A stretch of 64,000 nucleotides of DNA from an uncultured Chloroflexia bacterium (GTDB taxonomy: Bacteria > Chloroflexota > Anaerolineae > B4-G1 > SLSP01), in contig CAVVUS010000001.1 in assembly GCA_963751345.1 (NCBI GenBank), positions 15,235 through 79,234 of the forward strand, given 5' to 3'. How positions within the stretch are numbered: position 1 is the first letter of the stretch; every line of letters begins with the position of its first letter. This document shows positions 1 to 64,000 of this stretch, piece by piece. Position numbers and translations under genes: made by a program. Below the pieces are notes generated by a model. The model did no database searches. It was not told the origin of the DNA and saw nothing but the letters and a program-made list of their open reading frames with translations.

Positions 1-1233
1 AAGTTCATCCCAATCGCAATCACCAGAATCGCCAGTGCGCGCCTGGCAAACAGGGATTCCGCCCAGAAGGAGCCGGAACCCTGGCCTAGCGGCACAAAGG
101 CCCTGAGCATGCCGGCAATCGCGGTGCACACCACAGACTGCCACGGCGGCGTAGAGCCACCAGGGCGCCGTTATCAGCGCCCAGCCGAAAGCGACCCAAT
201 AGGACTGGAGTCCGGCCAACAACGCCTGCCAGCCGAACCGGTCGAGCGGAACCTGGATCGCCCAGTGCGGGAGTGTGCCCAGCGGATCGCCATAGCGAAT
301 CGCGTTGGCGAGGTACCATCCGCCGCCGAGAAGCACAGCCGTCACGCCAAAGGCCATCGCGCGCCCGATGCCCTTGAGCGCTACGCCGGCCTCGAAGCGA
401 ACCGGGCGCTGAACCCAGGCCGATACCAGCGCGCCGAGCGCCCCGAGCGGCAGCAGCATCAGAGCACTCTGCTTCGTCAGCAGCCCTGCCCCGACCGGAA
501 TGCCCAGAGCCGCCCAATGCGGCCAGGCCGCCCCCGTGCGCAGCATCCGCAGCAGCCCAAGGAACGTCACGGAAAACAGCGCATTCGTCAAGGGATCGTT
601 GCTCACGCCGCTGTGGCTGGCCGCAAACTGAGGGTTCAACGCTACCCACGCCGCAGCGCCCAGCGCGAGCCAAGCACGCTCGGGCCAGATTTCCCGCGCA
701 ATTGCATAGGTGCAGAGCACGGTAACGGCGCCCAAAAGGATGGAGAGCCCGCGCAGCAACGCGACGGCTCGGACCGTCCGACTCGCCAGTAACGTCTCGT
801 CGGGAAGATGGACGAAGACATTCTTGTTCCAGGCGTCCGATCCGCGGTGGGGAGAGAAGCCCTGCGCCCAACTGGGGCTGGGGATCAAGCGGTCCACCAA
901 GTCGTCCATCGAGTCCCACGCCGTGACGAGCGCCGCCAGGACGTGATAGAGCGGCGGTGCATAGTAGAGCGGCGGATCATGGTAGCCGATCAGCCAGGCC
1001 ATGTTCGGCCCGGTATCCGCCCTCCTGTCTGGGATCTGGTAGGGGGGCAGTTGCCGCTCTTTGGCGATATACCGGATAACCTGGAGATGCGAGGATTCGT
1101 CCGGCGACTCAAAGAGTGGCGTATTGACGGCATACATACAGCCCAGTGCAATGTAGAGTCCGGTGATACAAATCAGGGCCAATCGGGTGCCGTTGATCCG
1201 CCCAATCTTGCGGAGCAACCGTGGCCACAACAT
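1..1233 (-). CDS. GT-C-type (GT39/DUF2142-like) membrane glycosyltransferase, partial at window edge
   Basis: Absent from the ORF track because it runs off the window. Manual translation from ATG 1233: MLWPRLLRKIGRINGTRLALICITGLYIALGCMYAVNTPLFESPDESSHLQVIRYIA...HDPPLYY, i.e. an N-terminal TM helix plus the PDExxH and PPLYY motifs. Confidence 0.75.
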   Translation of the reverse strand, partial: MLWPRLLRKIGRINGTRLALICITGLYIALGCMYAVNTPLFESPDESSHLQVIRYIAKERQLPPYQIPDRRADTGPNMAWLIGYHDPPLYYAPPLYHVLAALVTAWDSMDDLVDRLIPSPSWAQGFSPHRGSDAWNKNVFVHLPDETLLASRTVRAVALLRGLSILLGAVTVLCTYAIAREIWPERAWLALGAAAWVALNPQFAASHSGVSNDPLTNALFSVTFLGLLRMLRTGAAWPHWAALGIPVGAGLLTKQSALMLLPLGALGALVSAWVQRPVRFEAGVALKGIGRAMAFGVTAVLLGGGWYLANAIRYGDPLGTLPHWAIQVPLDRFGWQALLAGLQSYWVAFGWALITAPWWLYAAVAVCGVHRDCRHAQGLCAARPGFRLLLGGIPVCQARTGDSGDCDWDEL

Positions 1234-1400
1234 CACATATTGAGCCTCTCAAGTCATAGACTGGAATGGCACATTCGCGCTTCCACACACCACGCCGGCC
1301 AAAGGGGTGCGGACCCTGTCCCGACACTGAACCGTCAGTTCAGAGGATGGTGCAAGGGCCAGCTCCTCGCACCATCCTCCGGACGAGTACATGGCCGGCT

Positions 1401-4211
1401 CTACACCTCCGCCAGAATGCGGCGGATCGCTGCTGCGGGGTCCTGACCCAGATGGAACCGGACGACACGACGACCGGCATCGGCGAGTGCCTGATAGTCA
1501 CCCAGGGCCTGAGCACGCACGAGGACGCCAAAACTCATCGAAGCCTCGGAGTCCCCCGCCCGGTCGGGAATCTCCGCGTCCCGGACGGGATCAGCCGTGA
1601 ACTGGATGAAGAGGCCGTTGCCGCCATCACCTTTATGGAGCTGGCCGGTGGAGTGAAGGTAACGAGGGCCATAGCCCGACGTCGTCGCAACCTGATAGCG
1701 GTCGCGAATCCAGCGGCGCAGGGACTGCAGCGCCTCCGTCGTGGCCTCGGTAGGTTGAACGTAAGCCTGCAAGGCCACGTAGTCGCCCGCGCGGACCTGA
1801 GCCAGGAAGCTCACAAGTGCCTGGCCCCCGACCTCGGTCGACGCGCCTTCGGGGAGCGCACCACTCTCGCGATAGGTTGCGATCATCTGACGTGCCAACA
1901 CTTTGGCCGCCTCTACGTTAGGTTGATTGAAGGGCTGGATGCCCAGGCTATGTCCCGCCACCGCCACAGCCATCTCCCAGAGAAAGATCTGCTCGCCAAT
2001 GTCATACAGGTCACGCAGGTGAAGCGTGACCACAGGGTGCCCGGTTTCAGCCAGTGCGCCCAACGCCGCGTCGGCAGTGGTATCGCCGTCGAGTCGGAGG
2101 TGCACAAAAAGCCGGTCGTTACCGTAGACCTCCGGCGCCCCCAATGGCTCCCCAACCACAGGGAGGATGCCCGTGCCGGCTTTGCCGGTGCTCTCGGCAA
2201 CGAGTTGCTCCACCCAATCGCCGAAATTGCCGCACGGAGGAGAGACGACCAGCGTCAGTTTGTCCCGTCCGGCCTTGGCCAGTTCGCCCAGGATGACGCC
2301 CAGTTCCGCAGCAACCGTGTCGCCGGCGGTCTGCGAAGCCTCCCCTTCCCATCCCCCGCCCGTCGAGGAAGGGGCTGGGTCTTGGCCATCATCCCTTATA
2401 TCCATAGGGGTAAAGGGGAAGCCCAGGGCGCGCTCGAGCAGAAGCCCGACGTCGACACCCAGCAGCGCTGCAGGGACGAGGCCGAAGTGGGATAGCGCTG
2501 AGTACCGCCCGCCAATGGTAGGGATGTTCTCGAAGACGGCACGGAATCCAAGCTCCCTGCCCAGTGCTGCCAGCGATGTGCCGGGATCGGTGATGGCGGC
2601 AAAGTGCGCTCCCGCGTCCGCGCGGCCCACCGCATCGCTCGTCGCGTTGTAGAAATACTTGAGGAATGACAGGGTCTCGGCCGTCGTGCCCGACTTGCTG
2701 GAGGCGATGAACAAGGTCCTCGCAAGGTCGAGCGCGTCGGCATAGGCCAGCACGGCACCGGGATCGGTGCTGTCGAGGACGTCCAGTCGCGGATAGCCCT
2801 CGCGACCGCCGAAGACGGTGCTGAAGACGTCGGGGGCCAGGCTGGAGCCCCCCATACCCAGCAACACCACGCGCGTGTAGCCGGCATCCCTGACAGCGTC
2901 GACGAAGTCCGCTATGGGTTCCAGGTGTCTCAGCATCACCGCGGGTGAGGTGAGCCATCCAAGGCGATTGGAAATCTCCGTCGGCTCCGGCTGCCACACG
3001 AAGTAGTCAAGTTCCCAGATACGGTCGACGATCTCTTCCTCGACCAACCGATCGAGGGCAGTATCTACCGCTGCCTGTTCCTCGCCAAGGCGGGCCTCGA
3101 AACGCGGCAGCCCGAGCCTGCGGCACTTCGTGCGCACGCTTTGCAGAAGTACTTCGAAGGGCTTCGCGAACTTGTCAACGCCCTCGTCCAGGAGCGCGTC
3201 GGTCACGCGATCCAAATCGATGCCCAGATCAGCCAGGCGTCTGAGTTGGGCCTGTGCGGTCTCCAGATCGGCCTCAAGGGTGTCAGCCACCGTGCCATGA
3301 TCGAGCACGGCCTTCAGCGTCTCGGGGGGCAGCGTGTTGACGGTATGGGGGCCGATCAGGGCGTCGGGATAGAGCGTGTCGGGATACGCCGGGTTCTTGG
3401 TGCTGGTGCTGGCCCACAGGGGACGCTGAAGGCTGGCCCCCTTGGCGGCAAGATGCTCCCAGCGCTCACCACTGAACGCCTGCTTGAAGCGCTGATAGGC
3501 CATCTTGGCGTTGGCGATGCCGATCGTGCCCTTGAGTTCGGCGGCCTCCGGTGTCCCAAATCATCCAACATGCCGTCGACCATCACGTCGACGCGGCTGA
3601 CAAAGAAGGATGCCACGGATGCTATGCCCGTCAGATCCCCATCCTGTCGCGGCTCGACGCTCCAGACCCGCCATATAGGCCTCCGCGACCGCGTCGTACT
3701 GCTCCAGTGAGAACATCAGCGTCACGTTGACGTTGATTCCCTCGCCGATGAGCGTCTCGATGGCAGGAATGCCCTCCGGTGTCGCGGGCACCTTGATCAG
3801 AACGTTGGGTCGACCGACAGCTCCCCAAAGATGCCGAGCTTGCGCGATCGTGCCGGCGGTGTCATAGGCCAAATCGGGGCTCACCTCGAGGCTGACGAAA
3901 CCGTCCTTACCCTCCGTAGCCTCGTACACGATCCGCAGCGTATCGGCTGCCATTTGGATGTCGCGCAGGGCTAGCGCCTCATACGTATCGGCCGCAACCA
4001 CGCCCAGATCACACGTCTCGGCGAGCTGCTGATCGTAGTCGTCGCTGCCGGCGATCGCCTTCTCGAAGATTGCGGGGTTCGACGTAACACCCCGCACGCC
4101 CTGGTTAACCGCGGCAGCCAGGCCACCGCCGAGAATGTATGAGCGCCGGATGTAGTCGAGCCAAATCGACTGGCCGGAATCCGCCAACTGGCCAAGTATT
4201 GTACTTTCCAC
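1401..4211 (-). CDS. tal-pgi: bifunctional transaldolase / glucose-6-phosphate isomerase (frameshifted near 3540-3640)
   Basis: Transaldolase motifs [38 protein letters not shown]; PGI motifs [52 protein letters not shown]. Merges ORFs 3561-4211 and 1401-3503. Confidence 0.93.
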
Positions 4212-4234
4212 TTTCCCTCCTATAGAAGCGCTAG

Positions 4235-4283
4235 TACGTCAGAACGTCTCTACGTTCCAACGCGCAGAACGTGTCAACGTTCC
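4235..4283. repeat. degenerate ~8-nt tandem repeat (NACGTNNN)
   Basis: tacgtcag/aacgtctc/tacgttcc/aacgcgcag/aacgtgtc/aacgttcc. Confidence 0.6.
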
Positions 4284-5428
4284 TCTGACACGACAAGATT
4301 GTCCTTGATGTAGTCGAAGTTGATGTCCCACCCCAAGCCGGGAAGCTGCGAGACGTGCACATAGCCCTCGCTATCCATCGGATCCTCAAGCCGGTTGAGC
4401 CACGGGCTCGGGGACTCATAGTCGACAAAGGGATGCAGCAGCCCGCGCTCGTAGAACCGCCCCGGGATGCCCATCGCGCACAGCACGTGCAGGTTCGCAG
4501 CGCCGCCGCCGTGCACCTCCATCCGCATCCCGAAGGCCTCCGCCAGATGCGCGATCTTCACCAGCGGCGTGATCCCGCCCACGTCACCCACTCCACCTCG
4601 GACAATATCAGCCGCGCCGTACTTGATCCATTCGGCCCGTGCGAACATCTTTCCCTCGGCGGTCTCCGGCCCGCAGATCGGAAGATCGAGCTGCTCTGCC
4701 AGCCACACGTAGGACGACATGCTGTGCTCGTCCATCGGCTCCTCCATCCAGAGGAAGCCCAGCTTCTCCAGCTCGCGCCCCAGGATAAGAGATTCCTCAC
4801 GCCCATAGTAGTGATAGGGATCCAGCATCAGCGGCACGTCGGGGCCCACCGCCTCGCGGACGGCAGCGCAGGCTGCCACGTCGCGCCTGACGTCCGGTGC
4901 ACCGGGCATAGGTGGCTGCCAGGTATGCAGCTTGAAGGCCGGGTAGCCGCGCGCCATACACTGCGCTGCAAACCGCGCGTAGGCCTCAGGCGAGTCCAGA
5001 CCTCCCGCAAGATCGTCCCCACACATTGTGCTTGCATAGGCAGGGACCTTGTCACGATAGGCTCCCAGCAGCTTGTATACAGGCTGGTTCAACGCGCGTC
5101 CTGCCAGATCCCACAGCGCGCAGTCGATGATGGTCAAGACCCTGTCCACTAGGGTGCTCAGATTCAGGCGCTGCCGCTCTTTGAGCGCCTGCCATATCTG
5201 CTCGCGGTAGAAGGGGTCCTTGCCGATCACCAATGGCTTGATCAGGCTCTCCAGGACGCCCTTTGAGATGCCGCCAAACATGTAGCCTTCCGTGCCGTCG
5301 TCGGCTACGACGGTCACGAGGCTCTGATGTGCTTCGTGCTGGGGACCCGGATGACCGTGCCCCTCAGAATCGCGTATGACACCGGACGTGCTGCGAAATG
5401 TCCTTACGTGAATGTCAGAGATCCGCAT
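4274..5428 (-). CDS. mandelate racemase/enolase superfamily protein (probable acid-sugar dehydratase)
   Basis: DCALWDL, KLH in place of KxK, metal ligands LMLD / WMEEP / GPET, GGIT, EVHG. Confidence 0.88.
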   Translation of the reverse strand: MRISDIHVRTFRSTSGVIRDSEGHGHPGPQHEAHQSLVTVVADDGTEGYMFGGISKGVLESLIKPLVIGKDPFYREQIWQALKERQRLNLSTLVDRVLTIIDCALWDLAGRALNQPVYKLLGAYRDKVPAYASTMCGDDLAGGLDSPEAYARFAAQCMARGYPAFKLHTWQPPMPGAPDVRRDVAACAAVREAVGPDVPLMLDPYHYYGREESLILGRELEKLGFLWMEEPMDEHSMSSYVWLAEQLDLPICGPETAEGKMFARAEWIKYGAADIVRGGVGDVGGITPLVKIAHLAEAFGMRMEVHGGGAANLHVLCAMGIPGRFYERGLLHPFVDYESPSPWLNRLEDPMDSEGYVHVSQLPGLGWDINFDYIKDNLVVSEER

Positions 5429-5453
5429 TAGTGCCCTCCCATCTAGCCCAGAG

Positions 5454-5547
5454 AACCTTGCGAAGTTGTGACGTGCCGGCAAGTGTGAGTGTCCGTGAAT
5501 CCAGAGGTGCCTCGCTGTGGCAGTCCGTTCGTGACCTTCGCAAGGTT
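5454..5547. repeat. perfect 12-bp inverted repeat pair (REP/MITE-like)
   Basis: aaccttgcgaag (5454-5465) and cttcgcaaggtt (5536-5547), intergenic. Confidence 0.6.
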
Positions 5548-5554
5548 AAGATGC

Positions 5555-6643
5555 TTATTTCAGCCAGCGCTCCAGATTGGAGTTCACGAAAGCGTCGTCG
5601 CTGAACTCGGGATACGAAGCGCACACTCGATCAATCTCATCCATCTGACCCTGCGACAGCGTCTCATCAGGATCCAGGCACTCGATACCATTGACCAGGC
5701 CCTGACGCCTGAGGACCTCCTGGATGCCCGGGATGCAGCCGGCAAAGCTGTGGGCAGCGTCAAAGATAGCCGAATTGGCGTCCGTGAGCCTGGCACCGCG
5801 CGTGAGCAGCTCGGGTGGGATGGAAGTCCCGCTGTGCAGCAGCCTGTGAATCTCATCTAGGAGCCCCACAGCTTGGCGGGTCCAGACCGCCCACTGCCCG
5901 AGCAACCCTCCAACCATCCGCGTCGAGCGCGGCCCAAATGGCGTCTCGATGACGTACTCGGTCAGCAGATCACCGACGATGTGGTCGTCATTCCCCGTGT
6001 AGAGGGTCACCGTCTTCTCGCGCCCCGCGTCACAGATGGCACGGACAACATCCAGCGTCTGGTACCGGTTGAAGGGCGCAATCTTGACCCCGATCAGTCT
6101 CTCGACTCCGGCGAGCTCTCGCCAGAAACTGTATGGGAGCCTCCGCCCGCCAACAGCCGGCTGCAGATAGAACCCGATGATGGGCAAAACCTCCGCGACC
6201 GACGTGCAATGCTCGACCATCGACTGGAGGGTGTCGGAATCGGTGAAAGCGCCCAGGCTAACCAGGCCCGCATGGTACCCGCAGTCGCGGGCAAACGACG
6301 CCTCGTGCAGCGCCTGTGGCGTGCGCCCGCATATGCCGGCGATCTTGAACATCGTACGACCGGTTTTCGCGTGCCAATCATCAATCACGCCCGATACGAA
6401 CCGCAGCACCGGTTCGTACAGCCCGACATCCGGATCGCGAATGGCAAACTGGGTCGTGTGCACGCCAACGGCGAGCCCGCCCGCGCCCGCATCGACGTAG
6501 TAGCGCGTCAGTGCGGCCTGGTGCCGTTCGTCAAAGCGCCGCTGCGCATCCAGCGCCAACGGCATCGCCGGGATGACGCATCCTTCCCTGAAGCGGCCCA
6601 GGAGCGCAACAGGGATGCCATCCCCACTATCAGAACTGCCCAT
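5555..6643 (-). CDS. dihydrodipicolinate synthase (DHDPS/NAL) family aldolase/lyase
   Basis: PAMPLAL, GVHTTQF, FYLQPAVGG, Schiff-base Lys in GVKIAPF, YTGNDD. Confidence 0.85.
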   Translation of the reverse strand: MGSSDSGDGIPVALLGRFREGCVIPAMPLALDAQRRFDERHQAALTRYYVDAGAGGLAVGVHTTQFAIRDPDVGLYEPVLRFVSGVIDDWHAKTGRTMFKIAGICGRTPQALHEASFARDCGYHAGLVSLGAFTDSDTLQSMVEHCTSVAEVLPIIGFYLQPAVGGRRLPYSFWRELAGVERLIGVKIAPFNRYQTLDVVRAICDAGREKTVTLYTGNDDHIVGDLLTEYVIETPFGPRSTRMVGGLLGQWAVWTRQAVGLLDEIHRLLHSGTSIPPELLTRGARLTDANSAIFDAAHSFAGCIPGIQEVLRRQGLVNGIECLDPDETLSQGQMDEIDRVCASYPEFSDDAFVNSNLERWLK

Positions 6644-7670
6644 CGGTCACCCCATAGTGGGTCGGCTTCTCCAGGACCGGCCCTCCGCGTCGAATCCAAT
6701 CGGCCTGCCAGCGGATCATCGTGTCGAGGGGAACTGAAGGATAGCCGAACCGCGCGGCGGCTTCTCCGGCGTTGCTCAGGTACATACCCCTTTCACTTGC
6801 CTCACCGACGAAACGGGCCTCGGTGTCGAAAAGCTCTGCGAAGCGTTCGGCAATAGACCGGACCGGCGCCGTCTCCGGACCGGTGACGTTCAGGATGGCA
6901 GGAGGTGTGTCGCACAATTCGAGGGCCAACAGCGCCTGGCGGTTCGCGTCGCCCTGCCAGATGAGGTTGACGTGGCTCACCGTCAAATCGACGGGGTCAC
7001 CTGCGTAGACACGACAGCCTATGTCGTACAACACACCGTAGCGGAGGCCGACGGCGTAATTCAGACGCAGGAAACACATCTGACACCCCGTGGCACGACT
7101 CCAGTATTCGAAGATCCGCTCGCGCCCGAGACACGACTGCGCATACTCCCCCACCGGATCGGGCGGCGTAGCCTCGGTACAGCCACCCGTCGCCGGCTTG
7201 ACCAGGGGATAGACGCACCCTGTGGAAAAGACGACCAGGCGACTGTCCCGGAAATGACTCGCCACGTTGCTCGGCACCAGGACGTTCGTCGCCCACGTGA
7301 GGTACTCGCTGCCCCCGGTGCCGAACTTGCGACCGACCATATAAATGACGTTCTCAACCTGCGGGAGCTGCGCGACACCGCTCTGATCGAGCAGATCGCA
7401 CGGGATGGTCCTTACGCCGTGATCCTCGAGGTAAGCCCTGGCCTCGGGTGCGGAAAACCTCGACACGCCGAACACCCGCTTTGCGCAGCCCGCTTGGCAT
7501 ATGGCACGTGCGGCGGCCACCCCTAGTGTGGTGCCCATCTTTCCGCCAATGCCGAGAACGATGATGTCCCCACGTAGACGCGTCATCAGGGCGGTCAGAG
7601 CCTCCGACGGCTCCGCAAGGAGAGCGTCAAGGGCGTCCTCACTTTCAATCATCTGCGGCAGCTCTCGCAT
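6630..7670 (-). CDS. NAD-dependent epimerase/dehydratase family protein
   Basis: Rossmann motif LGIGGKMG, GRKFG, FSTGCVY, YAQSCLGRE, RLNYA; overlaps the downstream DHDPS-like gene. Confidence 0.85.
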   Translation of the reverse strand: MRELPQMIESEDALDALLAEPSEALTALMTRLRGDIIVLGIGGKMGTTLGVAAARAICQAGCAKRVFGVSRFSAPEARAYLEDHGVRTIPCDLLDQSGVAQLPQVENVIYMVGRKFGTGGSEYLTWATNVLVPSNVASHFRDSRLVVFSTGCVYPLVKPATGGCTEATPPDPVGEYAQSCLGRERIFEYWSRATGCQMCFLRLNYAVGLRYGVLYDIGCRVYAGDPVDLTVSHVNLIWQGDANRQALLALELCDTPPAILNVTGPETAPVRSIAERFAELFDTEARFVGEASERGMYLSNAGEAAARFGYPSVPLDTMIRWQADWIRRGGPVLEKPTHYGVTDGQF

Positions 7671-7935
7671 AGATACCGACCCCCGCTCAACGTCCTCTCG
7701 ACCTAATAGCACTTCGGGAAGGATACACCCAACCAGCGTGATAACCAACTCAGCCCCAACGGAGCCAACGCATGCCGCCGGAAGCCCAAACGGCACAATT
7801 GGCGCGCTCTGTTATCCTGTGATACGATAGTCAGATGGGTGCACGGGAAGCGGTCACACCCACCGGCCTCAAGTTACACGAAGCAAGCTAGGTGGCCGGC
7901 AGGCTACTTGTGGCGGAAGAGGAAGACGCGAAAGT

Positions 7936-8334
7936 ATGGATCACTGCAAACGTATCCTGGTTGTAGATGACGACGATCGCGTCAGATTTGTCCTGACCGA
8001 TGTATTGCGGAAACTCGGGAGTGACTACGAGATCGTAGCCGCAGGCAGTTGTCGTGAAGCTCTCTCCCTGGCCCAGGAATCGAGATTCGATCTGATGATT
8101 ACGGATTTGCGGCTGCCGAGATCGGACGGTCTGGCCCTCACCTCAGCTCTTGCGAAGCTGAGCCCGGACACCAAGGTCATCTGGATCACGGCGCACGGCT
8201 GCTATCACTATCGGGCGTCAGCCAAACGGCTCGAAGTCGAGCGGTGTTTGGACAAGCCGCTGGAGATCCAGAGCATTCGTCAGGCTGCGCTGGACGCCCT
8301 ACGTAACGGCCATAATCGATACATGAAGACTTGA
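7936..8334 (+). CDS. single-domain response regulator (CheY-like receiver)
   Basis: ILVVDDD, phosphoacceptor ITDLRLP..DG, WITAH, KP. Confidence 0.9.
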   Translation: MDHCKRILVVDDDDRVRFVLTDVLRKLGSDYEIVAAGSCREALSLAQESRFDLMITDLRLPRSDGLALTSALAKLSPDTKVIWITAHGCYHYRASAKRLEVERCLDKPLEIQSIRQAALDALRNGHNRYMKT

Positions 8335-8378
8335 CGGCATCTCTCTCGCCTCATACATCTAGCCAATGCACCGAACTT

Positions 8379-8407
8379 CGGGGGTGAGGGGAATATCCTC
8401 ACCCCCG
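8379..8407. terminator. GC-rich hairpin (terminator or REP-like)
   Basis: cgggggtgagg-ggaatat-cctcacccccg, 11-bp perfect stem, no U-tract. Confidence 0.4.
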
Positions 8408-8434
8408 AGGGGTTTCTGCAGAGCGGTGACGGAC

Positions 8435-8947
8435 ATGAAAGACTCCGAGATCGTCGATCGAGAATTCAGGCATAACAAGACAAGATACGTAGTCCAGTGC
8501 TTGTTAGCCACCCTGTGTATTCTTGCCATTCTACTGACGTTGGACATCATTAAGCACACCGTCTCAATAGCTTCACTGGGCGCCAGCTCCTTCATCGCCT
8601 TCGCTATGCCTCACCGGAGAGCGTCACAGCCGAGGCTGCTCGTTGGCGGTTACCTGATCGGTACTCTATTCGGTTGTCTCTGCTTTGCCGGAGCGACGGG
8701 CCTGGCCGGCGTGTGGCCATCCATAAGCCACGTTGCCGTTGAGACATTCTTCGCAGCCCTGGCTGCCGGCCTGACCATCTTCGGAATGGTTGTAACCCAG
8801 AGCGAGCATCCACCGGCAGCAGGGCTTGCTTTGGGATTCGTGATCAACGGCTGCGATCTTCGCACAATCGTCGTCGTCATGCTGGGGATCACAAGCCTTA
8901 CCGCCATCAAGACGCTGGCCAAACCGCTGCTCATTGACCTAACGTAA
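8435..8947 (+). CDS. HPP family membrane protein
   Basis: SLGASSFIAF, SQPR..VGG, EHPPAAG motif, several TM helices. Confidence 0.88.
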   Translation: MKDSEIVDREFRHNKTRYVVQCLLATLCILAILLTLDIIKHTVSIASLGASSFIAFAMPHRRASQPRLLVGGYLIGTLFGCLCFAGATGLAGVWPSISHVAVETFFAALAAGLTIFGMVVTQSEHPPAAGLALGFVINGCDLRTIVVVMLGITSLTAIKTLAKPLLIDLT

Positions 8948-8977
8948 TGACTCGACGTAAATGCGGAGGCAGAAAGC

Positions 8978-9292
8978 ATGGAAAACCAGAAGGAACGCCT
9001 GACGCAGGAACTGCAAGCGCTGGATGAGCAAATTGCCACACTGAAGCAGGCCCTTACCGTGAAACCGGAATACGGCATGGGCAAGGGCGATCCGGCGATC
9101 ACGCAATGGGAGCTTGATCAGGCCATGCTTGAGCGTCTGGAGCGACACTCAGACACACTGAGGCAGGCCCTCGATCGTCTCAAGGCAGGCACCTACGGCA
9201 TCTGCGAGCGCTGCGGGAAGCCTATCAACCCGGAACGCCTTGCCGTACTGCCTGACACAACCCTATGTATGGCCTGTGCTCAAAAGGGGTAA
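8978..9292 (+). CDS. TraR/DksA C4-type zinc-finger protein
   Basis: Coiled coil followed by ALDRLKAGTYGICERCG..I..ERL..LP.TTLCMAC. Confidence 0.9.
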   Translation: MENQKERLTQELQALDEQIATLKQALTVKPEYGMGKGDPAITQWELDQAMLERLERHSDTLRQALDRLKAGTYGICERCGKPINPERLAVLPDTTLCMACAQKG

Positions 9293-9424
9293 AGAGGAAC
9301 CAGCGCCGCTCCGAAGACGTCGACATCCACCACAACACCACCCAGCCATCTTCGGCGTCGCTCGATAGGTAAGATACCACCGTCGAGCAGCGTCTATACG
9401 CCAGAAGTTCCTATAGCTCTGAAT

Positions 9425-9454
9425 TTGCGAATGCCGTCGAATGACTGGTATAAT
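9425..9454 (+). promoter_or_regulatory. sigma70-type promoter of the sigma factor gene
   Basis: TTGCGA-18 bp-TATAAT with extended -10 TG. Confidence 0.6.
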
Positions 9455-9492
9455 AGGTGTTTTGGTAAAGGAGACGTCAGATAGACGAAGCT

Positions 9493-10650
9493 ATGGAAGC
9501 GATAGACTTACGCGAAGACCTAGACGGCTTCGATGATACAACTGAAGCATACGATGAGGAAATCGAGGAGGAGGAGGAAGAGCAAGAGAATGACCTCCTT
9601 TCTTTGGATGAGATCTTTGGAGTAGACTCCGATGAGGAGGGACTCGAAGGAGATGCACTGGACGACTTTCACCTCTTTTTCCAGGATGAGGAAGCCGAAG
9701 AGGAAGATCTCGATGAAGACGAACCCATCGTGGACATCAGTAACATCGCAGCCAATGACTCACTGAGTCTCTATCTCCAGGAAATGGGGCGGGTGCCGTT
9801 ATTGTCCCGTGATGAGGAGATTGAGTTAGCCATATATATGGAGCAAGGTCGAGAGGCCCAGCAGAAGCTGGCCACTGACCGACACGATCCTGCAAATATC
9901 GATGAGTTGGAGGATGAGATTCGGCTCGGGCAGGAAGCCCGACGGCACTTGATCGAGGCCAACACGCGCCTGGTTGTCAGCGTCGCCAAGAGGTATCGTG
10001 GCTACGGTCTGCAGTTCCTGGATCTGATCCAGGCCGGCAACGTGGGGCTCATTAAAGCCGTGGACAAGTTCGACTATCATCGCGGCAACCGTTTCAGCAC
10101 CTATGCGACGTGGTGGATCCGCCAGGCTGTGACGCGGTCGCTGACCCAGCACGGACGCGGTATCCGTATCCCCATCCACATGAGCGATTACCTGCGAAAG
10201 CTCGACAAGATCTCGCAGAACATGGAGCAGAAGCTGGGTAGGCGTCCGACGACCGAGGAACTGGCCGAGGAAGTCAACGAGGACCCTATCAAGCTCCGCA
10301 AGATGCTGCGCCAGTCACAGACGCCGGTCTCGCTGAACAAGGAAGTGGGCGATGAGGACACGTCAGAACTGGAGCAGTTTATCGAGGACGAGTCGACCCC
10401 CACACCGGATGAATCGGCCGAGGAACGGATGTTGCACGAGCAACTGGAGCAGTTGCTGACGACGCTAGAGCCGCGCGAGGCGTGGATCCTGCGGATGCGG
10501 TTCGGCCTGCACGGAAGTAGGACACACACCCTGAAGGAACTCGGGCAGAAGCTGGGAATTTCGAAGGAACGTGTTCGCCAGATTCAGGGACAGGCATTGA
10601 GGAAACTTCGACACCCCTACCATCGACGGCAGCTTCAGGACTTCCGCTAG
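9493..10650 (+). CDS. RpoD-like sigma-70 factor (group 1/2 paralogue)
   Basis: Acidic N-terminus, DSLSLYLQEMGRVPLL, ANTRLVVSVAKRY, DLIQAGNVGL, FSTYATWWIRQAV, KERVRQIQ..ALRKLR. Confidence 0.93.
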   Translation: MEAIDLREDLDGFDDTTEAYDEEIEEEEEEQENDLLSLDEIFGVDSDEEGLEGDALDDFHLFFQDEEAEEEDLDEDEPIVDISNIAANDSLSLYLQEMGRVPLLSRDEEIELAIYMEQGREAQQKLATDRHDPANIDELEDEIRLGQEARRHLIEANTRLVVSVAKRYRGYGLQFLDLIQAGNVGLIKAVDKFDYHRGNRFSTYATWWIRQAVTRSLTQHGRGIRIPIHMSDYLRKLDKISQNMEQKLGRRPTTEELAEEVNEDPIKLRKMLRQSQTPVSLNKEVGDEDTSELEQFIEDESTPTPDESAEERMLHEQLEQLLTTLEPREAWILRMRFGLHGSRTHTLKELGQKLGISKERVRQIQGQALRKLRHPYHRRQLQDFR

Positions 10651-10706
10651 ACTTACCCATGCCGGGCAGGTTCGCGGGCGAAGAGCAGTGTGTGATCACA
10701 GAGCGA

Positions 10707-10729
10707 GGGCACTCAACGTCTGAGTGCCC
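10707..10729. terminator. hairpin between convergent sigma and encapsulin genes
   Basis: gggcactca-acgtc-tgagtgccc, 9-bp stem. Confidence 0.5.
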
Positions 10730-10765
10730 CCGTTCATCACGTAATGTGGCTGTGGGCAGCCGGAG

Positions 10766-11519
10766 CTACCCCTCCAACTTGCAGATCGCGCCCGCGCGCT
10801 TGACCCGCAGTGCGACCGTCTCCAGGACGCGGAAGCAGTGGTCAAGTCCGTCGTTGCCTGTCATAGGCTGTCACGAGATCCTGCCCCACCACGAGGTCGA
10901 AATTATAGGGTGCCAGTGAGAGGACCATGCCCTGTCCATCGCCCAACAGTTGAGAGCGATAGATGCCGCCCTCGGCAACATCCTTGATAAGGTCTCCGAC
11001 CAGCCGCCCCATCCCCTGTGAGACACGCTGGGTACTCACGTAGAGATCGGGGCTCAGGATGACCGCATAGGGACCATAGAAATCATCAGAGAAGAGTGCC
11101 TCGGTCGCCGCCACGACGCTCGCCAGGGGCCCTTCCGCCTCCCCCCAGTTTCCAAGGGACACGCTCTTGTCGGCTATATCCCACAGACCGCCAAGAACCA
11201 TCTTGTCCTCAGCCTTGGCGCAGGCCATCGCTGCCTGTGCAGCGGGGCCGAGCTCCAGCGGCAGACCCAACCTGCGGCTCGCCTCGATGTCGCGCCACTT
11301 GAGTACGAATTCCTCACTGATTACTTCGATCGAGATCTGATCTCGATTCTCTCCGGACCCGACAGGAATGACCTCCATCCCCGCCCCGAATGGGCCGACA
11401 AGGTCGAGCAGCCGCCGCCCGACCAAGAACTGGCGTGCGGCACTCACAACGACCTGGTCGATCGCCTCCCACTCCGAATCCGACAATGGAACAGCACTCC
11501 GCATGAGATAGTCAGCCAT
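10766..11519 (-). CDS. family 1 encapsulin shell protein (Linocin M18 type), one-base frameshift near 10860
   Basis: MADYLMR..PLSDSEWEAID, GRRLLDLVGPFGAG, F.LKWRDIE, AAMACAKAED, GPYAVILSP.LY, DLVVGQDLVTAY. After the frameshift it continues GNDGLDHCFRVLETVALRVKRAGAICKLEG* (stop 10766-10768); about 250 aa when repaired. Confidence 0.93.
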
Positions 11520-11535
11520 TGGTATCCTCCTGATT

Positions 11536-12456
11536 CTACTTCAAACTACCTACGGTTAGTTCATCCTTGGATGACGCGGCCTCGGGTTCCGCCTCTTCAG
11601 CCGTCTCCATCAATTCCTTCAGCACCGTGGTCAGCAGCCCGTCCCGCGTGACGATGTTGTCGATCTCTACCTTGAGAGATTCGTGCTTCGCGATCTCCGG
11701 GTCCTGGCTGAAGGCAATCAAGCGCTCCTGTGCCTCCTCGGTCAAGGCGAGGTCCGAGGTCAGCGCTGACATGGGCGAACTGCTGAGATCCACACCCGGG
11801 TAGTCAAAGGGGAGCTCCTCGCCCGCATCGGCGACCTCCTCGGCGAAATGCGACATATTCTTCATATGCCGCATAGCCGTCAGCTCGAGCTCACTGCCTA
11901 CAGGACAGACCGGCTCACCCAGCACAAACGCCTGGCGCAGGTGCTGAAGCACGAGTTTGTAGTGAGCATCTACCTCCGTGTGGAACCGGACGATCATGTC
12001 GGGTGAGAAACTGGGCTCATCGAAGAGCAACGGCTCCTCGCCTTGGGGCCCCAGCTTCTCCAACCACATCTCGAACCTGCGCTGATGGGTGACGGACTCC
12101 CAACCGAGCTGGTTGAGCACACGCTTGAGCTCACGCTCCTCAACCTGATCCGCCTGCTCGGCGTACATCTTCACCAGACCCGCCTCCCACTCGATGTAGG
12201 ATCGCAGAAGAGAGGCATTTGAGGCCCCGTCATAGGGATAGATGCCCTTCTCCATAAGCGGCTCTTCGCCCTGTTCCCCGATCTCGTCCCCAAGCCAATC
12301 CATGTGCCACATCTCTTCGCGGGCCGTAGAGAGCAGCATCTCACCGAACGGCGTGGTCTCGCCCACCTGATAGGCGTGAATCAGGTAGCGAAGAATCGAG
12401 GCGTGCTCATCCGCCAGATCCTTGTTAAGCATCTCGATAAACGCTTGTCGATCCAT
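11536..12456 (-). CDS. tandem ferritin-like (bacterioferritin-like) encapsulin cargo protein
   Basis: Domain 1 has E17, Y24, E48-M49-x-H51, E91, Y98, H124. Domain 2 is a degenerate repeat. An acidic linker leads to C-terminal DELTVGSLK; 16 bp upstream of the shell gene. Confidence 0.88.
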   Translation of the reverse strand: MDRQAFIEMLNKDLADEHASILRYLIHAYQVGETTPFGEMLLSTAREEMWHMDWLGDEIGEQGEEPLMEKGIYPYDGASNASLLRSYIEWEAGLVKMYAEQADQVEERELKRVLNQLGWESVTHQRRFEMWLEKLGPQGEEPLLFDEPSFSPDMIVRFHTEVDAHYKLVLQHLRQAFVLGEPVCPVGSELELTAMRHMKNMSHFAEEVADAGEELPFDYPGVDLSSSPMSALTSDLALTEEAQERLIAFSQDPEIAKHESLKVEIDNIVTRDGLLTTVLKELMETAEEAEPEAASSKDELTVGSLK

Positions 12457-12684
12457 ACAATACCCTCCTCAGATTACGTTAGAGCGACCAAGTATGTGTT
12501 TCCGCCACGGAATCCGCAGCTATTATATACCCAGCAACCGCCCCGCAAAGCAAGCGCGTCGGGCTGTACATATGGCGGGCCGGATGTACCATTGGGTCCT
12601 GAGAACTATGCACACCCGCGTCTTTCCCTTCGACGCCGGCCGTGCTGCTCACGACCAACTGCCCGCAGAAAGGATTCGCCAACA

Positions 12685-14121
12685 ATGATGGAGCAACTCT
12701 ACCGAGAGCGCCTGACCCGCTATCTGACCGCGATGCGCAACGAAAAACCGGATATGGTCCCCATCCGGCCGTTCGTCGCCGAGTTCACCGCCAAGTACGC
12801 CGGCTTTACGTGTCAGGATGTCACCCACGACTACAACAAAGCGTTTATCGCCGCACGCAAGTGCGCCGCCGACTTCGACTGGGATGCGGTCGTCTCGAAT
12901 ATGGTCTACGTGTGGACCGGGCTGACGCAGGCCATCGGTCTGACCTACTATGGCGTCCCCGGCCTTGACGTCCCGCCCGACACCGGATTCCAGTACAGGG
13001 AGCCGAGTGAAGAGAATGCCTTCATGAAGGCGGACGAGTATGATGAGTTGATCGACGACCCTACCGCCTTCCTCTACAACACGTGGCTCCCGCGGGTCTC
13101 GCAGGACATCCGCCCGATGGGCGCCCCGACATCGTATCGCAACAACCTGGCCCTCGTGAAAGGTGCTACGGCGATGGCGAATTACTTCGCCGCGTACGGC
13201 CCGCACGTCGACCTGCTGCGGACCGAGAGCGGCACCGTCTCCGCCATCGCGGGCATCTTCAAGGCGCCCTTTGACATCCTGGCCGACAAGCTCCGCGGCT
13301 ACATCGGGCTGACGATGGACATGGTCGAGCAGCCGGACAAGGTCCTCAAGGCCTGCGAGGCGTTGATGCCCCACCTCTACAACACGGCCTTGACGTCGTC
13401 CGATCCCAACCACCAGGTGCCCATCGGGTACTGGATGCACCGCGGCGGCATCCCGTTCGTCTCGAGAGGACAGTTCGAGTCACACTATTGGCCTACGGTG
13501 AGGCCCATCATCGAGGAGCTGTGGCGAAACGGGCACCAAACGCTCTTCTACGCTGAGGGAGACTGGGGTCACCACCTCAACAGCTTCACCGAACTTCCCG
13601 ACCACAGCATTGTCTATCACGTGGACCGGGGCGATATCTTCAAGACGCAGGAAGTACTGGGGCACAAGTTCTGCCTGAGCGGCGGCATTCCCAACTTTGA
13701 GCTCGCCTACGGCACGCCCAAGCAGGTGCGCGACATTGTCAAGAAGGTCATCGACGGCGTAGCACAGGATGGCGGCTACATCATGGATGCCAGCGCGATC
13801 ATGCAGAACGACACGTCCATCGAGAACCTCAAGGCGATGACGGATGCCACGCGGGAGTACGGCGTCTACTCCGGGGTCGCCTCCCGGCTTGCCGATCTCG
13901 ACGAGCAGGTCGCGCCACCACAGGACGCCGTCTTCGGCGAGAGCTATGGCATGCCCGATACCTCGGACCTCAAGGTCCCCGCCGGACAGTGCATCCCGTG
14001 GGCTGAGAAGCGCAAGGAGATCCCCGAGATCTCCGGGGACGTGGACCTCGCCCAGCGCATCTGGGAGGAGGTCGATGCCCCGGCCAACAGCTTTATCTGG
14101 CAGGTCCTGCTCTCGTTCTGA
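12685..14121 (+). CDS. uroporphyrinogen decarboxylase-fold protein (MtaA/CmuA-like family)
   Basis: PDMVP, MKADEYDELIDDP, PFDILADKLRG, FYAEG.W, CLSGG, DGGYIM, ENLKAM; probable start ATG 12685. Confidence 0.8.
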   Translation: MMEQLYRERLTRYLTAMRNEKPDMVPIRPFVAEFTAKYAGFTCQDVTHDYNKAFIAARKCAADFDWDAVVSNMVYVWTGLTQAIGLTYYGVPGLDVPPDTGFQYREPSEENAFMKADEYDELIDDPTAFLYNTWLPRVSQDIRPMGAPTSYRNNLALVKGATAMANYFAAYGPHVDLLRTESGTVSAIAGIFKAPFDILADKLRGYIGLTMDMVEQPDKVLKACEALMPHLYNTALTSSDPNHQVPIGYWMHRGGIPFVSRGQFESHYWPTVRPIIEELWRNGHQTLFYAEGDWGHHLNSFTELPDHSIVYHVDRGDIFKTQEVLGHKFCLSGGIPNFELAYGTPKQVRDIVKKVIDGVAQDGGYIMDASAIMQNDTSIENLKAMTDATREYGVYSGVASRLADLDEQVAPPQDAVFGESYGMPDTSDLKVPAGQCIPWAEKRKEIPEISGDVDLAQRIWEEVDAPANSFIWQVLLSF

Positions 14122-14149
14122 TGACGGTAGGGGTGCACCTGTCGTTCCC

Positions 14150-14219
14150 GTAGGTTCGTAGTAACGGCTTCAGCCGTTCCGGAGAGCGGAAACCGATAAA
14201 TCGGCCACTACGAACCTAC
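14150..14219. repeat. GTAG-type REP doublet (REPIN/BIME-like)
   Basis: Outer IR gtaggttcgtagt ... actacgaacctac enclosing hairpins aacggcttcagccgtt and ccgataaatcgg. Confidence 0.7.
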
Positions 14220-14245
14220 ACTGCCAGTCATAAGGAGTGTGAGTC

Positions 14246-15649
14246 ATGCCAGGTCAAGATCGACCGAATATCCTGTTCCTGTTTACCGACGACCAGCGCT
14301 TCGACACCATCGGCGCGTTGGGCTACGATGAGGTCATCACGCCGACGATGGACGCGCTGGTGCACAGGGGCACCGCCTTCACCAACGCTTACATTATGGG
14401 CGGGTCGTGTGGCGCCGTCTGCATGCCGAGCCGGGCGATGCTGATGACAGGTCGCACGCTCTACCACCTTGAGGCGCAGGGACAGGGCATCCCCGAGGAC
14501 CACGTGTTGCTCGGCGAGGCGCTCCAGGCCGAGGGTTACCGGACCTTTGGCACGGGTAAGTGGCACAACGGCCCACGCGCCTACGCCCGTAGCTTCACCG
14601 ACGGCGCGGAGATCTTCTTCGGCGGGATGGACGATCACTGGAACGTCCCGGCGTGCGACTTCGACCCGACCGGCGGCTACGACAACGCGCGGCCCTTCGT
14701 TCGCACGCCATTCAGCAACAATGACGCCACACTGCGCCACGTCGATCACATTACGCCGGGCAAACACTCCAGTGAGCTATTTAGCGACGCCGCCATCAAG
14801 TTCCTCGAAGGCTACAACGACGACGCGCCCTTCTTCGCCTACGTCTCGTTCATGGCGCCGCACGATCCGCGGACAATGCCCAAGCAGTATCTCGACATGT
14901 ACGACCCTGCGGCGGTCACGCTGCCGCCGAGCTTTATGCCGCAGCACCCCTTCGACAACGGCGAGCTTTGGGTGCGCGACGAATTGCTGGCGGAGTTCCC
15001 GCGCACGCCCGAGGAGATCCGGCGGCACAACGCCGAGTACTACGCGATGATCTCGCACTTGGACGCGCAGATCGGGCGCATCCTGGCGACACTCGACGCT
15101 CGTGGGTGGACGGAGAACACGATCGTGGTCCTCGCAGGCGATAACGGGCTCGCGATCGGGCGCCACGGGCTGATGGGCAAGCAGAGTATGTACGACCACA
15201 GCCTCCACGTCCCGCTGATCGTGGCGGGCCCCGGGGTTCCGGAAGGGGAGACCCGCGACGCGCTGACCTATCTGCTCGACATCTACCCCACGCTCTGCGA
15301 CCTCATCGGGGTCGCGCCTCCCGCGACCGTCGAGGGGCATAGCTTTGCCCCCACCCTCGCCGATGCAGCAACCCACGCGCGCCCGGTGCTGCACTACGCC
15401 TACCGCGGGGTCCAGCGTGCGGTGCGGGATGAGCGATACAAACTGATCGAGTACGTGGTCAATGGCGAGCGCACAACCCAGTTATTCGACCTACAGGAGG
15501 ACCCGTGGGAGTTGCGCGATCTGTCGAGGCGGCCCTACTATTACGCCAGACTCGCGGCGCTTCGCGACGAACTGCGGCGCTGGCAGACCGAGATGGACGA
15601 CGATCAGCCGGGCCAGGGCGCCGACTTCTGGTCCGGGTTCGAAGACTGA
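14246..15649 (+). CDS. formylglycine-dependent sulfatase (S1 family)
   Basis: RPNILFLFTDD, CMPSR (CxPxR), LMTGR, GKWH, PHDP, GDNG, GKQSMY. Confidence 0.93.
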   Translation: MPGQDRPNILFLFTDDQRFDTIGALGYDEVITPTMDALVHRGTAFTNAYIMGGSCGAVCMPSRAMLMTGRTLYHLEAQGQGIPEDHVLLGEALQAEGYRTFGTGKWHNGPRAYARSFTDGAEIFFGGMDDHWNVPACDFDPTGGYDNARPFVRTPFSNNDATLRHVDHITPGKHSSELFSDAAIKFLEGYNDDAPFFAYVSFMAPHDPRTMPKQYLDMYDPAAVTLPPSFMPQHPFDNGELWVRDELLAEFPRTPEEIRRHNAEYYAMISHLDAQIGRILATLDARGWTENTIVVLAGDNGLAIGRHGLMGKQSMYDHSLHVPLIVAGPGVPEGETRDALTYLLDIYPTLCDLIGVAPPATVEGHSFAPTLADAATHARPVLHYAYRGVQRAVRDERYKLIEYVVNGERTTQLFDLQEDPWELRDLSRRPYYYARLAALRDELRRWQTEMDDDQPGQGADFWSGFED

Positions 15650-15668
15650 CCCAAGGGCGAAGCTGGGG

Positions 15669-16463
15669 ATGCGTCTGACCGCCGAACAGAAGGCACTGTT
15701 CGAATCGTACCTGGAAGAAGGGACCCAAGCTGCCTTCGAGGGCTGGGACTTCTCCTACATGCGCCGCTACGGCGGCGACCTGGGGGAGCCCAACGAGTGG
15801 AGCTACGAGGCCGTGGTCCGCCGCCACATCGGCGACGCCGCCGCGGTACTGGACATGGGCACCGGCGGCGGCGAGTTCTTCGCATCGCTCCAACCGCTTC
15901 CCGCCGTGGCCTATGCCACCGAAGCCTATCCGCCCAACATCGGGGTCGCGCGGGGACGGCTGGCACCGCTGGGAGTCGAGGTGATCGACGTCGACCGCAC
16001 CGAGCAGGAGGACTATCCGCTGCCCTTCGCCGCCGCCACCTTCGATCTGGTCCTCAACCGCCACGAGGCGTTTGAATCCGCCGAGGTGTACCGCGTGCTC
16101 AGCGACGGCGGGACCTTCATCACCCAACAGGTCGGCAGCCGCGATCACGAGGACCTCAGGCTGATCCTGGGCACGCTGGAGGACGACACAGTCTGGACGC
16201 TGGACGCCTGCCTCGGCCCGCTTCGCGAGGCAGGTTTCACCATCGTCGAGGCCCGCGAACACGTCGGCTATAGCCGCTTCTACGACATTCGTGCGCTCGT
16301 CTACCTCGTGAAGGCGCTGCCATGGGTCTATCCGGACTTCGATACTCACAAGTACCGCCGCCAACTGCTCAACCTCCACATCAAGATCCTGACTGATGGC
16401 TACTTCGATGCCGTCCAGCACCGTTTCTTCGTGATCGCACGCAAGGAGGTACAATCGCAATGA
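15669..16463 (+). CDS. class I SAM-dependent methyltransferase
   Basis: GWDFS, VLDMGTGGGE, LPF..ATFDLVLNRH, GGTFITQQVG. Confidence 0.88.
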   Translation: MRLTAEQKALFESYLEEGTQAAFEGWDFSYMRRYGGDLGEPNEWSYEAVVRRHIGDAAAVLDMGTGGGEFFASLQPLPAVAYATEAYPPNIGVARGRLAPLGVEVIDVDRTEQEDYPLPFAAATFDLVLNRHEAFESAEVYRVLSDGGTFITQQVGSRDHEDLRLILGTLEDDTVWTLDACLGPLREAGFTIVEAREHVGYSRFYDIRALVYLVKALPWVYPDFDTHKYRRQLLNLHIKILTDGYFDAVQHRFFVIARKEVQSQ

Positions 16464-17044
16464 GACCCACGATGCGCTTGTACCGTGACGACGAGGACTA
16501 CTGGCGAGTCCGCGCCTTTCTCCGCGAGATCTACCCTCTCAATAACCGGGAGCAGACGAGCTGGACGGTGGCCCGCTGGGACTACTGGCGTTGGCCCGGC
16601 GTCGAGAGCTGGGGCGATGGCCCACTGGAGGAGAAGGTCGCCCCCAGAAGCTTGTTCTTGTGGAAGGCCTTTGATCCGGACGAGCCGGAGGAGGCCTACG
16701 AGGCGCTGGGATGGAAGTGGTACCTGGACATCCAGCGGTGCCCGCTCTACCGGTGCGACCTCGACTTGGTGACCGTTGCGCCGAACGGCGACCTCGCCTC
16801 GTTCTGCACCGTCTGGTTCGACGACGTGGGCCGCAGCGCCTACTTCGAGCCGGTGGTCACTTACGCTCCGTACCAGCGGCGCGGCCTGGCGCGCGCTGTG
16901 ATGCACGAGGGACTGCGGCGGATGCAGCGCCTTGGCGCCACTGTCGCTTTTGTGGGCGGCTACTCGCCTCAGGCCAGCGCGCTCTACGACCGTGTCATCG
17001 GGCCGGCGTACGCGGTGTCGGAGCGGTGGGCGAAGGAGATGTGA
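16460..17044 (+). CDS. GNAT N-acetyltransferase (possibly internally deleted)
   Basis: FEPVVT...YQRRGLARA, A.ALY. Confidence 0.8.
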   Translation: MRPTMRLYRDDEDYWRVRAFLREIYPLNNREQTSWTVARWDYWRWPGVESWGDGPLEEKVAPRSLFLWKAFDPDEPEEAYEALGWKWYLDIQRCPLYRCDLDLVTVAPNGDLASFCTVWFDDVGRSAYFEPVVTYAPYQRRGLARAVMHEGLRRMQRLGATVAFVGGYSPQASALYDRVIGPAYAVSERWAKEM

Positions 17045-17048
17045 CGGC

Positions 17049-19308
17049 CTACGACTGCAGCTCGTCCAGCCGTGCTTGCCGCTCGTCAGTCTCAATCACC
17101 ACGACCTCGTGATCCGTGATAGACGCAACCTCGAAGCGTGCCCAGTCCCCGTCCACTCGGACGGGCAGCACCTGCTCCGCCACCAGGCAGCGCGCGACGG
17201 CGTTCGGCATCGCAGCGGACAGACGCACCGCGACCTCGAACGGCCCGGCGTCCATCAGCTCGTGCAATGGCGCGCGCCAGGCGCCGGGGTGCGAGAGGTT
17301 GACCAGGTGCAGGATCAGGCGCGAGGCGCCGGCTTCATCCTGGCGATAGAGGTGGCAGTCAAGAAGCCCGGTGCCGTCGACACGCAGCGGAATGCGATCG
17401 TTCGCTGCCCACCGCACCAGGTTCGCCAGGAGCTCGCCCGTGGTCGGGCAGGTTGTGCCTGGCGAACGCGTGGTCGAGGCTCGCGGGCAGGTAGGCGATG
17501 CGGCCCCGCCCCGGCACCTCGTTCAGCACCAACGCGGGATCGCGGACCTCAGTGTCCGGCGGCATCCACGCCGTCTCAGGCGGGTAGATCGGGAAGGGCG
17601 GAATGAAGGTCAACGGCACTGTGACGTCCGGCACGACCTGCACCTGCTCCAGCCGCCCGCCGAAGGGCAGCAGATCGGTCTCCTCGAAGCCCAACAGGAC
17701 CGGGTGGCGCTCCCCACGGATCTCGGGCTCGGCCCCAACCTGGGGACCATCCACCTGCGCGCGCAGTTCCGGCCTGACTCGCAGGTAGGTGTGCGCCTCC
17801 TGGGCGTCCCAACTGGGGTCGGTCGAGCGATAGGCGCCGAGGCTTCTGCCCGTGGCGTGGGCGCCGAACAGATCGGCTAGGGCGAAGTCGGGGCGCGGGT
17901 CGCCGTTCTCGTCGTAGAGGCTGCTCTGTCCGGAGGCGATCAAGCCGCCGCCCGCCTCGACGAACCGGCGGATGGCGCCGCACTGCGCGTCGGAGAGGGC
18001 GCCGACGTTGGGTAGGATAAGGAGCGATAGGGAGGGAGGAAGATGGCGCCCAATATCGTCGGCGTGAATCGGGAGATAGGGGATGCGGGCGCGGATCAGC
18101 GCCTGCGCCATGCCCCAGTAGGGCGCCATCACGCGATCCTCGGGCGCGTCCTTGCCGAAGAAATCGACGTTGTCCTGCGACCAGATGAGACCGACGGTGG
18201 CGACCGGACGGCGGTTCGCCAGGTAGCGCTCGTTGCGCGCGTGCCACTGCATGAGCGGCGCGGCGGTGCGGTATTGGCGGCGGTCGTCGTGGTAGGCACC
18301 GATGTGGTGCCACCAGGGCTGGATCGTGCCTGCGAAACCCTCCACCATCCACATGCGCGCCTCGGGTACGGGCCGGCTGGCGACGCGGAAGGTCACCGAG
18401 CCGCTCTGATACATCGCCATCGACTCTGGCACCAGTTTGTCCCAGCCCAGGATGCCGTGTATAAGCTTGCCCATGTCGCCGTTGGCCTGGAAACCGGTGG
18501 CGTCCCTTCGGGTCTGGTTGTCCAGGAAGACTAGCTCGGAGCGCTCGCAGATCGCGCGGTAGTCCCGCAGACTGCGGCTCTGACCGAGGATGTCGCCCGA
18601 GTTCATACCGATCCAGAGACAGTCGGGGCCCCCGGCCTCCTTCGTCGTGCGGTTGTTCAGATCCCAGACCTCCAGCCGCCGCCGGTAGCTCCACCGCACC
18701 CATTCCCGATAGGCCGGGTCATCCCAGTCAACTGCTCCCGGCAGCGCCAGCCCCGTCGCCTCGCGGAAGCTCTGGGCGCAGTTCTCACAGTAGCAGATCT
18801 GATCGCGGTGCAGTCCGCTCCAACTGTTGTCGGCAAATCCATCGGGATGGTAGCGGTCGATGATCTCGCGCAGCACGTCTGGAAGGTAGGTCTCGTAATA
18901 AGGGCTGTGAATGCAGGTGACGTAGAGTGCGCCGGCCCGGTATGGTTCGCCGTTGCGCTTCCGGGCAAACCACTCGGGATGCGCTTCGTAGAATGGTGTA
19001 TGGGCGCGGTTTGAGTCCATACGCGCGACCACCGCCAGGCCCTCGTCACGTGCAGCAGACAGCACCTCCCCAAAGAGGTCGCGGTCGCCCAAGTATTCGG
19101 CGCGGTGTTGCAGCGGGAACCGGCTAGGGTAGTAGGCGACGATGCCGCCCGCATTGACGATGATGCCCTGTATGCGGGTCCTGCGCCACTGCTCGCGCCA
19201 CCAGTCGATATCGTACCGGACGGGATCCAGCTCCGTGATGTTGGTCTGTCCCCAACGGACTGCGCGGCGATACCAGGGACGGGGGTCGACGTCGGTTGGG
19301 TATGGCAT
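17049..19308 (-). CDS. GHL6-like glycoside hydrolase with beta-galactosidase trimerisation domain (frameshift near 17430)
   Basis: RWGQTN, NAGGIVAYYPS, DGFADNSW, CYCENC, LILPNVGALSD, FVEAGGGLIASG; merges ORFs 17359-19308 and 17049-17417. Confidence 0.78.
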
Positions 19309-19423
19309 GAATCCTCCTCAAGGATTACGCCGGGGCCGGCGGAAAGCCCGCGGTCGATTTTCGGCATCAGGTTGCCATCTCTGCTACGCTCAGAGCAGTC
19401 CACCTACGGCCCCAGCGGGTTAC

Positions 19424-19459
19424 CCGTGTAATCTGTGCAATCCGCGGAATCCGTGATTC
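19424..19459. repeat. 9-nt degenerate tandem repeat
   Basis: ccgtgtaat/ctgtgcaat/ccgcggaat/ccgtgattc. Confidence 0.55.
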
Positions 19460-19494
19460 AGACAAAAGGAGCGCGCGGCGAAGGAGAGCTAGGG

Positions 19495-19520
19495 TGGTCC
19501 AATCTCAGAAGATTGGACCA
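19495..19520 (-). terminator. hairpin downstream of purH
   Basis: tggtccaatct-caga-agattggacca, 11-bp stem. Confidence 0.45.
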
Positions 19521-19531
19521 ATCTCCGCCAA

Positions 19532-20783
19532 TCAGTGTTTGAAGCTTCGCTGCCCGGTGAAGACCATAGTCGCGCCGGCCTCGTTCACCGCTTCGATCAC
19601 CTCAAAATCGCGTATGCGATCCACCCGGCTGAATCACGGCGGTGACGCCGTCACTCAGCCCAACATCCACGCCATCACGGAATGGGAAGAAGGCATCGGA
19701 GACCATCACGGCGCCCTTGAGCCCGCCGTGCTCTGCCTGCACCTCCACGTCGATCTCGGCTTGCAGGTCGGGCGCTAGGAAGCGATAGGACGTCTGGTGT
19801 TGGGTATAGGCGAGCCGTTCTGCCATGTTGCGGTGCGCCTTCTCGCGGGCGATCTCGGCGACGCCGACGCGATCCTGCTCGCCCGCACCGATGCCCACCG
19901 TGACCCCGTCTTTGGCATAGAGCACCGAATTGGAGGTCACGCCTGCCTCGACCATCCACCCAAAGAGCATATCGTCGATCTCCGCGGGTGTCGGCGCCCG
20001 GTCCACCTTGTAGGTCTGCCCCCGGTACACCGTCTCGGCCAACTGCAGGTCCTCCGCCGTCCGCGTCCGGGGCACAAACGAGAGCTGCGCGATGACCGCG
20101 CCATCGATGAGGCTCTTGAAGTCGACAAAGCGCTCTGAACGATACGACTGCAGCCGCGCGATGTTACCGATGCGCATGATGCGCAGGTTCTTGCGCGCCG
20201 AGAGGATGTCGACGGTCCCCTCCTCATACTCGGGCGCCACCACAACCTCAGCGTACCGCTCCGCAATCGCCTCGGCCGTAGCCCTGTCGACCGACCGGTT
20301 GACCGCCACGCATCCGCCGAAAGCGGCAATGTGGTCGGCCAGGTCGGCCTTGACGTAGGCGTCGTCGAGCGTCGCACCGAAGGCTACACCGGCAGGGTTG
20401 TTGTGCTTCATCACCGCCGCCGTCGGGCGATCGACGGGCAAAAAGCGCAGGATGTTCAGGGCATTGTCGGCATCCGTCAGGTTGATCTTGCCCGGATGCT
20501 TGCCGAATTGCAGCAGTTCCGCGTCTGATACCAGGTATCGACCGGGGGAGATCGTCGTTACCTCACCCAGCGTCAGGTTACCGTTGATGAGCTTATAGAG
20601 TGCAGCTTCCTGGCCGGGGTTCTCCCCATAGCGGAGCCCCCGACGCTCACCCTCGATCTCCCACGTCACCTTCTCATATACCAGCGTCGATCGGCCCTCA
20701 TCGAAGACGAAGCTGATCTCCATCCGCTCCGGAAAGTGGTCACCCAGTATCGTACGATAGGCCTTCTTCAGATCTTCTGGCAT
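19532..20783 (-). CDS. purH: AICAR transformylase half of PurH (stand-alone; frameshift near 19615)
   Basis: LRYGENPGQ.AA, KHNNPAG, AFGG, EVVVAP, SNSV, GAGEQDR, SDAFFPFRDG, IQPGGS, then ..FTGQRSFKH*. Confidence 0.9.
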
Positions 20784-20839
20784 GAGCTCCTCCTTGGATG
20801 TACACAAGCCCTGTGAAAGTTTCGCAAACCTCCGTCAGA

Positions 20840-21524
20840 TTAGTCTTTCAGTGAATACGCGTCCGGTACTTCAGCCGGGTCCTGCGCGTCCAGATAGGCG
20901 GCGATGGCGGTATCATATGCCGCCGTGTGGCCAAACGCCTTTCGTGCATAGCGGAAGCGCGTCGGCGAGGTCGAGCGTGCCATTCCCCGCTGCCAGCTCG
21001 GTAAGCAGCACGGGGTAGTCCGCCGGGTCGACAACGGGCACAACACGAAGGTAGTTCTTCGCTGCAGCGCGCAGCATGCACGGGCCGCCAATGTCGATAT
21101 TGGCCCGCGCCTGCTCGACGGTTACACCCTCTCTGGCCACGGTGGCGGCGAAGGGATAGAGATTCACGACGACCATATCGATAGGCAGCGCCCGCGTCCT
21201 GGCGAGGTCGGCCTGATGTGCCTCGTTGTAGGTCTCGGTCAGCAGCCCCAAGTAGATCTTGAAGTCCAGCGTCTTCACCAGCCCGCCCTGGGTCTCGGGT
21301 TGCCCCGTATAGGCCGAGACAGGCGTCAGATGCGTGGCGGCCCCGTCCGTACCCAGAATCTCGGCCAGGCTGCGATAGGTGCCGCCTGTCGAGTAAAAGT
21401 GCATATGGGGGTTGATCTTGAGCAACCCCGGTATCAGTAAGTCGAGGCCCGACTTGTCGGATACGCTCACCAGCGCGCGCTCCACCCGGACCTGCGCGTC
21501 CACCTTTTCCACAAAGTTCACCAT
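20840..21524 (-). CDS. purH: IMP cyclohydrolase (MGS-like) half of PurH (stand-alone; frameshift near 20950)
   Basis: RALVSVSDKSG, STGGT, TGQPE..GGLVKTL, DMVVVNLYPF, IDIGGP.MLRAAAKN, AFGHTAAYD.AI. Confidence 0.9.
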
Positions 21525-21648
21525 CGCGCGCCTCCACCCGTAACACAAAGAGGGGGAACGCTCACTCCAATTGCGCGCGCTCCCCCCTGCCAAGTAACCG
21601 TTGAGTCCAGAACAACATCCACACCCGCCGGCCGATATCCGGCGGGCG

Positions 21649-22131
21649 TCACGGCCCCTGGATGATCATGACCGAACAGGGCACGTACTCGATGACGTGC
21701 TCAGTCGTGCTACCGATGTAGGTACGTCGGGAGCTATGTCGATTGGATCGACCGAGGACGATCAGGTCTACATCACTATCGCGGACGACGTCGGCAATCT
21801 GCCGGTGAGGGACACCCTCGCGGACGATCCGGCTGCACTCGACATTGTGATTCTTGGCAATCCGGGCGACGTGCTCCAGGTACCGCCAACCCTTTGCTTC
21901 CAGCTTCCGTCGGACCCTCTCGGTGGTCTCGCCGGAGACTGCCGCTACCTCCGCTACCGTACGATCGTCAATCACGTAGATTGCAACGATCGGGAGGGCG
22001 TGAAACGCGGCCATCCTTACCGCCATATGTGCGGCGTCGATAGAAGTGTCTGACCCGTCAATCGGCACCAGTATTCGATGAAAGGGACTTACCTGGCGAT
22101 CCCCACTTCCAGATGTGATTGGAACCTCCAC
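21649..22131 (-). CDS. universal stress protein
   Basis: RILVPIDGS, G.PH..I, DLIVLG, IGSTTEHVIEY.PCSVMII. Confidence 0.92.
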   Translation of the reverse strand: MEVPITSGSGDRQVSPFHRILVPIDGSDTSIDAAHMAVRMAAFHALPIVAIYVIDDRTVAEVAAVSGETTERVRRKLEAKGWRYLEHVARIAKNHNVECSRIVREGVPHRQIADVVRDSDVDLIVLGRSNRHSSRRTYIGSTTEHVIEYVPCSVMIIQGP

Positions 22132-22165
22132 TTTAGCCTCCCGTGCTGCCGATATGCCGTGCTCG

Positions 22166-22812
22166 CTATCCGGCCACAGCGTTGTCAGGGCCGTAGTCGG
22201 TACCGTGTTTCGATTTGACCCGTTTCAGGCGGAAGAGCTCCTCGCGTTCCCGCTCCTCCAGAACCCCCTCGATATAGTGAACGGTATTCTCGTACTGGGG
22301 AATGAAGACGTGCTCCAGGGCGTTGACACGGCGCTGTGTCTTCTGCAGCTCACGGGCGAGCCGCCACGCAGTGGTCAGGGCCTCCACCAAGCCGGGCATC
22401 TCACTGAGCACCTTGCGATACCTCTCGGCGGCCTCGTCCAACGCGACCGTGGTGTTGCCCATCGAATAAGAGATCTCCGGCGGGCCACCGCTCCCCTCCA
22501 CGGTAGGCACCGACACGCCCATCACGCTCCGCGGCGTGACGTCGACCTCGATCGTCTTGTTCACCGACAGGGCGGCCCACTCCAGGTGCTCGCGCCCCAT
22601 CTCCAACTGGGCGATGCTGAGGGCGCCGTAGGCGTTGGCCAGAAGGTCCCAGACTGTGGTTTGGAGCTCTGCGGCCTCGTGCGCGACCTGCAACAACTCG
22701 GTGGTCAACACCTCACGCTTTCTGTCCAGAATGTCGTGGCCCTCACTTGCCAGGGCCAGCGTCTTCCGCGCGCTCAGCAGATTGCTGCGCGTCGGCGCCA
22801 TGTTCAGTTTCT

Positions 22813-22816
<4 letters not shown>
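22166..22816 (-). CDS. ntpD: V/A-type ATP synthase subunit D
   Basis: PTRSNL, GHDILDRKREVL, KTQRRVNALEHVFIP, LEEREREE.FRLK. Confidence 0.95.
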
Positions 22817-24345
<1,529 letters not shown>

Positions 24346-24349
<4 letters not shown>

Positions 24350-26131
24350 AGATATCTCCGATCCAGGTCATCCATCTGGTCCCGCAGGTCGGTGGCAATG
24401 GCATCGAACTCCTCGATCTGATCGTTCGAGATCGTCTGCTTCATACGCACGATGCGGTTGACCACGGGAAGATTGCGAATGACCACGACCGGGCATCCCT
24501 TCGACACCAAGCGAGACGCACGGCCGTGATACGCAAGGATTAACCCGAGCATCCGCGACTGCTTGGCGATGCCGGCGTACGTATCGATGTCATCCGTCGC
24601 GTCCTGCTGCAGGAACCCCTCACGCAGCAGACGCGCCGTCTCCAGGATCAGCCGCTGATCGTCCGGCAGCGCATCCGCGCCGATGAGCTGAACGATCTGC
24701 TGCAGATGGTCCTCACGCTGGAGGATCTCCAGCGCGTGAGTACGCTGCTCGGACCAGTCCGGGAGCCCGTGGTCCTCCCACCACCCCTCGACCTCGTCCA
24801 CGTACTGGCTGTAGCTGTTGAGCCAGTTCACAGAGGGGAAGTGTCGCTCCGAGGCCAGATCCTTGTCCAGTGCCCAGAAGCAGCGCACAAAGCGCCGCGT
24901 GTGCTGGGTCACCGGCTCGGAGAAATCACCACCGGGCGGGCTCACCGCGCCGATGAGGCTGACCGATCCCTCCTGACCGGCCAGGTCGTGACCCGGCCGG
25001 CGCGCTCATAGAACTCCGCCAGACGCGCCGGAAGATAGGCAGGGAACCCTTCCTCAGCGGGCATCTCCTCCAACCGGCCCGAGATCTCTCGCAGCGCCTC
25101 CGCCCAGCGCGAGGTCGAGTCGGCCATCATCGCCACGTCGTAGCCCATGTCGCGGTAATACTCCGCCAACGTGACGCCGGTATAGATGCTGGCCTCGCGC
25201 GCGGCCACCGGCATGTTCGACGTGTTGGCGATCAGGATCGTGCGCTCCATCAGCGGATGCCCCGACTTCGGGTCGTGAAGTTCGGGGAACTGCCGGAGGA
25301 CATCGGCCATCTCGTTGCCGCGCTCGCCACAGCCGACGTAGATGATGACGTCCGCGTTGCTCCACTTGGCCACCTGGTGCTGAAGTACCGTCTTGCCCGC
25401 GCCGAATCCGCCGGGGATCGCCGCGGTCCCCCCATGGCGAGCGGGAAAAAGGTGTCCAACACCCGCTGACCGGTGACCAGCACCTGGTTGGGCCGCAGAC
25501 GCTGCAGGTGAGGCCGGGGGCGTCGCACAGGCCACTGCTGCAACATGGTGATGCTCTGCTCACCCTTCGCCGTCGTAACGATCCTGGCGATTTCGTCATT
25601 GAGCGTATACTCCCCTTCCTCGGCAATCCACGACAGATAACCCGAGATACCCGGTGGCACCATCACTTTGTGGGTGACCAACGGCGTTTCGGGGACGGTC
25701 CCAAGAATCGCCCCTTCGGAAAGATTTGCGTTTTGCTCCACGGTCGGCGTGAAGTGCCATTCCTGCTTGCGATAGAGGGGCGTGAGCCGGATGCCGCGCC
25801 CGATGAAGGGGCCGCTACGCTGCTCCATCACCGTCAGGGGGCGCTGAATACCGTCAAAGACGCCCGACATGAGACCGGGACCGAGCTCAACTGAGAGCGG
25901 GGCACCCGTGCCATAGACAGCAGCGCCCGGGCGCAGCCCCGAGGTCTCCTCGTAGACCTGAATGGTGAGATTTGTGTGTTCAAGCCCGATCACCTCACCC
26001 ACGAGATGCTCCGGCCCAACCTGCACGACCTCGTACATTCCGGTCTTCTCGGATCCCTTAGCCCGAACCACCGGGCCGTTGACCCAAGTGAGATCTCCAA
26101 TCCGTGGTAGATCTACTTCAGTCCCGATCAT
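24346..26131 (-). CDS. ntpA: V/A-type ATP synthase subunit A (two frameshifts, near 25430 and 24985)
   Basis: Walker [52 protein letters not shown]. Confidence 0.95.
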
Positions 26132-26196
26132 GTGCTTCTCCCTCCTTCAGCACATCCTGGAACTCATCCGCAGTCGCGCCATCCAGTAGATCTACC

Positions 26197-26823
26197 CTAA
26201 TCCTGAGCATTTGCCTCTCCCATCAAGATGCGATACACAGATGTCCGCAAAGCGGATCGCATCCTATTCAGCCGCGTCTGGAAAGTGTTGTCGTATCGCA
26301 GACGTCCATCCGGTGACTCAAGGATAATCCCCGTTCCCTCCAATAAGGGCTCACCTACCTCGACCTGGTAGCCAACGAGCTCACTGAGATGATTGAGGAA
26401 GCTCTGGTCTAGCAGGGCCAATGTCTCCTTATCACCGCTGACCTTGACCACATCCAGCCCACCCAGATGCTCAGAAGCTTCCGCTACCAGACCTTCGACG
26501 ATCGTCCTATAGTCCTCAAGGTCGCTCGGATTGGACAGGTGCTCCAGGGTCTCATCGAAGACATGCTGCAACAAGGACTCGCGGCGGCGCACCTTCAGTG
26601 CCCTGGCTTCCAGCCCTGCGGAGCCGACGGCCTCCCTCCGGATGCGCAGGGCTTTTGCCTCAGCCGTCTCCTGTATGCGATCCCGTTCCGCAGTGGATTC
26701 GGCTTCAGCCTGCTCATGAAGTTCCTGGGCCTGCGCCAGTGCGGCCGAAATGATGCGTTGACGATCCCGCTTGGCTTCTGTCATAATCGTCTCGCGAAGC
26801 CTATCGACGTCATGTTGTCTCAT
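26197..26823 (-). CDS. ntpE: V/A-type ATP synthase subunit E
   Basis: Long N-terminal helix, GIILES.DG..YDNTF..RL; operon position. Confidence 0.85.
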   Translation of the reverse strand: MRQHDVDRLRETIMTEAKRDRQRIISAALAQAQELHEQAEAESTAERDRIQETAEAKALRIRREAVGSAGLEARALKVRRRESLLQHVFDETLEHLSNPSDLEDYRTIVEGLVAEASEHLGGLDVVKVSGDKETLALLDQSFLNHLSELVGYQVEVGEPLLEGTGIILESPDGRLRYDNTFQTRLNRMRSALRTSVYRILMGEANAQD

Positions 26824-27125
26824 ACCCTCACCCCAATCGTATGGCGCAATATCTCACGTATGGAGGGACGGTCCGCCGAGGGTCCTTCGGGGCCGGGGAT
26901 CTCCACAACCAGCGGAATCTCGCTACGTATTGTCAAAGTATCCATACGCTCTCTGGCTAGCGCTGCAGCATCTTCAGTGACAAGGACAATCCCAACGGAG
27001 GCATCCGATAGTGCCTCGTCCAGCGCCTGGTTGAGCGCCTCAGCCGTCTCAACCACGCGTCCCCGGACGCCGGTGAGAGCGAACCCCCACACAGCAGGCG
27101 CCGCCCCAATCACGAGCAACTTCAT
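26820..27125 (-). CDS. ntpF: V/A-type ATP synthase subunit F
   Basis: VIG....GFALTG, GIVLVTE, PLVVEIP, IG. Confidence 0.9.
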   Translation of the reverse strand: MKLLVIGAAPAVWGFALTGVRGRVVETAEALNQALDEALSDASVGIVLVTEDAAALARERMDTLTIRSEIPLVVEIPGPEGPSADRPSIREILRHTIGVRV

Positions 27126-27131
27126 ACAAGG

Positions 27132-27572
27132 TCACCCAAGGATGATGAAGGCAATGATCAGGCCGTAGATCGCGACACCTTCGGCCAGCCCGACAAAGAG
27201 CAGGACACGGCCAAAAATCTCGGGCTTCTCAGCTACCGTGCCCACAGCGGCCGAACCGACCGCACCCACCGCATATCCGGCCGCCAGACTTCCAATGGCT
27301 ACGGACACGGCTGCGCCGATATACTGCATAGGGTCTCGGGTCGTGGCTGCCTGTGAGAGTCCCGCGGCAGCCACGAAGCCGGGCGCGAAGAGCCAGGCGG
27401 CGGCCATGCCCATCACGGCCAGCGCCATGATGAAATCGAGGGCGCCCAAACCGAATACGGTCTCCAGCGTCATAGATGCGAACCCGCGACGACGTCTGAC
27501 CAGCAAGAGTGTCGCTGGCACAACAGGAATCAACACGGCAAACAGCGCTATCACCAATCTCATCTCATCCAC
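27132..27572 (-). CDS. ntpK: V/A-type ATP synthase proteolipid subunit K/c
   Basis: GSAAVG..AEKPE.FG...FVGLAEGVAIYGL. Confidence 0.92.
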   Translation of the reverse strand: MDEMRLVIALFAVLIPVVPATLLLVRRRRGFASMTLETVFGLGALDFIMALAVMGMAAAWLFAPGFVAAAGLSQAATTRDPMQYIGAAVSVAIGSLAAGYAVGAVGSAAVGTVAEKPEIFGRVLLFVGLAEGVAIYGLIIAFIILG

Positions 27573-27591
27573 CTCCAGAATAGACCATCCA

Positions 27592-29540
27592 TCAATCTTC
27601 TTCGGATAGTAGCAGCGTCAGAGGCTGATAGCGCTCGCCACTAGCCGTAAAGAACTTGCTGAACAACTCATAGTACTCCAGACGCAACGTCTGAATCGCC
27701 ACAATCATTCCCTCGAACCCGATGACCAGCAGGTTTCCAAGGGCCACCACCAACCAATACCCGACACTCTGCCCGGGATCGACCATCTTCGCAAGGATGA
27801 AAACTACCATGCTGAGCGCACCATGCGCTACGGCGAAAGCACCCATACGCACGTATGACAGCGTATTGCTCATGACGGTGAGGATATTCTCAAAGAGCTC
27901 GAAGAAACCCTCGACCACAGCCATACCGACGTGCCCCTTCGGAGGCGTGCGCCTCTCTACCAGCGATTCCAGGAGGCTCGAAAGAGCGATCACCAGACCG
28001 GTGACCACTGCCGACGCTCCAAGCACGGCAGTGCCGACCGGCACGCTGGGAGTCAGGTAGCCCGCGGCCAGCCCAATCAAGGACCAGTAGAAGAGGATCC
28101 CTGCGACACCGTTGCGATTGACGAGCGCCTGAAGCCACGCCCCCTTGAGCGCCGTCCCGATCACATTGTAGATCATACCGATTGTGATCACAGCCATACC
28201 GAGGGAGATGGTGGCAATCAGTATCGCGCTGGTACTGTCCAGTGGGTGAAGCCATAGCGCGGGCAAGACCTGCTCAAACCCGAAGATACTACCATACAGA
28301 AATCCGAAGATCATCGACACGATGCCACTTACGGCGACGATGCCTCCGAAGGCAGAGAAGCTCTCCAGAGCCTGCACTCGGCGACTCAGGATCAGGAACC
28401 CGAGCAAGGCCAGCATCAGGCCATGACCAACATCGCCGAACATCACGCCGAAAATCAGTGGAAACGTGATCGCCACGATCGGCGTCGGATCCAGTTCGTC
28501 ATAGGCAGGATAGCCGTAGATCGTGACCAGGCGCTCAAACATGCGGAGGATCGGCGGATTGTGGAACTCGAAGGGGGCGGTCAGGCGCTCGCTGGACGTA
28601 GGCGTCCTGGCCTCCACGAGCGTGTTGTCTGAGACCTCTGCAATCGTTTCTCTGAGCTTCGTGAGCTTCGTCTCAGGGACCCACCCTGTCACGAGATACA
28701 TATAGTGAAACTGGTTGAACTTCGAGATGGTCTGGACCAGCTTGAGGCTGGCCCGCACGCGCCACAGCAGGTGGCGCAATCGGGTGACGCGCGTGTCGTG
28801 TAGCTCGACGAGACGCTTCTCCAAGTCCATCACGTGATCGCGCGTGTTGGCAATGGTATTTTCGAGGGATGCCAGAATCTCGTCCGGCGTGCCCTGGTAC
28901 TCTTCGGGGAGCTCCGTGGGTGTCAGGTACGCGCTCCGCGCGGCCCGCTGCAAGAGCGGTGCATCGTACTTCCGACCGAAGAGCGCGACCACAGCCATCG
29001 CGCCACTCTGCGTCAGGACCAAGAGCACGGACGGGACGTGTTCGAGGCTGCTGTTGAGCCGCTGCACGTTGTCGACCGGCATCGACCCAAGCATGGCGAA
29101 GAGGTACGTGGTATGGCGGAAGTGCTGCAGGCCGATGTCTAGCCCCGCGAGCAGGCCAAGCTGCTCGCGAATCTCGCGCAGCCGATCGAGCCTTCCCCGG
29201 GCCTCCAAGAGCTCCTGCGCCGGACCCTGGCCTCCGCCTCCGCCAACTCAACGTCCTTTTCGGCCACCTCCGAACTGATAAGGTGCAGCGACTCCTTGGG
29301 CGGCGGGCCGGCCTCCACGGCCAGTAGCTCCATCACATCAGCTATCCGCTGCACCAGTGATATATACGCATTGGCACGCTTATCCCAGTTCGCCGTCTGC
29401 AGGGCTCCGCCGTCGCCCACCGCACCCAAGTACTCAGACATATGGAACACGCCAGCAGTTGCCAGAGCCTCTGTGACGACAACGATGTCGTGCTCAGGCA
29501 CTACGAGTTCCACCCGGTACATCTGCAGTGATCGAAACAC
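27592..29540 (-). CDS. ntpI: V/A-type ATP synthase subunit I/a (frameshift near 29220)
   Basis: YG.P.YDELDPT, FGVMFGDVGHG, SNTLSYVR, HGAL, LRLEYYE.F.KF. Confidence 0.93.
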
Positions 29541-29599
29541 GTCACACCTCCCAGTACACCCTATCCCACATTACTGTAATACACTGCCAGGCTCTTGCG

Positions 29600-30667
29600 C
29601 TATGAGGATGTTGGCATCAGCAGCATCGGGGCAAACACGTCGGACGACACATCCGATGCCTTCGCCTCGACAATGACCGTCACATCTCGAATCTCATACT
29701 CATTCAGCAATACATAAGCCAACGGAAGCCCAATATGGAAAGGGGATCCCAGGAACATACGACGACAGCGGGCGATCAGGAGTCGCAGAAGTGACTGCTC
29801 CAGACGCGCCAATCCTTCTCCCGACTCGAACGATACGCCCCGCAGGTCATCGCGGAGATTGGGATATATGCCTAAGACGATTTGCGCAATGTCGGCACCA
29901 TGGGCGATGGCGTGAATGTCCTCCTCCTTCACCTGATAGCCTATCGCCAGAGTGTAGTTGATGATCTCTGCCTCGGACAGATGATGGTACACGCGATAGC
30001 GAATCGCCCAGAGTAGATTATCGTTGTCCAGGACGGTGCCCACCGTCTTCAATGCCATCTCGCGGTCTCGACGGTTGAGATGCAGAATGCTCGCCCATAG
30101 ATCCCGCCGGTATCCGAGATCGAGGGCAACTTCAAGGGGAAAAAGGCTGTTCTCTTCTTCATAACGCGTCATTGCGTGATCAAGAATTGTGAAGTAGGGG
30201 GTGCCCTTCAGAACGTCAACAGCCCTGTGGATGCTGCCGGTATAGACCATTCGCTCAAGCACATCGACGCCGACGGAGACGTACTTATCCATAGGGTAGA
30301 GAAGATGCAGAACCTGGTCCCACGAAGCACCGGCCTCCACCCCGCGCAGCGCGACCTTGATGTTATCGACCTCGTAGTGGTGCCAGAGCTCGCTGATCAC
30401 GGGGCGGGCTTCGTCGGGTGCGATACGGACTAACTTCTCGTATACCTCGGCGAGGTGGCGTCGGATCTGGTAGATCGTCCGCCGAGGTGTCAGTAGCGGC
30501 CTGTCGATCTCCAGATGAGGACCATAGATGGTGTCGCTGAGTACACCCAGCGTGGCGTCATAGTCCTGGGCTCGGATGAGTGAGTCCCAGGTTGCAGGTG
30601 ACAGCAGGTTCGCATACAGCGCACGCACCGTGGCCTGCGTGAGAGAATAAGCCATGACCCCGCCCAT
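29600..30667 (-). CDS. ntpC: V/A-type ATP synthase subunit C/d
   Basis: YEVDNIKVALR, LEVALDL.Y, D.DNLLWAIR, EYEIRDVTVIVEA. Confidence 0.88.
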   Translation of the reverse strand: MGGVMAYSLTQATVRALYANLLSPATWDSLIRAQDYDATLGVLSDTIYGPHLEIDRPLLTPRRTIYQIRRHLAEVYEKLVRIAPDEARPVISELWHHYEVDNIKVALRGVEAGASWDQVLHLLYPMDKYVSVGVDVLERMVYTGSIHRAVDVLKGTPYFTILDHAMTRYEEENSLFPLEVALDLGYRRDLWASILHLNRRDREMALKTVGTVLDNDNLLWAIRYRVYHHLSEAEIINYTLAIGYQVKEEDIHAIAHGADIAQIVLGIYPNLRDDLRGVSFESGEGLARLEQSLLRLLIARCRRMFLGSPFHIGLPLAYVLLNEYEIRDVTVIVEAKASDVSSDVFAPMLLMPTSS

Positions 30668-30681
30668 CGCGCCGGCCTCGT

Positions 30682-31002
30682 CTAGTGGCTGCGTCCGGTC
30701 ACACGGTCGATCACATAGGCAATCGCGCCATCGACCCGCGCCTCAGCCTCTTGTTCAAAGCGATCCGCTTCCTCCTGAGCCTCGGCCATCGCCTGTTCGC
30801 GCTCGGATTCGGCCTCCTTCTGCGCCGCCGCTACGATTCGGGCGGCCTGTTGGTTAGCCTCATCCAGCGCTTGCTCTCGCAGCGTGTTCGCTTCCTTCTG
30901 AGCCTCTGCGACCAGTTTGTCGGCCTCCGCCTGGGCCTTGGTCTGCTCCTCTGAGGCCTCGTGCTCAATCGCTAGAATTGCCTGCACCATCTCTTGCGTC
31001 AT
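30682..31002 (-). CDS. V/A-type ATP synthase peripheral stalk subunit G/H
   Basis: A/E/Q-rich coiled coil of about 106 aa, first gene of the ATPase operon. Confidence 0.78.
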   Translation of the reverse strand: MTQEMVQAILAIEHEASEEQTKAQAEADKLVAEAQKEANTLREQALDEANQQAARIVAAAQKEAESEREQAMAEAQEEADRFEQEAEARVDGAIAYVIDRVTGRSH

Positions 31003-31126
31003 GACCCGCATCCCTTTCGATATCGTGAAAGCCGGAGCGCTCCCGGAAATGCTCACGACGTTGTCAATGGTGCATTATTATAGATCACTTTTATGAAAAA
31101 GCGACTTCCGCCAGGGTTGATTCGCG

Positions 31127-31156
31127 TTGGCGGATCTCAAGGGTGGGATCTATAAT
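31127..31156 (+). promoter_or_regulatory. putative sigma70 promoter for the UxaA-like operon
   Basis: TTGGCG-18 bp-TATAAT. A minus-strand TATAAT at 31077-31082 may serve the divergent ATPase operon. Confidence 0.4.
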
Positions 31157-31190
31157 GGCCTCCATCAGTGAACGGAGAAGGTTGGTTGCC

Positions 31191-31499
31191 ATGAACAACA
31201 TCGCGATCTTGCTCAACCCTATTGACAACGTTGCGACCGCTCTACGGGACCTTGAGGCCGGTGAGTCGGTCAATGTACAGCTCTACGATGTGACCTATTC
31301 GGTCACCCTGCGCGAGGAGGTCGCCTTCGGACACAAGTACGCCCTCCGGGATATTCCGCAGGGGGAGGACGTCCTGAAGTACGGGCTCCCCATCGGCAAA
31401 GCTCTCACGGATATCCGGGCCGGCGAGTGGATACACGTTCACAACTGTCGCAGCGAGCACTTCGGATTTCGTCACGAGGAGTACGGGATCCACGCCTAA
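31191..31499 (+). CDS. UxaA-family SAF-domain small subunit
   Basis: DNVATAL, GHKYAL.DI..GE.V.KYG.PIG.A..DI..GEWIHVHN. Confidence 0.9.
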   Translation: MNNIAILLNPIDNVATALRDLEAGESVNVQLYDVTYSVTLREEVAFGHKYALRDIPQGEDVLKYGLPIGKALTDIRAGEWIHVHNCRSEHFGFRHEEYGIHA

Positions 31500-31617
31500 G
31501 TGGGTCTCTCGCTAGGCCAACCGGTGCCGGGCTGCCGCTGAGGTCGTAGCCTCGCATGCCCATACCCGGCGCCTCGCCCAAGCGATTTGGTTCCGCAAGC
31601 AGACAGGAGTGTCGTCT

Positions 31618-32744
31618 ATGGAGATCCTAGGCTATGAACGTCCCGATGGTCAAATCGGCATCCGAAACAAGGTCTCGATCATCTTCAGTACCGACTGCTC
31701 GCGCTACGTAGCACAGAAGCTCAAGACGCTTGTTTCCCGAAGGGCACCCAGCTCTTCGGCTATCCGGGTGGCTGCGCTCTCGTCGACGGCGCGTTCCACA
31801 AGCTGGTGGCGCTGGGCACTCACTCCAGTTCTGCAGCCGCCCTTGTTGTCGGTCTCGGCTGCGAGGGTACCGACGCCTATAGCGTGGCGGACGCCATCGC
31901 CGCGACAGGGCGCCCCGTGGAAGCGATCAAGATCAACGAAGAGGGCGGCGACCTTCGCACGGTGGAAAAGGGATCCAGGGCCCTCGCCGGACTGCTCCAG
32001 GCAGCCTCAATGGCCAAACGCGTGCCGATGTCGCCCGGTGACCTGATCGTCGGCACTGAATGCGGCGGATCCGATGCGACTTCCGGCCTCGCCTCAAACC
32101 CCATCACGGGCGTCGCGGGCGACCGGCTGATTGAGGCTGGGGGCACGTATATGATCAGCGAACTCGATGAGCTGATAGGCTGCAGTGAGATTCTCGCAGA
32201 CCGTGCGGTGAACCAACATGTGGCTGATGAAGTGCGCGAGGCCATCAAGAAAGCTGAAGAACGAAGCTTCGCGAGCGGCAGGTTCGCCTGGGGCTACGGC
32301 AACATCATGGGGGGGCTGACGAGCATCGAGGAGAAGTCGTATGGCGCACTCGCGAAGTCAGGCACGAACCCGCTGCAGGGCATCCTTCGCGAATATGGGC
32401 TGCCGCCGTCGAAAGGGTTCTTCCTGCAGGTCGGCGAGCCCGGCTCCGGGTACTTCCACGGGGACCCGGAGGGCATCAACCAGTTCGCAGCCCACGGTGC
32501 CCACCTGGCGCTCTTTACCACCGGCTGCGGGTCGACCACGGGCGGATTGGTGCCCGTGATCAAGGTGATCGCCAACCCCAACCGTATGCAGCTCATCCGC
32601 GACAACGCGGACTTTGACGCCACCCCGATCATCCTGGGCGAACGGACGATTCAGGAGATGGGCGAGGCACTCTACGACGAGATCGTGGCGGTCGCAGCAG
32701 GCAAACTGACGCGATCCGAGATCTTTGGTCACTTCGAGGTCTAA
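31618..32744 (+). CDS. UxaA/GarD/SuyB-family dehydratase large subunit (frameshift near 31735)
   Basis: GYERPDG.IGIRN, VGLGCE, ECGGSDATSGLASNP, GN..GGLTSIEEKS.G, FTTG.G. Confidence 0.88.
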
Positions 32745-34369
32745 TGCACATAGAACTCACGTCGACGTTGACGAACGCACACCCCTACGGCGCATCTGGC
32801 GATACGTAGGGTACGACGAACCCAACTACACATACACTGCAGAGCGGAAAGGCCCTGCTCGCCAAACTCGGCCAGACTGCCCGATGCACCCGTACTACAT
32901 CCGCTGTCATTTCATCCTCTGCTCCGGCGAACGGCGTGGGCGCGCCTAAATGGGGCTCCAGCAACGTCTACACCGAGGACGACCGAGGGCGCCCGGTCTA
33001 CGACTGGACGATCATCGACCGAATCCTGGACACGATCGTCGAGGCGGGCTGTGTGCCATTTGTCGAGCTGGGTTTCATGCCCGAGGCGCTCAGTTCGGCT
33101 CCGGACGACGTGCCCTATACCGGCGCAACTGCAGAGGGCTGGGGTTACCCACCCCGTGACTACTCACGCTGGATGGACCTGATCCGCGCCGTGGGCCGGC
33201 ACTGCCTCGAACGGTATGGGCTCCGTGACGTCAGCCGCTGGTACTGGGAGTTGTGGAACGAACCGGATATCTTCTACTGGCGGGGGACGCCCGAGGAGTA
33301 TTTCCGGCTCTACGACTACACGGTTGCGGGGCTCGTGTCCGCTTTTCCCCAGGCCAAGATCGGCGGCCCGGGCACGACGAGCCCTGCTAACCCAAAGGCA
33401 GGTGCCTTTCTCCATGCGTTCCTGAAGCACTGCACAGAGGGCGAGAATGCGGTCACGGGCGAACGTGGCACGCGGCTCGACTACGTCAGCTTCCACACCA
33501 AGGGCGGCGGCTATGGTCGCGAGCCCAACGCGCCCAAGAAAACACCCACGATCCACGAACTGCTGCGCCATGTCGATGCGGGGCTGGGGATCATCGCCGG
33601 ATTCCCTGAGCTACGCCGCCACGAGGTGATCCTCTCGGAATGCGATCCGGACGGCTGGGCTGCCGGGAGCATCCGCGATAATCCCAACCTCTTCTACCGC
33701 AACAGCGAGTATTACGCGAGTTACGTTGCGAGCGCAGCCTGCAAGCTGCTGGCCGCGCGCCATCCCCAGGGCCCGCGCGTCGACGGGATGCTGACGTGGG
33801 CCTTTGAGTTCGAGGACCGAGAGCTCTTCGCTGGGCTGCGGACGCTGAGCACGAACGGCATCGACAAGCCTGTCCTCAACGTCTTCCGGCTTCTCGGCGA
33901 GCTGGGCGGGACACCAGCTCGCCGTAGCTACTCGACGGCCTCCCTGAGGCAGGATGCCGCTCCCCAGGTCTCTCCGCCCTGGCGTCAATCGACGGCAACG
34001 GCACCGTCTCGCTCCTGCGTGGTGAGCCACCACGACGACTGGGACGTCCACACGGCGGTCGGACGGCCGGGGTGCATCTAGCCGGGCTGGAGGCAGGTCG
34101 GAGCCTATACCGTGACGCGAACCACGATCGACAGCAGATCACGCCAACAGCTACACGGCGTGGCGGGCGATGGGCAGCCCGCGCCCGCCAAGCGCGATCG
34201 CAGCGACGTGACCTGGAGGAGGCCGCGCGCCTCGCGCCGGCGCCGCTCGACTCGGTGACGGCGACCGGCGGCGACGTGTACCTTCTCGCTGACAGTTCCG
34301 CCGCACAGCGTCTCGCTGCTGCGGCTGGAGCCTATGGTCGAGGGTGGATCGAATCGAAAAGGAGGATAA
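32744..34369 (+). CDS. GH39 beta-xylosidase-like glycoside hydrolase (several frameshifts)
   Basis: W.YVGYDEPNYTY, KWGSSNVYTED, YDW..IDRI.D, ELGFMP, acid/base WNEPD, SFHTKG, nucleophile SECDP. Confidence 0.87.
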
Positions 34370-34372
34370 TCA

Positions 34373-36966
34373 ATGCAACCGACAGTGGATGGCCCTGTAT
34401 CCCCACACTTCCATCCCCTTCCCTTCTCCGGCAATGCTGCACTTGCGTCTCTCGGCGACACGGGCATCTCACGCGCGATGGCCGACGCGCTGCCCTACGC
34501 GCCCCAGGGGCAATGCGCATGCTGGGGCATCCCGTTTGACGTTCGAGATCCCGCGCTCATCATTGATGAGCCGGTCACGGTTGAGGTGCCGCACGCGGTC
34601 AGCCCCTGGCTGGTCTTTATGCACACGTCGGACCTGCGCCCGCTCCAGACCGATCGAGGGGGCCTCATCTCCCCCATGCGCGGCCAGGGGCATCTCAACG
34701 AGCTCGCAGCAATCTACACGCTGATCTACGAGGATGACACGACGGCCGTGACCGAGATCCGGCGCAGGCACCATCTCGGTGCCTTCCAGCGAATGTGGGG
34801 CGAGAACTGCTTCCAGGCCGTCGCGATGCACAAGCCTTACCCCTCGCGGGCGGCCCACGAGCAGCTCCGCGGTGGGTGGGGACAGAGCCAGACGCGCGTC
34901 GAGCAGCCCGACGGTGGCCGTTGGGTGAACTGGCTCTGGGCGTGGGAAAACCCCCATCCGGGCAAGGCGATCACGCAGATCCACTTCGAGCCCGTCTCCG
35001 GCGCCGTGTTGGTCTTTGGCATCGCGGCTGGTGCCGCCTCAGAGCAGCCGCTGCGCTGGCGTCGCCGCCGTAAGGCGGTCGTGTCTTTGCCTGAGGGGAC
35101 AGTCTTTCGCCCCGAGCTCGATGAAGATGGCTTGCTCGCCCACATCCAGATCGACATGGGCCAGATCATCTCCGCACAGCCCCGGCTACACTATCCGAAC
35201 GACGCGTGGGAGACGAGCTACAACAATCAACTGCCCAGGATGTCCCGCCCTGAGGTCCTGATCGAGTATACCTCCCACCCGGATGCACACTTTCACGTGA
35301 CGGGGGCCTCCTCCGCAGATGGAGCGCCGCCCCGAGCGCAGATCGTGCCCGTGGCAGCGGTGGAGGATGGGCAGGGCGAGTCGGAGGTCGCGTCCGTTCC
35401 ACCGGCCAGAGCAGCGGGTCAAGCTGCGCGTTGTGGAGCAGGGCACCGAGCGCCCCGTAATCGTTAAGCTGCACGTCCACGGCCAGTTCGACGAATACCT
35501 CGCGCCGGTGGACCGCCATCGGATCATCAACGCGGCCTGGTACGAAGACTACAGCGTCGACTTCGCCCACCAGGGGCTGCACTCGTGCACCTACATCCCC
35601 GGCGAGACGACGATCGACCTGCCTCTTGGCAAGGTCTACGTCGAGGTCTCCAAGGGCTTCGAGATCCGTCCCGTCCGCAAGGTCATTGAGGTGAGCGCCG
35701 AGACGAAGGAGGTCGTCATCGAAGTCGAGCGCGTGCTGCCCTGGCGCGAGCGGGGATGGATCACCGCCGATACCCACGTGCACTTCCTCTCACCGATGTC
35801 AGCGAACCTCGAGGGCGCCGGCGAAGGGCGTGAACGTCGTCAACCTTCTGGCCAGCCAGTGGGGTGAGTTGATGACGAATGTGGGAGATTTCGATGGCAA
35901 GAACACGTGGGGCTCCAGAGAGACAGGGGGCGACGGAGAGTACCTCGTCCGCGTCGGCACCGAGAATCGCCAGCACGTGATGGGACATATCTCGCTGCTC
36001 GGCTACCGTGGCCCGATCATCGCGCCGATGACGACAGGGGGACCGGATGAATCCGCGCTTGGCGACCCCATCGAGATCTTGCTGACCGAGTGGGCGCGGC
36101 AGTGTCACAAACAGGGCGGCCTCGTCGTGCTCCCACACTTCCCTAACCCGCGAGCCGAGCACGCCGCCAGCATCATCAGCGGCGACATCGATGCCCTGGA
36201 GATGACATCTTGGGGCGACCTCTACAGTGGGATCAGCCCCTATTCGCTCTCCGACTGGTACCGCTACCTTAACTGCGGATATAGGGTAGCCGCCGTGGGA
36301 GGCACGGACAAGATGCAGGCATCGACCGCCGTGGGGACCGTGCGTACCTACGCTCACCTTGCTGATAACGAGCCCTTCACATACGATGGCTGGATGGACG
36401 CTGTACGTCGGGCCGAGACTTTTGTCACGTATGGGCCGCTCCTGGAATTCAGCGTTGACGGTCAGGCAATGGGCAGCCGTATCGCGATGTCTGCAACGGG
36501 AGGGGCGGTGGACGTCATCTGGCAAGCTGCCAGTGTGACAGTGCCGATGTCGCGGGTTGAGTTGGTCGTCAACGGCGAGATCCGCGAAAGCGTCGCCGTC
36601 GATCCGTGGAGTGCCAGTGGGTCGTGGCGAGTCAGGGTCGATCGCAGCTCCTGGCTCGCACTGCTGGTTCGCGGACACTACGGGGACCGCCCGGAGATCA
36701 TCGCCGCCCACAGCTCACCCGTGATGGTCGGCGTGGAGGGCTCGGAGATGATGGCCGCAGCCGATGCCGTGACGATCTTGGAGCAGATTGAGGGCGCCCT
36801 TGCCTATCTGGATACGGTCGGCACGCGTGCCGAGGATCGCGCCTACAAGCGCATGCGGCTTGTGCTGGAATCCGCCCATCGCACCCTGCACAACCGTATG
36901 CACCGCCTGGGCTACTTTCACGACCACACGCCGGTAAGTGACCATCCTGAGCATCATATCCGCTAA
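34373..36966 (+). CDS. CehA/McbA-like PHP-fold metallohydrolase with N-terminal accessory domain (two frameshifts)
   Basis: W.TADTHVH, ENRQHVMGH, LPHFP, WYRYLNCG, GGTD, VGTVRTY, TFVTYGP, AHSSPV. Confidence 0.78.
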
Positions 36967-36979
36967 CTCCTTCCCCTTT

Positions 36980-37768
36980 ATGGATAACACCAACGACATC
37001 AAAGAAATCATCACATCCGCCGGCAAGCTGGCTATGACGCACTTCCTGGAGGTGACGCCGGCGTGGAAAGACGATAAGACGTACGTGACCCAGGCAGACT
37101 TTGCCGTGCAGGAGTATCTGCACGGGGCTATGGAGTCAGCGTTCCCCGACGACGGCATCGTCGCCGAGGAGAACGATCTGCGCAAACCGCCCAGGGGCAG
37201 CAAGCGATACTGGGTCATCGACCCCATCGACGGTACGGCCTCCTTTTCCGCAGGGCTGCCGATATGGGGGGTCTCGATCGCGCTCGTCGATGATGGCCAC
37301 CCCCTCGCGGGCTTCTTCTACATCCCGGTGACGCGAGATCTCTTCCACACCGGTGCGGATGGCCGCGTCTACAGGAATGACCGTCCGATGACGATCCGCG
37401 AACCGGGGGCATTCCACCGCGAGACCTCCCTCTTCATCGCGTCTCGGCTCCACCGCTACTACACGGTCTCGCGCGGCTATCCGGGAAAACTGAGAAATCT
37501 CGGCTCCTCCGTAGCACACCTGGCCTACGTTGCGACGGGTAGCGCGGACGCGGCACTCGTGGAGCGGGTCTACGTCTGGGACATCGCGGCCGGTATGGCG
37601 ATGCTGCAGCACAACGGCGGCGTGCTGCGCTACGTCGACGGCTCTCCCATCGACCTGACCGTGCTGCTCGACGGGAGGCGGATGCCGCTTCCGGCTTTGG
37701 GTGGGCATCCGCGGACGGTCAACGCCTTCCTCTCGCTCATTTCGTATCGCGGCGAAGGCGACGCATGA
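36980..37768 (+). CDS. inositol monophosphatase family protein
   Basis: VTQAD, AEE, WVIDPIDGT, WDIAAG. Confidence 0.92.
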   Translation: MDNTNDIKEIITSAGKLAMTHFLEVTPAWKDDKTYVTQADFAVQEYLHGAMESAFPDDGIVAEENDLRKPPRGSKRYWVIDPIDGTASFSAGLPIWGVSIALVDDGHPLAGFFYIPVTRDLFHTGADGRVYRNDRPMTIREPGAFHRETSLFIASRLHRYYTVSRGYPGKLRNLGSSVAHLAYVATGSADAALVERVYVWDIAAGMAMLQHNGGVLRYVDGSPIDLTVLLDGRRMPLPALGGHPRTVNAFLSLISYRGEGDA

Positions 37769-37777
37769 TAGGGGAAA

Positions 37778-37832
37778 AACGCTGGCACGTTGGCACGTTT
37801 GAACGTCCAGCGTGCTGATGACGTTGTAACGC
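37778..37832. repeat. degenerate ~8-nt tandem repeat (ACGT core) upstream of the DinB-family gene
   Basis: aacgctgg/cacgttgg/cacgtttg/aacgtcca/gcgtgctg... Confidence 0.6.
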
Positions 37833-37848
37833 ACCGGGAGGATACACG

Positions 37849-38325
37849 ATGCCATCATTGGACGTCGTCGACCAATTGATCGATCAGTTGGGCAGGACCT
37901 GGCAGGAGCTCCGGGACGCGATAGTCAAGACACCGGCGGAGGAGTGGCGCCAGGGCGCGACGGATTACTTGATCCCCGCACGGCTTGCCTACCACGTTCT
38001 CTTCGTCGCCGACATGTACGCCACGCCCATGGGCTACGAGGAGTACAAGCCCCACCGCCGATACAAGATCGACTGGGAGGGGCCCGCAGAGGCGCTGCCG
38101 AACCGCGAGGACCTTTTCACGATGATCAACGAGACTGAGGTGAACGTCAAGCAGTGGCTGCTCGACCTCGGCGACGAAGGGCTCCTGGAGGAGGAGACAC
38201 AGTACCCATGGACGGGGGAGCGCAAACTGGGCCGCGTGCTCTATTTGCTGCGCCACAACCAGTGGCACATCGGCGAACTCAACGCCATTCTGCGCGCGCG
38301 AGGGATCGAGCAAGTCGAGTGGTGA
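37849..38325 (+). CDS. DinB/YfiT family protein
   Basis: AYH and RHNQWHIGEL His triad in a four-helix protein of 158 aa. Confidence 0.85.
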   Translation: MPSLDVVDQLIDQLGRTWQELRDAIVKTPAEEWRQGATDYLIPARLAYHVLFVADMYATPMGYEEYKPHRRYKIDWEGPAEALPNREDLFTMINETEVNVKQWLLDLGDEGLLEEETQYPWTGERKLGRVLYLLRHNQWHIGELNAILRARGIEQVEW

Positions 38326-38329
38326 GAGA

Positions 38330-38386
38330 AACGCGTTGCCAGGTTCGAGCGTTCAACCGTGTCAGCGTTCAGACGTTTCAACGCAT
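38330..38386. repeat. degenerate ~8-nt tandem repeat downstream of the DinB-family gene
   Basis: cgcgttgc/caggttcg/agcgttca/accgtgtc/agcgttca/gacgtttc/aacg. Confidence 0.55.
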
Positions 38387-38397
38387 AAGGAGAGACT

Positions 38398-39832
38398 ATG
38401 ACGAACAGATATCAAGACGACCGCGCTGGATTGGATCAACGACAACGCATCGCTGATCGTCGACATGCACCAACAGGCGTGGGACCTGGCGGAGGTCGGC
38501 CTGCTGGAGACAAAGACAAGCCAGCTTCTCGTCGACATCCTCGAGGCCAACGGATTCACCGTTGAACGAGGTGTCGCCGGGATGCCCACGGCCTTCGTGG
38601 CGACCTATGGATCGGGTAGTCCCGTGATCGGCCTGATGGCCGAGCTCGATGCTCTGCCGGAGCTCTCCCAGGAGGCCGTCCCGTATCGCAAACCCCGGAA
38701 GGAGGGCGCTGCGGGACACGGCTGCGGTCACTGCGGCTATGCCGCGACGGCAGTGGGCGCCGCGATCGCGGTCAAGAAAGCCATTGAGGCGCACGGCCTC
38801 GGCGGGACCGTCAAGTGCTTCGGATGCCCGGCGGAGGAGACACTTGTCGGCAAGGTCTTCATGGTGCGCGATGGCGTCTTCGACGGCCTTGACGCGTGTC
38901 TGGGCCACCACCCGAGCGGCACAAATACCGTCTCGATGGGAAGCAGCAACGCGATGAACTCGGTGAAGTTCGAGTTCTTCGGCAAAGCCAGCCACGCCGC
39001 CGGCTCGCCCGACAAGGGCATCAGCGCGCTGGACGCGGTCGAGCTGATGAACGTTGGCGTCAACTACATGCGCGAGCACGTCATCCAGGAGACGCGGATG
39101 CACTACGTCATTGAGGAGGGCGGCCACGAGCCCAACGTCGTCCCGGCCTACGCCCGGAGCTGGTACTACGTCCGCGCCCCGGAGCGCGACCTGGTCGACA
39201 AGTACTACGAGTGGGTGCTGCGGATCGCCGACGGCGCCGACCTCATGGCCGGGACGACGCACAAGGTGCGCTTCCTGACCGGTGCGCACCAGACAATCCC
39301 GAATCGCCCGCTGGCGGAGTTGGTCGTCGCTAACATGCGCGAGGTCGGCGCGCCGAGCTATACCGAGGAGGAACTGGCCTTCGCCGCGGAATTGGGCAAG
39401 AGCGTGGACAGCCAGGAGAAGCTCGCCGGGCTGCGGCAGAGCATCCTGCCGGATGCCTTGGAGCTTCTCGATGTCGACATCAACACCCGCATCTACGACC
39501 CCTTCGGCGAGGAGCGCAAGGGGGGCGGGGGGTCGACCGACGTCGCCGAGGTCTCTTGGATCACGCCGACGGTCGAGTTCGGGACCGCCTGCTTCGTCGT
39601 CGGCACGCCGGGACACTCGTGGCAGAACACCGCCGTCTCCGGCACGTCGATCGGCCACAAGTCGACACTCTTCGCAGCCAAGACGATGGCCACGACCACG
39701 CTTGATCTTCTGACGCAGCCGGAGACACTTGAAAGCGTCCGTAAGGATTGGGAGCAGCGAATGGAAGGCCGCACCTATCAGAATCCGCTGCCACCCGACC
39801 TCAAGCCGCCGCTGGATCAGTTCGAGTCCTAG
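38398..39832 (+). CDS. abgB: M20D amidohydrolase, AbgB-like
   Basis: ELDALP.LSQ, GHGCGH, GCPAEE, HHP, SHAA..P..G.SALDAVEL, GSTDV, PGHSWQ; frameshift just after ATG 38398. Confidence 0.82.
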
Positions 39833-39853
39833 CATAGAGGAGTCAGCAGGATA

Positions 39854-40702
39854 ATGCCAGACGACAAGCCGCAAACGCTGCCACAGATCGCTTTTGGCGA
39901 GGTTGAGCTTTCCCGACTCATCCTCGGCGCCAACCCGATCAACGGAGGGTCGCACCTCTCTCGCTTCGTGAACCACCAGATGCGGCGGTACTTCACGCCG
40001 GAGCGCATTCAGGCTACGCTCGCGCAATGCCAGGCCCAGGGCATCAATACGTGGCAGTCCGGGCCCGGTGGCAATCTGGAGGCGTACAATACGTATCGCC
40101 AAGCAGGGGGTGAGATGCACTACATCGCTCTGGCATCCGAATCACCGGAGTACCCGGAGGTGCTCAGGGATCTCGTGGACGGGGGCACCCTCGGCATCGC
40201 CCATCACGGTGAGGTCACCGACGTCTTCTGGCGCCAAGGGGAGATGGCAAGGGTACGCGAGTTCTGTCTGAAGATCAGGGACTCCGGCGCGATGGTTGGC
40301 ATCTCGACGCACATACCTGACGTGGTCGATTACGTCGAATCCGAGGGGTGGGATGTTGATTTCTTCATGTGTTGCGTCTACGAACGCCACCGTACCCGCG
40401 AGCAACTACTGGAACTGCTCGGGCACGTTCCGCTGCCGCTCAAGGAGGTCTACCTGGAGAGTGATCCGCCCCGGATGTACAAGGCAATGCGCGGCACGGA
40501 CAAGCCCTGCCTTGCTTTCAAGATCCTCGCTGCCGGACGGCTATGTGATCAGCAGGAACTTGTCGAGGCTGCTTTTGAGCAGGCCTTCAGAGAGATGAAA
40601 CCCAACGATGCTGTCATCGTGGGGATGTACCCGGAATACGAGGACCAAGTCGCGATCAACGCGGAATACGTGCGACGTTTCAGCGCGCTCAGCGGCGCGT
40701 AA
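39854..40702 (+). CDS. conserved hypothetical protein, aldo/keto-reductase-like TIM barrel
   Basis: SRLILGANP..G.SH, AHHG, GISTH.P, AFKILAAGR, VGM. Confidence 0.6.
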   Translation: MPDDKPQTLPQIAFGEVELSRLILGANPINGGSHLSRFVNHQMRRYFTPERIQATLAQCQAQGINTWQSGPGGNLEAYNTYRQAGGEMHYIALASESPEYPEVLRDLVDGGTLGIAHHGEVTDVFWRQGEMARVREFCLKIRDSGAMVGISTHIPDVVDYVESEGWDVDFFMCCVYERHRTREQLLELLGHVPLPLKEVYLESDPPRMYKAMRGTDKPCLAFKILAAGRLCDQQELVEAAFEQAFREMKPNDAVIVGMYPEYEDQVAINAEYVRRFSALSGA

Positions 40703-40772
40703 TATTGACCCTCCGGGTTGCTCACAAGCTGCCCGGAAGGTAGGATCTCTCACTTAGAAAGGAAACCACACG

Positions 40773-41735
40773 ATGCATATTCTCATCGGACCTAATAACT
40801 TCGGCCTTCAGAATATCGCTGCGACACTTGTAGCGGGCTATCCGGACGTGACCGTCGCCACCTGCGACAGTCGTGAGGAGATCAGTGAGGCCATCGCCAA
40901 CGCTGACGTCTACTTCGGGTGGTTGAGTCGAGAGAACTTCCTGGCAGCGAAGAAACTGCGCTGGATCCAGTCGATGAGTACCGGCGTAGATGGCTTTGTG
41001 CGCATCCCGGAGCTTCGGGACAGCGACGTCATCCTGACCAATGCCAGGGGCGTACACGCAGCCTGCCTGGCCGAGCAGACATTCGCCATGATCTTCGGCT
41101 TCACGCGAGGGATGAAGGCATTCCTCGAGCACCAGCAGCGTCACCAGTGGGCAGGGAGGGACGTACGCAACGGCCTCGTCGAGTTGACGGGCAGCACGAT
41201 GGGCATCGTCGGCTATGGGACCGTGGGCCATGCCATCGCCGATCGCGCGCGCGCGTTTGGCATGCGCGTCGCGGCCGTGGATATCTTGCCCGAGGTGAAG
41301 CTCGACCACGGGATCCCGGTCGGCGGGCTGAGCGAGCTACCCGATCTGCTGAGCCAGTCTGACTACGTGGTCATTACCGTGCCGTACACAGAGGAGACGC
41401 GGATGATGATCGGCGCAGAGCAACTTGCCCTGATGAAGCCCTCAGCGATCCTCGTTGTGATCTCGCGCGGTGGCCTCATCGATGAAGCTGCATTGGCCGA
41501 CGCTCTCACGACAGGGCGGCTCAAAGCCGCAGCGCTGGACGTCTTCGAAACGGAGCCGTTACCCGAGGACAGTCCACTGTGGGACATCGACAACCTGATC
41601 ATCACACCGCACGCGGCAGGGGGCAGCCAGTTCGAGGCATCAGCCATCCGCGCGATCTTCCTGGAGAACGTGGACCGCTTTGTCCGAGGCGATTTCCCAC
41701 TGCGCAACGAGGTCGGCAAGCACCGCGGCTACTAG
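40773..41735 (+). CDS. D-2-hydroxyacid dehydrogenase
   Basis: GIVGYGTVG, SRG, LDVFETEPL, TPH.AG. Confidence 0.92.
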   Translation: MHILIGPNNFGLQNIAATLVAGYPDVTVATCDSREEISEAIANADVYFGWLSRENFLAAKKLRWIQSMSTGVDGFVRIPELRDSDVILTNARGVHAACLAEQTFAMIFGFTRGMKAFLEHQQRHQWAGRDVRNGLVELTGSTMGIVGYGTVGHAIADRARAFGMRVAAVDILPEVKLDHGIPVGGLSELPDLLSQSDYVVITVPYTEETRMMIGAEQLALMKPSAILVVISRGGLIDEAALADALTTGRLKAAALDVFETEPLPEDSPLWDIDNLIITPHAAGGSQFEASAIRAIFLENVDRFVRGDFPLRNEVGKHRGY

Positions 41736-41750
41736 CGCATCCCCCTCTGT

Positions 41751-41796
41751 AGTGCCTGGCACTTCCGCCCCATCTGCAGGGCGAGTGCCAGGCACT
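41751..41796. repeat. pair of 13-bp near-palindromes
   Basis: agtgcctggcact ... agtgccaggcact. Confidence 0.55.
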
Positions 41797-41934
41797 CGGG
41801 GACGCATCACCGGCGGCCGCAGTTGTTGTGGTTTCAGGTGCCAGCCACCGCCCGGTTGGCGTCTGTGTCAAACCAACTGATAATGCTACTGAAGGTCCAA
41901 AATGTGTGGCAGAGCCCGGAACGAGAGGTGAGCG

Positions 41935-42531
41935 ATGAGCGATGATACGTTCCTATCCCACGCACCCGAGCGCTTCCGGCAGGTCGTGAAGCCGCCCGAC
42001 GTGGTCGTACACCGCCTGGAGGCAAACGGTGATATCCCCAACAACCCGCGCCTGCCGCTGATCGTCCTCAGGCAGGCCCTGTCGTTGCCGCCCGCCGACC
42101 CGGCGGCGACGATTGAGGCCCTCTTCGAACGCAACCATTGGCCGCCGGCGTGGCGCGACAGCGTCTACACCTTTCACCACTACCACAGCACGAGCCACGA
42201 GGCCCTCGGCGTCTACAGCGGGGAGGCGACCGTCCGATTCGGCGGCGATCCGGGCGTCGACGTGACCATACATGCCGGTGACGTCGTCATCATCCCGGCG
42301 GGCGTCTCGCACAAACGGCTCTCCTCGAGCCCTGACTTCGCCGTGGTCGGCGCCTATCCCCAGGGGCTGACCTGGGACATGAACTACGGCAAGCCAGAGG
42401 AGCATCCGCGGGTCGATGAGAACATCGCCGCCGTTCCGGATCCGGCGCGCGATCCTGTCTACGGTACGGGGGGCCCGCTGGTGTCCGCTGGGGGGCTGAC
42501 GCTTCGTGAACCGATCGATCCTACACACTGA
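41935..42531 (+). CDS. cupin domain protein (YjlB-like)
   Basis: PNNPRLPL, FHHYHSTSHE, GDVVIIPAGVSH, VVGAYP, DPVYG. Confidence 0.88.
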   Translation: MSDDTFLSHAPERFRQVVKPPDVVVHRLEANGDIPNNPRLPLIVLRQALSLPPADPAATIEALFERNHWPPAWRDSVYTFHHYHSTSHEALGVYSGEATVRFGGDPGVDVTIHAGDVVIIPAGVSHKRLSSSPDFAVVGAYPQGLTWDMNYGKPEEHPRVDENIAAVPDPARDPVYGTGGPLVSAGGLTLREPIDPTH

Positions 42532-42555
42532 GACCTCTTGCAAGGAGATTTCACT

Positions 42556-43584
42556 ATGCCCTACCCTGAACTGACCGATGCCTGGCGACTCCAGCGGCTG
42601 GTTCCGCCGATGGGACCGCTCGACCTCGTGCTGGATACCGATACCTACAATGAGGTCGACGACCAGTTCGCCGTCGTCTATGCCCTGCTCTCACCCGAGA
42701 AGATCCGGCTCCAAGCACTCTACGCCGCCCCCTTCTTCAACAACCGGTCCACAGGGCCCGCAGACGGGATGGAGAGAAGCTACAAGGAGATCCTCCGCCT
42801 GCTGGACCGTCTCGACGTCCCTGCCGACGGGCTGGTCCATCGCGGTTCGACACGGTACCTTGGCGGGCCCGACGATCCGCTGGCGCTCTCGGGCCAAGCT
42901 GCGAACTGGAGCTTGCGTGGCTCGGCTCAATCGCTCGGCAATCCCGAGCGTGCGTGCGAGAGCGAGGCTGCGCTTGACCTGATCGAGCGAGCGATGGCCC
43001 GGTCGCCAGACGACGCGCCGCTCTACGTCGCCGCGATCGGCGCGATCACCAACGTCGCCTCGGCGATCCTGATGGAGCCCGAGATCATCCGGCGCATCGC
43101 GGTCGTCTGGCTGGGCGGGCACGCCTATCATTGGCCCGACACCAGGGAGTTCAACCTGTGGCAGGACCCCGACGCAGCGCGTGTGATCTTCGACTGCGGC
43201 GTTCCGGTCGTCCAGATCCCGGTGATGGGCGTCTGTTCGCACCTTCACACCACCATGCCGGAGATCGATGCCTATGTCGCCGGACGGGGCGCGATCGGCG
43301 ACTATCTTGCCGAGACGGTCCGCAGCTACCACGAGGACCACGCGCGTACGGCCGGACCGTACGCGTCTGCCTGGTCGAAGGTGATATGGGACATCTCCGC
43401 GATCGCCTATCTGCTCGACGCGTCGTGGACGCCGAGTGTGCTCGTGCACAGCCCAATCGTCACGGACCAGGGCACCTACAGCTTCGACAACCGGCGCCAT
43501 CTCATCCGAAGTGCCTATCACGTGGAGCGGGACCCTATCTTCAGAGACCTCTTTCAGAAGCTGGAGAGACGGAGCCAAGGGTAG
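42556..43584 (+). CDS. nucleoside hydrolase (IU-NH family)
   Basis: DTDTYNEVDDQFA, IGAITNVA, WLGG, EFNL.QD, IWD. Confidence 0.9.
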   Translation: MPYPELTDAWRLQRLVPPMGPLDLVLDTDTYNEVDDQFAVVYALLSPEKIRLQALYAAPFFNNRSTGPADGMERSYKEILRLLDRLDVPADGLVHRGSTRYLGGPDDPLALSGQAANWSLRGSAQSLGNPERACESEAALDLIERAMARSPDDAPLYVAAIGAITNVASAILMEPEIIRRIAVVWLGGHAYHWPDTREFNLWQDPDAARVIFDCGVPVVQIPVMGVCSHLHTTMPEIDAYVAGRGAIGDYLAETVRSYHEDHARTAGPYASAWSKVIWDISAIAYLLDASWTPSVLVHSPIVTDQGTYSFDNRRHLIRSAYHVERDPIFRDLFQKLERRSQG

Positions 43585-43612
43585 CCCCGGCACCCTGCCC
43601 CGGAGGATTTCT

Positions 43613-44419
43613 ATGACACACTACGCACCATCGCAACCGCACGACCACCGTCCAGCGCCCGGCGAACAGGAGGCAGCAGGACGTATCGCAGCAGATCTCC
43701 AGCGCCTCGGCGTTCGACCGGGGGGTGTTCTACTGGTACACAGCTCGCTGAGCTCGCTCGGATACGTCCTCGGCGGCCCCGAGACCGTGATCCGGGGGCT
43801 CCTCCAGGCGCTCGGCCCGGAGGGCACGCTCTTGATACCCGCTCTGAGCTATGAGCACGTCACGTCGAAGGCCCCATTCTTCGATGTGCGGCGAACACCG
43901 TCGAACGTAGGCGCCATCCCCGAGGCCTTCCGCAAGCGCGCCGGTACGGGGCGCAGCATTCACCCCACACACTCCGTGTGCAGCGTCGGGCCTCGCACCG
44001 GGGAACTGCTCGGGGACCACGACCTGGACTCCACGCCCTGCGGCGAACACTCTCCCTTCAGGAAGCTGCGGGATGTCGGGGGCCAGATTCTTATGCTCGG
44101 CTGTGGCCTACGCCCCAACACGTCGATGCACGGCATCGAGGAGCTTTCGGCGCCGCCCTACCTCTTCGGGCCACAGCTGACTTACGTCCTGACCTATGCC
44201 GACGGCCACTCTATCGAGAAGGAATACACGACCCATGGCTTCGACGGCTGGGCGCAGCGCTATGACCGCGTCGCCGAGGTACTGGAGACGCCGGCGCTGA
44301 AGCACGGCCCTGTGCTCAAGGCGCAAGCTCATCTGATCTACGCGCCGGCGCTCTGGGAGGCTGTTCACGCGGCGCTGAAGCGCGATCCGCTGAGATTCGT
44401 CGAACGGTATGATGATTGA
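43613..44419 (+). CDS. AAC(3)/YokD family N-acetyltransferase
   Basis: LLVHSSLSSLG, GTLLIP, G.IPE, RS.HPTHS, NTSMH..E. Confidence 0.88.
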   Translation: MTHYAPSQPHDHRPAPGEQEAAGRIAADLQRLGVRPGGVLLVHSSLSSLGYVLGGPETVIRGLLQALGPEGTLLIPALSYEHVTSKAPFFDVRRTPSNVGAIPEAFRKRAGTGRSIHPTHSVCSVGPRTGELLGDHDLDSTPCGEHSPFRKLRDVGGQILMLGCGLRPNTSMHGIEELSAPPYLFGPQLTYVLTYADGHSIEKEYTTHGFDGWAQRYDRVAEVLETPALKHGPVLKAQAHLIYAPALWEAVHAALKRDPLRFVERYDD

Positions 44420-44449
44420 CAGATTCTGCCCACTCAGGAGGGACTCACG

Positions 44450-45451
44450 ATGAGCGAACGAGTTCAAATGGCTATCATCGGCTGTGGCGGTATGGGCCGG
44501 AACCACCTGCGCGACATCCTGAAGCAGAGGGACACCACCGAGATCGCGGCAATATGCGACATCTCCCCGGATTCGGTGTCGGAAGCCGAGAAGATCTTCG
44601 TCCAGGCCGGCGTACCGATGCCTCCCGTCGAGCCGGACCTGGATGTCCTCCTGGCAACTTACGATCTGGATGCGGCCTTCGTTGTGACCCCTCACGCCGT
44701 GCACTTCGGCCAGGCGAAAGCTTGCCTGGAAGCTGGTCTCGACGTCTTGCTCGAAAAGCCGATGGTGATGAACGCCGTGGAGGCTCGCAGCCTCATCGAC
44801 GTTCGAGACCGGACCGGGAAACTCCTGGTGGTCTCCTTCAACGGTAGCCTTTCTCCCGAGATCCGTGAGTCGGTGCGGCTGCTCCGCTCCGGGGAACTGG
44901 GCAAGATCCTGAGCATCAGCGCCACTGTCTGGCAGAGTTGGGGCCCCGGCACCACCGGCCAGTGGCGACAGGTCCCGGAGATCTCGGGCGGCGGCTTCAT
45001 GTTTGACACCGGCGCCCACCTTCTGAACACGGTGGCGGACCTCGCGGGGGAAGAGTTCGTCGAGGTCGCTGCCTGGACTGATAACTACGGTCGGCCCGTG
45101 GAGACGCTGGCGGCCGTGATGGCCCGGCTGGCGTCAGGCGCGTTGGTCACCTTCCACGGATGCGGCGAGACGGTGAGGAGCTGCCGGTCTGATATCCGTG
45201 TGTTCTGTACCGACGCAATTCTCAGGACGGGCGCTTGGGGCCGCTGGCTGGAGATTCAGCGGCAGGGCGAGCCCGACTTCACGCCCGTCGTGCTCCCCCC
45301 TTCGCTAGGCGCGTGGGAGCAGTTCGTGGCAGTGCGCAAGGGGAGCTTCCCTAACCCGTGTCCGCCTGAAGTGGGGCTGCGAACCGTACGTTTGTATGAT
45401 GCCATCAAAGCATCGGCGGTGCGCCACGGCGCGCCGGTTCTGTGCAACTAA
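44450..45451 (+). CDS. Gfo/Idh/MocA oxidoreductase
   Basis: [26 protein letters not shown]. Confidence 0.92.
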
Positions 45452-45480
45452 CCAAACTCGAATCACCCAAGGAGAACGCA

Positions 45481-46138
45481 ATGTCGAATGCAAACAAGAA
45501 AGCGCTGATGGTCTGGGGCGGTTGGATGGGGCACGAGCCCGATCTATGTGTCGACGTATTCGCCCCCTATCTGAGATCCCAGGGCTACGATGTGACGATC
45601 TCGGACACACTGGATGCCTACCTCGATACGGACATGCTGATGGCGCTCGACCTGATCGTGCCGGTCTGGACGATGGGAACGATCACCAACGAGCAGGAGA
45701 ACGGCCTGCTGCAGGCCGTGAAGAGCGGCGTGGGGATCGCAGGGTGGCACGGCGGGATGGGCGACTGCGTTCCGCAACAACACTGAATACCAGTTCATGG
45801 TCGGCGGGCAATGGGTGGCGCACCCCGGCGGCGTGATCGACTACGAGGTGAATATCACCAAACCCGACGATCCTATCGTCGCCGGACTCGGCGACTTCGC
45901 GATGCATTCTGAGCAGTACTACATGCACGTGGACCCGTCGAACGAGGTATTGGCGACGACGACCTTCCACGGCGACTATGCCCCTTGGATCGAGGGCACG
46001 GTGATGCCGGTGGCCTGGAAGCGGATGTACGGCAAGGGCCGCGTCTTCTACACCTCACTGGGACACGTCGCCAAGGACTTCGAGGCCAAGGAGCCGCTGA
46101 CGATTATGCAGCGTGGACTGCTCTGGGCCAGCAAGTAG
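45481..46138 (+). CDS. ThuA-domain protein (frameshift near 45770)
   Basis: [41 protein letters not shown]. Confidence 0.88.
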
Positions 46139-46149
46139 GGAGGCCACAT

Positions 46150-47256
46150 ATGGAGAAGACCAAAGTTGGGATCATCGGCTGCGGGAACATCAGCGGCATC
46201 TATCTGAAGAACTGCCAGCAGACTTTCGAGATTCTGGAGATCGCGGCGTGTGCGGACCTGATCCCCGAACGCGCTCAGGCGCAGGCGGAGGCCTATGGCG
46301 TTGCTCGTGCTTGCTCGGTGGCGGAACTGCTGGCCGATCCCGAGATCGAGATCGTCATCAACCTCACGACACCGCAATCCCACTTTTCCGTAGCGATGCA
46401 GGCCGTGCAGGCCGGCAAGTCGGTGCACAACGAGAAACCTCTGGCGTTGACCCGTGACGAGGGCCAGCGACTGCTCAAAGCCGCAGCCGAGAGGGGCGTC
46501 CGCGTGGGCGGTGCCCCGGATACGTTCTTGGGTGGCGGACACCAGACCTGCCGCAAGCTGATCGACGACGGCTGGATCGGCGAGCCGATCGGCATGACGG
46601 CTTTCATGCTCTGTCACGGGCACGAGAGCTGGCACCCGAGCCCCGCCTTCTATTACCAGATCGGCGGTGGCCCGATGTTCGATATGGGCCCCTACTACCT
46701 CACGGCGCTCGTGAACATGATGGGACCTATCCACCGCGTGTCGGGCGAGGCTGCCGTGACCTTCCCCCAGCGCACCATCACCAGCAAGCCTCTCTACGGC
46801 ACCGTCGTCGACGTCGAGACGCCCACACATATCGCCAGCACGCTGCAGTTCGAGAGTGGCGCGGTGGGCACGATCATCACCAGCTTCGACGTCTGGTCGA
46901 GCCAGTTGCCGCCCATCGAGATCTACGGCACCGAGGGCTCACTCGCCGTCCCCGACCCGAACGGCTTCGGCGGCCCTGTGAGGGTGCGCCGGGCCGGTGA
47001 CGCGGAATGGCGCGAGGTTCCCCTGAGCCACGGCTACGCGGAGAACAGCCGCGGCATCGGCGTCGCGGACATGGCCTATGCCCTGCGGTCAGGGCGGCCC
47101 CACCGCGCCAGCGGGTCGCTGGCCTATCACGTCCTGGACGTGATGCACGCCACCCTGGATTCGCCGAGGGAGGGCCGTCATATCGAGGTCGAGAGCACCT
47201 GCGAGCGACCGGCTGCGCTCCCGATGGGGCTGCGCCACGGCTTGCTCGACGACTGA
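46150..47256 (+). CDS. Gfo/Idh/MocA oxidoreductase
   Basis: [30 protein letters not shown]. Confidence 0.92.
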
Positions 47257-47384
47257 AGCTCGGGTGCGCCGCGCCGGTTCCTCCCCAGGTGGGAGGACTC
47301 GGACGCGGCAAAGACCCCTTCTTGCTGTTCCCCTCTATGAACGTGGAGGGAAAAGCCACCGGAAGGGGCGAGGCAGAAACGACA

Positions 47385-47416
47385 CAGAAGCCCTTCCCTG
47401 CGGGGAAGGGCTTCTG
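47385..47416. terminator. strong hairpin between convergent operons
   Basis: cagaagcccttccc-tgcg-gggaagggcttctg, 14-bp perfect stem. Confidence 0.65.
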
Positions 47417-47453
47417 CTATGTGATGTCTGCATCGAACAGATGATGCTGCGTA

Positions 47454-48696
47454 TCACCCGTGGCGTACCGCCGTATATGCTGATTCCAGGTTGTCGATAT
47501 ACGCATCCATCGAGAGCGGCGGCGTGACGCCTGTCTTGAGTCGGGCGCGCAGCTCGGGAGAGGCCACAAATCGAGCCATCGCGCTACGCCACGCGGACTA
47601 CGTCTCCCGGCGACACCAAGAGACCGTCGACCCCATCGGTGACCGCATCGGCCATGACACCGTGATCCGATGCCAGCACCGGAACGCCCATGGCAAAGGC
47701 CTCGTGCGTGAGCATCGAGAACGTCTCGTACCACAGCGATGGTACAACCACGGCATCGGCTGCCGCCATCGTCTCCCAGACGGCCGGACGATCCAAGCGT
47801 CCGGCGAATCGGATCCCCGGGTGACGGGCTAACGTCCGCAGCTCAGCGACGTAGTCAGGGTACTGCGATTCGTCCCCGGCGATGATGAGCTCAGCCTCGG
47901 CGGGCAGGGCGTTGAAGGCTTCAATCACGACGTGTACACCCTTCTGCCAGGCAAGGCCGCCGAGGTAGACGAACCGGACGTGTCCGTCATCTGCGCGGCG
48001 ACCGACAGGCGGAGATTCGGGGCGCGGGATGCCGCGGGGCACGTAGTGCAGCCTGTCGGCAGGGGCACCGTGTTGGGAGAACCAACGGCGGACGAACTCC
48101 GTGTAGGTCAGGAGCGCGTCCGCACGCGCCATCACGCCGCGCAGGATGCGGTTGCGTGCAGCCATGAGTGGGGCCAGCACAGGAGCTCCGGCAAGGGCGG
48201 ACCTCATCCCCGCACGCACGAGCGCGCAGCGGGCGCAATGAAGCGGGGCCCCTGGCGTCGTGCACAGATTACCGGTGGTATAGTCGATCAACTGAGCGTT
48301 AGGACAGACGAACCAGAAATCGCGTAACGAGATCAGAGCCGGGCGCCCCTGCGCCCGCACCCAACCGACCAGATCGGCGGGAAGTCCGCGAAGATGCTGG
48401 AAGTGCACCAGATCGGGCTCGATCTCGGCGAAGATCTGACGAAAGCTACGCGTGATCTGCCGGTGGCCGAACGTCGCAGCGAACAAGGACATAGGCGTCA
48501 TCGCCCCGGCCTGGATCCGGTAGACGGGAACACCCTCACGCATCACACGATGAACGCCCGGTGCCCCCACTGCACGATGAACGATCGTCACCTCGTGTCC
48601 GCGGGCGCGCATGCGCGAGCCCACTTCCCAGGTATCGAGCTCGGTGCCGCCGACAAAGTCGGGCATGAACTGGTGGACGACATACAGGATCTTCAC
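47454..48696 (-). CDS. GT4 glycosyltransferase (frameshift near 47590)
   Basis: KILYVVHQF.P..VGGTE, DFW..CP, KGVH, PSLWYETF...EA. Confidence 0.88.
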
Positions 48697-49971
48697 GCTT
48701 GCCGCTCCCCCAGCGCCAGATAGAGGTCGCGGATCGCAGGGTATTTGCGCGCCCAAGTGTGCTGACTCAGCGCCTTAACCCTGCCGGCCTCGCCCATCCT
48801 GCGCGCATCCCGGGGATCATCTAGCAGATGGTCGATGGCCTGGCTCAACGCGGGTACGTCTCCAAATGGGACGAGCAGACCATCCTTGCCGTCATCGATC
48901 ACGTCCATGACGCCCCAGGTCTTCGCGCCAACCACCGGCTTGCCACACGCCCAGGCCTCCAGGTAGACGATGCCGAAAGAATCGGTCCGCGATGGCATGG
49001 CGAGCAGGTCACACGCTGCTAACAGGTCGCGTTTCTCCTCGTCGCTGACGGTACCCAGAAGGACAATACGCTCCCGCGTTGGCGCGGGGAGCCCGTCGTA
49101 GTAGGCACTGAAAGTGTCGAGCACGTCTCCGGCGAGCACGAGGTGGGCGTCGGATCCCTGCGCCCAGAGGTGCTGCATGGCCTCGATCGTATGCGTGACG
49201 CCCTTGTCATACGACATCTTGGTCAACATACAGACAATAGCGTGGTCGAGGTGATGCCGCGCGCGGAAGCGCACGGGGTCGCCGCCCGCCACGTCCTCGG
49301 GGCTGAATCCCGGCCCGACGACGTGCAGCCGGGAGCGCTCAACACCTTGGCCGGCGTAGAAGGAGGCCTCCGCCGGCGTCTGCGCCACAACCGCGTCGCT
49401 CCTGCGTACCAGATCGACCTGGTGGCGCATCGTATAGAATCGGCTCAGGGCATCCTGGGCCGGGGCCGGGCCGGCCCCCAGGTGGGTGAGCGGATAGACC
49501 ACGTAGGGCACACCCCGGCGCCGTGCGAAGCGGAGCCCGGCCTCCAGCAGCGGCTCGAACGTGATCGTCATCCCCGCCACCAGATCGAAGGGCTCGTCCG
49601 TCTCGCGAAGCCAGCGCCATAGGCCGGGAATCCACGGCGTCCACCGGGAGATTCGTGAGAGCACGGCGACAGGCACAGGCTTGACATAGGAGAGCAGCCA
49701 CAAGAGACGACGAAGACCTGGATAGGCCAGAGATGAGATCGGGCAGGTGACGGACCGGGAATCGCAGGATCCGCACGCCGTCGTGGACGTCCTCGCGATC
49801 GCTGAACCGGCGCGCACCGGGATGCCAGAAGAGCTCGAAATCCTGCGCATCCGACGTCGCGACGGTCACCTCGTGGCCATCGGCGGCGAGACGGGCTGAG
49901 ATCTCACCGAGGAGGATCTCGGCCCCCCCCATCACGGGCCAGTAGCGTTGAATGATGTGAAGGATGCGCAC
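48693..49971 (-). CDS. GT4 glycosyltransferase (frameshift near 49735)
   Basis: MRILHIIQRYWP..GGAE, KG, PSRTDSFGIVYLEAW. Confidence 0.88.
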
Positions 49972-52123
49972 TACGGGCTCCCCACCACCTCAAAGAAGTC
50001 GACATCCATCGTCTGCTCCCACACCTCCTGGGGCTTGTGCTCGTAGGAGACTTCAAGCACCGGGTAAGTGGCGCGGAAGTCGGCAAGCGGCTCTTGGGGC
50101 AGGTCTGCGAACAGATCCGGCACGGCATCCGGTCCCTCTGCCAATAGCACACGCCTGCCCCCTGCACGCCATCTGTCCACCTGCGTGGCCAACGTCGCAG
50201 GATCCGCATACTCCTCCTGCAAATCGAACACAGAGAAGCCGTACAGGTAGTTAAGCGGAGTCCCTAGGAGGGCGCCGGTACTGACAGGCAAGTCGTCGTT
50301 GAAAAGGATGATGGCCGGCGCCGATCCGAGGTCCGCAGCCAGGGCATCGGTCTGGGCGATCAGGCCATCGTACTCGACATGCACGATCTCCAGCCAAGCG
50401 GTCCAGAAGAGCCATCCTGCCAGGAGCACTGTAACCACGGCACTCGCTAAGCGCTGCCGGGACCCGCGCCGCGAGAGTTGATCCAGAGCATACGCAGCCA
50501 TGGTCACAAGAAAGGGTATCACCATCGGAACATACCGCCGCATCACGTAGATCTGGTGGGGGTTGTTGCGACTGTTGGCGATGAAGAGCACAGAGAAGAA
50601 GATTCCCACCCCCATCAGCAACCCGATGCTCGGCGTCACGCGATGGCGCAGCACAAGCCACGTGCCCGCCGTCGCGAGTATGAGACCGAGCGGGGTCAAG
50701 TACCACCCCAGTCGGATCATATTGTAGGGCTCAACGTTGGGAACCTGGCTGTCACCGAACCAGTAGTACCAACTTGCACCTACATCCGCGAGCCTCGGTC
50801 GGATGAAATACGCGTAGAGCGCAGCAAGAACTAGCACCACGGCGAGCACACGCATGCCGGTATGCCAGACCAGCGCCACCCGCTGCTGCACTTCAGGCGT
50901 CCGCCCGCCGCCACGACGGAAATACCGAACCAGCGGCACAGCGATCACGAGGGAAACAAACGTGCCGATGATCAGGAGCGCGGGCCGGCTGAGCAACTGC
51001 GAGAGCACGCGTCCATAGACGGCGCTGAAATAAGGCCACGACTGTGTGCGCGCGAACACCAACGACTGCCCCATCAGACCGTCAGAACGGTACGACGAAA
51101 CTCAGATCCCGCCACGAAAGCTTTCTCACTATCAGACGTTGAAGGCCATACGCAAGTGGAATGGCGGCCAGAAAGTACAGATCGAGCCGGGCAAGCATCG
51201 ACTCGCCCAAAGCAAGACCGGCCAGAATCCCATACCACGGTTGATCGTCATCGAGATAGCGGATGAGGGCCCATATTCCGCCGAAGAGCAGGAACTGGGT
51301 TAGCACTTCCGACGTAGGATACCGCGAGAACCAGATCTGCGTGGCAGTCAGGGTAAGCAACCCGATAGTAAGCAGCCCGGAGCGCTTGCCGAACAAGGCT
51401 GCCGGCCACCATCCCCACCGCCCATACACCCAGTACGCCCCAGACCGGGGTCGCATAGAGGCTCATGCGGAGCCCGCCTACGGCGTTAAACACCGCCAAC
51501 CAGAGTGGATGCAGCGGATAGAACTGCGGCGTGATCTCACCCGTGCCGGGGTCTGTCAGATAGAAGCCGGGAAACTGGATGTAGGGAGGCTCGGCAGATG
51601 GTTGCTGACGGAAAAACGCCGGATCCAGGGCCGCGGGCACCTCGGCGACAGCGTCGTCGGTCATCACCCAGTGGCCCGTGCGCGCGATACTGGCACCAAG
51701 GTTGACATAGACGCCTGCATCCGCGCCGCCCAAGATGAACTCGTGTGGGTGGAAGAACAGGGCTGCCGCGCTAGCAATCAAGAGGCCGAAGACAGCGAGA
51801 TCTGTGCCCGAACGCCGAAGGTCGGGGACCCACCTTCGCTCTTGTACCAAGTTCACAGCCACAAGTGCAGTGACAAGCATGGCCGTGCCGATCGCGAGAT
51901 TGGTGAGGGAGAATATGCCAAACTGGAGCAACAAGACACCTAATCCACCCGTCCAGAGCGCGCTTCCCAGGATAATGGTGAAGGCAAATGCAGGCCTGGA
52001 GACTGCCCGACGCGGCAAGGCTGCCCGACCGAAGGCCACCCATCCTAGGTAGCCCGGCAGGACGAAGAACAGATTTGCGGCTGCTGCGGCCCAGAGGGCG
52101 TTGCCAATGACCATACAGGCCAT
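49971..52123 (-). CDS. GT-C-type polytopic membrane glycosyltransferase (frameshifted)
   Basis: Many TM segments, GGADAGVY loop, PQFYPL, WFSRYP.SE, RRY.P; merges ORFs 51248-52123, 51082-51456 and 49971-51074. Confidence 0.72.
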
Positions 52124-52294
52124 CGATTATAGCGCAGATAGGGCTGCGGTCGACCGCAGCCCCGGTATGACCCTACCTCAACACCCGTTCCATCACCTTC
52201 AGGTTGTCGCAAGATCAAGTCCGGGCAGATCAGGGATAGGATCGAGTGCCAAGACAGCAGCGCGCCTGATTCGCGCGGCACGCAGGCCTTCGCT

Positions 52295-53817
52295 CACTCG
52301 GTTCCAGCTTGTGTTGGCGAAGTCGGGGAAGGTCGTGAACTGCACGAAAGGAAGGATGCCCGCATTCTAGGGCTCTGGAAAAGCCACCTAGAAAGCAGGC
52401 ATCGTGAACATTGTAGAGCGCGGGAGGGCATTTGCCAAGCGGTTGCGGGAGTTAGCCGTACGCAGCGCCTGGGATTGGAAGCGGTGCCCGCATTGTGGAA
52501 GTTGGGTAACGATCAAGAACGGATCGTACACGCGTCACCCGTGGGGCTTCGAGGGGCGGGAGACGGTACGGGTGCAACGGCACCTGTGTCGTGAATGTGA
52601 GCACACCTATGCGGAGGAATCCCCGTTGCTGGTGGCGCGGAGCTGGTACACACGTGGGGTGCATCGCGCGGCCATCGATCATTGGCAGCATGTAGGGACT
52701 TCGCTGCGGCGCACGGCGGAAGTGCTGCGTTCGTGGTTAGGACATCAGGAACGCTGGTTGCTGTGGCGGCCCCTGGACCCTGAGCCGCAGGCACGCTGTC
52801 ATCTGGCAGCCAGCACCGTGCATCGCTGGGTAGATGGTGCGGGGGCACACGCGGTGGAGAGCATCCCGGATCAGCTAGCGGGGATTGAGGAAGCCGCAGA
52901 ATTGGGCACAGATGGCCTGTGGGCCAAGCTCAAGGACCAGGTGGTGTGTGTGGTGCTGATGACGGTCAACAGTGTGACGGGCGTGATCTATCCTCCCGTC
53001 GTGGCCCAGGACGAAGCCCCGGCGACGGCTTGGGAGAAGCTATTCGCACGGGCCGCGGAAGCGGGGCTGGATCTGCAGCAGCTCCGCGGGGTGACCTCAG
53101 ACGGGGCGCAGGGACTGCTGGCGTATCTGCGCGACCAGCTGGAGTGGGTGGAGCAGCAACGCTGCGTTTGGCACGTCTGGCGGCAACTGGGGCGGACTCT
53201 CACCCAGGTCGTGAGTCAGGCCACCGCCGGTTTGGGCGGTGCGACGGCTACGGCAGCCGGCCAACGGCTCCGCCGCGAGTTGGGAGACCTGCTCCATCGG
53301 GTGGTGGATGCCACGTCAGCCAATGTCGCTGAAGTCACCCTCCGGAAGCTGCGTGCACATCCCCACGGGGAAGCCTTGGGCCGGCAACTGACTCACATCC
53401 TGGATCGTTTGCTGGTCTACCGCATGGCCTATTGTCGCGGGCTACAGCGCGTCTCGCCGGAGTGGTACTGGCGTGACTTTCGCTTGCGGCTAAGTCACGG
53501 ACGCAATCATCGCTCAGAGAAACGCCTGGAGCGGGCGGCGGTACTCTGGGCTCTGTATCACAACTTCGAGCCCGCCCAATGGCGCTCCGAACGCAAACGG
53601 CATTACCGTCATCCCGGGCAAAGTGCCCTCCAAGTAGCAGGCGTCCCGCCCGGCCAAGTCAGTTATCTGGATGCTGTGGGCATTTGAGTGCCCTCGGACC
53701 CTCAGCCCTGGGTTAGGCATCCATCCAGGGTCGTCCAGAGGGTGACGCACTGCGAGTGGACGCCATGGTGCAGACCAACACACCTTCCGAATCGCCAACA
53801 CACTATGGAACCGAGTC
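52295..53817 (+). mobile_element. insertion sequence with imperfect terminal IRs and 8-bp target duplication
   Basis: Left end cACTCGGTTCCAgctTGTGTTGGCGA; right end (revcomp) gACTCGGTTCCAtagTGTGTTGGCGA; CCTTCGCT at 52287-52294 and 53818-53825. Confidence 0.9.
52404..53687 (+). CDS. DDE transposase with N-terminal zinc ribbon and Mutator-like CxxH
   Basis: CPHC..CREC, GTDG, VTSDG, QRCVWH, SPE, YHNF. Confidence 0.85.
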   Translation: MNIVERGRAFAKRLRELAVRSAWDWKRCPHCGSWVTIKNGSYTRHPWGFEGRETVRVQRHLCRECEHTYAEESPLLVARSWYTRGVHRAAIDHWQHVGTSLRRTAEVLRSWLGHQERWLLWRPLDPEPQARCHLAASTVHRWVDGAGAHAVESIPDQLAGIEEAAELGTDGLWAKLKDQVVCVVLMTVNSVTGVIYPPVVAQDEAPATAWEKLFARAAEAGLDLQQLRGVTSDGAQGLLAYLRDQLEWVEQQRCVWHVWRQLGRTLTQVVSQATAGLGGATATAAGQRLRRELGDLLHRVVDATSANVAEVTLRKLRAHPHGEALGRQLTHILDRLLVYRMAYCRGLQRVSPEWYWRDFRLRLSHGRNHRSEKRLERAAVLWALYHNFEPAQWRSERKRHYRHPGQSALQVAGVPPGQVSYLDAVGI

Positions 53818-53965
53818 CCTTCGCTGGAAAAACATCGATTCTGTGTTAGTATCCTGGGGTGTGTCTTCGAGATGTCTTCACAGCAAATAGCGGACCCGCT
53901 CAGGGACAGTGCGAGGGTGCCTGCACAGGCAGGTTAGACCATCAACGCCGCCAGGAACCACTCCT

Positions 53966-55186
53966 ATGGGTGTCATAGAGTTCGACAGAGTCTCAAAGAA
54001 GCTGTCGCTACAGCACAACCAATCCAACTCCTTTCGAGAGGCGCTCATCCGTCTTGCCCACTTCCGGCGCCGGGAACCGGTGAAGGAGGAGTTCTGGGCA
54101 CTTCGGGATATCAGCTTCGAGATTGAGCCCGGCCAGACGGTAGGCTTCATCGGACCAAACGGTGCGGGGAAGAGCAGCCTGCTCAAACTCATCGCAGGGA
54201 TCTATGAGCCCACGTCGGGGCGCCTCAACGTCGAAGGTCGCGTGGCCGCCCTCCTGGAGTTAGGCACTGGCTTCCACCCCGAGCTGAGTGGCCGGGAGAA
54301 CATCTATCTCTCCGGGGCGATTATGGGCCTCGATCGTGCGAAAATCGACCAGAGCTTGGATGCCATCGTCGCGTTTTCGGGGCTCGAGCGCTTCATTGAT
54401 GCGCCAGTGAAGCATTACTCATCCGGAATGTATGTCCGATTGGGTTTCTCCGTCGCGATCCACGTACAGCCGACTATCCTGCTCATCGACGAAGTGCTCT
54501 CTGTGGGTGACCAGAGCTTTCAGGCGCGCTGTCTTGAGCGGATCACGTCGCTCCAGCAGCAAGGCGTCACCATCGTTCTCGTGTCGCACGACCTGGGATC
54601 GGTCCGGAGGATCTGTCGCCGCTGCATCTGGCTGGAGAAGGGGATCCTCAAATACGATGGTGAGACGGAGACCACACTTAACAACTACCTCTCGAGCGTG
54701 TGGTCCAGGGAACAGGCATTCGGATGAGCCCATGGCGCAGCTCGGCAGGCGCTGGGGATCGGGCGAGGCGGTCATGGAAAGGGTGGAGTTTCTTCGGCTC
54801 CAACGGGAATGCCTCTGCCACGTTCCGTACGGGAGGCCTTTTATGGCGCGAATGTGGTACCGGGCAGACCGTCGGATTGAGCTCCCCAACCTTTGGAACG
54901 GCCATATACCGAGATGACGGAACTCACGTAACGGGCCCCAACACGGCAATTACCAGCTACGAAATGGCGCACATCGAGGGCAGCGGATACGTGGACTATA
55001 TGATTGACCGACTCCCACTGGTTCCCGGCGACTATGAGTTCACTGCCGCTATCTACGACTACCACTCCGTTCATCCCTATGACCACCGACATCGGCAGTT
55101 CGCTTTCAGGGTGGTCGCCTGGCGAGAACCGTGAGATGGAGGGAGTAGTATCGATCCCTTGTCGCTGGTCACATGTCGCTCATTAG
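53966..55186 (+). CDS. wzt: Wzt-type polysaccharide ABC exporter ATPase with C-terminal Wzt_C domain (frameshifted)
   Basis: FWALRDISF, GPNGAGKS, FHPELSGREN, YSSGMYVRLGF, IDEVL.VGD; C-terminal RWGSG..., L.PG.Y...AIY. Confidence 0.9.
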
Positions 55187-55226
55187 AAATGCAGCTGCTC
55201 AGGAGAGCATCTTTGAGGGCACATGT

Positions 55227-56213
55227 ATGAAGACTCGGACTCGCGGTCCAGTTGCTGACCACTCACAGAGTGTCTCGCTAATCGTCCTGAACTGGAACGG
55301 CAAGCGGCATCTGCTCGCATGTCTGGCATCACTCGCCAGAATGGACTACCAGGATTACGAGATCCTCTTGGTTGATAACGGTTCCACAGATGGCAGTCTA
55401 GAGCTGGTGCCCTTCGAATTTCCCAGCGTAAAGATCATCAAGAGTGGGCGCAATCTGGGCTATGCAGCGGGGATGAACGTCGGTATTGCGAGCGCTGAAG
55501 GTGAGATCGTTGTGCTTCTCAACAACGACATTATCGTCGAGCCAACGTTGCTCACTGAGCTGATGATCATATTCACCTCGGATAGACACGTTGGCATCGC
55601 AGGCTGCAAGATTCTGTACCCGAACGGCACGCTGATCCAGCATGCTGGTGGATTCGTTTCCTTCCCCCTCGGATACGCCGATCACTACGGATATCGTGAG
55701 GAGGATGATGGCTCGTACGATACACAGACCGATGTGGGATTCGTCACCGGCGCTGCTATGGCGGTTCGCCGAGCCGTGTTCAACGACATCGGGTGCTTGG
55801 ACACCGGGTTCCGCCCGGCGTACTACGAGGATGTGGATCTATGCTATCGCGCCCGCCAGGCAGATTGGCGCGTGGTCTATGTCCCCCGTGCCCGCCTGGT
55901 CCACTTCGAGTCTGCCACGTCCGTCCGGGACAGCGAGCCCTATTTCACGTGGTTTCATCAAGGACGGCTTCGGTTTGTGCTAAAGTATCTCAGCGAACAG
56001 AGGTTCTTGCGGGAGTTCGTCCCCGCAGAAAGGGAGCGCTTCTCTCAGCTGACGCTTGCCGGTGAGCGCCGGGCCGTCAAGCGAGCCTACAAGTCCTCCC
56101 TACGTATGCTGCCGACCATCTTCACGGAGCGGCTGGGCACCAGCGACTCTGCCTTTTCCAGCCTACAATGGGTGGCTGAGGCTCTCGGCAACCTGCATGC
56201 GCAGGCGGTCTGA
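55227..56213 (+). CDS. GT2 glycosyltransferase (rhamnosyltransferase-like)
   Basis: IVLNWNG, VDNGSTDGS, NLGYA.G.N, LNND, YYEDVDLC. Confidence 0.9.
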   Translation: MKTRTRGPVADHSQSVSLIVLNWNGKRHLLACLASLARMDYQDYEILLVDNGSTDGSLELVPFEFPSVKIIKSGRNLGYAAGMNVGIASAEGEIVVLLNNDIIVEPTLLTELMIIFTSDRHVGIAGCKILYPNGTLIQHAGGFVSFPLGYADHYGYREEDDGSYDTQTDVGFVTGAAMAVRRAVFNDIGCLDTGFRPAYYEDVDLCYRARQADWRVVYVPRARLVHFESATSVRDSEPYFTWFHQGRLRFVLKYLSEQRFLREFVPAERERFSQLTLAGERRAVKRAYKSSLRMLPTIFTERLGTSDSAFSSLQWVAEALGNLHAQAV

Positions 56214-56325
56214 CAGCTGCAGGCAGCGTTGTGGCAGCTTTGCCGAAGTCCCGTGTATGGGCTGTGTTTTGCGCAACGAGGACCGCGTTTACGAGTGCCA
56301 TAGCAAGCCCGTAATGAGGTGACGT

Positions 56326-56718
56326 ATGCTGACCGACGCAGATCTATTCAAGGAATTGCGAGACCGACAGGAAGTTCGCGAACAGAGCTTCGTGTCCGCT
56401 CTACCCGTCCTCGGCTCCCTCATTGTATGGTTCCGTACGCAGTGGAACAATGTAGCTACACGTTGGTATGTTCTGCCTCTCATACGGCAGCAGAACGAAT
56501 TCAACCGTCAGCTCGTTAGCACGCTCGAGACGACGCTCCAGGACCTGCACGAACAGCTCACTGTCCTGGAACAGAATATGGCGAACCTGGATACAGATCA
56601 GGTGACCCTGGCAAGGGACCTGGCCGAGACGCGGTATCAGTTGATACGGACACGTCGGAAAGTCGACACGCTTCATCCGCCGATGTCGGCGGCCTCCGAC
56701 GACCCCACTACAGAGTGA
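56326..56718 (+). CDS. small amphipathic/coiled-coil hypothetical protein
   Basis: PVLGSLIVWFR..WN..ATRWYVLPLIRQQNEFN plus heptad repeats; RBS GAGGTG. Confidence 0.7.
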   Translation: MLTDADLFKELRDRQEVREQSFVSALPVLGSLIVWFRTQWNNVATRWYVLPLIRQQNEFNRQLVSTLETTLQDLHEQLTVLEQNMANLDTDQVTLARDLAETRYQLIRTRRKVDTLHPPMSAASDDPTTE

Positions 56719-57900
56719 TGCTTCGACTGGCGTACTTCAGCCCTATGCCCCCGCAACAGACGGGAATTGCGGATTATAGCGCGGATCTTCTGCCTCATCT
56801 GGCATCTCTTGCCGAGGTCACGCTGTTCGTCGACAGCTCAATCTTGCACTTAGCCACCAAACCCGCGAATGCCGTGGTCTCGAATATGGAGGACTATCAG
56901 TCGCATAGATGGAACTATGATATGGCCATCTACCAGATCGGCAATAGCCTCTACCATGAGGCAATCTACTCAGCTGCTGTGAGCGCCCCTGGGATTACCG
57001 TTCTGCACGATTACACACTACATCACTTCGTAGCTTCCATGACGGCTGGCAGAGGTGACTTCCCCGCGTACCTTCGAGAGATGAGCTATGAGCAAGGCAT
57101 ACAAGGAGCGTCAGAGGCTTGGGAGATCAAGGAAGGCGCGCCCACGCGCCTATACGAAGTACCGCTGACCGCACGGCTGATCGACGGAAGCCTGGGAACG
57201 ATTACGCATAGCAGCTATGCCAAGCACCTGATGGAGATCCGGCATCCAAGCAGCAGAATCACAAAGATTCATCAGCCGATCCCCCTGCCCCCCTTCCGCC
57301 AGAAGTCGGACTTGAGATTTGAGTTGGGGATCCCTCAGGATGCATTTGTTGTGATCACATGTGGGGCAGACACACCTGAGAGACGACTGGATCTCGTGCT
57401 GAGTGCACTGGACGCGTATAGGGAGACCCATACCAACGTGATTTGGCTGAAGACAGGTCTGCCTAGCGCATTGAAAGGCCAGCCACCGACAGTAACCATA
57501 CCACAGGCATGGATTCGTGAGATCGGGTACGTAAGCGAACTGCGCAAGCTCAACGATCTGCATGATGGCGAGTGACGTGTGCATCAACTTACGACATCCT
57601 ACGGCAGGAGAAACATCCGCGAGTTGCTTGAGAGCCCTGGCCACAGGCATACCTGTGATTGTGTCCGACGAAGGCTGGTATCGTGAGCTGCCGCCCGAGT
57701 GTTGTCCCCGGATCATACATGACGGGTCCGAGGTGCAGCAACTCCACACCATCCTGGAAGCATGGACTGCAACTGAACCTGCCCGAATCGCTGCAGGTGA
57801 GTCGGCTCGACAATACATCGCCGGCAGCTACGCACCGCAGACCGCCGCTCTTGCATATGTGGACTTTGTTCAGAGTGTCTTGACAACAGAGGTGCCGTGA
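56715..57900 (+). CDS. GT4 glycosyltransferase (frameshift near 57560)
   Basis: AYFSP.PPQ.TGIADYS, YQIGNS..H, LHD..LHH, NLRHPT.GETS. Confidence 0.85.
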
Positions 57901-58322
57901 TGAATGATCGGATAGAACTGGATGATCAGGCCGAGATCAACGTAGAAGAGATCATGAGACGTATACAGGAGTACATCGCCGAACGCAGAACACAGGAGGA
58001 CCTGCAGACCGTTCTGGCACTCGATCTCAACCTTGTAGGCAACCTCTCACCCGACCTCTATGAGCATATGACGCAAGCGATACGAGCGAACGCGAGTCTT
58101 GGTGTAGAGTCCGACGCTCGGCGCACACGTGTCCCGGTGGTGGGCTCAGTTCTTGACGTGGTGAGGCGCAATATTCACCAACTGGTGCTTTTCTACGTGA
58201 ACAAGGCCATTGTCAAGCAGATAGCCGTCAATTCGGAGATTCTCAAGGCCTTCGGATATCTGGTCGCTGAATTGGAACAGCTAAGAGCAACGCAAGCGAA
58301 GACGGATCCAGAAGCCCAATGA
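57897..58322 (+). CDS. small amphipathic/coiled-coil hypothetical protein
   Basis: INVEEIM.RI, PVVGSVL..VRR..HQLVLFYVN....Q..VN; resembles 56326-56718. Confidence 0.7.
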   Translation: MMNDRIELDDQAEINVEEIMRRIQEYIAERRTQEDLQTVLALDLNLVGNLSPDLYEHMTQAIRANASLGVESDARRTRVPVVGSVLDVVRRNIHQLVLFYVNKAIVKQIAVNSEILKAFGYLVAELEQLRATQAKTDPEAQ

Positions 58323-59497
58323 AAGTCGCTTTCGTCCCGCCATGGTATGGTACCAACATACCCGGAGGTGCGGAATCCGAGGTGCGGCGAACCGCGGAGC
58401 ATCTCCACGCAGCTGGCGTTTCTGTGGAGGTACTCACAACCTGTGTAAGAGACTTCCATTCCGACTGGAGCCACAACTATCATCGACCGGGGACGACTGT
58501 GGAGAACAGCGTGCCTGTACGTAGGTTCCCGGTGCAGCGCCGCAATCGCGCGGCTTTTGACAAGGTCAACTGGCGGCTAATGAACGGTCAGATGGTGACG
58601 CAGGCAGAAGAACGAACCTACTTGGAGGAGAATGTTCGGAGCTTGGCTCTAGAACAGTACATAGCAGACCACATCGATGAGTACATCTATGTGTTCATCC
58701 CCTACTTGTTTGGCACGACTTACTGGGGATTGCAGGCCTGTCACGGCAGAGCGCTACTGATTCCCTGCCTGCATAACGAATCCTACGCCCGAATGGGTAG
58801 GCTCAAGGATATGTTCCAGCAGGTACAGCTACTAATCCTAAACGCTGAGGCAGAAAGGCGGTTCGCGAGGGCGCTATACCGGCTCCCCTCTGAGAAGATG
58901 GTCCTGATGGGCTTGGGTGTAGACACTGACTGGACCTCGAACGCCGAGAAGTTCCGCAATGACTATCACCGGCACAGTCCATTCATCCTCTACGCGGGAC
59001 GAAAGGGAAAAGGGAAAAACGTCGAGACTTTGGTCAGCAACTTCTCTCGGTATCGCCGGACTCACAACAGGGATGTCGATCTTGTGACCATCGGGAGCGG
59101 TACCCTTGAGCTTGCCGAGACGGAGAACAGCCACGTGTATGACTTGGGGTTCGTCTCTTCGGCCGACAAACACAACGCCTATGCCGCCGCAAGCCTCCTA
59201 TGCCAGCCATCTCTACACGAGAGCTTCTCGATTGTGATCATGGAGGCCTGGCTGGCAGGGACGCCGGTTCTCGTCCATGGGAAGTGCGAAGTAACCAAGG
59301 AGCACTGCATACGCAGCAACGGCGGCCTGTTCTTCACCAACTACGACGAGTTCGAAGCCTGTGTGGACCTTATGCTCGATAGCGACAAACTGCGCACTGC
59401 ACTCGCAACCAACGGCCAACGCTACGTGATGGATAACTATCACTGGGACGTCATTACCGCACGCTATCGCCGGCTGTTTGAGGATCTGGGGGTGTAG
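58319..59497 (+). CDS. GT4 glycosyltransferase
   Basis: PWYG..IPGGAE, LTTC, YAGRK..GKN, ESFSIVIMEAW. Confidence 0.9.
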   Translation: MKVAFVPPWYGTNIPGGAESEVRRTAEHLHAAGVSVEVLTTCVRDFHSDWSHNYHRPGTTVENSVPVRRFPVQRRNRAAFDKVNWRLMNGQMVTQAEERTYLEENVRSLALEQYIADHIDEYIYVFIPYLFGTTYWGLQACHGRALLIPCLHNESYARMGRLKDMFQQVQLLILNAEAERRFARALYRLPSEKMVLMGLGVDTDWTSNAEKFRNDYHRHSPFILYAGRKGKGKNVETLVSNFSRYRRTHNRDVDLVTIGSGTLELAETENSHVYDLGFVSSADKHNAYAAASLLCQPSLHESFSIVIMEAWLAGTPVLVHGKCEVTKEHCIRSNGGLFFTNYDEFEACVDLMLDSDKLRTALATNGQRYVMDNYHWDVITARYRRLFEDLGV

Positions 59498-59499
59498 TA

Positions 59500-60573
59500 G
59501 TGGGTATTCCGCAGCCGGTAAGCATCATGACGGCTTCGCTCACGCCCGGAGACGCCATTGGAAACTATGTCCTGACGCTCAAGCGACTCCTTGAGAAAAG
59601 CGGCGTTGAGGTGCAGCTCTACGCGGATCACATCGAGCCGCACTTTGGGACCATTGCTCGTCCGGCTACGGATTACCGACCCGGTCCAGGGACCCTATGG
59701 TACCATTACTCCATATATGCCGACAGCATCGCGCAGATAGACAAGCCCGCAGAGGCCAAGATCATCGACTATCACGGCGTAAGCCCTCCAAGGCTATTCG
59801 GGGACTACGACTCTCGCCTCAGCGAATTGTGCAGACGCGGGGAGGCCGAGCTGCTGCATTACAGCAAGGCATTCAACCTCAGCATCGTCCATTCGGACTA
59901 TACCAGGCAGGAGTTGCTCAGATTGGGGTTCGACAACGTCAGAAGACTCCCTCTGGTGGTAGACACAAGCCGGTTCTCAGGGTCTGAGGATGTCGCCCTA
60001 TCGGGGTGGCTGAGTAGACTCTCCTACCTCCTGTTCGTCGGTCGCATCGTGCCACAGAAAGACATTCTATCTATGCTCAAGGTGTTTCGGTTCTTCCATC
60101 AGGCACAGCCCGAAGCGGTACTCGTCCTTGCAGGAGGACGCCATCTAGCTCCTCGCTATCAGAGGGAGATTGACCGGGAAGTTAGGTGCCACCGGCTAGA
60201 GGACCGCGTGCTCTTCACAGGGCAAATCAACAGGCCTACGATGCTCACCAGTCTCTATAGACATGCCCAGTTCACCCTGATAACGTCAGAGTGGGAGAGT
60301 TTCTGTGTCCCTATCGTCGAGTCTATGGCGTTCGGAACACCTCTCGTCGTGCACGACATACCCCCCTTGCCGGAGGTGATGGGCAGAGCGGGCATTGTTA
60401 TCGACAAGGGGAGACCCGCAGCAGCAGCAACAGCAATCAACGAACTATGGCATGGTCAAGCCAACTACCCGGATCTTGTGCAGTCATGCATCCAACGCGC
60501 CGGAGCCTTCACCGAGGTGGCCCTCGCGTCCCAACTCCAGGCACTACTTGAGGACGTCTTCAGAGATGTCTGA
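59500..60573 (+). CDS. GT4 glycosyltransferase
   Basis: GDAIGN, YHG..P, FVGRIVPQK, ESFCVPIVESM. Confidence 0.9.
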   Translation: MGIPQPVSIMTASLTPGDAIGNYVLTLKRLLEKSGVEVQLYADHIEPHFGTIARPATDYRPGPGTLWYHYSIYADSIAQIDKPAEAKIIDYHGVSPPRLFGDYDSRLSELCRRGEAELLHYSKAFNLSIVHSDYTRQELLRLGFDNVRRLPLVVDTSRFSGSEDVALSGWLSRLSYLLFVGRIVPQKDILSMLKVFRFFHQAQPEAVLVLAGGRHLAPRYQREIDREVRCHRLEDRVLFTGQINRPTMLTSLYRHAQFTLITSEWESFCVPIVESMAFGTPLVVHDIPPLPEVMGRAGIVIDKGRPAAAATAINELWHGQANYPDLVQSCIQRAGAFTEVALASQLQALLEDVFRDV

Positions 60574-61753
60574 TGGCGAATTGCGCGTCGCGTTCGTGGT
60601 GCAACGCTATGGGCTTGAGGTCAACGGTGGCGCAGAACTCAGCTGTCGATGGGTCGCCGAGCACTTAGTCCGCTATGCCAAAGTCCATGTCCTCACCACC
60701 TGCGCTCAGGACTACACGCTTTGGGACAACACGTATCCGGTTGGCGCCGAGACTCTGAATGGTGTCGAGGTACATCGCTTTCCAGTCGACTTCCCCCGCA
60801 AGCCACAGTCGTTCGCTCGTACCACGGAGATGGTGCTTACTCAACCGCACAGCTATCCTGACGAACTGAGATGGATGGCTGAGCAAGGACCGGTCTCGAG
60901 TGCTCTTCTTTCAGAGATTGAGCGCAGGCGAGACGACTTCGACGTATTCTTCTTCTTTACATACCTGTATGCGACGACATTCTACGGCATACAGCTGGTG
61001 CCTGAGAAAGCCATACTGGTACCCACAGCTCACGACGAGCCAACACTATATCTCTCAATCTTCCGCTCGGTGTTCCAGCTGCCCCGCTTCATCGTCTACC
61101 TCACTCAGGCCGAGCGACGGCAGGTTCACAACGTATTCCACAACGAAGCAGTTCCTTCCGTAGTCGTTGGTTCAGGCATTGACGTGCCCGCAGAAGTTGA
61201 TCCGGCTCGCTTTCGAAGGAAGTACGGTGTCGATGGAAACTTCATCCTCTATGTCGGTCGCTTGGATGAATCAAAGAACCTCGGAGAGCTAATCGCATCC
61301 TTCCACCGGTACAAAGCGTCCTCGGGCAATAGTGTAAAGCTGGTGCTGCTGGGCAAGGGGCCATACGTCGTTCCCAGACAGGATGACATCCGACCTCTGG
61401 GTTTCGTATCCGAAAACGACAAGTTCGATGCTCTGTCGGCGAGTTCCGTGTTGGTCTTGCCGTCGCGGTACGAAAGCCTCTCGATGGTTCTGCTCGAGGC
61501 ATGGCTGATGAGCAAGCCGGTACTTGTGAACGGCTCGTGTGAGGTTCTGCGAGAACAATGCCTGAAGAGCAACGGCGGCCTCTACTACCAGGACAATCAG
61601 GAATTCACGATAGCGCTGGATCTGATACTTCATAACCCGAGGCTTCAGAGGGAGATGGGCCGCAGGGGCAACCAGTTCGTACTACGGGAGTACAACTGGC
61701 AGACAGTGGAGTCGAAATATCTTTACGCGATATCGCGGTGCTTGGGCGTCTGA
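60566..61753 (+). CDS. GT4 glycosyltransferase
   Basis: VQRYG.EVNGGAE, LTTCA.DY, PTAHDE, YVGR...KN, ESLSMVLLEAW. Confidence 0.9.
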   Translation: MSDGELRVAFVVQRYGLEVNGGAELSCRWVAEHLVRYAKVHVLTTCAQDYTLWDNTYPVGAETLNGVEVHRFPVDFPRKPQSFARTTEMVLTQPHSYPDELRWMAEQGPVSSALLSEIERRRDDFDVFFFFTYLYATTFYGIQLVPEKAILVPTAHDEPTLYLSIFRSVFQLPRFIVYLTQAERRQVHNVFHNEAVPSVVVGSGIDVPAEVDPARFRRKYGVDGNFILYVGRLDESKNLGELIASFHRYKASSGNSVKLVLLGKGPYVVPRQDDIRPLGFVSENDKFDALSASSVLVLPSRYESLSMVLLEAWLMSKPVLVNGSCEVLREQCLKSNGGLYYQDNQEFTIALDLILHNPRLQREMGRRGNQFVLREYNWQTVESKYLYAISRCLGV

Positions 61754-62114
61754 TGGAGGAGTCTTGGTAAGCATCGGCGCGCTTCCCTTCGTGATGGCAG
61801 TCCTGTGTGGCATCTGGCTGACCGGACGTCTTATCCAGGTTCTGGATACCAACAACGAGCATCACCTCCCCTTGCTCAATAGTGTGGAGCGAGCCTTCGC
61901 TGCGTTCCTCGCCCTTATCCTAGCAACGTCTTGGTTCGGCTTGGTCCTGGCGGAGCTCGGGCAGTTCTCTCCTGCTACTCTTACGCTAATGCTACTCGTA
62001 GTTGATCTGAGTATGGCGGCAGGCTTGCGTCTTGCTGGGGTCCATCTCTGGCGGCGACCCGAGTCACGCGTCGACCACTACGGGCCGGCGGCATTCGTAC
62101 TCGTCATATTACTG

Positions 62115-63936
62115 TGTTTTTGCTAATCTAAAAGGGGCTCTTCCGCAATTTCCGTGAAAAGCTCATACGACCGGGCGAGCCAGCACTCGGGCGCGCAGGA
62201 GATCGAACTTCGCCCGACCGTACATTTGGCGTTTGATCAGCTTCAGGCGGTTGATCTGCCCCTCTGTTTGACCATTGCTCCAGGGGAGCACCAGTGCAGC
62301 GTGCACGGCGGCCTTGTCTTGAGTCAAACTGCGGGCCAAACCGCGGAGCTCCGGGATCTGATAGGTTTGAACTGCCTCCAGCCAAGGGCCGAGCGCTTTC
62401 GAAATACGTTCGCGAATGATGCGTATCAGGGCTTGCCCGAAGTTGTAAGCCCGGCGCACAACTGGACTGACCTCCAACATACGCGCTAGCGCCGTTTGCT
62501 GATCCGCACTGAGCGTCTCCGGTGCTTTGACCAGCAGCCACACGGCATAGCGTGACGACCAGGGGCGCACCTTCGCCGGCTGTGGAGCTACATCAGATAC
62601 TCCGACTACTGTATCCGTAGACGTCGGCGTGGCGCGGCGCTTCTGGGCTACCCATATCGCCAAGCGAGAGCGTGAGCCCTGATATCCCTGCGGCTGAATC
62701 TCCCGGTATAGTTGCATTCCATTGTGCTCCCCCGCAGCCCACCGCTGTTCCAGGTACAGTAGATAGGGATCCAGAATGCTGCGGAGCTTGTGCCGTTGGG
62801 CCATCTCGGGAAACCCTTCACTCTCAATGTAGCGGCGAATCGTCTTCCGATCCAGGCCCGCTTCTCGCGCAATGGTAAGCACTCCCTGCGCCTTGACGAT
62901 GCAACTCCATCACACGCTGGTAGCGCTCTACGCGGCGTTCGCGGGTAGCCTGCCGGCGTTGCTCTTGTCGAGTCTGACGGATATCCTTACTCCCCTCCGA
63001 TGCATCTGTGCGGTTCGTGTCGGGCATTGGAGTTGGTGGTTCTGGGCCGGCTGTCTCGCGGAGCGTGGCAGCGGCATATAGACACTCCCGATGTTGCTCC
63101 AAGAGCCGTTCCAGAGCCTCGCGCAAGTTCTGCAACAGGTGCCAACGATCTGCCACTTGGGTAGCATTGGGTGCGCCGCGAGTCGCCCCATCAATGTACT
63201 CCGCACCGCGGTCCCGGCTGATGATCTCTACACTGGGGTGCGCCTGCAGCCACACGACCAGGCTGTCGGCACGGCGATCCGCAAGCAGGTCAATGGGGCA
63301 GCGCCGCTCCAAGTCCACAACCAATGTCCCGTACCGTTGGCCCTTGCGCCAAGCCCAGTCATCGACTCCAATGACGCGCGGCGGCGGTGGCGCGTCTCCG
63401 GGCAGACGACGGACTAGCCGCAGGAGCGTGTCGGGACTGACCGGCATCCCGAGGCCATACAAGACAACGGCACCGGCTTCACCCCCTGTCATCAGAGCTA
63501 CTTGGCGTTGCTTTGAGGCCAGGCGGTTGGTACGCCTGGCAAAGGGCTCCAGAAAGCCGGAGAAGCGCTCGGCGAAGGTCTTCCGTGGACACGCAGGGTT
63601 ATCACAGAAGAAGCGCCGCACCTCAATGTTCAGCCGTATCCGAAATCCCACGCATGAGAGATCCGCCGGTCGACGCCAGTACTGACTGTGCACCCGCTGT
63701 GACAGATGCTGACATTCCGGGCAGACCGCACCAGGTGCATCCGACGCAACCACGACCACGAGCACATCTTCCTCAAGCTCAATGTCCTCAACCATCAGAC
63801 CGTCTGTCTCAGCCAACAGCAGTTGGTCCAGCATCTTCGAGCTCTCCCCGCAACCGGATAAATGCTCATTCTATCCCGTTGCTCACGCGCCTTTCACGCA
63901 AAGTGCGGGAGAGCCCCTTTTGGGTTGACAAGAACA
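62115..63936 (-). mobile_element. ISL3-related insertion sequence with TG...CA ends, ~45-bp IRs and 6-bp target duplication
   Basis: Left end TGTTTTTGCTAATCTAAAAGGGGCTCTTCCGCAATTTCCGTGAAA; right end (revcomp) TGTTCTTGTCAACCCAAAAGGGGCTCTCCCGCACTTTGCGTGAAA; TTACTG at 62109-62114 and 63937-63942. Confidence 0.9.
62163..63834 (-). CDS. ISL3-family transposase, long type (frameshift near 62885)
   Basis: CPEC...RRFFC.N..C, GVDDWA, YGT..VDL, SRDR...Y, VADRWHL, SNGQTEG.INRLK.IKR.MYGR. Confidence 0.92.
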
Positions 63937-64000
63937 TTACTGGGCATTCTCTATGCTCGCCCGGGGGAATGGATAACCGGCGGATCTGATCCTGGCTCGT

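Follow-up and report, generated by a model that had tools for sequence, protein, structure and literature searches.

DFLP-type ferritin-like cargo and a shell gene with a probable assembly frameshift in the family 1 encapsulin operon of an Anaerolineae genome

In the window analysed here, a stretch of 64,000 nucleotides from an uncultured Chloroflexota bacterium, a two-gene operon was identified whose 306-aa product belongs to the already described DFLP family and would be the core cargo of a family 1 encapsulin iron compartment, a reading to which a probability of about 0.85 is assigned. The second gene, which encodes the shell, is shifted out of frame by one extra base 31 codons before its end. 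In our judgement this insertion most likely arose as an error in the assembly consensus; it would otherwise be a very recent lesion. The earlier note on this DNA had described a 306-aa cargo placed, with a 16-bp gap, ahead of a family 1 encapsulin in a Chloroflexota lineage; the open reading frames, the spacer and the encap_f1 profile confirm this arrangement, and the Chloroflexota origin agrees with relatives recorded under the titles "Anaerolineae bacterium", "Anaerolineales" and "Chloroflexia". Both genes lie on the minus strand, where 16 nt separate the end of the cargo gene from the ATG of the shell gene at 11519 (Table 1). Among the profile searches that the earlier note had suggested, those with Linocin_M18 (PF04454) and Ferritin both matched (E 1.9e-44 for the shell; E 1.2e-5 for the cargo, residues 7-133), and that with Rubrerythrin gave weak cargo matches (E 2.9e-4) below the cut-off.

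Table 1. Features of the encapsulin operon, with positions in the window
Feature	Positions	Strand	Basis
Shell gene, last 31 codons and stop, one base out of frame	10766..10861	minus	Translation
Inserted base (coding-strand G) that displaces the shell frame	10862	minus	Alignment to G002, X1 contigs and intact relatives
Shell gene (family 1 encapsulin), first 219 codons in frame	10863..11519	minus	Linocin_M18, encap_f1, codon comparison with G002
Intergenic spacer of 16 nt, including the Shine-Dalgarno GGAGG of the shell gene (11526-11530)	11520..11535	minus	Sequence
Cargo gene, 306-aa DFLP ("Bfr-type" encapsulin cargo), stop included	11536..12456	minus	ORF, Pfam Ferritin, best solved relative 9viw_A, two-bundle model
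Targeting peptide LTVGSLK, residues 300-306	11539..11559	minus	Invariant positions in homologues, genome scan
Acidic disordered linker, about residues 290-297	11566..11589	minus	pLDDT, alignment A2
C-terminal four-helix bundle, residues 152-289	11590..12003	minus	hhalign mapping, family alignment, VIA-align
N-terminal four-helix bundle, residues 1-140	12037..12456	minus	Alignment to 9viw, VIA-align
Shine-Dalgarno GGAGG of the cargo gene, 7 nt ahead of its ATG	12464..12468	minus	Sequence, conserved upstream
Candidate -10 box TATAAT	12522..12527	minus	Aligned in several relatives (inferred)

The AlphaFold2 model of the cargo (mean pLDDT 87.2, pTM 0.83) contains two four-helix bundles, with helices at residues 3-31, 36-61, 80-104 and 108-140 in the first and 152-179, 187-210, 228-250 and 259-289 in the second, and the two halves are homologous by hhalign (probability 86%, E 4.9e-6, 65 columns), in agreement with the two ferritin-like repeats that had been proposed for this protein. 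With VIA-align, the N-terminal bundle is closest in fold to the Dps-like protein 8w1d (Z 19.1, rmsd 1.9 Å, 136 residues), and the C-terminal bundle matches 9qq4, a mini-bacterioferritin (Z 17.6), and 2qqy (Z 17.4). Residues 291-306, with pLDDT below 50, form a disordered tail, in which the length of the linker varies among relatives (indels of up to about 40 columns in alignment A2), and the protein ends in AEEAEPEAASSKDELTVGSLK before its stop codon. Within the targeting peptide, T301, G303 and L305 are invariant in all 34 aligned homologues. When the complete 5.4-Mb genome was scanned in six frames, the cargo was the only ORF of at least 60 aa to carry the motif [LFWIM][TGS][VI]G[ST]L in its last 25 residues, so that the targeting peptide is not a chance occurrence. 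The acidic linker and LTVGSLK tail noted earlier are thus borne out, and the accompanying equation of LTVGSL(R/K) with the loading peptide of Myxococcus xanthus EncB, EncC and EncD agrees with the motif given for these proteins in a recent bioRxiv preprint (10.1101/2025.09.13.676036), which also describes the motif class [LF]-x-[VI]-G-x-[LI].

The best solved relative of the cargo is 9viw_A (TmDFLP), with E 9.6e-17 for the single sequence and 9e-27 for the family profile, followed by a single-domain mini-bacterioferritin at E 3.9e-6, so that the cargo is nearer to the DFLPs than to ferritins of one domain. The preprint names the DFLP family and describes a crystal structure (9VIW), together with dimerisation, the binding of heme and ferroxidase activity. 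According to the same text, EEHEEH occurs in 79.6% of DFLP N-terminal domains, both methionines are 100% conserved, and the C-terminal domain deviates to motifs such as ESHEEH and KKQVEQ. The motif statistics of the family retrieved here resemble these figures. A profile search of 1.84 billion representatives gave 290 matches at E <= 0.001; among the best 150 of these, 81 are at least 260 aa long, and in these 81 the N-terminal motif is EEHEEH in 64, the C-terminal motif is EEHEEH in 31, ESHEEH in 9 and KKQVEQ in 1, M49 is present in all and M198 in 79, and a strict targeting-peptide-like tail is found in 48. Other assignments were rejected: membership of EncFtn/Flp (TIGR04535, ferrit_encaps; 20.5 bits against a cut-off of 125), of the EncB family (NF058679, EncB_fam; 23.3 bits against 90) and of classical bacterioferritin, which is a single bundle of about 160 aa, in contrast to the two fused bundles in 306 aa of the cargo.

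The likeness to characterised DFLPs extends to general architecture and genomic setting. As in TmDFLP of Thermocrinis minervae and CaDFLP of Caldanaerovirga acetigignens, two ferritin domains are contained in about 300 aa and connected by a linker near residues 140-152, conservation is higher at the N-terminal than at the C-terminal site, the chain ends in a [LF]TVGSL-type peptide, and the cargo is the sole ferritin-domain protein of its genome (a single PF00210 match); as for CaDFLP, the encapsulin gene lies directly downstream (all from the preprint for the DFLPs). However, the sequence similarity to TmDFLP is modest (E 1e-16), and the host, an Anaerolineae MAG of mesophile type, differs from the thermophiles that carry TmDFLP and CaDFLP. 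A search by HMMER found no solved relative for the C-terminal half of the family profile: the match to 9viw is confined to profile positions 2-137, which align to either of its domains with similar scores (49.3 and 51.4 bits), so that a one-to-one orthology of the domains with those of TmDFLP would be putative. Foldseek against a PDB copy to 2026-04-08, which may not include 9viw, listed weak single-domain ferritin matches only (best E 1.1e-2), with 9viw unlisted.

This type of operon has been recorded before, and the view of the earlier note that the cargo architecture was uncharacterised does not stand, given that the DFLP class has been named, 9VIW has been solved and bacterioferritin cargos were catalogued in 2021. 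"Flp+Flp" or "Double Flp fusion proteins" had been mentioned by Giessen & Silver 2016 (10.1101/085266), and Andreas & Giessen 2021 (PMC8346489) catalogued two-bundle "bacterioferritin" cargos, Chloroflexi included, whose operon type and phylum equal those of the window; these are catalogue entries only, assumed to form cages. Their supplementary table includes the Anaerolineales encapsulin E4H27_01200 with the cargo type Bacterioferritin. The protein E4H27_01205 (P0040), beside it by locus tag, is 60% identical to the window cargo over 100% of its length and, from the adjacent locus tags, would be the curated cargo accession of that entry. The operon is accordingly a further encapsulin-DFLP case in a phylum where the type is already catalogued, and in this respect adds little that is new. 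In the literature searched, no experiment on this cargo or on any Chloroflexota DFLP was found, nor any demonstrated loading of a DFLP into a shell.

A survey of the neighbourhoods of homologues, also proposed in the earlier note, kept 80 loci. All 21 from Chloroflexota have the targeting peptide and a shell gene directly downstream, and none of the 59 others (Desulfobacterota, Syntrophales, Nitrospirota and others) has the peptide or a shell gene within 2.5 kb. The cargo was found in 15 of 21 genomes of the same genus. In the genome of the window, Linocin_M18 has a single match, the shell of this operon.

The shell stretch, 10766-11519, measures 754 nt (3 x 251 + 1) and is not one open frame: the ORF that starts at its ATG ends at a stop at 10842, giving 225 aa. 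Compared with the closest relative, G002, the assembly has an extra base at 10862 (TATGACAGG vs TAC-ACAGG), and the conserved C-terminus of the shell, 31 residues reading TGNDGLDHCFRVLETVALRVKRAGAICKLEG up to the stop, lies out of frame behind it. The earlier note had missed the frameshift; its identification as a family 1 encapsulin holds. The Linocin_M18 match reaches 152 bits against a cut-off of 24.3 (positions 2-240 of 253), the NCBIfam equivalog encap_f1 (NF041155) scores 167.6 bits against a cut-off of 100 on the window fragment (positions 1-236 of 261) and 187.4 bits on the full-length G002 orthologue (positions 1-261 of 261), and among shells of solved structure 9i8e comes first (E 1.3e-42), with M. 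xanthus EncA also close (E 5e-40). The shell, of about 250 aa against 287 in EncA, is shorter around residues 58-84. On this basis the protein is assigned to family 1, with icosahedral assembly and cargo loading predicted.

If the break were real, the only encapsulin gene of the genome would have become a pseudogene in recent time, and the cargo would now act as a ferroxidase dimer outside any shell, in the manner of the untagged DFLPs of Desulfobacterota. The extra base is present in the assembly as given, the site is not in a homopolymer, and the untagged, shell-less DFLPs at 59 of the 80 loci make it plausible that the cargo works without a shell. However, this is unlikely in view of several lines of evidence. 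The shells of all 21 distinct relatives are intact (248-283 aa), one base, at 10860 or 10862, is missing from both metagenome contigs of run X1 that span the site (this run being at most a related population, with 0.41 of sampled words and a depth of about 3; the site is outside the coverage of runs X2, X3 and X5), the 32 shifted-frame codons after the break comprise 22 identical, 9 synonymous and 1 non-synonymous relative to G002, and the targeting peptide is unchanged. In addition, the A subunit of the V/A-ATPase in the same window, an essential protein, is split in three frames (25250-26131, 24942-25535 and 24346-24945), on which consecutive parts of its Pfam profile fall, and its two breaks sit at single-base differences from G002 (24985 and 25431), which indicates assembly error. 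Programmed +1 ribosomal frameshifting, which would yield a full-length shell from the interrupted gene, could account for the conservation of the downstream 31 codons in the +1 frame; yet it is scarcely credible, as the interruption occurs in none of the 21 relatives, the TAT GAC AGG context, as we read it, gives the P-site tRNA no +1 re-pairing, and further single-base breaks exist in the window. The reading as an assembly error is based on the intact relatives, the X1 contigs, the mostly synonymous codon changes after the break and the split ATPase subunit, and also on the 31 net frame-shifting indel clusters by which, over about 36 kb, the window assembly differs from G002; the spanning of ORFs was unreliable as a test of which assembly is broken at these clusters, both being "open" in 18 of 31, an outcome ascribed to long spurious frames in high-GC DNA. 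For annotation, caution is advisable, as conserved genes of this assembly are interrupted by single-base indels.

With regard to metal binding, residue alignment to 9viw places a putative di-iron site in the N-terminal bundle at E17, E48, H51, E91, (E120)S121 and H124, that is, EEHESH. Five of the six canonical ligands are kept (E17, E48, H51, E91 and H124). Position five of the motif is taken by Ser121, directly after Glu120, whereas TmDFLP has its second bridging glutamate, E122, there, and the spacing from E120 to H124 is i+4 instead of i+3. The resulting EEHESH, in contrast to the EEHEEH reported for DFLPs, is found in 79 of 80 relatives. This bundle probably has an active di-iron site. 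The corresponding C-terminal positions are degenerate (HHNTDL: H165, H197, N200, T239, D272 and L275, against ESHEEH in TmDFLP); positions 165, 197, 198 and 200 were fixed by aligning the two halves of the protein with hhalign, and 239, 272 and 275 were placed by the register of the family alignment with the KKQVEQ of the untagged sister clade, where 28 of 59 members have this C-terminal motif, more than have any other. To judge from these residues, the di-iron site of the C-terminal bundle is lost and Met198 kept. The heme-ligand candidates M49 and M198 occur without exception in the 34 aligned homologues and in the 80 relatives and match the bis-methionine heme site of bacterioferritin and of TmDFLP (M48 and M198 in the latter), on which ground heme binding is putative.

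It is conceivable, if doubtful, that the Anaerolineae DFLPs constitute a functionally asymmetric sub-lineage, in which the N-terminal site is altered, the C-terminal site is replaced by a set of His, Thr and Leu residues, and the iron chemistry is unlike that of TmDFLP. In this reading the C-terminal set conserved in the lineage comprises H172, H197, mostly H200, T239 and L275, and T239 and L275 are fixed in all 21 Chloroflexota relatives. Were it correct, the set could serve iron transit, a mononuclear metal site or heme control. The combination of a variant N-terminal and a dead C-terminal site could help to define the ligands that a DFLP needs.

Two further views concern the assembly and the chemistry of the cargo. 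Bacterioferritin such as E. coli Bfr (1BFR) resembles it in having a four-helix bundle with di-iron ligands of the E/E-x-x-H kind and, between two bundles, a bis-Met heme site, and Andreas & Giessen 2021 supposed that such cargos form cages, a shell within a shell, with which the bacterioferritin-like folds seen here are in line. This is very improbable: according to the preprint, SEC-MALS and SAXS show CaDFLP and TmDFLP as monomers and dimers, and neither these methods nor AlphaFold3 modelling gave a cage. The preprint also reports that the two TmDFLP bundles pack like two subunits of a bacterioferritin dimer. For the window cargo, a symmetric homodimer is predicted, with a score of 0.77 (median of three runs) against 0.00 for the best control, at least 59% agreement of contacts between runs and a partner pLDDT of at least 87; in the calibration of the tool, whose counts apply here only roughly because a separately made alignment was supplied, 20 of 30 solved same-chain pairs and 1 of 23 proteins solved as single chains attained this mark, and the prediction may reflect likeness to the solved complex 9VIW. 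Unlike bacterioferritin, the cargo has its bundles fused in one chain, one site degenerate and an encapsulin-targeting tail, and no 24-mer is expected. It is also possible, although unlikely, that the main role is detoxification of peroxide or oxygen, the variant N-terminal site being a rubrerythrin- or Dps-like peroxidase center inside the shell. The weak Rubrerythrin matches, the altered second bridging ligand, the Dps-like top fold match and the anaerobe-type names of the lineages of the relatives are in line with it. However, the closest characterised relative is a ferroxidase according to the preprint, no peroxidase-specific feature was found in the cargo, and such a role is compatible with iron storage, the two not being exclusive.

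A GGAGG-like motif is kept before the cargo start in 25 aligned upstream regions (duplicates of the same genomes included), in which no common palindrome of a Fur- or PerR-type operator was found. A scan of the operon for consensus sigma-70 promoters and terminators gave nothing above shuffled sequences and did not call the TATAAT listed in Table 1. The neighbours are a response regulator, an HPP membrane protein, a DksA/TraR zinc finger protein, a sigma-70 factor, a URO-D family protein and a sulfatase, with no iron-related gene found among them.

Taken as an encapsulin-DFLP compartment, the system most likely serves iron oxidation and storage or protection against oxidative stress, by analogy with characterised relatives. 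The earlier note had come to a similar role, which the tagged ferritin-like cargo beside an encapsulin upholds; its premise of an uncharacterised architecture has to be given up, the DFLPs being known. By comparison with TmDFLP and CaDFLP and with M. xanthus EncA and its cargos EncB, EncC and EncD, the cargo would form a homodimer, and its tail peptide would bind to the inside of the shell as this assembles. The M. xanthus system, for which iron storage is likewise proposed, has the same targeting motif, LTVGSL, while EncB and EncC are single-domain proteins, unlike the two-domain cargo here. The N-terminal site would oxidise Fe(II) with O2 or H2O2, as the ferroxidase activity of characterised relatives suggests, the ferric mineral would be held inside the shell and not in a ferritin cage, and heme may pass electrons for iron release.

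Any DFLP member could serve for a shell-loading test, and the Chloroflexota loci with tag and shell, set against the 59 other loci with neither, offer a clean natural comparison for the recruitment of a ferritin-like enzyme into a compartment. Given that the cargo is the sole PF00210 match and the shell the sole encapsulin of the genome, the encapsulin-DFLP system may be the main iron store of this organism and its guard against Fenton chemistry.

The encapsulin operon proposed in the earlier note is real, being made up of a cargo ORF, a short intergenic gap and a shell gene that matches both Linocin_M18 (E 1.9e-44) and the NCBIfam family 1 encapsulin shell equivalog (167.6 bits; cut-off 100). 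That note's description of the cargo likewise holds, because the ORF is intact in the sequence, Pfam Ferritin matches residues 7-133 (E 1.2e-5) alongside the Pfam and NCBIfam shell matches, and, when all six frames of the complete 5.4-Mb genome were scanned, the cargo alone had a targeting-peptide-like motif at its ORF tail. The genome contains a single PF00210 match (the cargo) and a single encapsulin (the shell).

Features of the encapsulin locus and of the split ATPase gene, in window coordinates
Feature	Position	Strand	Remarks
Sigma-70 family factor	9493-10650	+	Regions 1.2, 2, 3 and 4; very acidic N-terminal ~85 aa
Shell stretch	10766-11519	-	754 nt, not divisible by three
Conserved shell C-terminus	10766-10861	-	TGNDGLDHCFRVLETVALRVKRAGAICKLEG and stop, displaced one base from the upstream frame
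Stop of shell ORF	10842	-	225 aa, profile positions 1-236 of 261
Extra base relative to G002	10862
Shell start ATG	11519	-	16 nt past the cargo ORF, preceded by GGAGG
Cargo ORF	11536-12456	-	306 aa, C-terminal end ...AEEAEPEAASSKDELTVGSLK
URO-D-family protein	12679-14121	+	480 aa, divergent from the operon
V/A-type ATPase catalytic A subunit	24346-26131	-	Three ORFs in different frames
ATPase A subunit pieces	25250-26131; 24942-25535; 24346-24945	-	Successive Pfam profile parts across the three pieces
Single-base differences from G002 at the ATPase breaks	24985; 25431

An AlphaFold2 model of the cargo, based on 34 homologues (mean pLDDT 87.2, pTM 0.83), shows two four-helix bundles, one spanning residues 3-140 and the other 152-289, after which residues 291-306 are disordered. 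The N-terminal bundle matches the Dps-like protein 8w1d (Z 19.1, rmsd 1.9 Å, 136 residues) and the C-terminal one the mini-bacterioferritin 9qq4 (Z 17.6) and 2qqy (Z 17.4), and the two halves are homologous to each other (hhalign probability 86%, E 4.9e-6, 65 columns). Of the solved structures, 9viw_A, a two-domain 'bacterioferritin' of 306 residues, comes out closest by sequence (E 9.6e-17, falling to 9e-27 when the family profile is used), and no single-domain ferritin approaches these values, the next solved relative lying at E 3.9e-6; the cargo also falls below the curated cut-offs for EncB and EncFtn. A symmetric homodimer was predicted with a score of 0.77 against 0.00 for the best control (contacts shared between runs at least 59%, partner pLDDT at least 87), a mark that, in the calibration of the tool, 20 of 30 solved one-chain pairs attained, as did 1 of 23 single chains. 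These counts apply only approximately here because a custom alignment was supplied; moreover, a comparable complex is already solved.

The cargo architecture, regarded in the earlier note as uncharacterised, is thus that of a known and recently characterised class. In a recent preprint (bioRxiv 10.1101/2025.09.13.676036), double ferritin-like proteins (DFLPs) are defined from 157 sequences, 9VIW is the DFLP of Thermocrinis minervae (TmDFLP), which has ferroxidase activity, and 2QQY is the closest structurally characterised DFLP homologue. DFLPs are described there as forming dimers and not cages and as binding heme sub-stoichiometrically. The di-iron site of the N-terminal domain reads EEHEEH, the site in the C-terminal domain varies (EEHEEH 57.3%, ESHEEH 13.3%, KKQVEQ 8.9%), and two methionines are 100% conserved; C-terminal targeting peptides are reported in 56 of them, and encapsulation is argued from motifs and models. 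Apart from this preprint, a literature search found no paper that treats proteins under the name DFLP together with encapsulins. In addition, the supplementary table of Andreas & Giessen 2021 (PMC8346489) assigns E4H27_01200, an encapsulin from Anaerolineales, to the cargo type Bacterioferritin, a class that also includes Caldanaerovirga acetigignens. The protein E4H27_01205, which from its locus tag would adjoin E4H27_01200, is 60% identical to the cargo over its whole length in the homologue search.

When 1.84 billion cluster representatives were searched with the profile, 290 proteins passed E <= 0.001, of which 155 remained at 1e-10 and 42 at 1e-30. Among the best 150 of these 290, 81 representatives had at least 260 aa; N-terminal EEHEEH was present in 64 of the 81, C-terminal EEHEEH in 31 and ESHEEH in 9, M49 in all 81, M198 in 79 and the strict targeting-peptide pattern in 48. 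These figures resemble those of the preprint, so the family recovered with the window's profile is that of the DFLPs. The cargo occurs in 15/21 other genomes of the genus, 2/8 of a second family and 0/8 of a third. In GTDB, with one genome per species, 261 stretches encode a relative, and in the best 80 of these, covered by the neighborhood survey suggested earlier, all 21 Chloroflexota loci combine the peptide with a shell gene as the next gene downstream. Neither occurs within 2.5 kb in the remaining 59, which come from Desulfobacterota, Syntrophales, Nitrospirota and others (36-43% identity). The untagged double ferritin-like proteins of these 59 make up a large clade; they are ~285-300 aa long, with a KKQVEQ-like C-terminal motif, a conserved tail (...QQEEYQGAELEDW) and no encapsulin within 2.5 kb.

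Residue-by-residue alignment to 9viw placed the N-terminal ligands of the cargo at E17, E48, H51, E91 and H124, whereas Ser121 occupies the position of E122 in TmDFLP, with Glu120 one residue earlier. The resulting EEHESH pattern was found in 79 of the 80 relatives, in both clades, and in 6 of the 81 family representatives (best 150 of 290). The C-terminal ligand positions read HHNTDL in the cargo and vary across Chloroflexota (EHHTEL 6, HHHTNL 4, QHHTNL 4, QHNTNL 3, others), with T239 and L275 fixed; these residues preclude a C-terminal di-iron site. The untagged sister clade has KKQVEQ in 28 of 59, and the N-terminal domain is better conserved toward it (50% identity) than the C-terminal domain (26%). 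Two family representatives, P0121 and P0128, have N-terminal EEHESH yet retain canonical C-terminal EEHEEH and a targeting peptide, and may stand midway between the canonical DFLPs and the degenerate form seen in Chloroflexota.

The shell coordinates in the earlier note, beginning at 10766, do not correspond to a single open frame. Several lines of evidence make an assembly indel the probable cause of the break (about 80%). Relatives have intact shells (21/21 distinct sequences, 248-283 aa), and in X1, a sequencing run representing at most a related population (0.41 of sampled words) and the only one of four compared that spans the site, both spanning contigs are one base shorter, at 10860 or 10862. 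Compared with G002, the closest relative (cargo 92% identical), the 32 codons downstream of the break show 9 synonymous and 1 non-synonymous changes in the shifted frame, so selection has maintained this frame up to the very recent past; the corresponding counts for the 219 upstream codons are 65 and 24. The ATPase A subunit is split where single bases differ from G002, which suggests that this assembly contains single-base indel errors; compared with G002 it shows 31 net frame-shifting indel clusters over ~36 kb. On this evidence, a genuine recent lesion is less likely, and programmed frameshifting that would yield a full-length shell is very unlikely.

The G002 assembly also seems to carry frame-breaking indels: its URO-D-family gene (locus L002, about 2185-3917) appears as two ORFs of 361 and 311 aa that overlap, with a single-base difference from the window at window position 13031. 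The window orthologue matches URO-D in Pfam over its C-terminal two thirds only (E 1.7e-17), has no NCBIfam match, and is kept beside the operon in several relatives. The sigma-70 family gene converges on the shell gene, an arrangement kept in relatives of the genus.

Architecture, conserved ligands and methionines, peptide and gene arrangement are established for this operon, and analogy with the M. xanthus system, TmDFLP and bacterioferritin suggests a mechanism. The cargo dimer would be held by its tail peptide on the inside of the shell, Fe(II) would be oxidised at the N-terminal site, the shell would retain the mineral, and inter-domain heme may provide electron transfer for iron release. 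The earlier suggestion of an iron-storage or oxidative-stress compartment is a reasonable functional reading of a real operon, its novelty of architecture aside. As the sole PF00210 match and sole encapsulin in the genome, the system may be the organism's main iron store. The cargo operon represents a further case of a known, recently characterised class, with a shell frameshift that is likely artefactual.

Follow-up and report, generated by a model that had tools for sequence, protein, structure and literature searches.

Several described systems come close to the locus analysed here. The T=3 shell EncA of M. xanthus (PDB entries 4pt2, 7s20 and 8vjo) is 287 aa long and takes up iron-related ferritin-like cargos, the small EncB/C/D proteins, via a C-terminal peptide. 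The IMEF encapsulin of Q. thermotolerans (6nj8, T=4) forms an iron-storage compartment, and its E-loops are reported to interlock with two neighbouring P-domains and the G-loop to give a non-covalent chainmail (PMC6668986). The PfV shell of P. furiosus (2e0z) is an archaeal Flp-fusion protein with its cargo fused N-terminally and is reported as T=3 (PMC8346489). Finally, Bfr-like (Flp+Flp) operons, with a cargo of about 300 aa that has two four-helix bundles, a long linker and a targeting peptide, have been reported from a few Firmicutes, Aquificae, Chloroflexi and Cyanobacteria (Andreas and Giessen 2021; PMC8346489) and discussed as a possible "cage in a cage" (PMC11202242); the available text of these papers does not mention accompanying shells whose E-loop is shortened or whose G-loop is missing.

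The E-loop is regarded as universally conserved in encapsulin Families 1-3 and as the element that forms the two-fold pores of Family 1 shells (PMC11664910). Its length and angle are described as tracking the T number (PMC11830004; PMC6668986). Extended E-loops are reported to make a two-fold dimer in T=1 shells and compact ones to touch mostly neighbours in the same capsomer (PMC8229669), and in the T=1 shell of M. tuberculosis the E-loop sheet is given as the dominant assembly contact (PMC11830004). Among phage proteins, the Che8 capsid (8e16) shares the HK97 fold and, according to the available text of the preprint, assembles without a G-loop and has a continuous spine helix (bioRxiv 10.1101/2022.09.09.507160); it differs from the encapsulins in being a phage capsid with an N-arm, and it keeps a full-length E-loop.

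The window, a stretch of 64,000 nucleotides from an uncultured Chloroflexota bacterium, carries on its minus strand a gene for a Family 1 encapsulin shell protein (10766..11519), the only encapsulin gene in its genome. Our reading, to which we give a probability of about 0.62, is that the bacterium, a Chloroflexota of the class Anaerolineae, has a working Family 1 encapsulin system of two genes, in which a Bfr-like cargo is paired with a shell from a stub-loop lineage and the frameshift in the shell gene is an assembly error. As assembled, the open reading frame (10842-11519, minus strand) starts with the ATG at 11519, ends with a stop at 10842 and encodes 225 aa, the last six of which are out of frame. 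The remaining 31 residues (TGNDGL...KLEG) lie in another frame, and this one-base-shifted frame is open from ...TGNDGLDHCFRVLETVALRVKRAGAICKLEG to the stop at 10766-10768. Skipping one extra base therefore gives 219 + 31 = 250 aa, which bears out the length of about 250 aa that an earlier note on this DNA had proposed for the repaired protein; the strings quoted there are also found in the translation of 10842-11519 (...GAGMEVIPVGSGENRDQISIEVISEEF... and ...AEDKMVLGGLWD...).

The 225-aa frame matched the Pfam family Linocin_M18 (PF04454) with E=1.9e-44 and 152 bits, against a cut-off of 24.3. For the NCBIfam match and the fold we used P0001, an intact 250-aa protein that is 99% identical to the window protein; it scored 194 bits against NF041155 (encap_f1, the Family 1 shell equivalog), for which the cut-off is 100. 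Residues 3-223 of the shell protein cover positions 2-240 of the Pfam profile and residues 5-248 cover positions 1-261 of the NCBIfam model, the protein being shorter than the family model in both cases.

Comparison with the solved shells located the shortening in two places. Counted on the alignment rows from the GPxG anchor to the F of F.L.W, the E-loop region has 46 residues in EncA, 45 in the Q. thermotolerans shell and 25 in the window protein, where it extends from the GPFG anchor to F71 as residues 46-70 (11310..11384, minus strand). Counted in the same way from ED to the next conserved L, the G-loop region has 14 residues in EncA and in the Q. thermotolerans shell and six in the window protein; the absent G-loop would have stood after ED..(L/F)xG, between about G110 and G111 (11187-11192, minus strand). 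A phmmer search against PDB sequences gave 9i8e, 4pt2 and 6nj8-type entries as the best matches, and the match to each was split in two. Query residue 63 was paired with EncA residue 84 and query residue 58 with 9i8e residue 78, which leaves 20-21 residues missing, and a gap of eight residues follows ...AEDKMVLG against both EncA and 9i8e. The T. maritima shell (3dkt) is 16 residues longer over the shared core (3-222 vs 2-237, phmmer). The long E-loop and the G-loop of the EncA and Q. thermotolerans type are thus absent, with 21 and 8 residues missing. The earlier note had put the E-loop loss at roughly two dozen residues relative to EncA; the loss stands, but its size comes down to 21. Its second observation, that a short loop is missing after the ED motif, holds, and the eight residues are lost at the G-loop position. 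That both losses are in frame and are no read errors is confirmed by the same two lengths in 96 of the 120 homologues listed.

We then examined how these losses appear in a predicted structure. The AlphaFold2 model of P0001 computed with an alignment of 109 homologues (A1) has a pLDDT of 91.9 and a pTM of 0.88 and shows a normal encapsulin fold; a model from the single sequence reached a pLDDT of 34.8 and was discarded. The fold is of the HK97 type, with an A-domain, a P-domain and an N-helix instead of an N-arm; the model shows helices at the N-terminus, a spine helix and sheets at the C-terminus. In the model the E-loop is a short hairpin, the predicted stub of residues 50-63 (11331-11372, minus strand), in which strands 50-53 and 60-63 (4+4) are joined by a turn of five or six residues with pLDDT values of 83-95 over the block, and the P-domain strand 65-73 comes after it. 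Residues 91-115 (11175..11249, minus strand) form a single unbroken helix, as would be expected from the absence of the G-loop, a capsid protein that lacks this loop being reported to have a continuous spine helix (bioRxiv 10.1101/2022.09.09.507160). The E-loop was earlier described as almost deleted. That description is not upheld, because the model keeps a confident two-stranded hairpin (50-53 and 60-63) and the turn region includes residues that do not vary in the clade; on the model, the E-loop is shortened to a stub and not deleted.

Apart from these two loops the protein follows EncA closely, as had been claimed. The two closest solved sequence relatives are EncA (E=4.8e-40, 38-40% identity) and the D. 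quercicolus shell 9i8e, which scores slightly better (1.3e-42), and the model superposes on EncA with Z 30.4 and an rmsd of 1.3 Å over 242 residues. Foldseek placed the shells of M. xanthus (EncA), B. methanolicus, D. quercicolus and Q. thermotolerans at the top with TM scores of 0.89-0.92, and VIA-align gave Z 25-30 against these four, with 239-248 of the 250 residues aligned. Solved Family 1 shells as a whole scored Z 24-30, T=1 shells Z 23-26 and phage capsids Z 16-17, Che8 among them at 16.4. The Q. thermotolerans shell (Z 25.0) falls in the same EncA-like subgroup, but it has long E-loops with a 45-residue region, whereas in the window protein the E-loop is reduced and the G-loop absent. 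EncA differs in the same respects (46/14 residues in the two regions and 287 aa, against 25/6 and 250 aa), and also in its cargo, the small EncB/C/D proteins corresponding here to a Bfr-like double bundle of which the first bundle alone was matched.

The only solved shell with an equally compact HK97 domain is that of P. furiosus. Model residues 14-249 align with chain residues 110-345 of 2e0z (227 aligned, rmsd 1.9 Å, Z 24.5), and this shell also has no G-loop insert. However, identity is only about 20%, the P-V-G-x-G-x-x-R motif described below is lacking in PfV, and its E-loop region of about 31 residues is six residues longer than that of its relative P0236 and about 6 longer than that of the window protein. 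The N-terminal ferritin-like fusion of PfV is absent from the window protein, which starts at the encapsulin N-helix and has its cargo in a separate gene. P0236 itself has regions of exactly 25 and 6 residues, as in the window protein, and P0001 aligns with it through both loop regions with a single one-residue gap. P0236 and P0261 are both Flp-fusion proteins of 357 aa; the former matches 2e0z at E=4.6e-59, and the latter is read from its sequence as of the P. furiosus-particle type. The E-loop of the window protein is therefore not uniquely minimal, since the solved T=3 shell of P. furiosus, with its approximately 31 residues, also does without a G-loop and seven of 124 family representatives, all from other lineages, have regions of 24-28 residues.

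These 124 representatives come from a 50%-identity library, in which 1590 sequences matched the profile at E ≤ 0.001 and the best 150 were aligned to it. The library samples other lineages only and gives no clade count, as it holds no full-length 250-aa member, the short clade having been merged under longer representatives; among the best 150 of 1590 there was no full-length representative below 258 aa that spans the whole profile. In the 124 of the best 150 with both E-loop anchors, the length of the region lies between 24 and 58 residues and peaks at 46, 37-38 and 31; in most family representatives it is 31-58. Eleven of the 124 have 28 residues or fewer, four of them being fragments of the short clade and seven belonging to separate lineages. 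Five of these seven combine the short E-loop region with a 14-residue G-loop region (P0201 and P0226 with 24 residues, P0233 with 25, P0143 with 27 and P0263 with 28), and two have no G-loop (P0236 with 25 and P0261 with 28). G-loop anchors were present in 135 of the best 150, of which 21 have 6-7 residues in this region and 91 have 14. Because seven other lineages have regions of 24-28 residues, E-loop shortening of this kind appears to have arisen several times.

Within the closer homologues the short form is a trait of a large clade. Of 169 homologues with E ≤ 1e-10, 120 were listed, and 95 of these have the combination of 25 and 6 residues in the E-loop and G-loop regions; one further, truncated sequence has 24 and 6. 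They are 54-100% identical to the query, most are 248-252 aa long and, where a source is named, they come from Anaerolineae metagenome bins. The remaining 24 of the 120 have E-loop regions of 32-55 residues and G-loop regions of 6 or 14. Both deletions are thus shared by at least 96 90%-identity clusters and are not unique to this contig. The stub carries the motif P-V-G-x-G-x-x-R, with P52, G54, G56 and R59 present in 93 of 93 short proteins and E49 in 90 of 93. Since the first four residues are invariant and the last nearly so, the stub is under constraint and not decaying.

A FastTree phylogeny was built from 146 sequences of at least 240 aa (219 columns, both loop regions masked; fragments, L010 and L014 excluded). 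All 96 short sequences (93 proteins and the loci L002, L003 and L005) fell together with nothing else inside, at a weak support of 0.45, and the node that joins them to their sisters P0106 and P0116 had a support of 0.97. In the two sisters the G-loop is missing and the E-loop region, which is rich in Cys, has 55 residues; the forms with 34 + 6 and 33-50 + 14 residues branch outside the short clade and its sisters. This branching order suggests that the G-loop was lost first and the tip of the E-loop later, once. The shell lineage would accordingly have arisen from EncA-like ancestors with longer loops; the loss of the G-loop would have left an uninterrupted spine helix, and the distal 9-30 E-loop residues would then have been lost, so that about 14 residues remained as a hairpin stub whose P-V-G-x-G-x-x-R turn is fixed.

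Cys-rich E-loops are found beyond the two sister proteins. Inserts of 15-30 residues occur in P0096-P0120 (e.g. P0096, P0106 and P0116) and in L004, L011, L012 and L013, with four to eight or more Cys in C-x-C and C-x-x-C spacing and acidic surroundings, and some of them co-match PF09950. From their sequences they look like a surface metal- or cluster-binding module; we found no description of Cys-rich encapsulin E-loops in the literature.

Few genomes have the short form. When 301 species-representative genomes from the same class were searched with the profile, 75 proved to have an encapsulin, and by sequence or match length about four of these 75 have the short form (G000, G051, G094 and probably G017, the last judged by match length, its gene being split over two contigs). 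Among the 30 loci listed, it was present only at L003 (G051), at L005 (G094) and in the window's own genome, and at the other loci the E-loop region spans 33-57 residues. In the family to which the window's genome belongs, three genomes (G062, G199 and G293) have encapsulin matches of about 800 bases, lengths that suggest long-loop forms. Vertical descent does not seem to be clean, because the short form is patchy and the matches in the window's own family fit long forms; the pattern is a hint that encapsulin operons have been transferred or differentially lost in the course of the evolution of this class. The genomes with L003 and L005 belong to a different family from that of the window's genome.

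The gene directly upstream of the shell gene encodes the cargo. It lies on the same strand (11536..12456, minus), and its stop codon is 16 bases before the encapsulin ATG, with an AGGAGG ribosome-binding site at 11526..11531 (minus strand), 6 bases before that ATG. The product is a 306-aa Bfr-like protein of the ferritin family; its linker is acidic, and its C-terminus carries the targeting peptide ...ELTVGSLK (11539-11562, minus strand). Ferritin (PF00210) matched cargo residues 7-133 with E=1.2e-5, and the best PDB relative was 9viw, a 306-aa "Bacterioferritin" (E=9.6e-17); both matched stretches correspond to the first cargo domain, and the second ferritin-like bundle gave no match in the Pfam and PDB searches. 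Length, acidic linker and targeting peptide fit the Bfr-like (Flp+Flp) type.

The same type of cargo stands directly upstream in almost all of the 31 class loci with upstream DNA, whatever the E-loop length (L014 has no upstream DNA), and the cargo C-terminus in the relatives' loci carries a (F/W/L)TVGSL-like motif. The exceptions are L004, where the adjacent frame encodes a 110-aa protein with a targeting peptide, L025 and L026, where the cargo frame is short or cut at its 5' end, and L012, L016, L018 and L024, where the C-terminal peptides are more divergent. The operon is thus of a known type and is likely to have a role in iron storage or oxidative stress. The TVGSLK peptide at the C-terminus of the cargo would dock on the inner face of the shell, and we therefore propose that iron oxidation and storage occur within a protein compartment.

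The neighbourhood offers some observations of its own. At L003 and L005 the operon lies among genes for desulfoferrodoxin, glutaredoxin and a ferredoxin-thioredoxin-reductase beta chain fused to a rubredoxin-like domain, and the flank also has a glutaredoxin-PDZ protein; these neighbours, which occupy L005:8-400, 2270-2518, 2515-3054 and 3122-3667 and recur in L003, point to an oxidative-stress island in the two short-clade genomes; the window lacks these neighbours. Here an RpoD-type sigma-70 gene with regions 1.2, 2, 3 and 4 (9493-10650, plus strand) converges on the encapsulin gene, an arrangement conserved in L002, and its product has an unusually acidic N-terminal stretch of about 85 residues that is rich in D and E. 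Between the two convergent genes there is a GC-rich inverted repeat (10708-10731) with 9-base arms and a 5-base loop. It has no T-run and was not detected by the terminator scan, and it may be a bidirectional terminator. A terminator and promoter scan of 10600-12800 gave nothing relevant to the operon above shuffle expectation.

We infer that the shell would close as an icosahedron from pentamers and hexamers, as the EncA and P. furiosus shells do, and by analogy with PfV and EncA a T=3 size is the likeliest. The E-loop contacts with neighbouring P-domains and G-loops that make up the chainmail, and any E-loop dimer sheet, would be lost; the capsomers would be joined by P-domain contacts, and the surface near the two-fold and three-fold axes would look unlike that of the solved shells. 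Capsomers held by P-domains are to be expected because the four-residue arms of the hairpin reach less far than arms three to four times longer and because the G-loop partner is gone. The altered geometry, porosity or stability that the earlier note predicted from the loop loss is plausible.

A more far-reaching proposal, which we consider unlikely, is that capsomers joined without E-loop and G-loop contacts give shells of unusual size or tiling or with wide two-fold openings, and that the P-V-G-x-G-x-x-R stub lines a new pore or an anion or cofactor site controlling iron traffic to the cargo, with the relatives forming a natural E-loop series. The truncation might also change the architecture outright, to a T=1 60-mer, to a non-canonical or irregular tiling, or to a shell with large two-fold openings. 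The reported link between E-loop length, E-loop angle and T number (PMC11830004; PMC6668986) and the E-loop origin of the Family 1 two-fold pores (PMC11664910) speak for such a change, as do a Family 2B shell which, without an ordered N-arm at the two-fold axis, is described as having an opening of 15 x 50 Å (PMC11664910), and the T=1, T=3, T=4 and tetrahedral shells that altered EncA forms according to PDB entry titles. However, the closest compact solved shell, that of P. furiosus, lacks the G-loop, has about 31 residues in the E-loop region and is reported to be a T=3 particle of the ordinary kind (PMC8346489), T=1 shells are described as needing long extended E-loop dimers (PMC11830004), which the window protein could not make, and the same cargo accompanies long-loop and short-loop relatives. 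We therefore consider a changed architecture unlikely.

Far less probable is that the protein forms no closed shells at all and stays soluble as a pentamer or small oligomer, doing no more than bind the ferritin-like cargo. It is true that the E-loop and the G-loop, the capsomer linkers in the solved shells, are reduced or gone, and that heavily truncated HK97-fold proteins are described as Family 4 encapsulins (PMC11664910). But the P-domain, the A-domain, the N-helix and the C-terminus are all kept and conserved, 242-248 of the 250 residues superpose on shell-forming relatives, the stub is strictly constrained, and Che8 capsids are reported to assemble even without a G-loop (bioRxiv 10.1101/2022.09.09.507160).

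The last alternatives concern the frameshift, a single extra base at 10860..10862 (minus strand) that breaks the frame between ...VTAY and TGNDGL.... In P0001 the string ...VTAY-TGNDGL... is uninterrupted. L002, a locus from another Chloroflexota genome with 90% identity, has an intact 250-aa gene with a one-base gap at the extra base of the window. We also compared contigs of four public metagenome runs, of which X1 covered the site and X2-X4 did not; both crossing contigs of X1 omit one base, at 10860 or 10862, at a low depth of about 3 each; over 174 and 145 bases they differ from the window in 12 and 3 further places. Because P0001, L002 and both X1 contigs lack the base, the frameshift is most likely a consensus error of the assembly. 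Were it real, as a very recent inactivation, the gene would be a pseudogene in the window organism and the shell would no longer be made: the assembled frame breaks 31 codons before its end and then runs into a stop, and the lost tail contains the C-terminal strands 226-239 and 245-249 of the AlphaFold2 model. We regard this as very improbable, given that the defect is a single extra base with no other beside it, that the frame of the tail is open and conserved to the normal stop, that the base is absent from P0001 (99%), from L002 (90%) and from both crossing X1 contigs, and that the upstream cargo gene is intact. Programmed frameshifting was rejected, as intact relatives simply do without the extra base.

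The L002 record has frame errors too. Divergent from the cargo gene, a URO-D-like gene occupies a single long frame in the window (12304-14121, plus strand), and its counterpart in L002 (L002:2403-4098) is split into two overlapping frames, which fits indel-prone assemblies on both sides.

In the proposed reading of a working encapsulin system with a stub-loop shell, neither the gene family nor the operon type is new, and some HK97-fold proteins are likewise known to lack a G-loop. Our literature search, which covered the available text of papers, found no description of encapsulins with a stub E-loop, the sole encapsulin item being a general remark in the available text of PMC8346489. It found no paper on encapsulins in Anaerolineae or on the Dendrosporobacter quercicolus encapsulin, and for Bfr-like encapsulin cargo it returned PMC8346489 only. 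The new point is therefore a structural one, a large lineage predicted to combine a stub E-loop with the absence of the G-loop.

This lineage shows how far the HK97 fold of encapsulins can be pared down, and a naturally minimal shell is a candidate small scaffold for shell engineering. In close relatives with the same cargo the E-loop region measures 34, 50 or 55-57 residues and is in some cases Cys-rich, so that related shells form a natural gradation in E-loop length with the stub-loop shell at one extreme. Because the sister lineages, at about 50% identity and with the same cargo, have E-loops of 34-57 residues, they provide a ready-made comparison for what sets the triangulation number.

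Follow-up and report, generated by a model that had tools for sequence, protein, structure and literature searches.

The protein encoded at 11536..12456 on the minus strand of the window, by which we mean the whole stretch of 64,000 nucleotides analysed here, is a double ferritin-like protein (DFLP) and core cargo of a family 1 encapsulin, in a Chloroflexota variant. It has the two ferritin bundles in one chain and the methionine pair of DFLPs, and its halves group with the N and C domains of that family. As in core cargo of family 1 encapsulins, it carries a C-terminal peptide and its gene lies directly upstream of the shell gene. The sub-clade it belongs to is mostly from Anaerolineae, and its additions are a serine in domain 1 and a domain 2 without canonical di-iron ligands. 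We consider it fairly probable that this is an encapsulin-targeted DFLP in which domain 1 oxidises Fe(II), a non-catalytic domain 2 donates a methionine, heme is scavenged and the shell stores iron.

A sequence-only reading of the window had proposed a single-chain, asymmetric bacterioferritin dimer whose fused bundles, one catalytic and one repurposed, could share an intramolecular bis-Met heme site. The design so proposed is mostly known, and as a concept the cargo adds little: the headline idea, including the bis-Met site, is already in print for the DFLP family.

The cargo gene and its fold

Two sets of listed homologues were aligned. For the close set, a homologue search gave 206 matches, of which the best 120 were taken; minus the window's own protein, 119 remained. 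For the distant set, a profile search gave 300 matches, and among the best 150 we aligned the 81 new ones of at least 255 amino acids. The features of the cargo are as follows.

11536..12456, minus strand: DFLP cargo gene, 306 amino acids (open reading frame; PF00210 at E 1.2e-5; 9VIW at E 9.6e-17, two stretches)
12049..12456, minus strand: N-terminal four-helix bundle (domain 1), residues 1-136, with E17-E48-H51-E91-S121-H124 plus Y24, E47 and E120 (alignment, AlphaFold2, fold match)
12310..12312, minus strand: Met49, corresponding to TmDFLP M48, putative heme ligand (9VIW alignment; 116 of 116 non-truncated listed homologues)
12094..12096, minus strand: Ser121, at the second bridging-Glu position (119 of 119 listed homologues; 22 of 22 genome loci)
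11590..12009, minus strand: C-terminal four-helix bundle (domain 2), residues 150-289, with H165-H197-N200-T239-D272-L275 and H172 at the Tyr position (alignment, AlphaFold2, fold match, domain tree)
11905..11907, minus strand: Cys184, at the TmDFLP C184 position (the C-domain Met follows 14 residues later in both proteins; Cys in 97 of 119 listed homologues)
11863..11865, minus strand: Met198, corresponding to TmDFLP M198, putative heme ligand (119 of 119 listed homologues)
11542..11559, minus strand: encapsulin targeting peptide LTVGSL, residues 300-305, C-terminal (sequence; 118 of 119 listed homologues)

The open reading frame, read from 12456 to 11536, has an AGGAGG-type ribosome site upstream. 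In Pfam, PF00210 covers residues 7-133 only, and domain 2 has no match at E 0.01. The best solved-structure match is 9VIW, the structure of TmDFLP, with E 9.6e-17 for the single sequence and 8.3e-28 for the profile.

That the protein consists of two aligning bacterioferritin-like repeats, as first read from the letters, is borne out by several comparisons. The N-half and C-half are homologous by BLASTP (E 4e-6, 35% over 46 amino acids) in the register TAREEMWHMDWL / TAMRHMKNMSHF, and by profile-profile comparison (E 5.5e-5). An AlphaFold2 model based on a 120-sequence alignment has two four-helix bundles (pLDDT 90.2, pTM 0.87), and both halves superpose on bacterioferritin chains with Z about 17-18 and an rmsd of 2.0-2.6 Å over 135-145 residues. 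The listed fold-search matches are single-bundle ferritin-family chains, found for each half, and 9VIW is absent among them.

The C-terminus, LTVGSLK, fits the core-cargo peptide pattern [LF]-x-[VI]-G-x-L. Among the open reading frames of at least 60 codons in the host genome, the cargo alone ends in this motif, and it is also the sole PF00210 match in this 93%-complete genome.

The encapsulin gene and its surroundings

The cargo gene forms an operon with the shell gene.

10766..11519, minus strand: shell gene of a family 1 encapsulin, lying 16 nt 3' of the cargo gene (PF04454 at E 1.9e-44; NF041155 over its cut-off)

It is the single encapsulin gene found in the host genome. As assembled, an extra base near 10860-10862 makes its frame stop at 10842, giving 225 amino acids and a loss of about 30 C-terminal residues. 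An error of assembly is the probable cause of this +1 frameshift, because the base is absent in the closest relative (L002) and in all three covering contigs, from two public runs; a strain-private mutation could also account for it. A promoter and terminator scan of the locus gave nothing on the coding strand. Contigs about 94-99% alike from an RNA run (X8, with a small share) cover both genes, which we do not read as a sign of expression or habitat.

Of 23 related loci from GTDB genomes, 22 have an encapsulin directly downstream of the cargo homologue, with uninterrupted frames, and these 22 are from Anaerolineae or other Chloroflexota. The 23rd, from a Syntrophus aciditrophicus MAG (L024), has no encapsulin gene within the locus DNA examined; at 1269-2063 it encodes an EEHESH N domain together with a Lys-filled C domain of the KKQ type.

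Some DFLP-encapsulin pairs adjoin genes for rubrerythrin, superoxide reductase, flavodiiron, rubredoxin-reductase-like or ferritin-like/rubrerythrin-family proteins. Such redox-type neighbours lie both up- and downstream in L018-L020 and downstream in L009, L021 and L023 (families checked in L019, L020 and L021). The rubrerythrin, superoxide reductase, flavodiiron and rubredoxin-reductase-like neighbours of these relatives fit a role in handling iron and oxidative stress.

URO-D-family, sigma-70 and sulfatase neighbours were considered as parts of the system and rejected; they recur in 6, 11 and 8 of the 23 loci, respectively. In the window the first of these is a divergent URO-D/MtaA-family gene at 12685-14121 (plus strand), adjacent in 6 of 23 loci and probably outside the system. 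In 5 of 23 loci (L004, L006, L007, L008 and L011) a pterin-4a-carbinolamine dehydratase gene lies 3' of the encapsulin gene (family checked in L004). Elsewhere in the window, two adjacent open reading frames at 19602-21593 (minus strand) resemble what we take to be separate parts of a PurH-like protein.

One shared duplication

In a tree that treats the domains of 30 selected proteins separately, one branch divides N from C domains (SH-aLRT 98), and the two halves of the cargo fall on the expected sides. An independent duplication of the cargo halves is rejected by this tree, which contains the ESHEEH-type relatives P0180, P0198 and P0246 and was built without TmDFLP. The clade profile aligned to 9VIW through the N domain only, so the link of the C domain to DFLPs rests on the alignment of distant DFLPs, the gene comparison and the domain tree. 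Both this tree and the full-length tree used below were built by a quick method, and their branch supports are SH-aLRT values alone.

Domain 1: a probable di-iron site with serine

The first reading placed E17, Y24, E48, H51, E91 and H124, together with Ser121, in repeat 1, and all of them are where it put them. The ligand positions of domain 1 thus read E17-E48-H51-E91-S121-H124, with Y24 and M49 also present. In E. coli bacterioferritin the di-iron ligands are E18, E51, H54, E94, E127 and H130 (PMC4771812), and the canonical site has two bridging glutamates. In the cargo the E127 position holds Ser121, which in the pairwise alignment with 9VIW faces a Glu numbered E122 in the preprint on DFLPs. 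Serine is unable to bridge two irons, and the domain 1 site is neither a canonical bacterioferritin nor a canonical ferritin site.

The pattern belongs to the whole clade. EEHESH is present in 114 of 114 complete N domains of the listed close homologues and S121 in all 119, while five of the six ligands and Y24 are invariant. Further, E47 is found in 116 of 116, and position 120 is E in 116 and D in 3 of the 119. Among the 81 listed distant DFLPs the N-domain motif is EEHEEH in 64 and EEHESH in 5, with one more in truncated form.

In the full-length tree the main EEHESH proteins form one clade (support 99). Its first branches, P0126 and P0122, have an intact C domain; thereafter the KKQVEQ lineage is sister to the cargo lineage (supports 99, 99 and 96, the last for the sister pairing). 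Two further Ser-bearing proteins sit elsewhere in the tree. In this tree Ser121 predates the loss in domain 2, and therefore the site containing it was retained after the other site had been lost.

There is a precedent for such a centre: E. coli FtnA functions with a single bridging Glu and has the site-C residues Glu49 and Glu126 (PMC7762939). By register, E47 and E120 of the cargo would be at offsets matching these two, while His124 occupies the position of FtnA Glu130, where FtnA has Glu. Since this precedent exists, and since the five ligands, Y24, E47 and E120 stayed near-invariant after the loss in domain 2, domain 1 is probably still ferroxidase-like. We infer catalysis here, and do not state it more firmly, because Ser replaces one of the bridging glutamates.

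Domain 2: di-iron ligands lost, domain under purifying selection

At the ligand positions of domain 2 the cargo has H165, H197, N200, T239, D272 and L275; the Tyr position is taken by H172 and the Met position by M198. An intact site is found in none of the 119 listed close homologues, in agreement with the ligand loss that the sequence-only reading described for repeat 2. Two details of that description change: H172, one of its three histidines, occupies the redox-Tyr position rather than that of a metal ligand, and where the cargo has Asn in place of the canonical His, 112 of the 119 listed homologues have His.

The C-domain motifs of the 119 are EHHTEL (55), HHHTNL (28), QHHTNL (22), QHNTNL (5) and others (9). 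H197, T239 and L275 are each found in all 119, and many other domain 2 columns are invariant as well. In the listed distant DFLPs the C domain is EEHEEH in 31 of 81.

Loss of the ligands could in principle be neutral decay of repeat 2 in the host genome, the "simple decay" that had been named as the alternative. Domain 2 evolves faster than domain 1 and lacks a Pfam match at E 0.01, and in the assembly the neighbouring encapsulin gene carries a frameshift. However, the frameshift base is missing from all three covering contigs, and the loss with its many invariant columns is shared by every listed close homologue. For domain 1 the 56 unsaturated pairs out of 253 have a median dN/dS of 0.16; for domain 2 the 74 unsaturated pairs out of 253 have a median of 0.24 and a maximum of 0.44 (Nei-Gojobori on 23 genes, with non-independent pairs). 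Domain 2 is under purifying selection and is not decaying privately, and domain 1 is the more constrained of the two. Neutral decay is thus largely refuted by conservation and dN/dS, and we regard it as highly improbable.

Another possibility is that domain 2 has been repurposed: next to the heme, the remnant of site A (165, 197, 200 and 272) would form a His-rich site for one metal (Fe, Zn or Cu). His197 in 119, His200 in 112 and His172 in 106 of the 119 listed homologues would suit such a site, and the combination E165/H197/H200/E272, present in 55 of them, is a plausible 2-His-carboxylate set. A Glu-to-His change at 197 also recurs among the listed distant DFLPs, elsewhere in the tree. Against this, the ligand set is unstable across the clade and the cargo itself is without His200. 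Position 165 is E, Q, H or N in 55, 34, 29 and 1 of the 119; the H165/H172/H197 triad of the first reading occurs together in only 18, and in 5 homologues His197 is the sole one kept among the six ligand positions. H165 and H172, seven residues apart on one helix, would by the geometry of a helix be too far from each other to share a metal. Positions 165 and 272 covary (E/E in 55, Q or H paired with N in 57 of the listed homologues), a pattern more readily explained by a network of hydrogen bonds than by a constant set of ligands, and the sister lineage has Lys among the corresponding ligand positions (KKQVEQ). The His-metal proposal for repeat 2 is weak at best on these counts and we find it unlikely; at most a site-A remnant seems to be left in domain 2 of the cargo.

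The six distant DFLPs of the 81 with His just before the C-domain Met (P0150, P0159, P0172, P0173, P0177 and P0218) have mostly lost their site-B ligands. The change at 197 in this separate lineage is an apparent convergence.

The methionine pair and the heme supply of the host

The claim that the heme-position Met is kept in both halves holds well beyond the window. Both Met49 and Met198 are present in 116 of 119 listed close homologues, the other three being truncated N-terminally before Met49, and in 78 of 81 listed distant DFLPs, including ones with intact sites. This conservation supports the view of a single-chain mimic of a bacterioferritin dimer with a putative intramolecular bis-Met site, a view that the DFLP preprint already sets out (10.1101/2025.09.13.676036).

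ALAD (HemB) was found in none of 22 genomes of the genus, that is, the host (G000) and 21 others (G001-G021), 15 of which carry the cargo gene. Among 26 genomes matching the cargo profile only one has ALAD, as a weak match, and the host genome yielded no ferrochelatase. With ALAD and ferrochelatase missing, heme would have to be imported, and the host is likely a heme auxotroph. Two cytochrome c assembly genes (C41) are encoded by the host, as are multiheme c-type proteins carrying 17, 15 and 10 CxxCH motifs (C10, C41); import of heme is therefore likely, and a heme site stays feasible. Although apparently unable to make heme, these hosts do use it.

Two readings of the Met pair depart from the preferred one. 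In the first, domain 1 is a ferroxidase and the methionines merely pack the interface, with little or no heme in vivo. This is in line with hosts that appear unable to make heme, and with the preprint, where TmDFLP crystals are heme-free and heme in solution is sub-stoichiometric (10.1101/2025.09.13.676036). However, near-invariance over such deep divergence (78 of 81 listed) is unusual for packing alone, two DFLPs in the same preprint co-purified with heme, and the host encodes heme-using proteins. We hold this reading to be improbable.

In the second, neither bundle is a ferroxidase and the protein binds or buffers heme inside the shell of a heme-auxotrophic host. All 119 listed homologues lack a canonical EEHEEH in either half while both methionines are invariant, and, with ALAD in 0 of 22 genus genomes, the presence in the host of genes for cytochrome c assembly and for multiheme c-type proteins (up to 17 CxxCH motifs) points the same way. 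Yet the invariance of five of the six domain 1 ligands and Y24 is hard to explain without metal binding, and DFLPs with intact sites keep the methionines just as strictly (78 of 81 listed). Further, one heme per 34 kDa chain makes poor storage, and the heme would need a way across the shell. All in all this is quite improbable. We would give slightly more room, though still as a doubtful proposal, to a bolder picture for these heme-auxotrophic Anaerolineae: either the encapsulin is a store for scavenged heme, canonical ferroxidase chemistry having been left in both halves, or a Ser-modified di-iron site and a convergent His-rich single-metal site are wired through one intramolecular bis-Met heme.

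Proposed mechanism

In the preferred reading, iron oxidation with a non-catalytic domain 2, the targeting peptide would pack the DFLP into the encapsulin shell, where a di-iron site in domain 1, with just one bridging Glu, would bind and oxidise Fe(II). Domain 2 would be a non-catalytic scaffold that completes the pseudo-dimer and gives the second Met and the dimer cysteine. The bundles are predicted to pack together so that Met49 and Met198 clamp one scavenged heme, which, as in bacterioferritin, may act as an electron relay for iron release, and the shell would hold the iron mineral. Domain packing, heme binding, the Cys184 dimer, ferroxidase activity and the expectation that no cage is formed are inferred here by analogy with TmDFLP and CaDFLP.

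The value of the sub-clade is that of a useful natural test: there is no canonical di-iron site in either half, and still it is strongly conserved. An assay would show if a bacterioferritin-type centre works with Ser at the bridging position, and also the real occupancy of the DFLP bis-Met site in hosts that seemingly import heme.

Comparison with known systems

The 2025 preprint in which 9VIW is TmDFLP covers 157 DFLPs (bioRxiv 10.1101/2025.09.13.676036). In its account the N and C domains pack antiparallel, as in a bacterioferritin dimer, and M48 and M198 are 100% conserved and form a putative intramolecular heme site. Two purified DFLPs co-purified with about 3% and 8% heme, the crystal of TmDFLP being heme-free; TmDFLP oxidises iron and forms C184-linked dimers. 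N domains have EEHEEH in 79.6% of cases and C domains in 57.3%, with ESHEEH and KKQVEQ as the commonest deviations, and a targeting peptide is present in 56 DFLPs, for which encapsulin targeting is described.

Like TmDFLP and CaDFLP as described there, the cargo has two bundles derived from bacterioferritin by one shared duplication, a more degenerate C domain and a C-terminal targeting peptide, and no second ferritin-domain protein was found in its genome. Met49, Met198 and Cys184 correspond to M48, M198 and C184 of TmDFLP, and the position of the gene upstream of a family 1 encapsulin is that of CaDFLP. It differs in its N-domain motif, EEHESH instead of EEHEEH, and in the C-domain motif of its clade, [EQH]-H-[HN]-T-[END]-L, instead of the main-text variants ESHEEH and KKQVEQ. 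Further, its host is apparently a heme auxotroph, and the cargo clade is known here from sequence.

The ligand pattern of the sub-clade is unnamed in the main text of the preprint, where "EEHESH" and "Anaerolin" do not occur. Literature searches for the variant returned just this preprint and a 2021 survey, and the cargo ligand pattern was not found. The list of 157 annotated DFLPs in its supplements may already include the cargo clade, and, given that it names KKQVEQ, the preprint probably has close kin in its data set.

The 2021 survey lists a two-bundle "Bfr" cargo of family 1 encapsulins in Chloroflexi and other phyla (PMC8346489). The cargo resembles this class in its two four-helix bundles and C-terminal targeting peptide. 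For "Bfr" cargo the survey assumed a shell within a shell, while the later work on DFLPs found dimers.

With E. coli bacterioferritin and mini-bacterioferritin (9QQ4) the cargo shares the fold (Z 17-18 per domain), the Met at the two-fold heme position and, in domain 1, five of the six di-iron ligands plus the Tyr. In contrast to these proteins, and to canonical bacterioferritin with its single-bundle subunit, it has two bundles in a single 306-residue chain, Ser at the Glu127 position and a domain 2 without a di-iron site, and assembly into a cage would not be expected.

Finally, the Magnetospirillum pair Bfr1/Bfr2 includes in Bfr2 a heme-binding subunit without a ferroxidase centre (PMC6529640). 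As described for that pair, the work would be split in the cargo between a catalytic bundle and one without such a centre. However, in Magnetospirillum the Met is absent from the catalytic subunit and heme lies between two non-catalytic subunits, whereas the bundles of the cargo are fused and both keep their Met.
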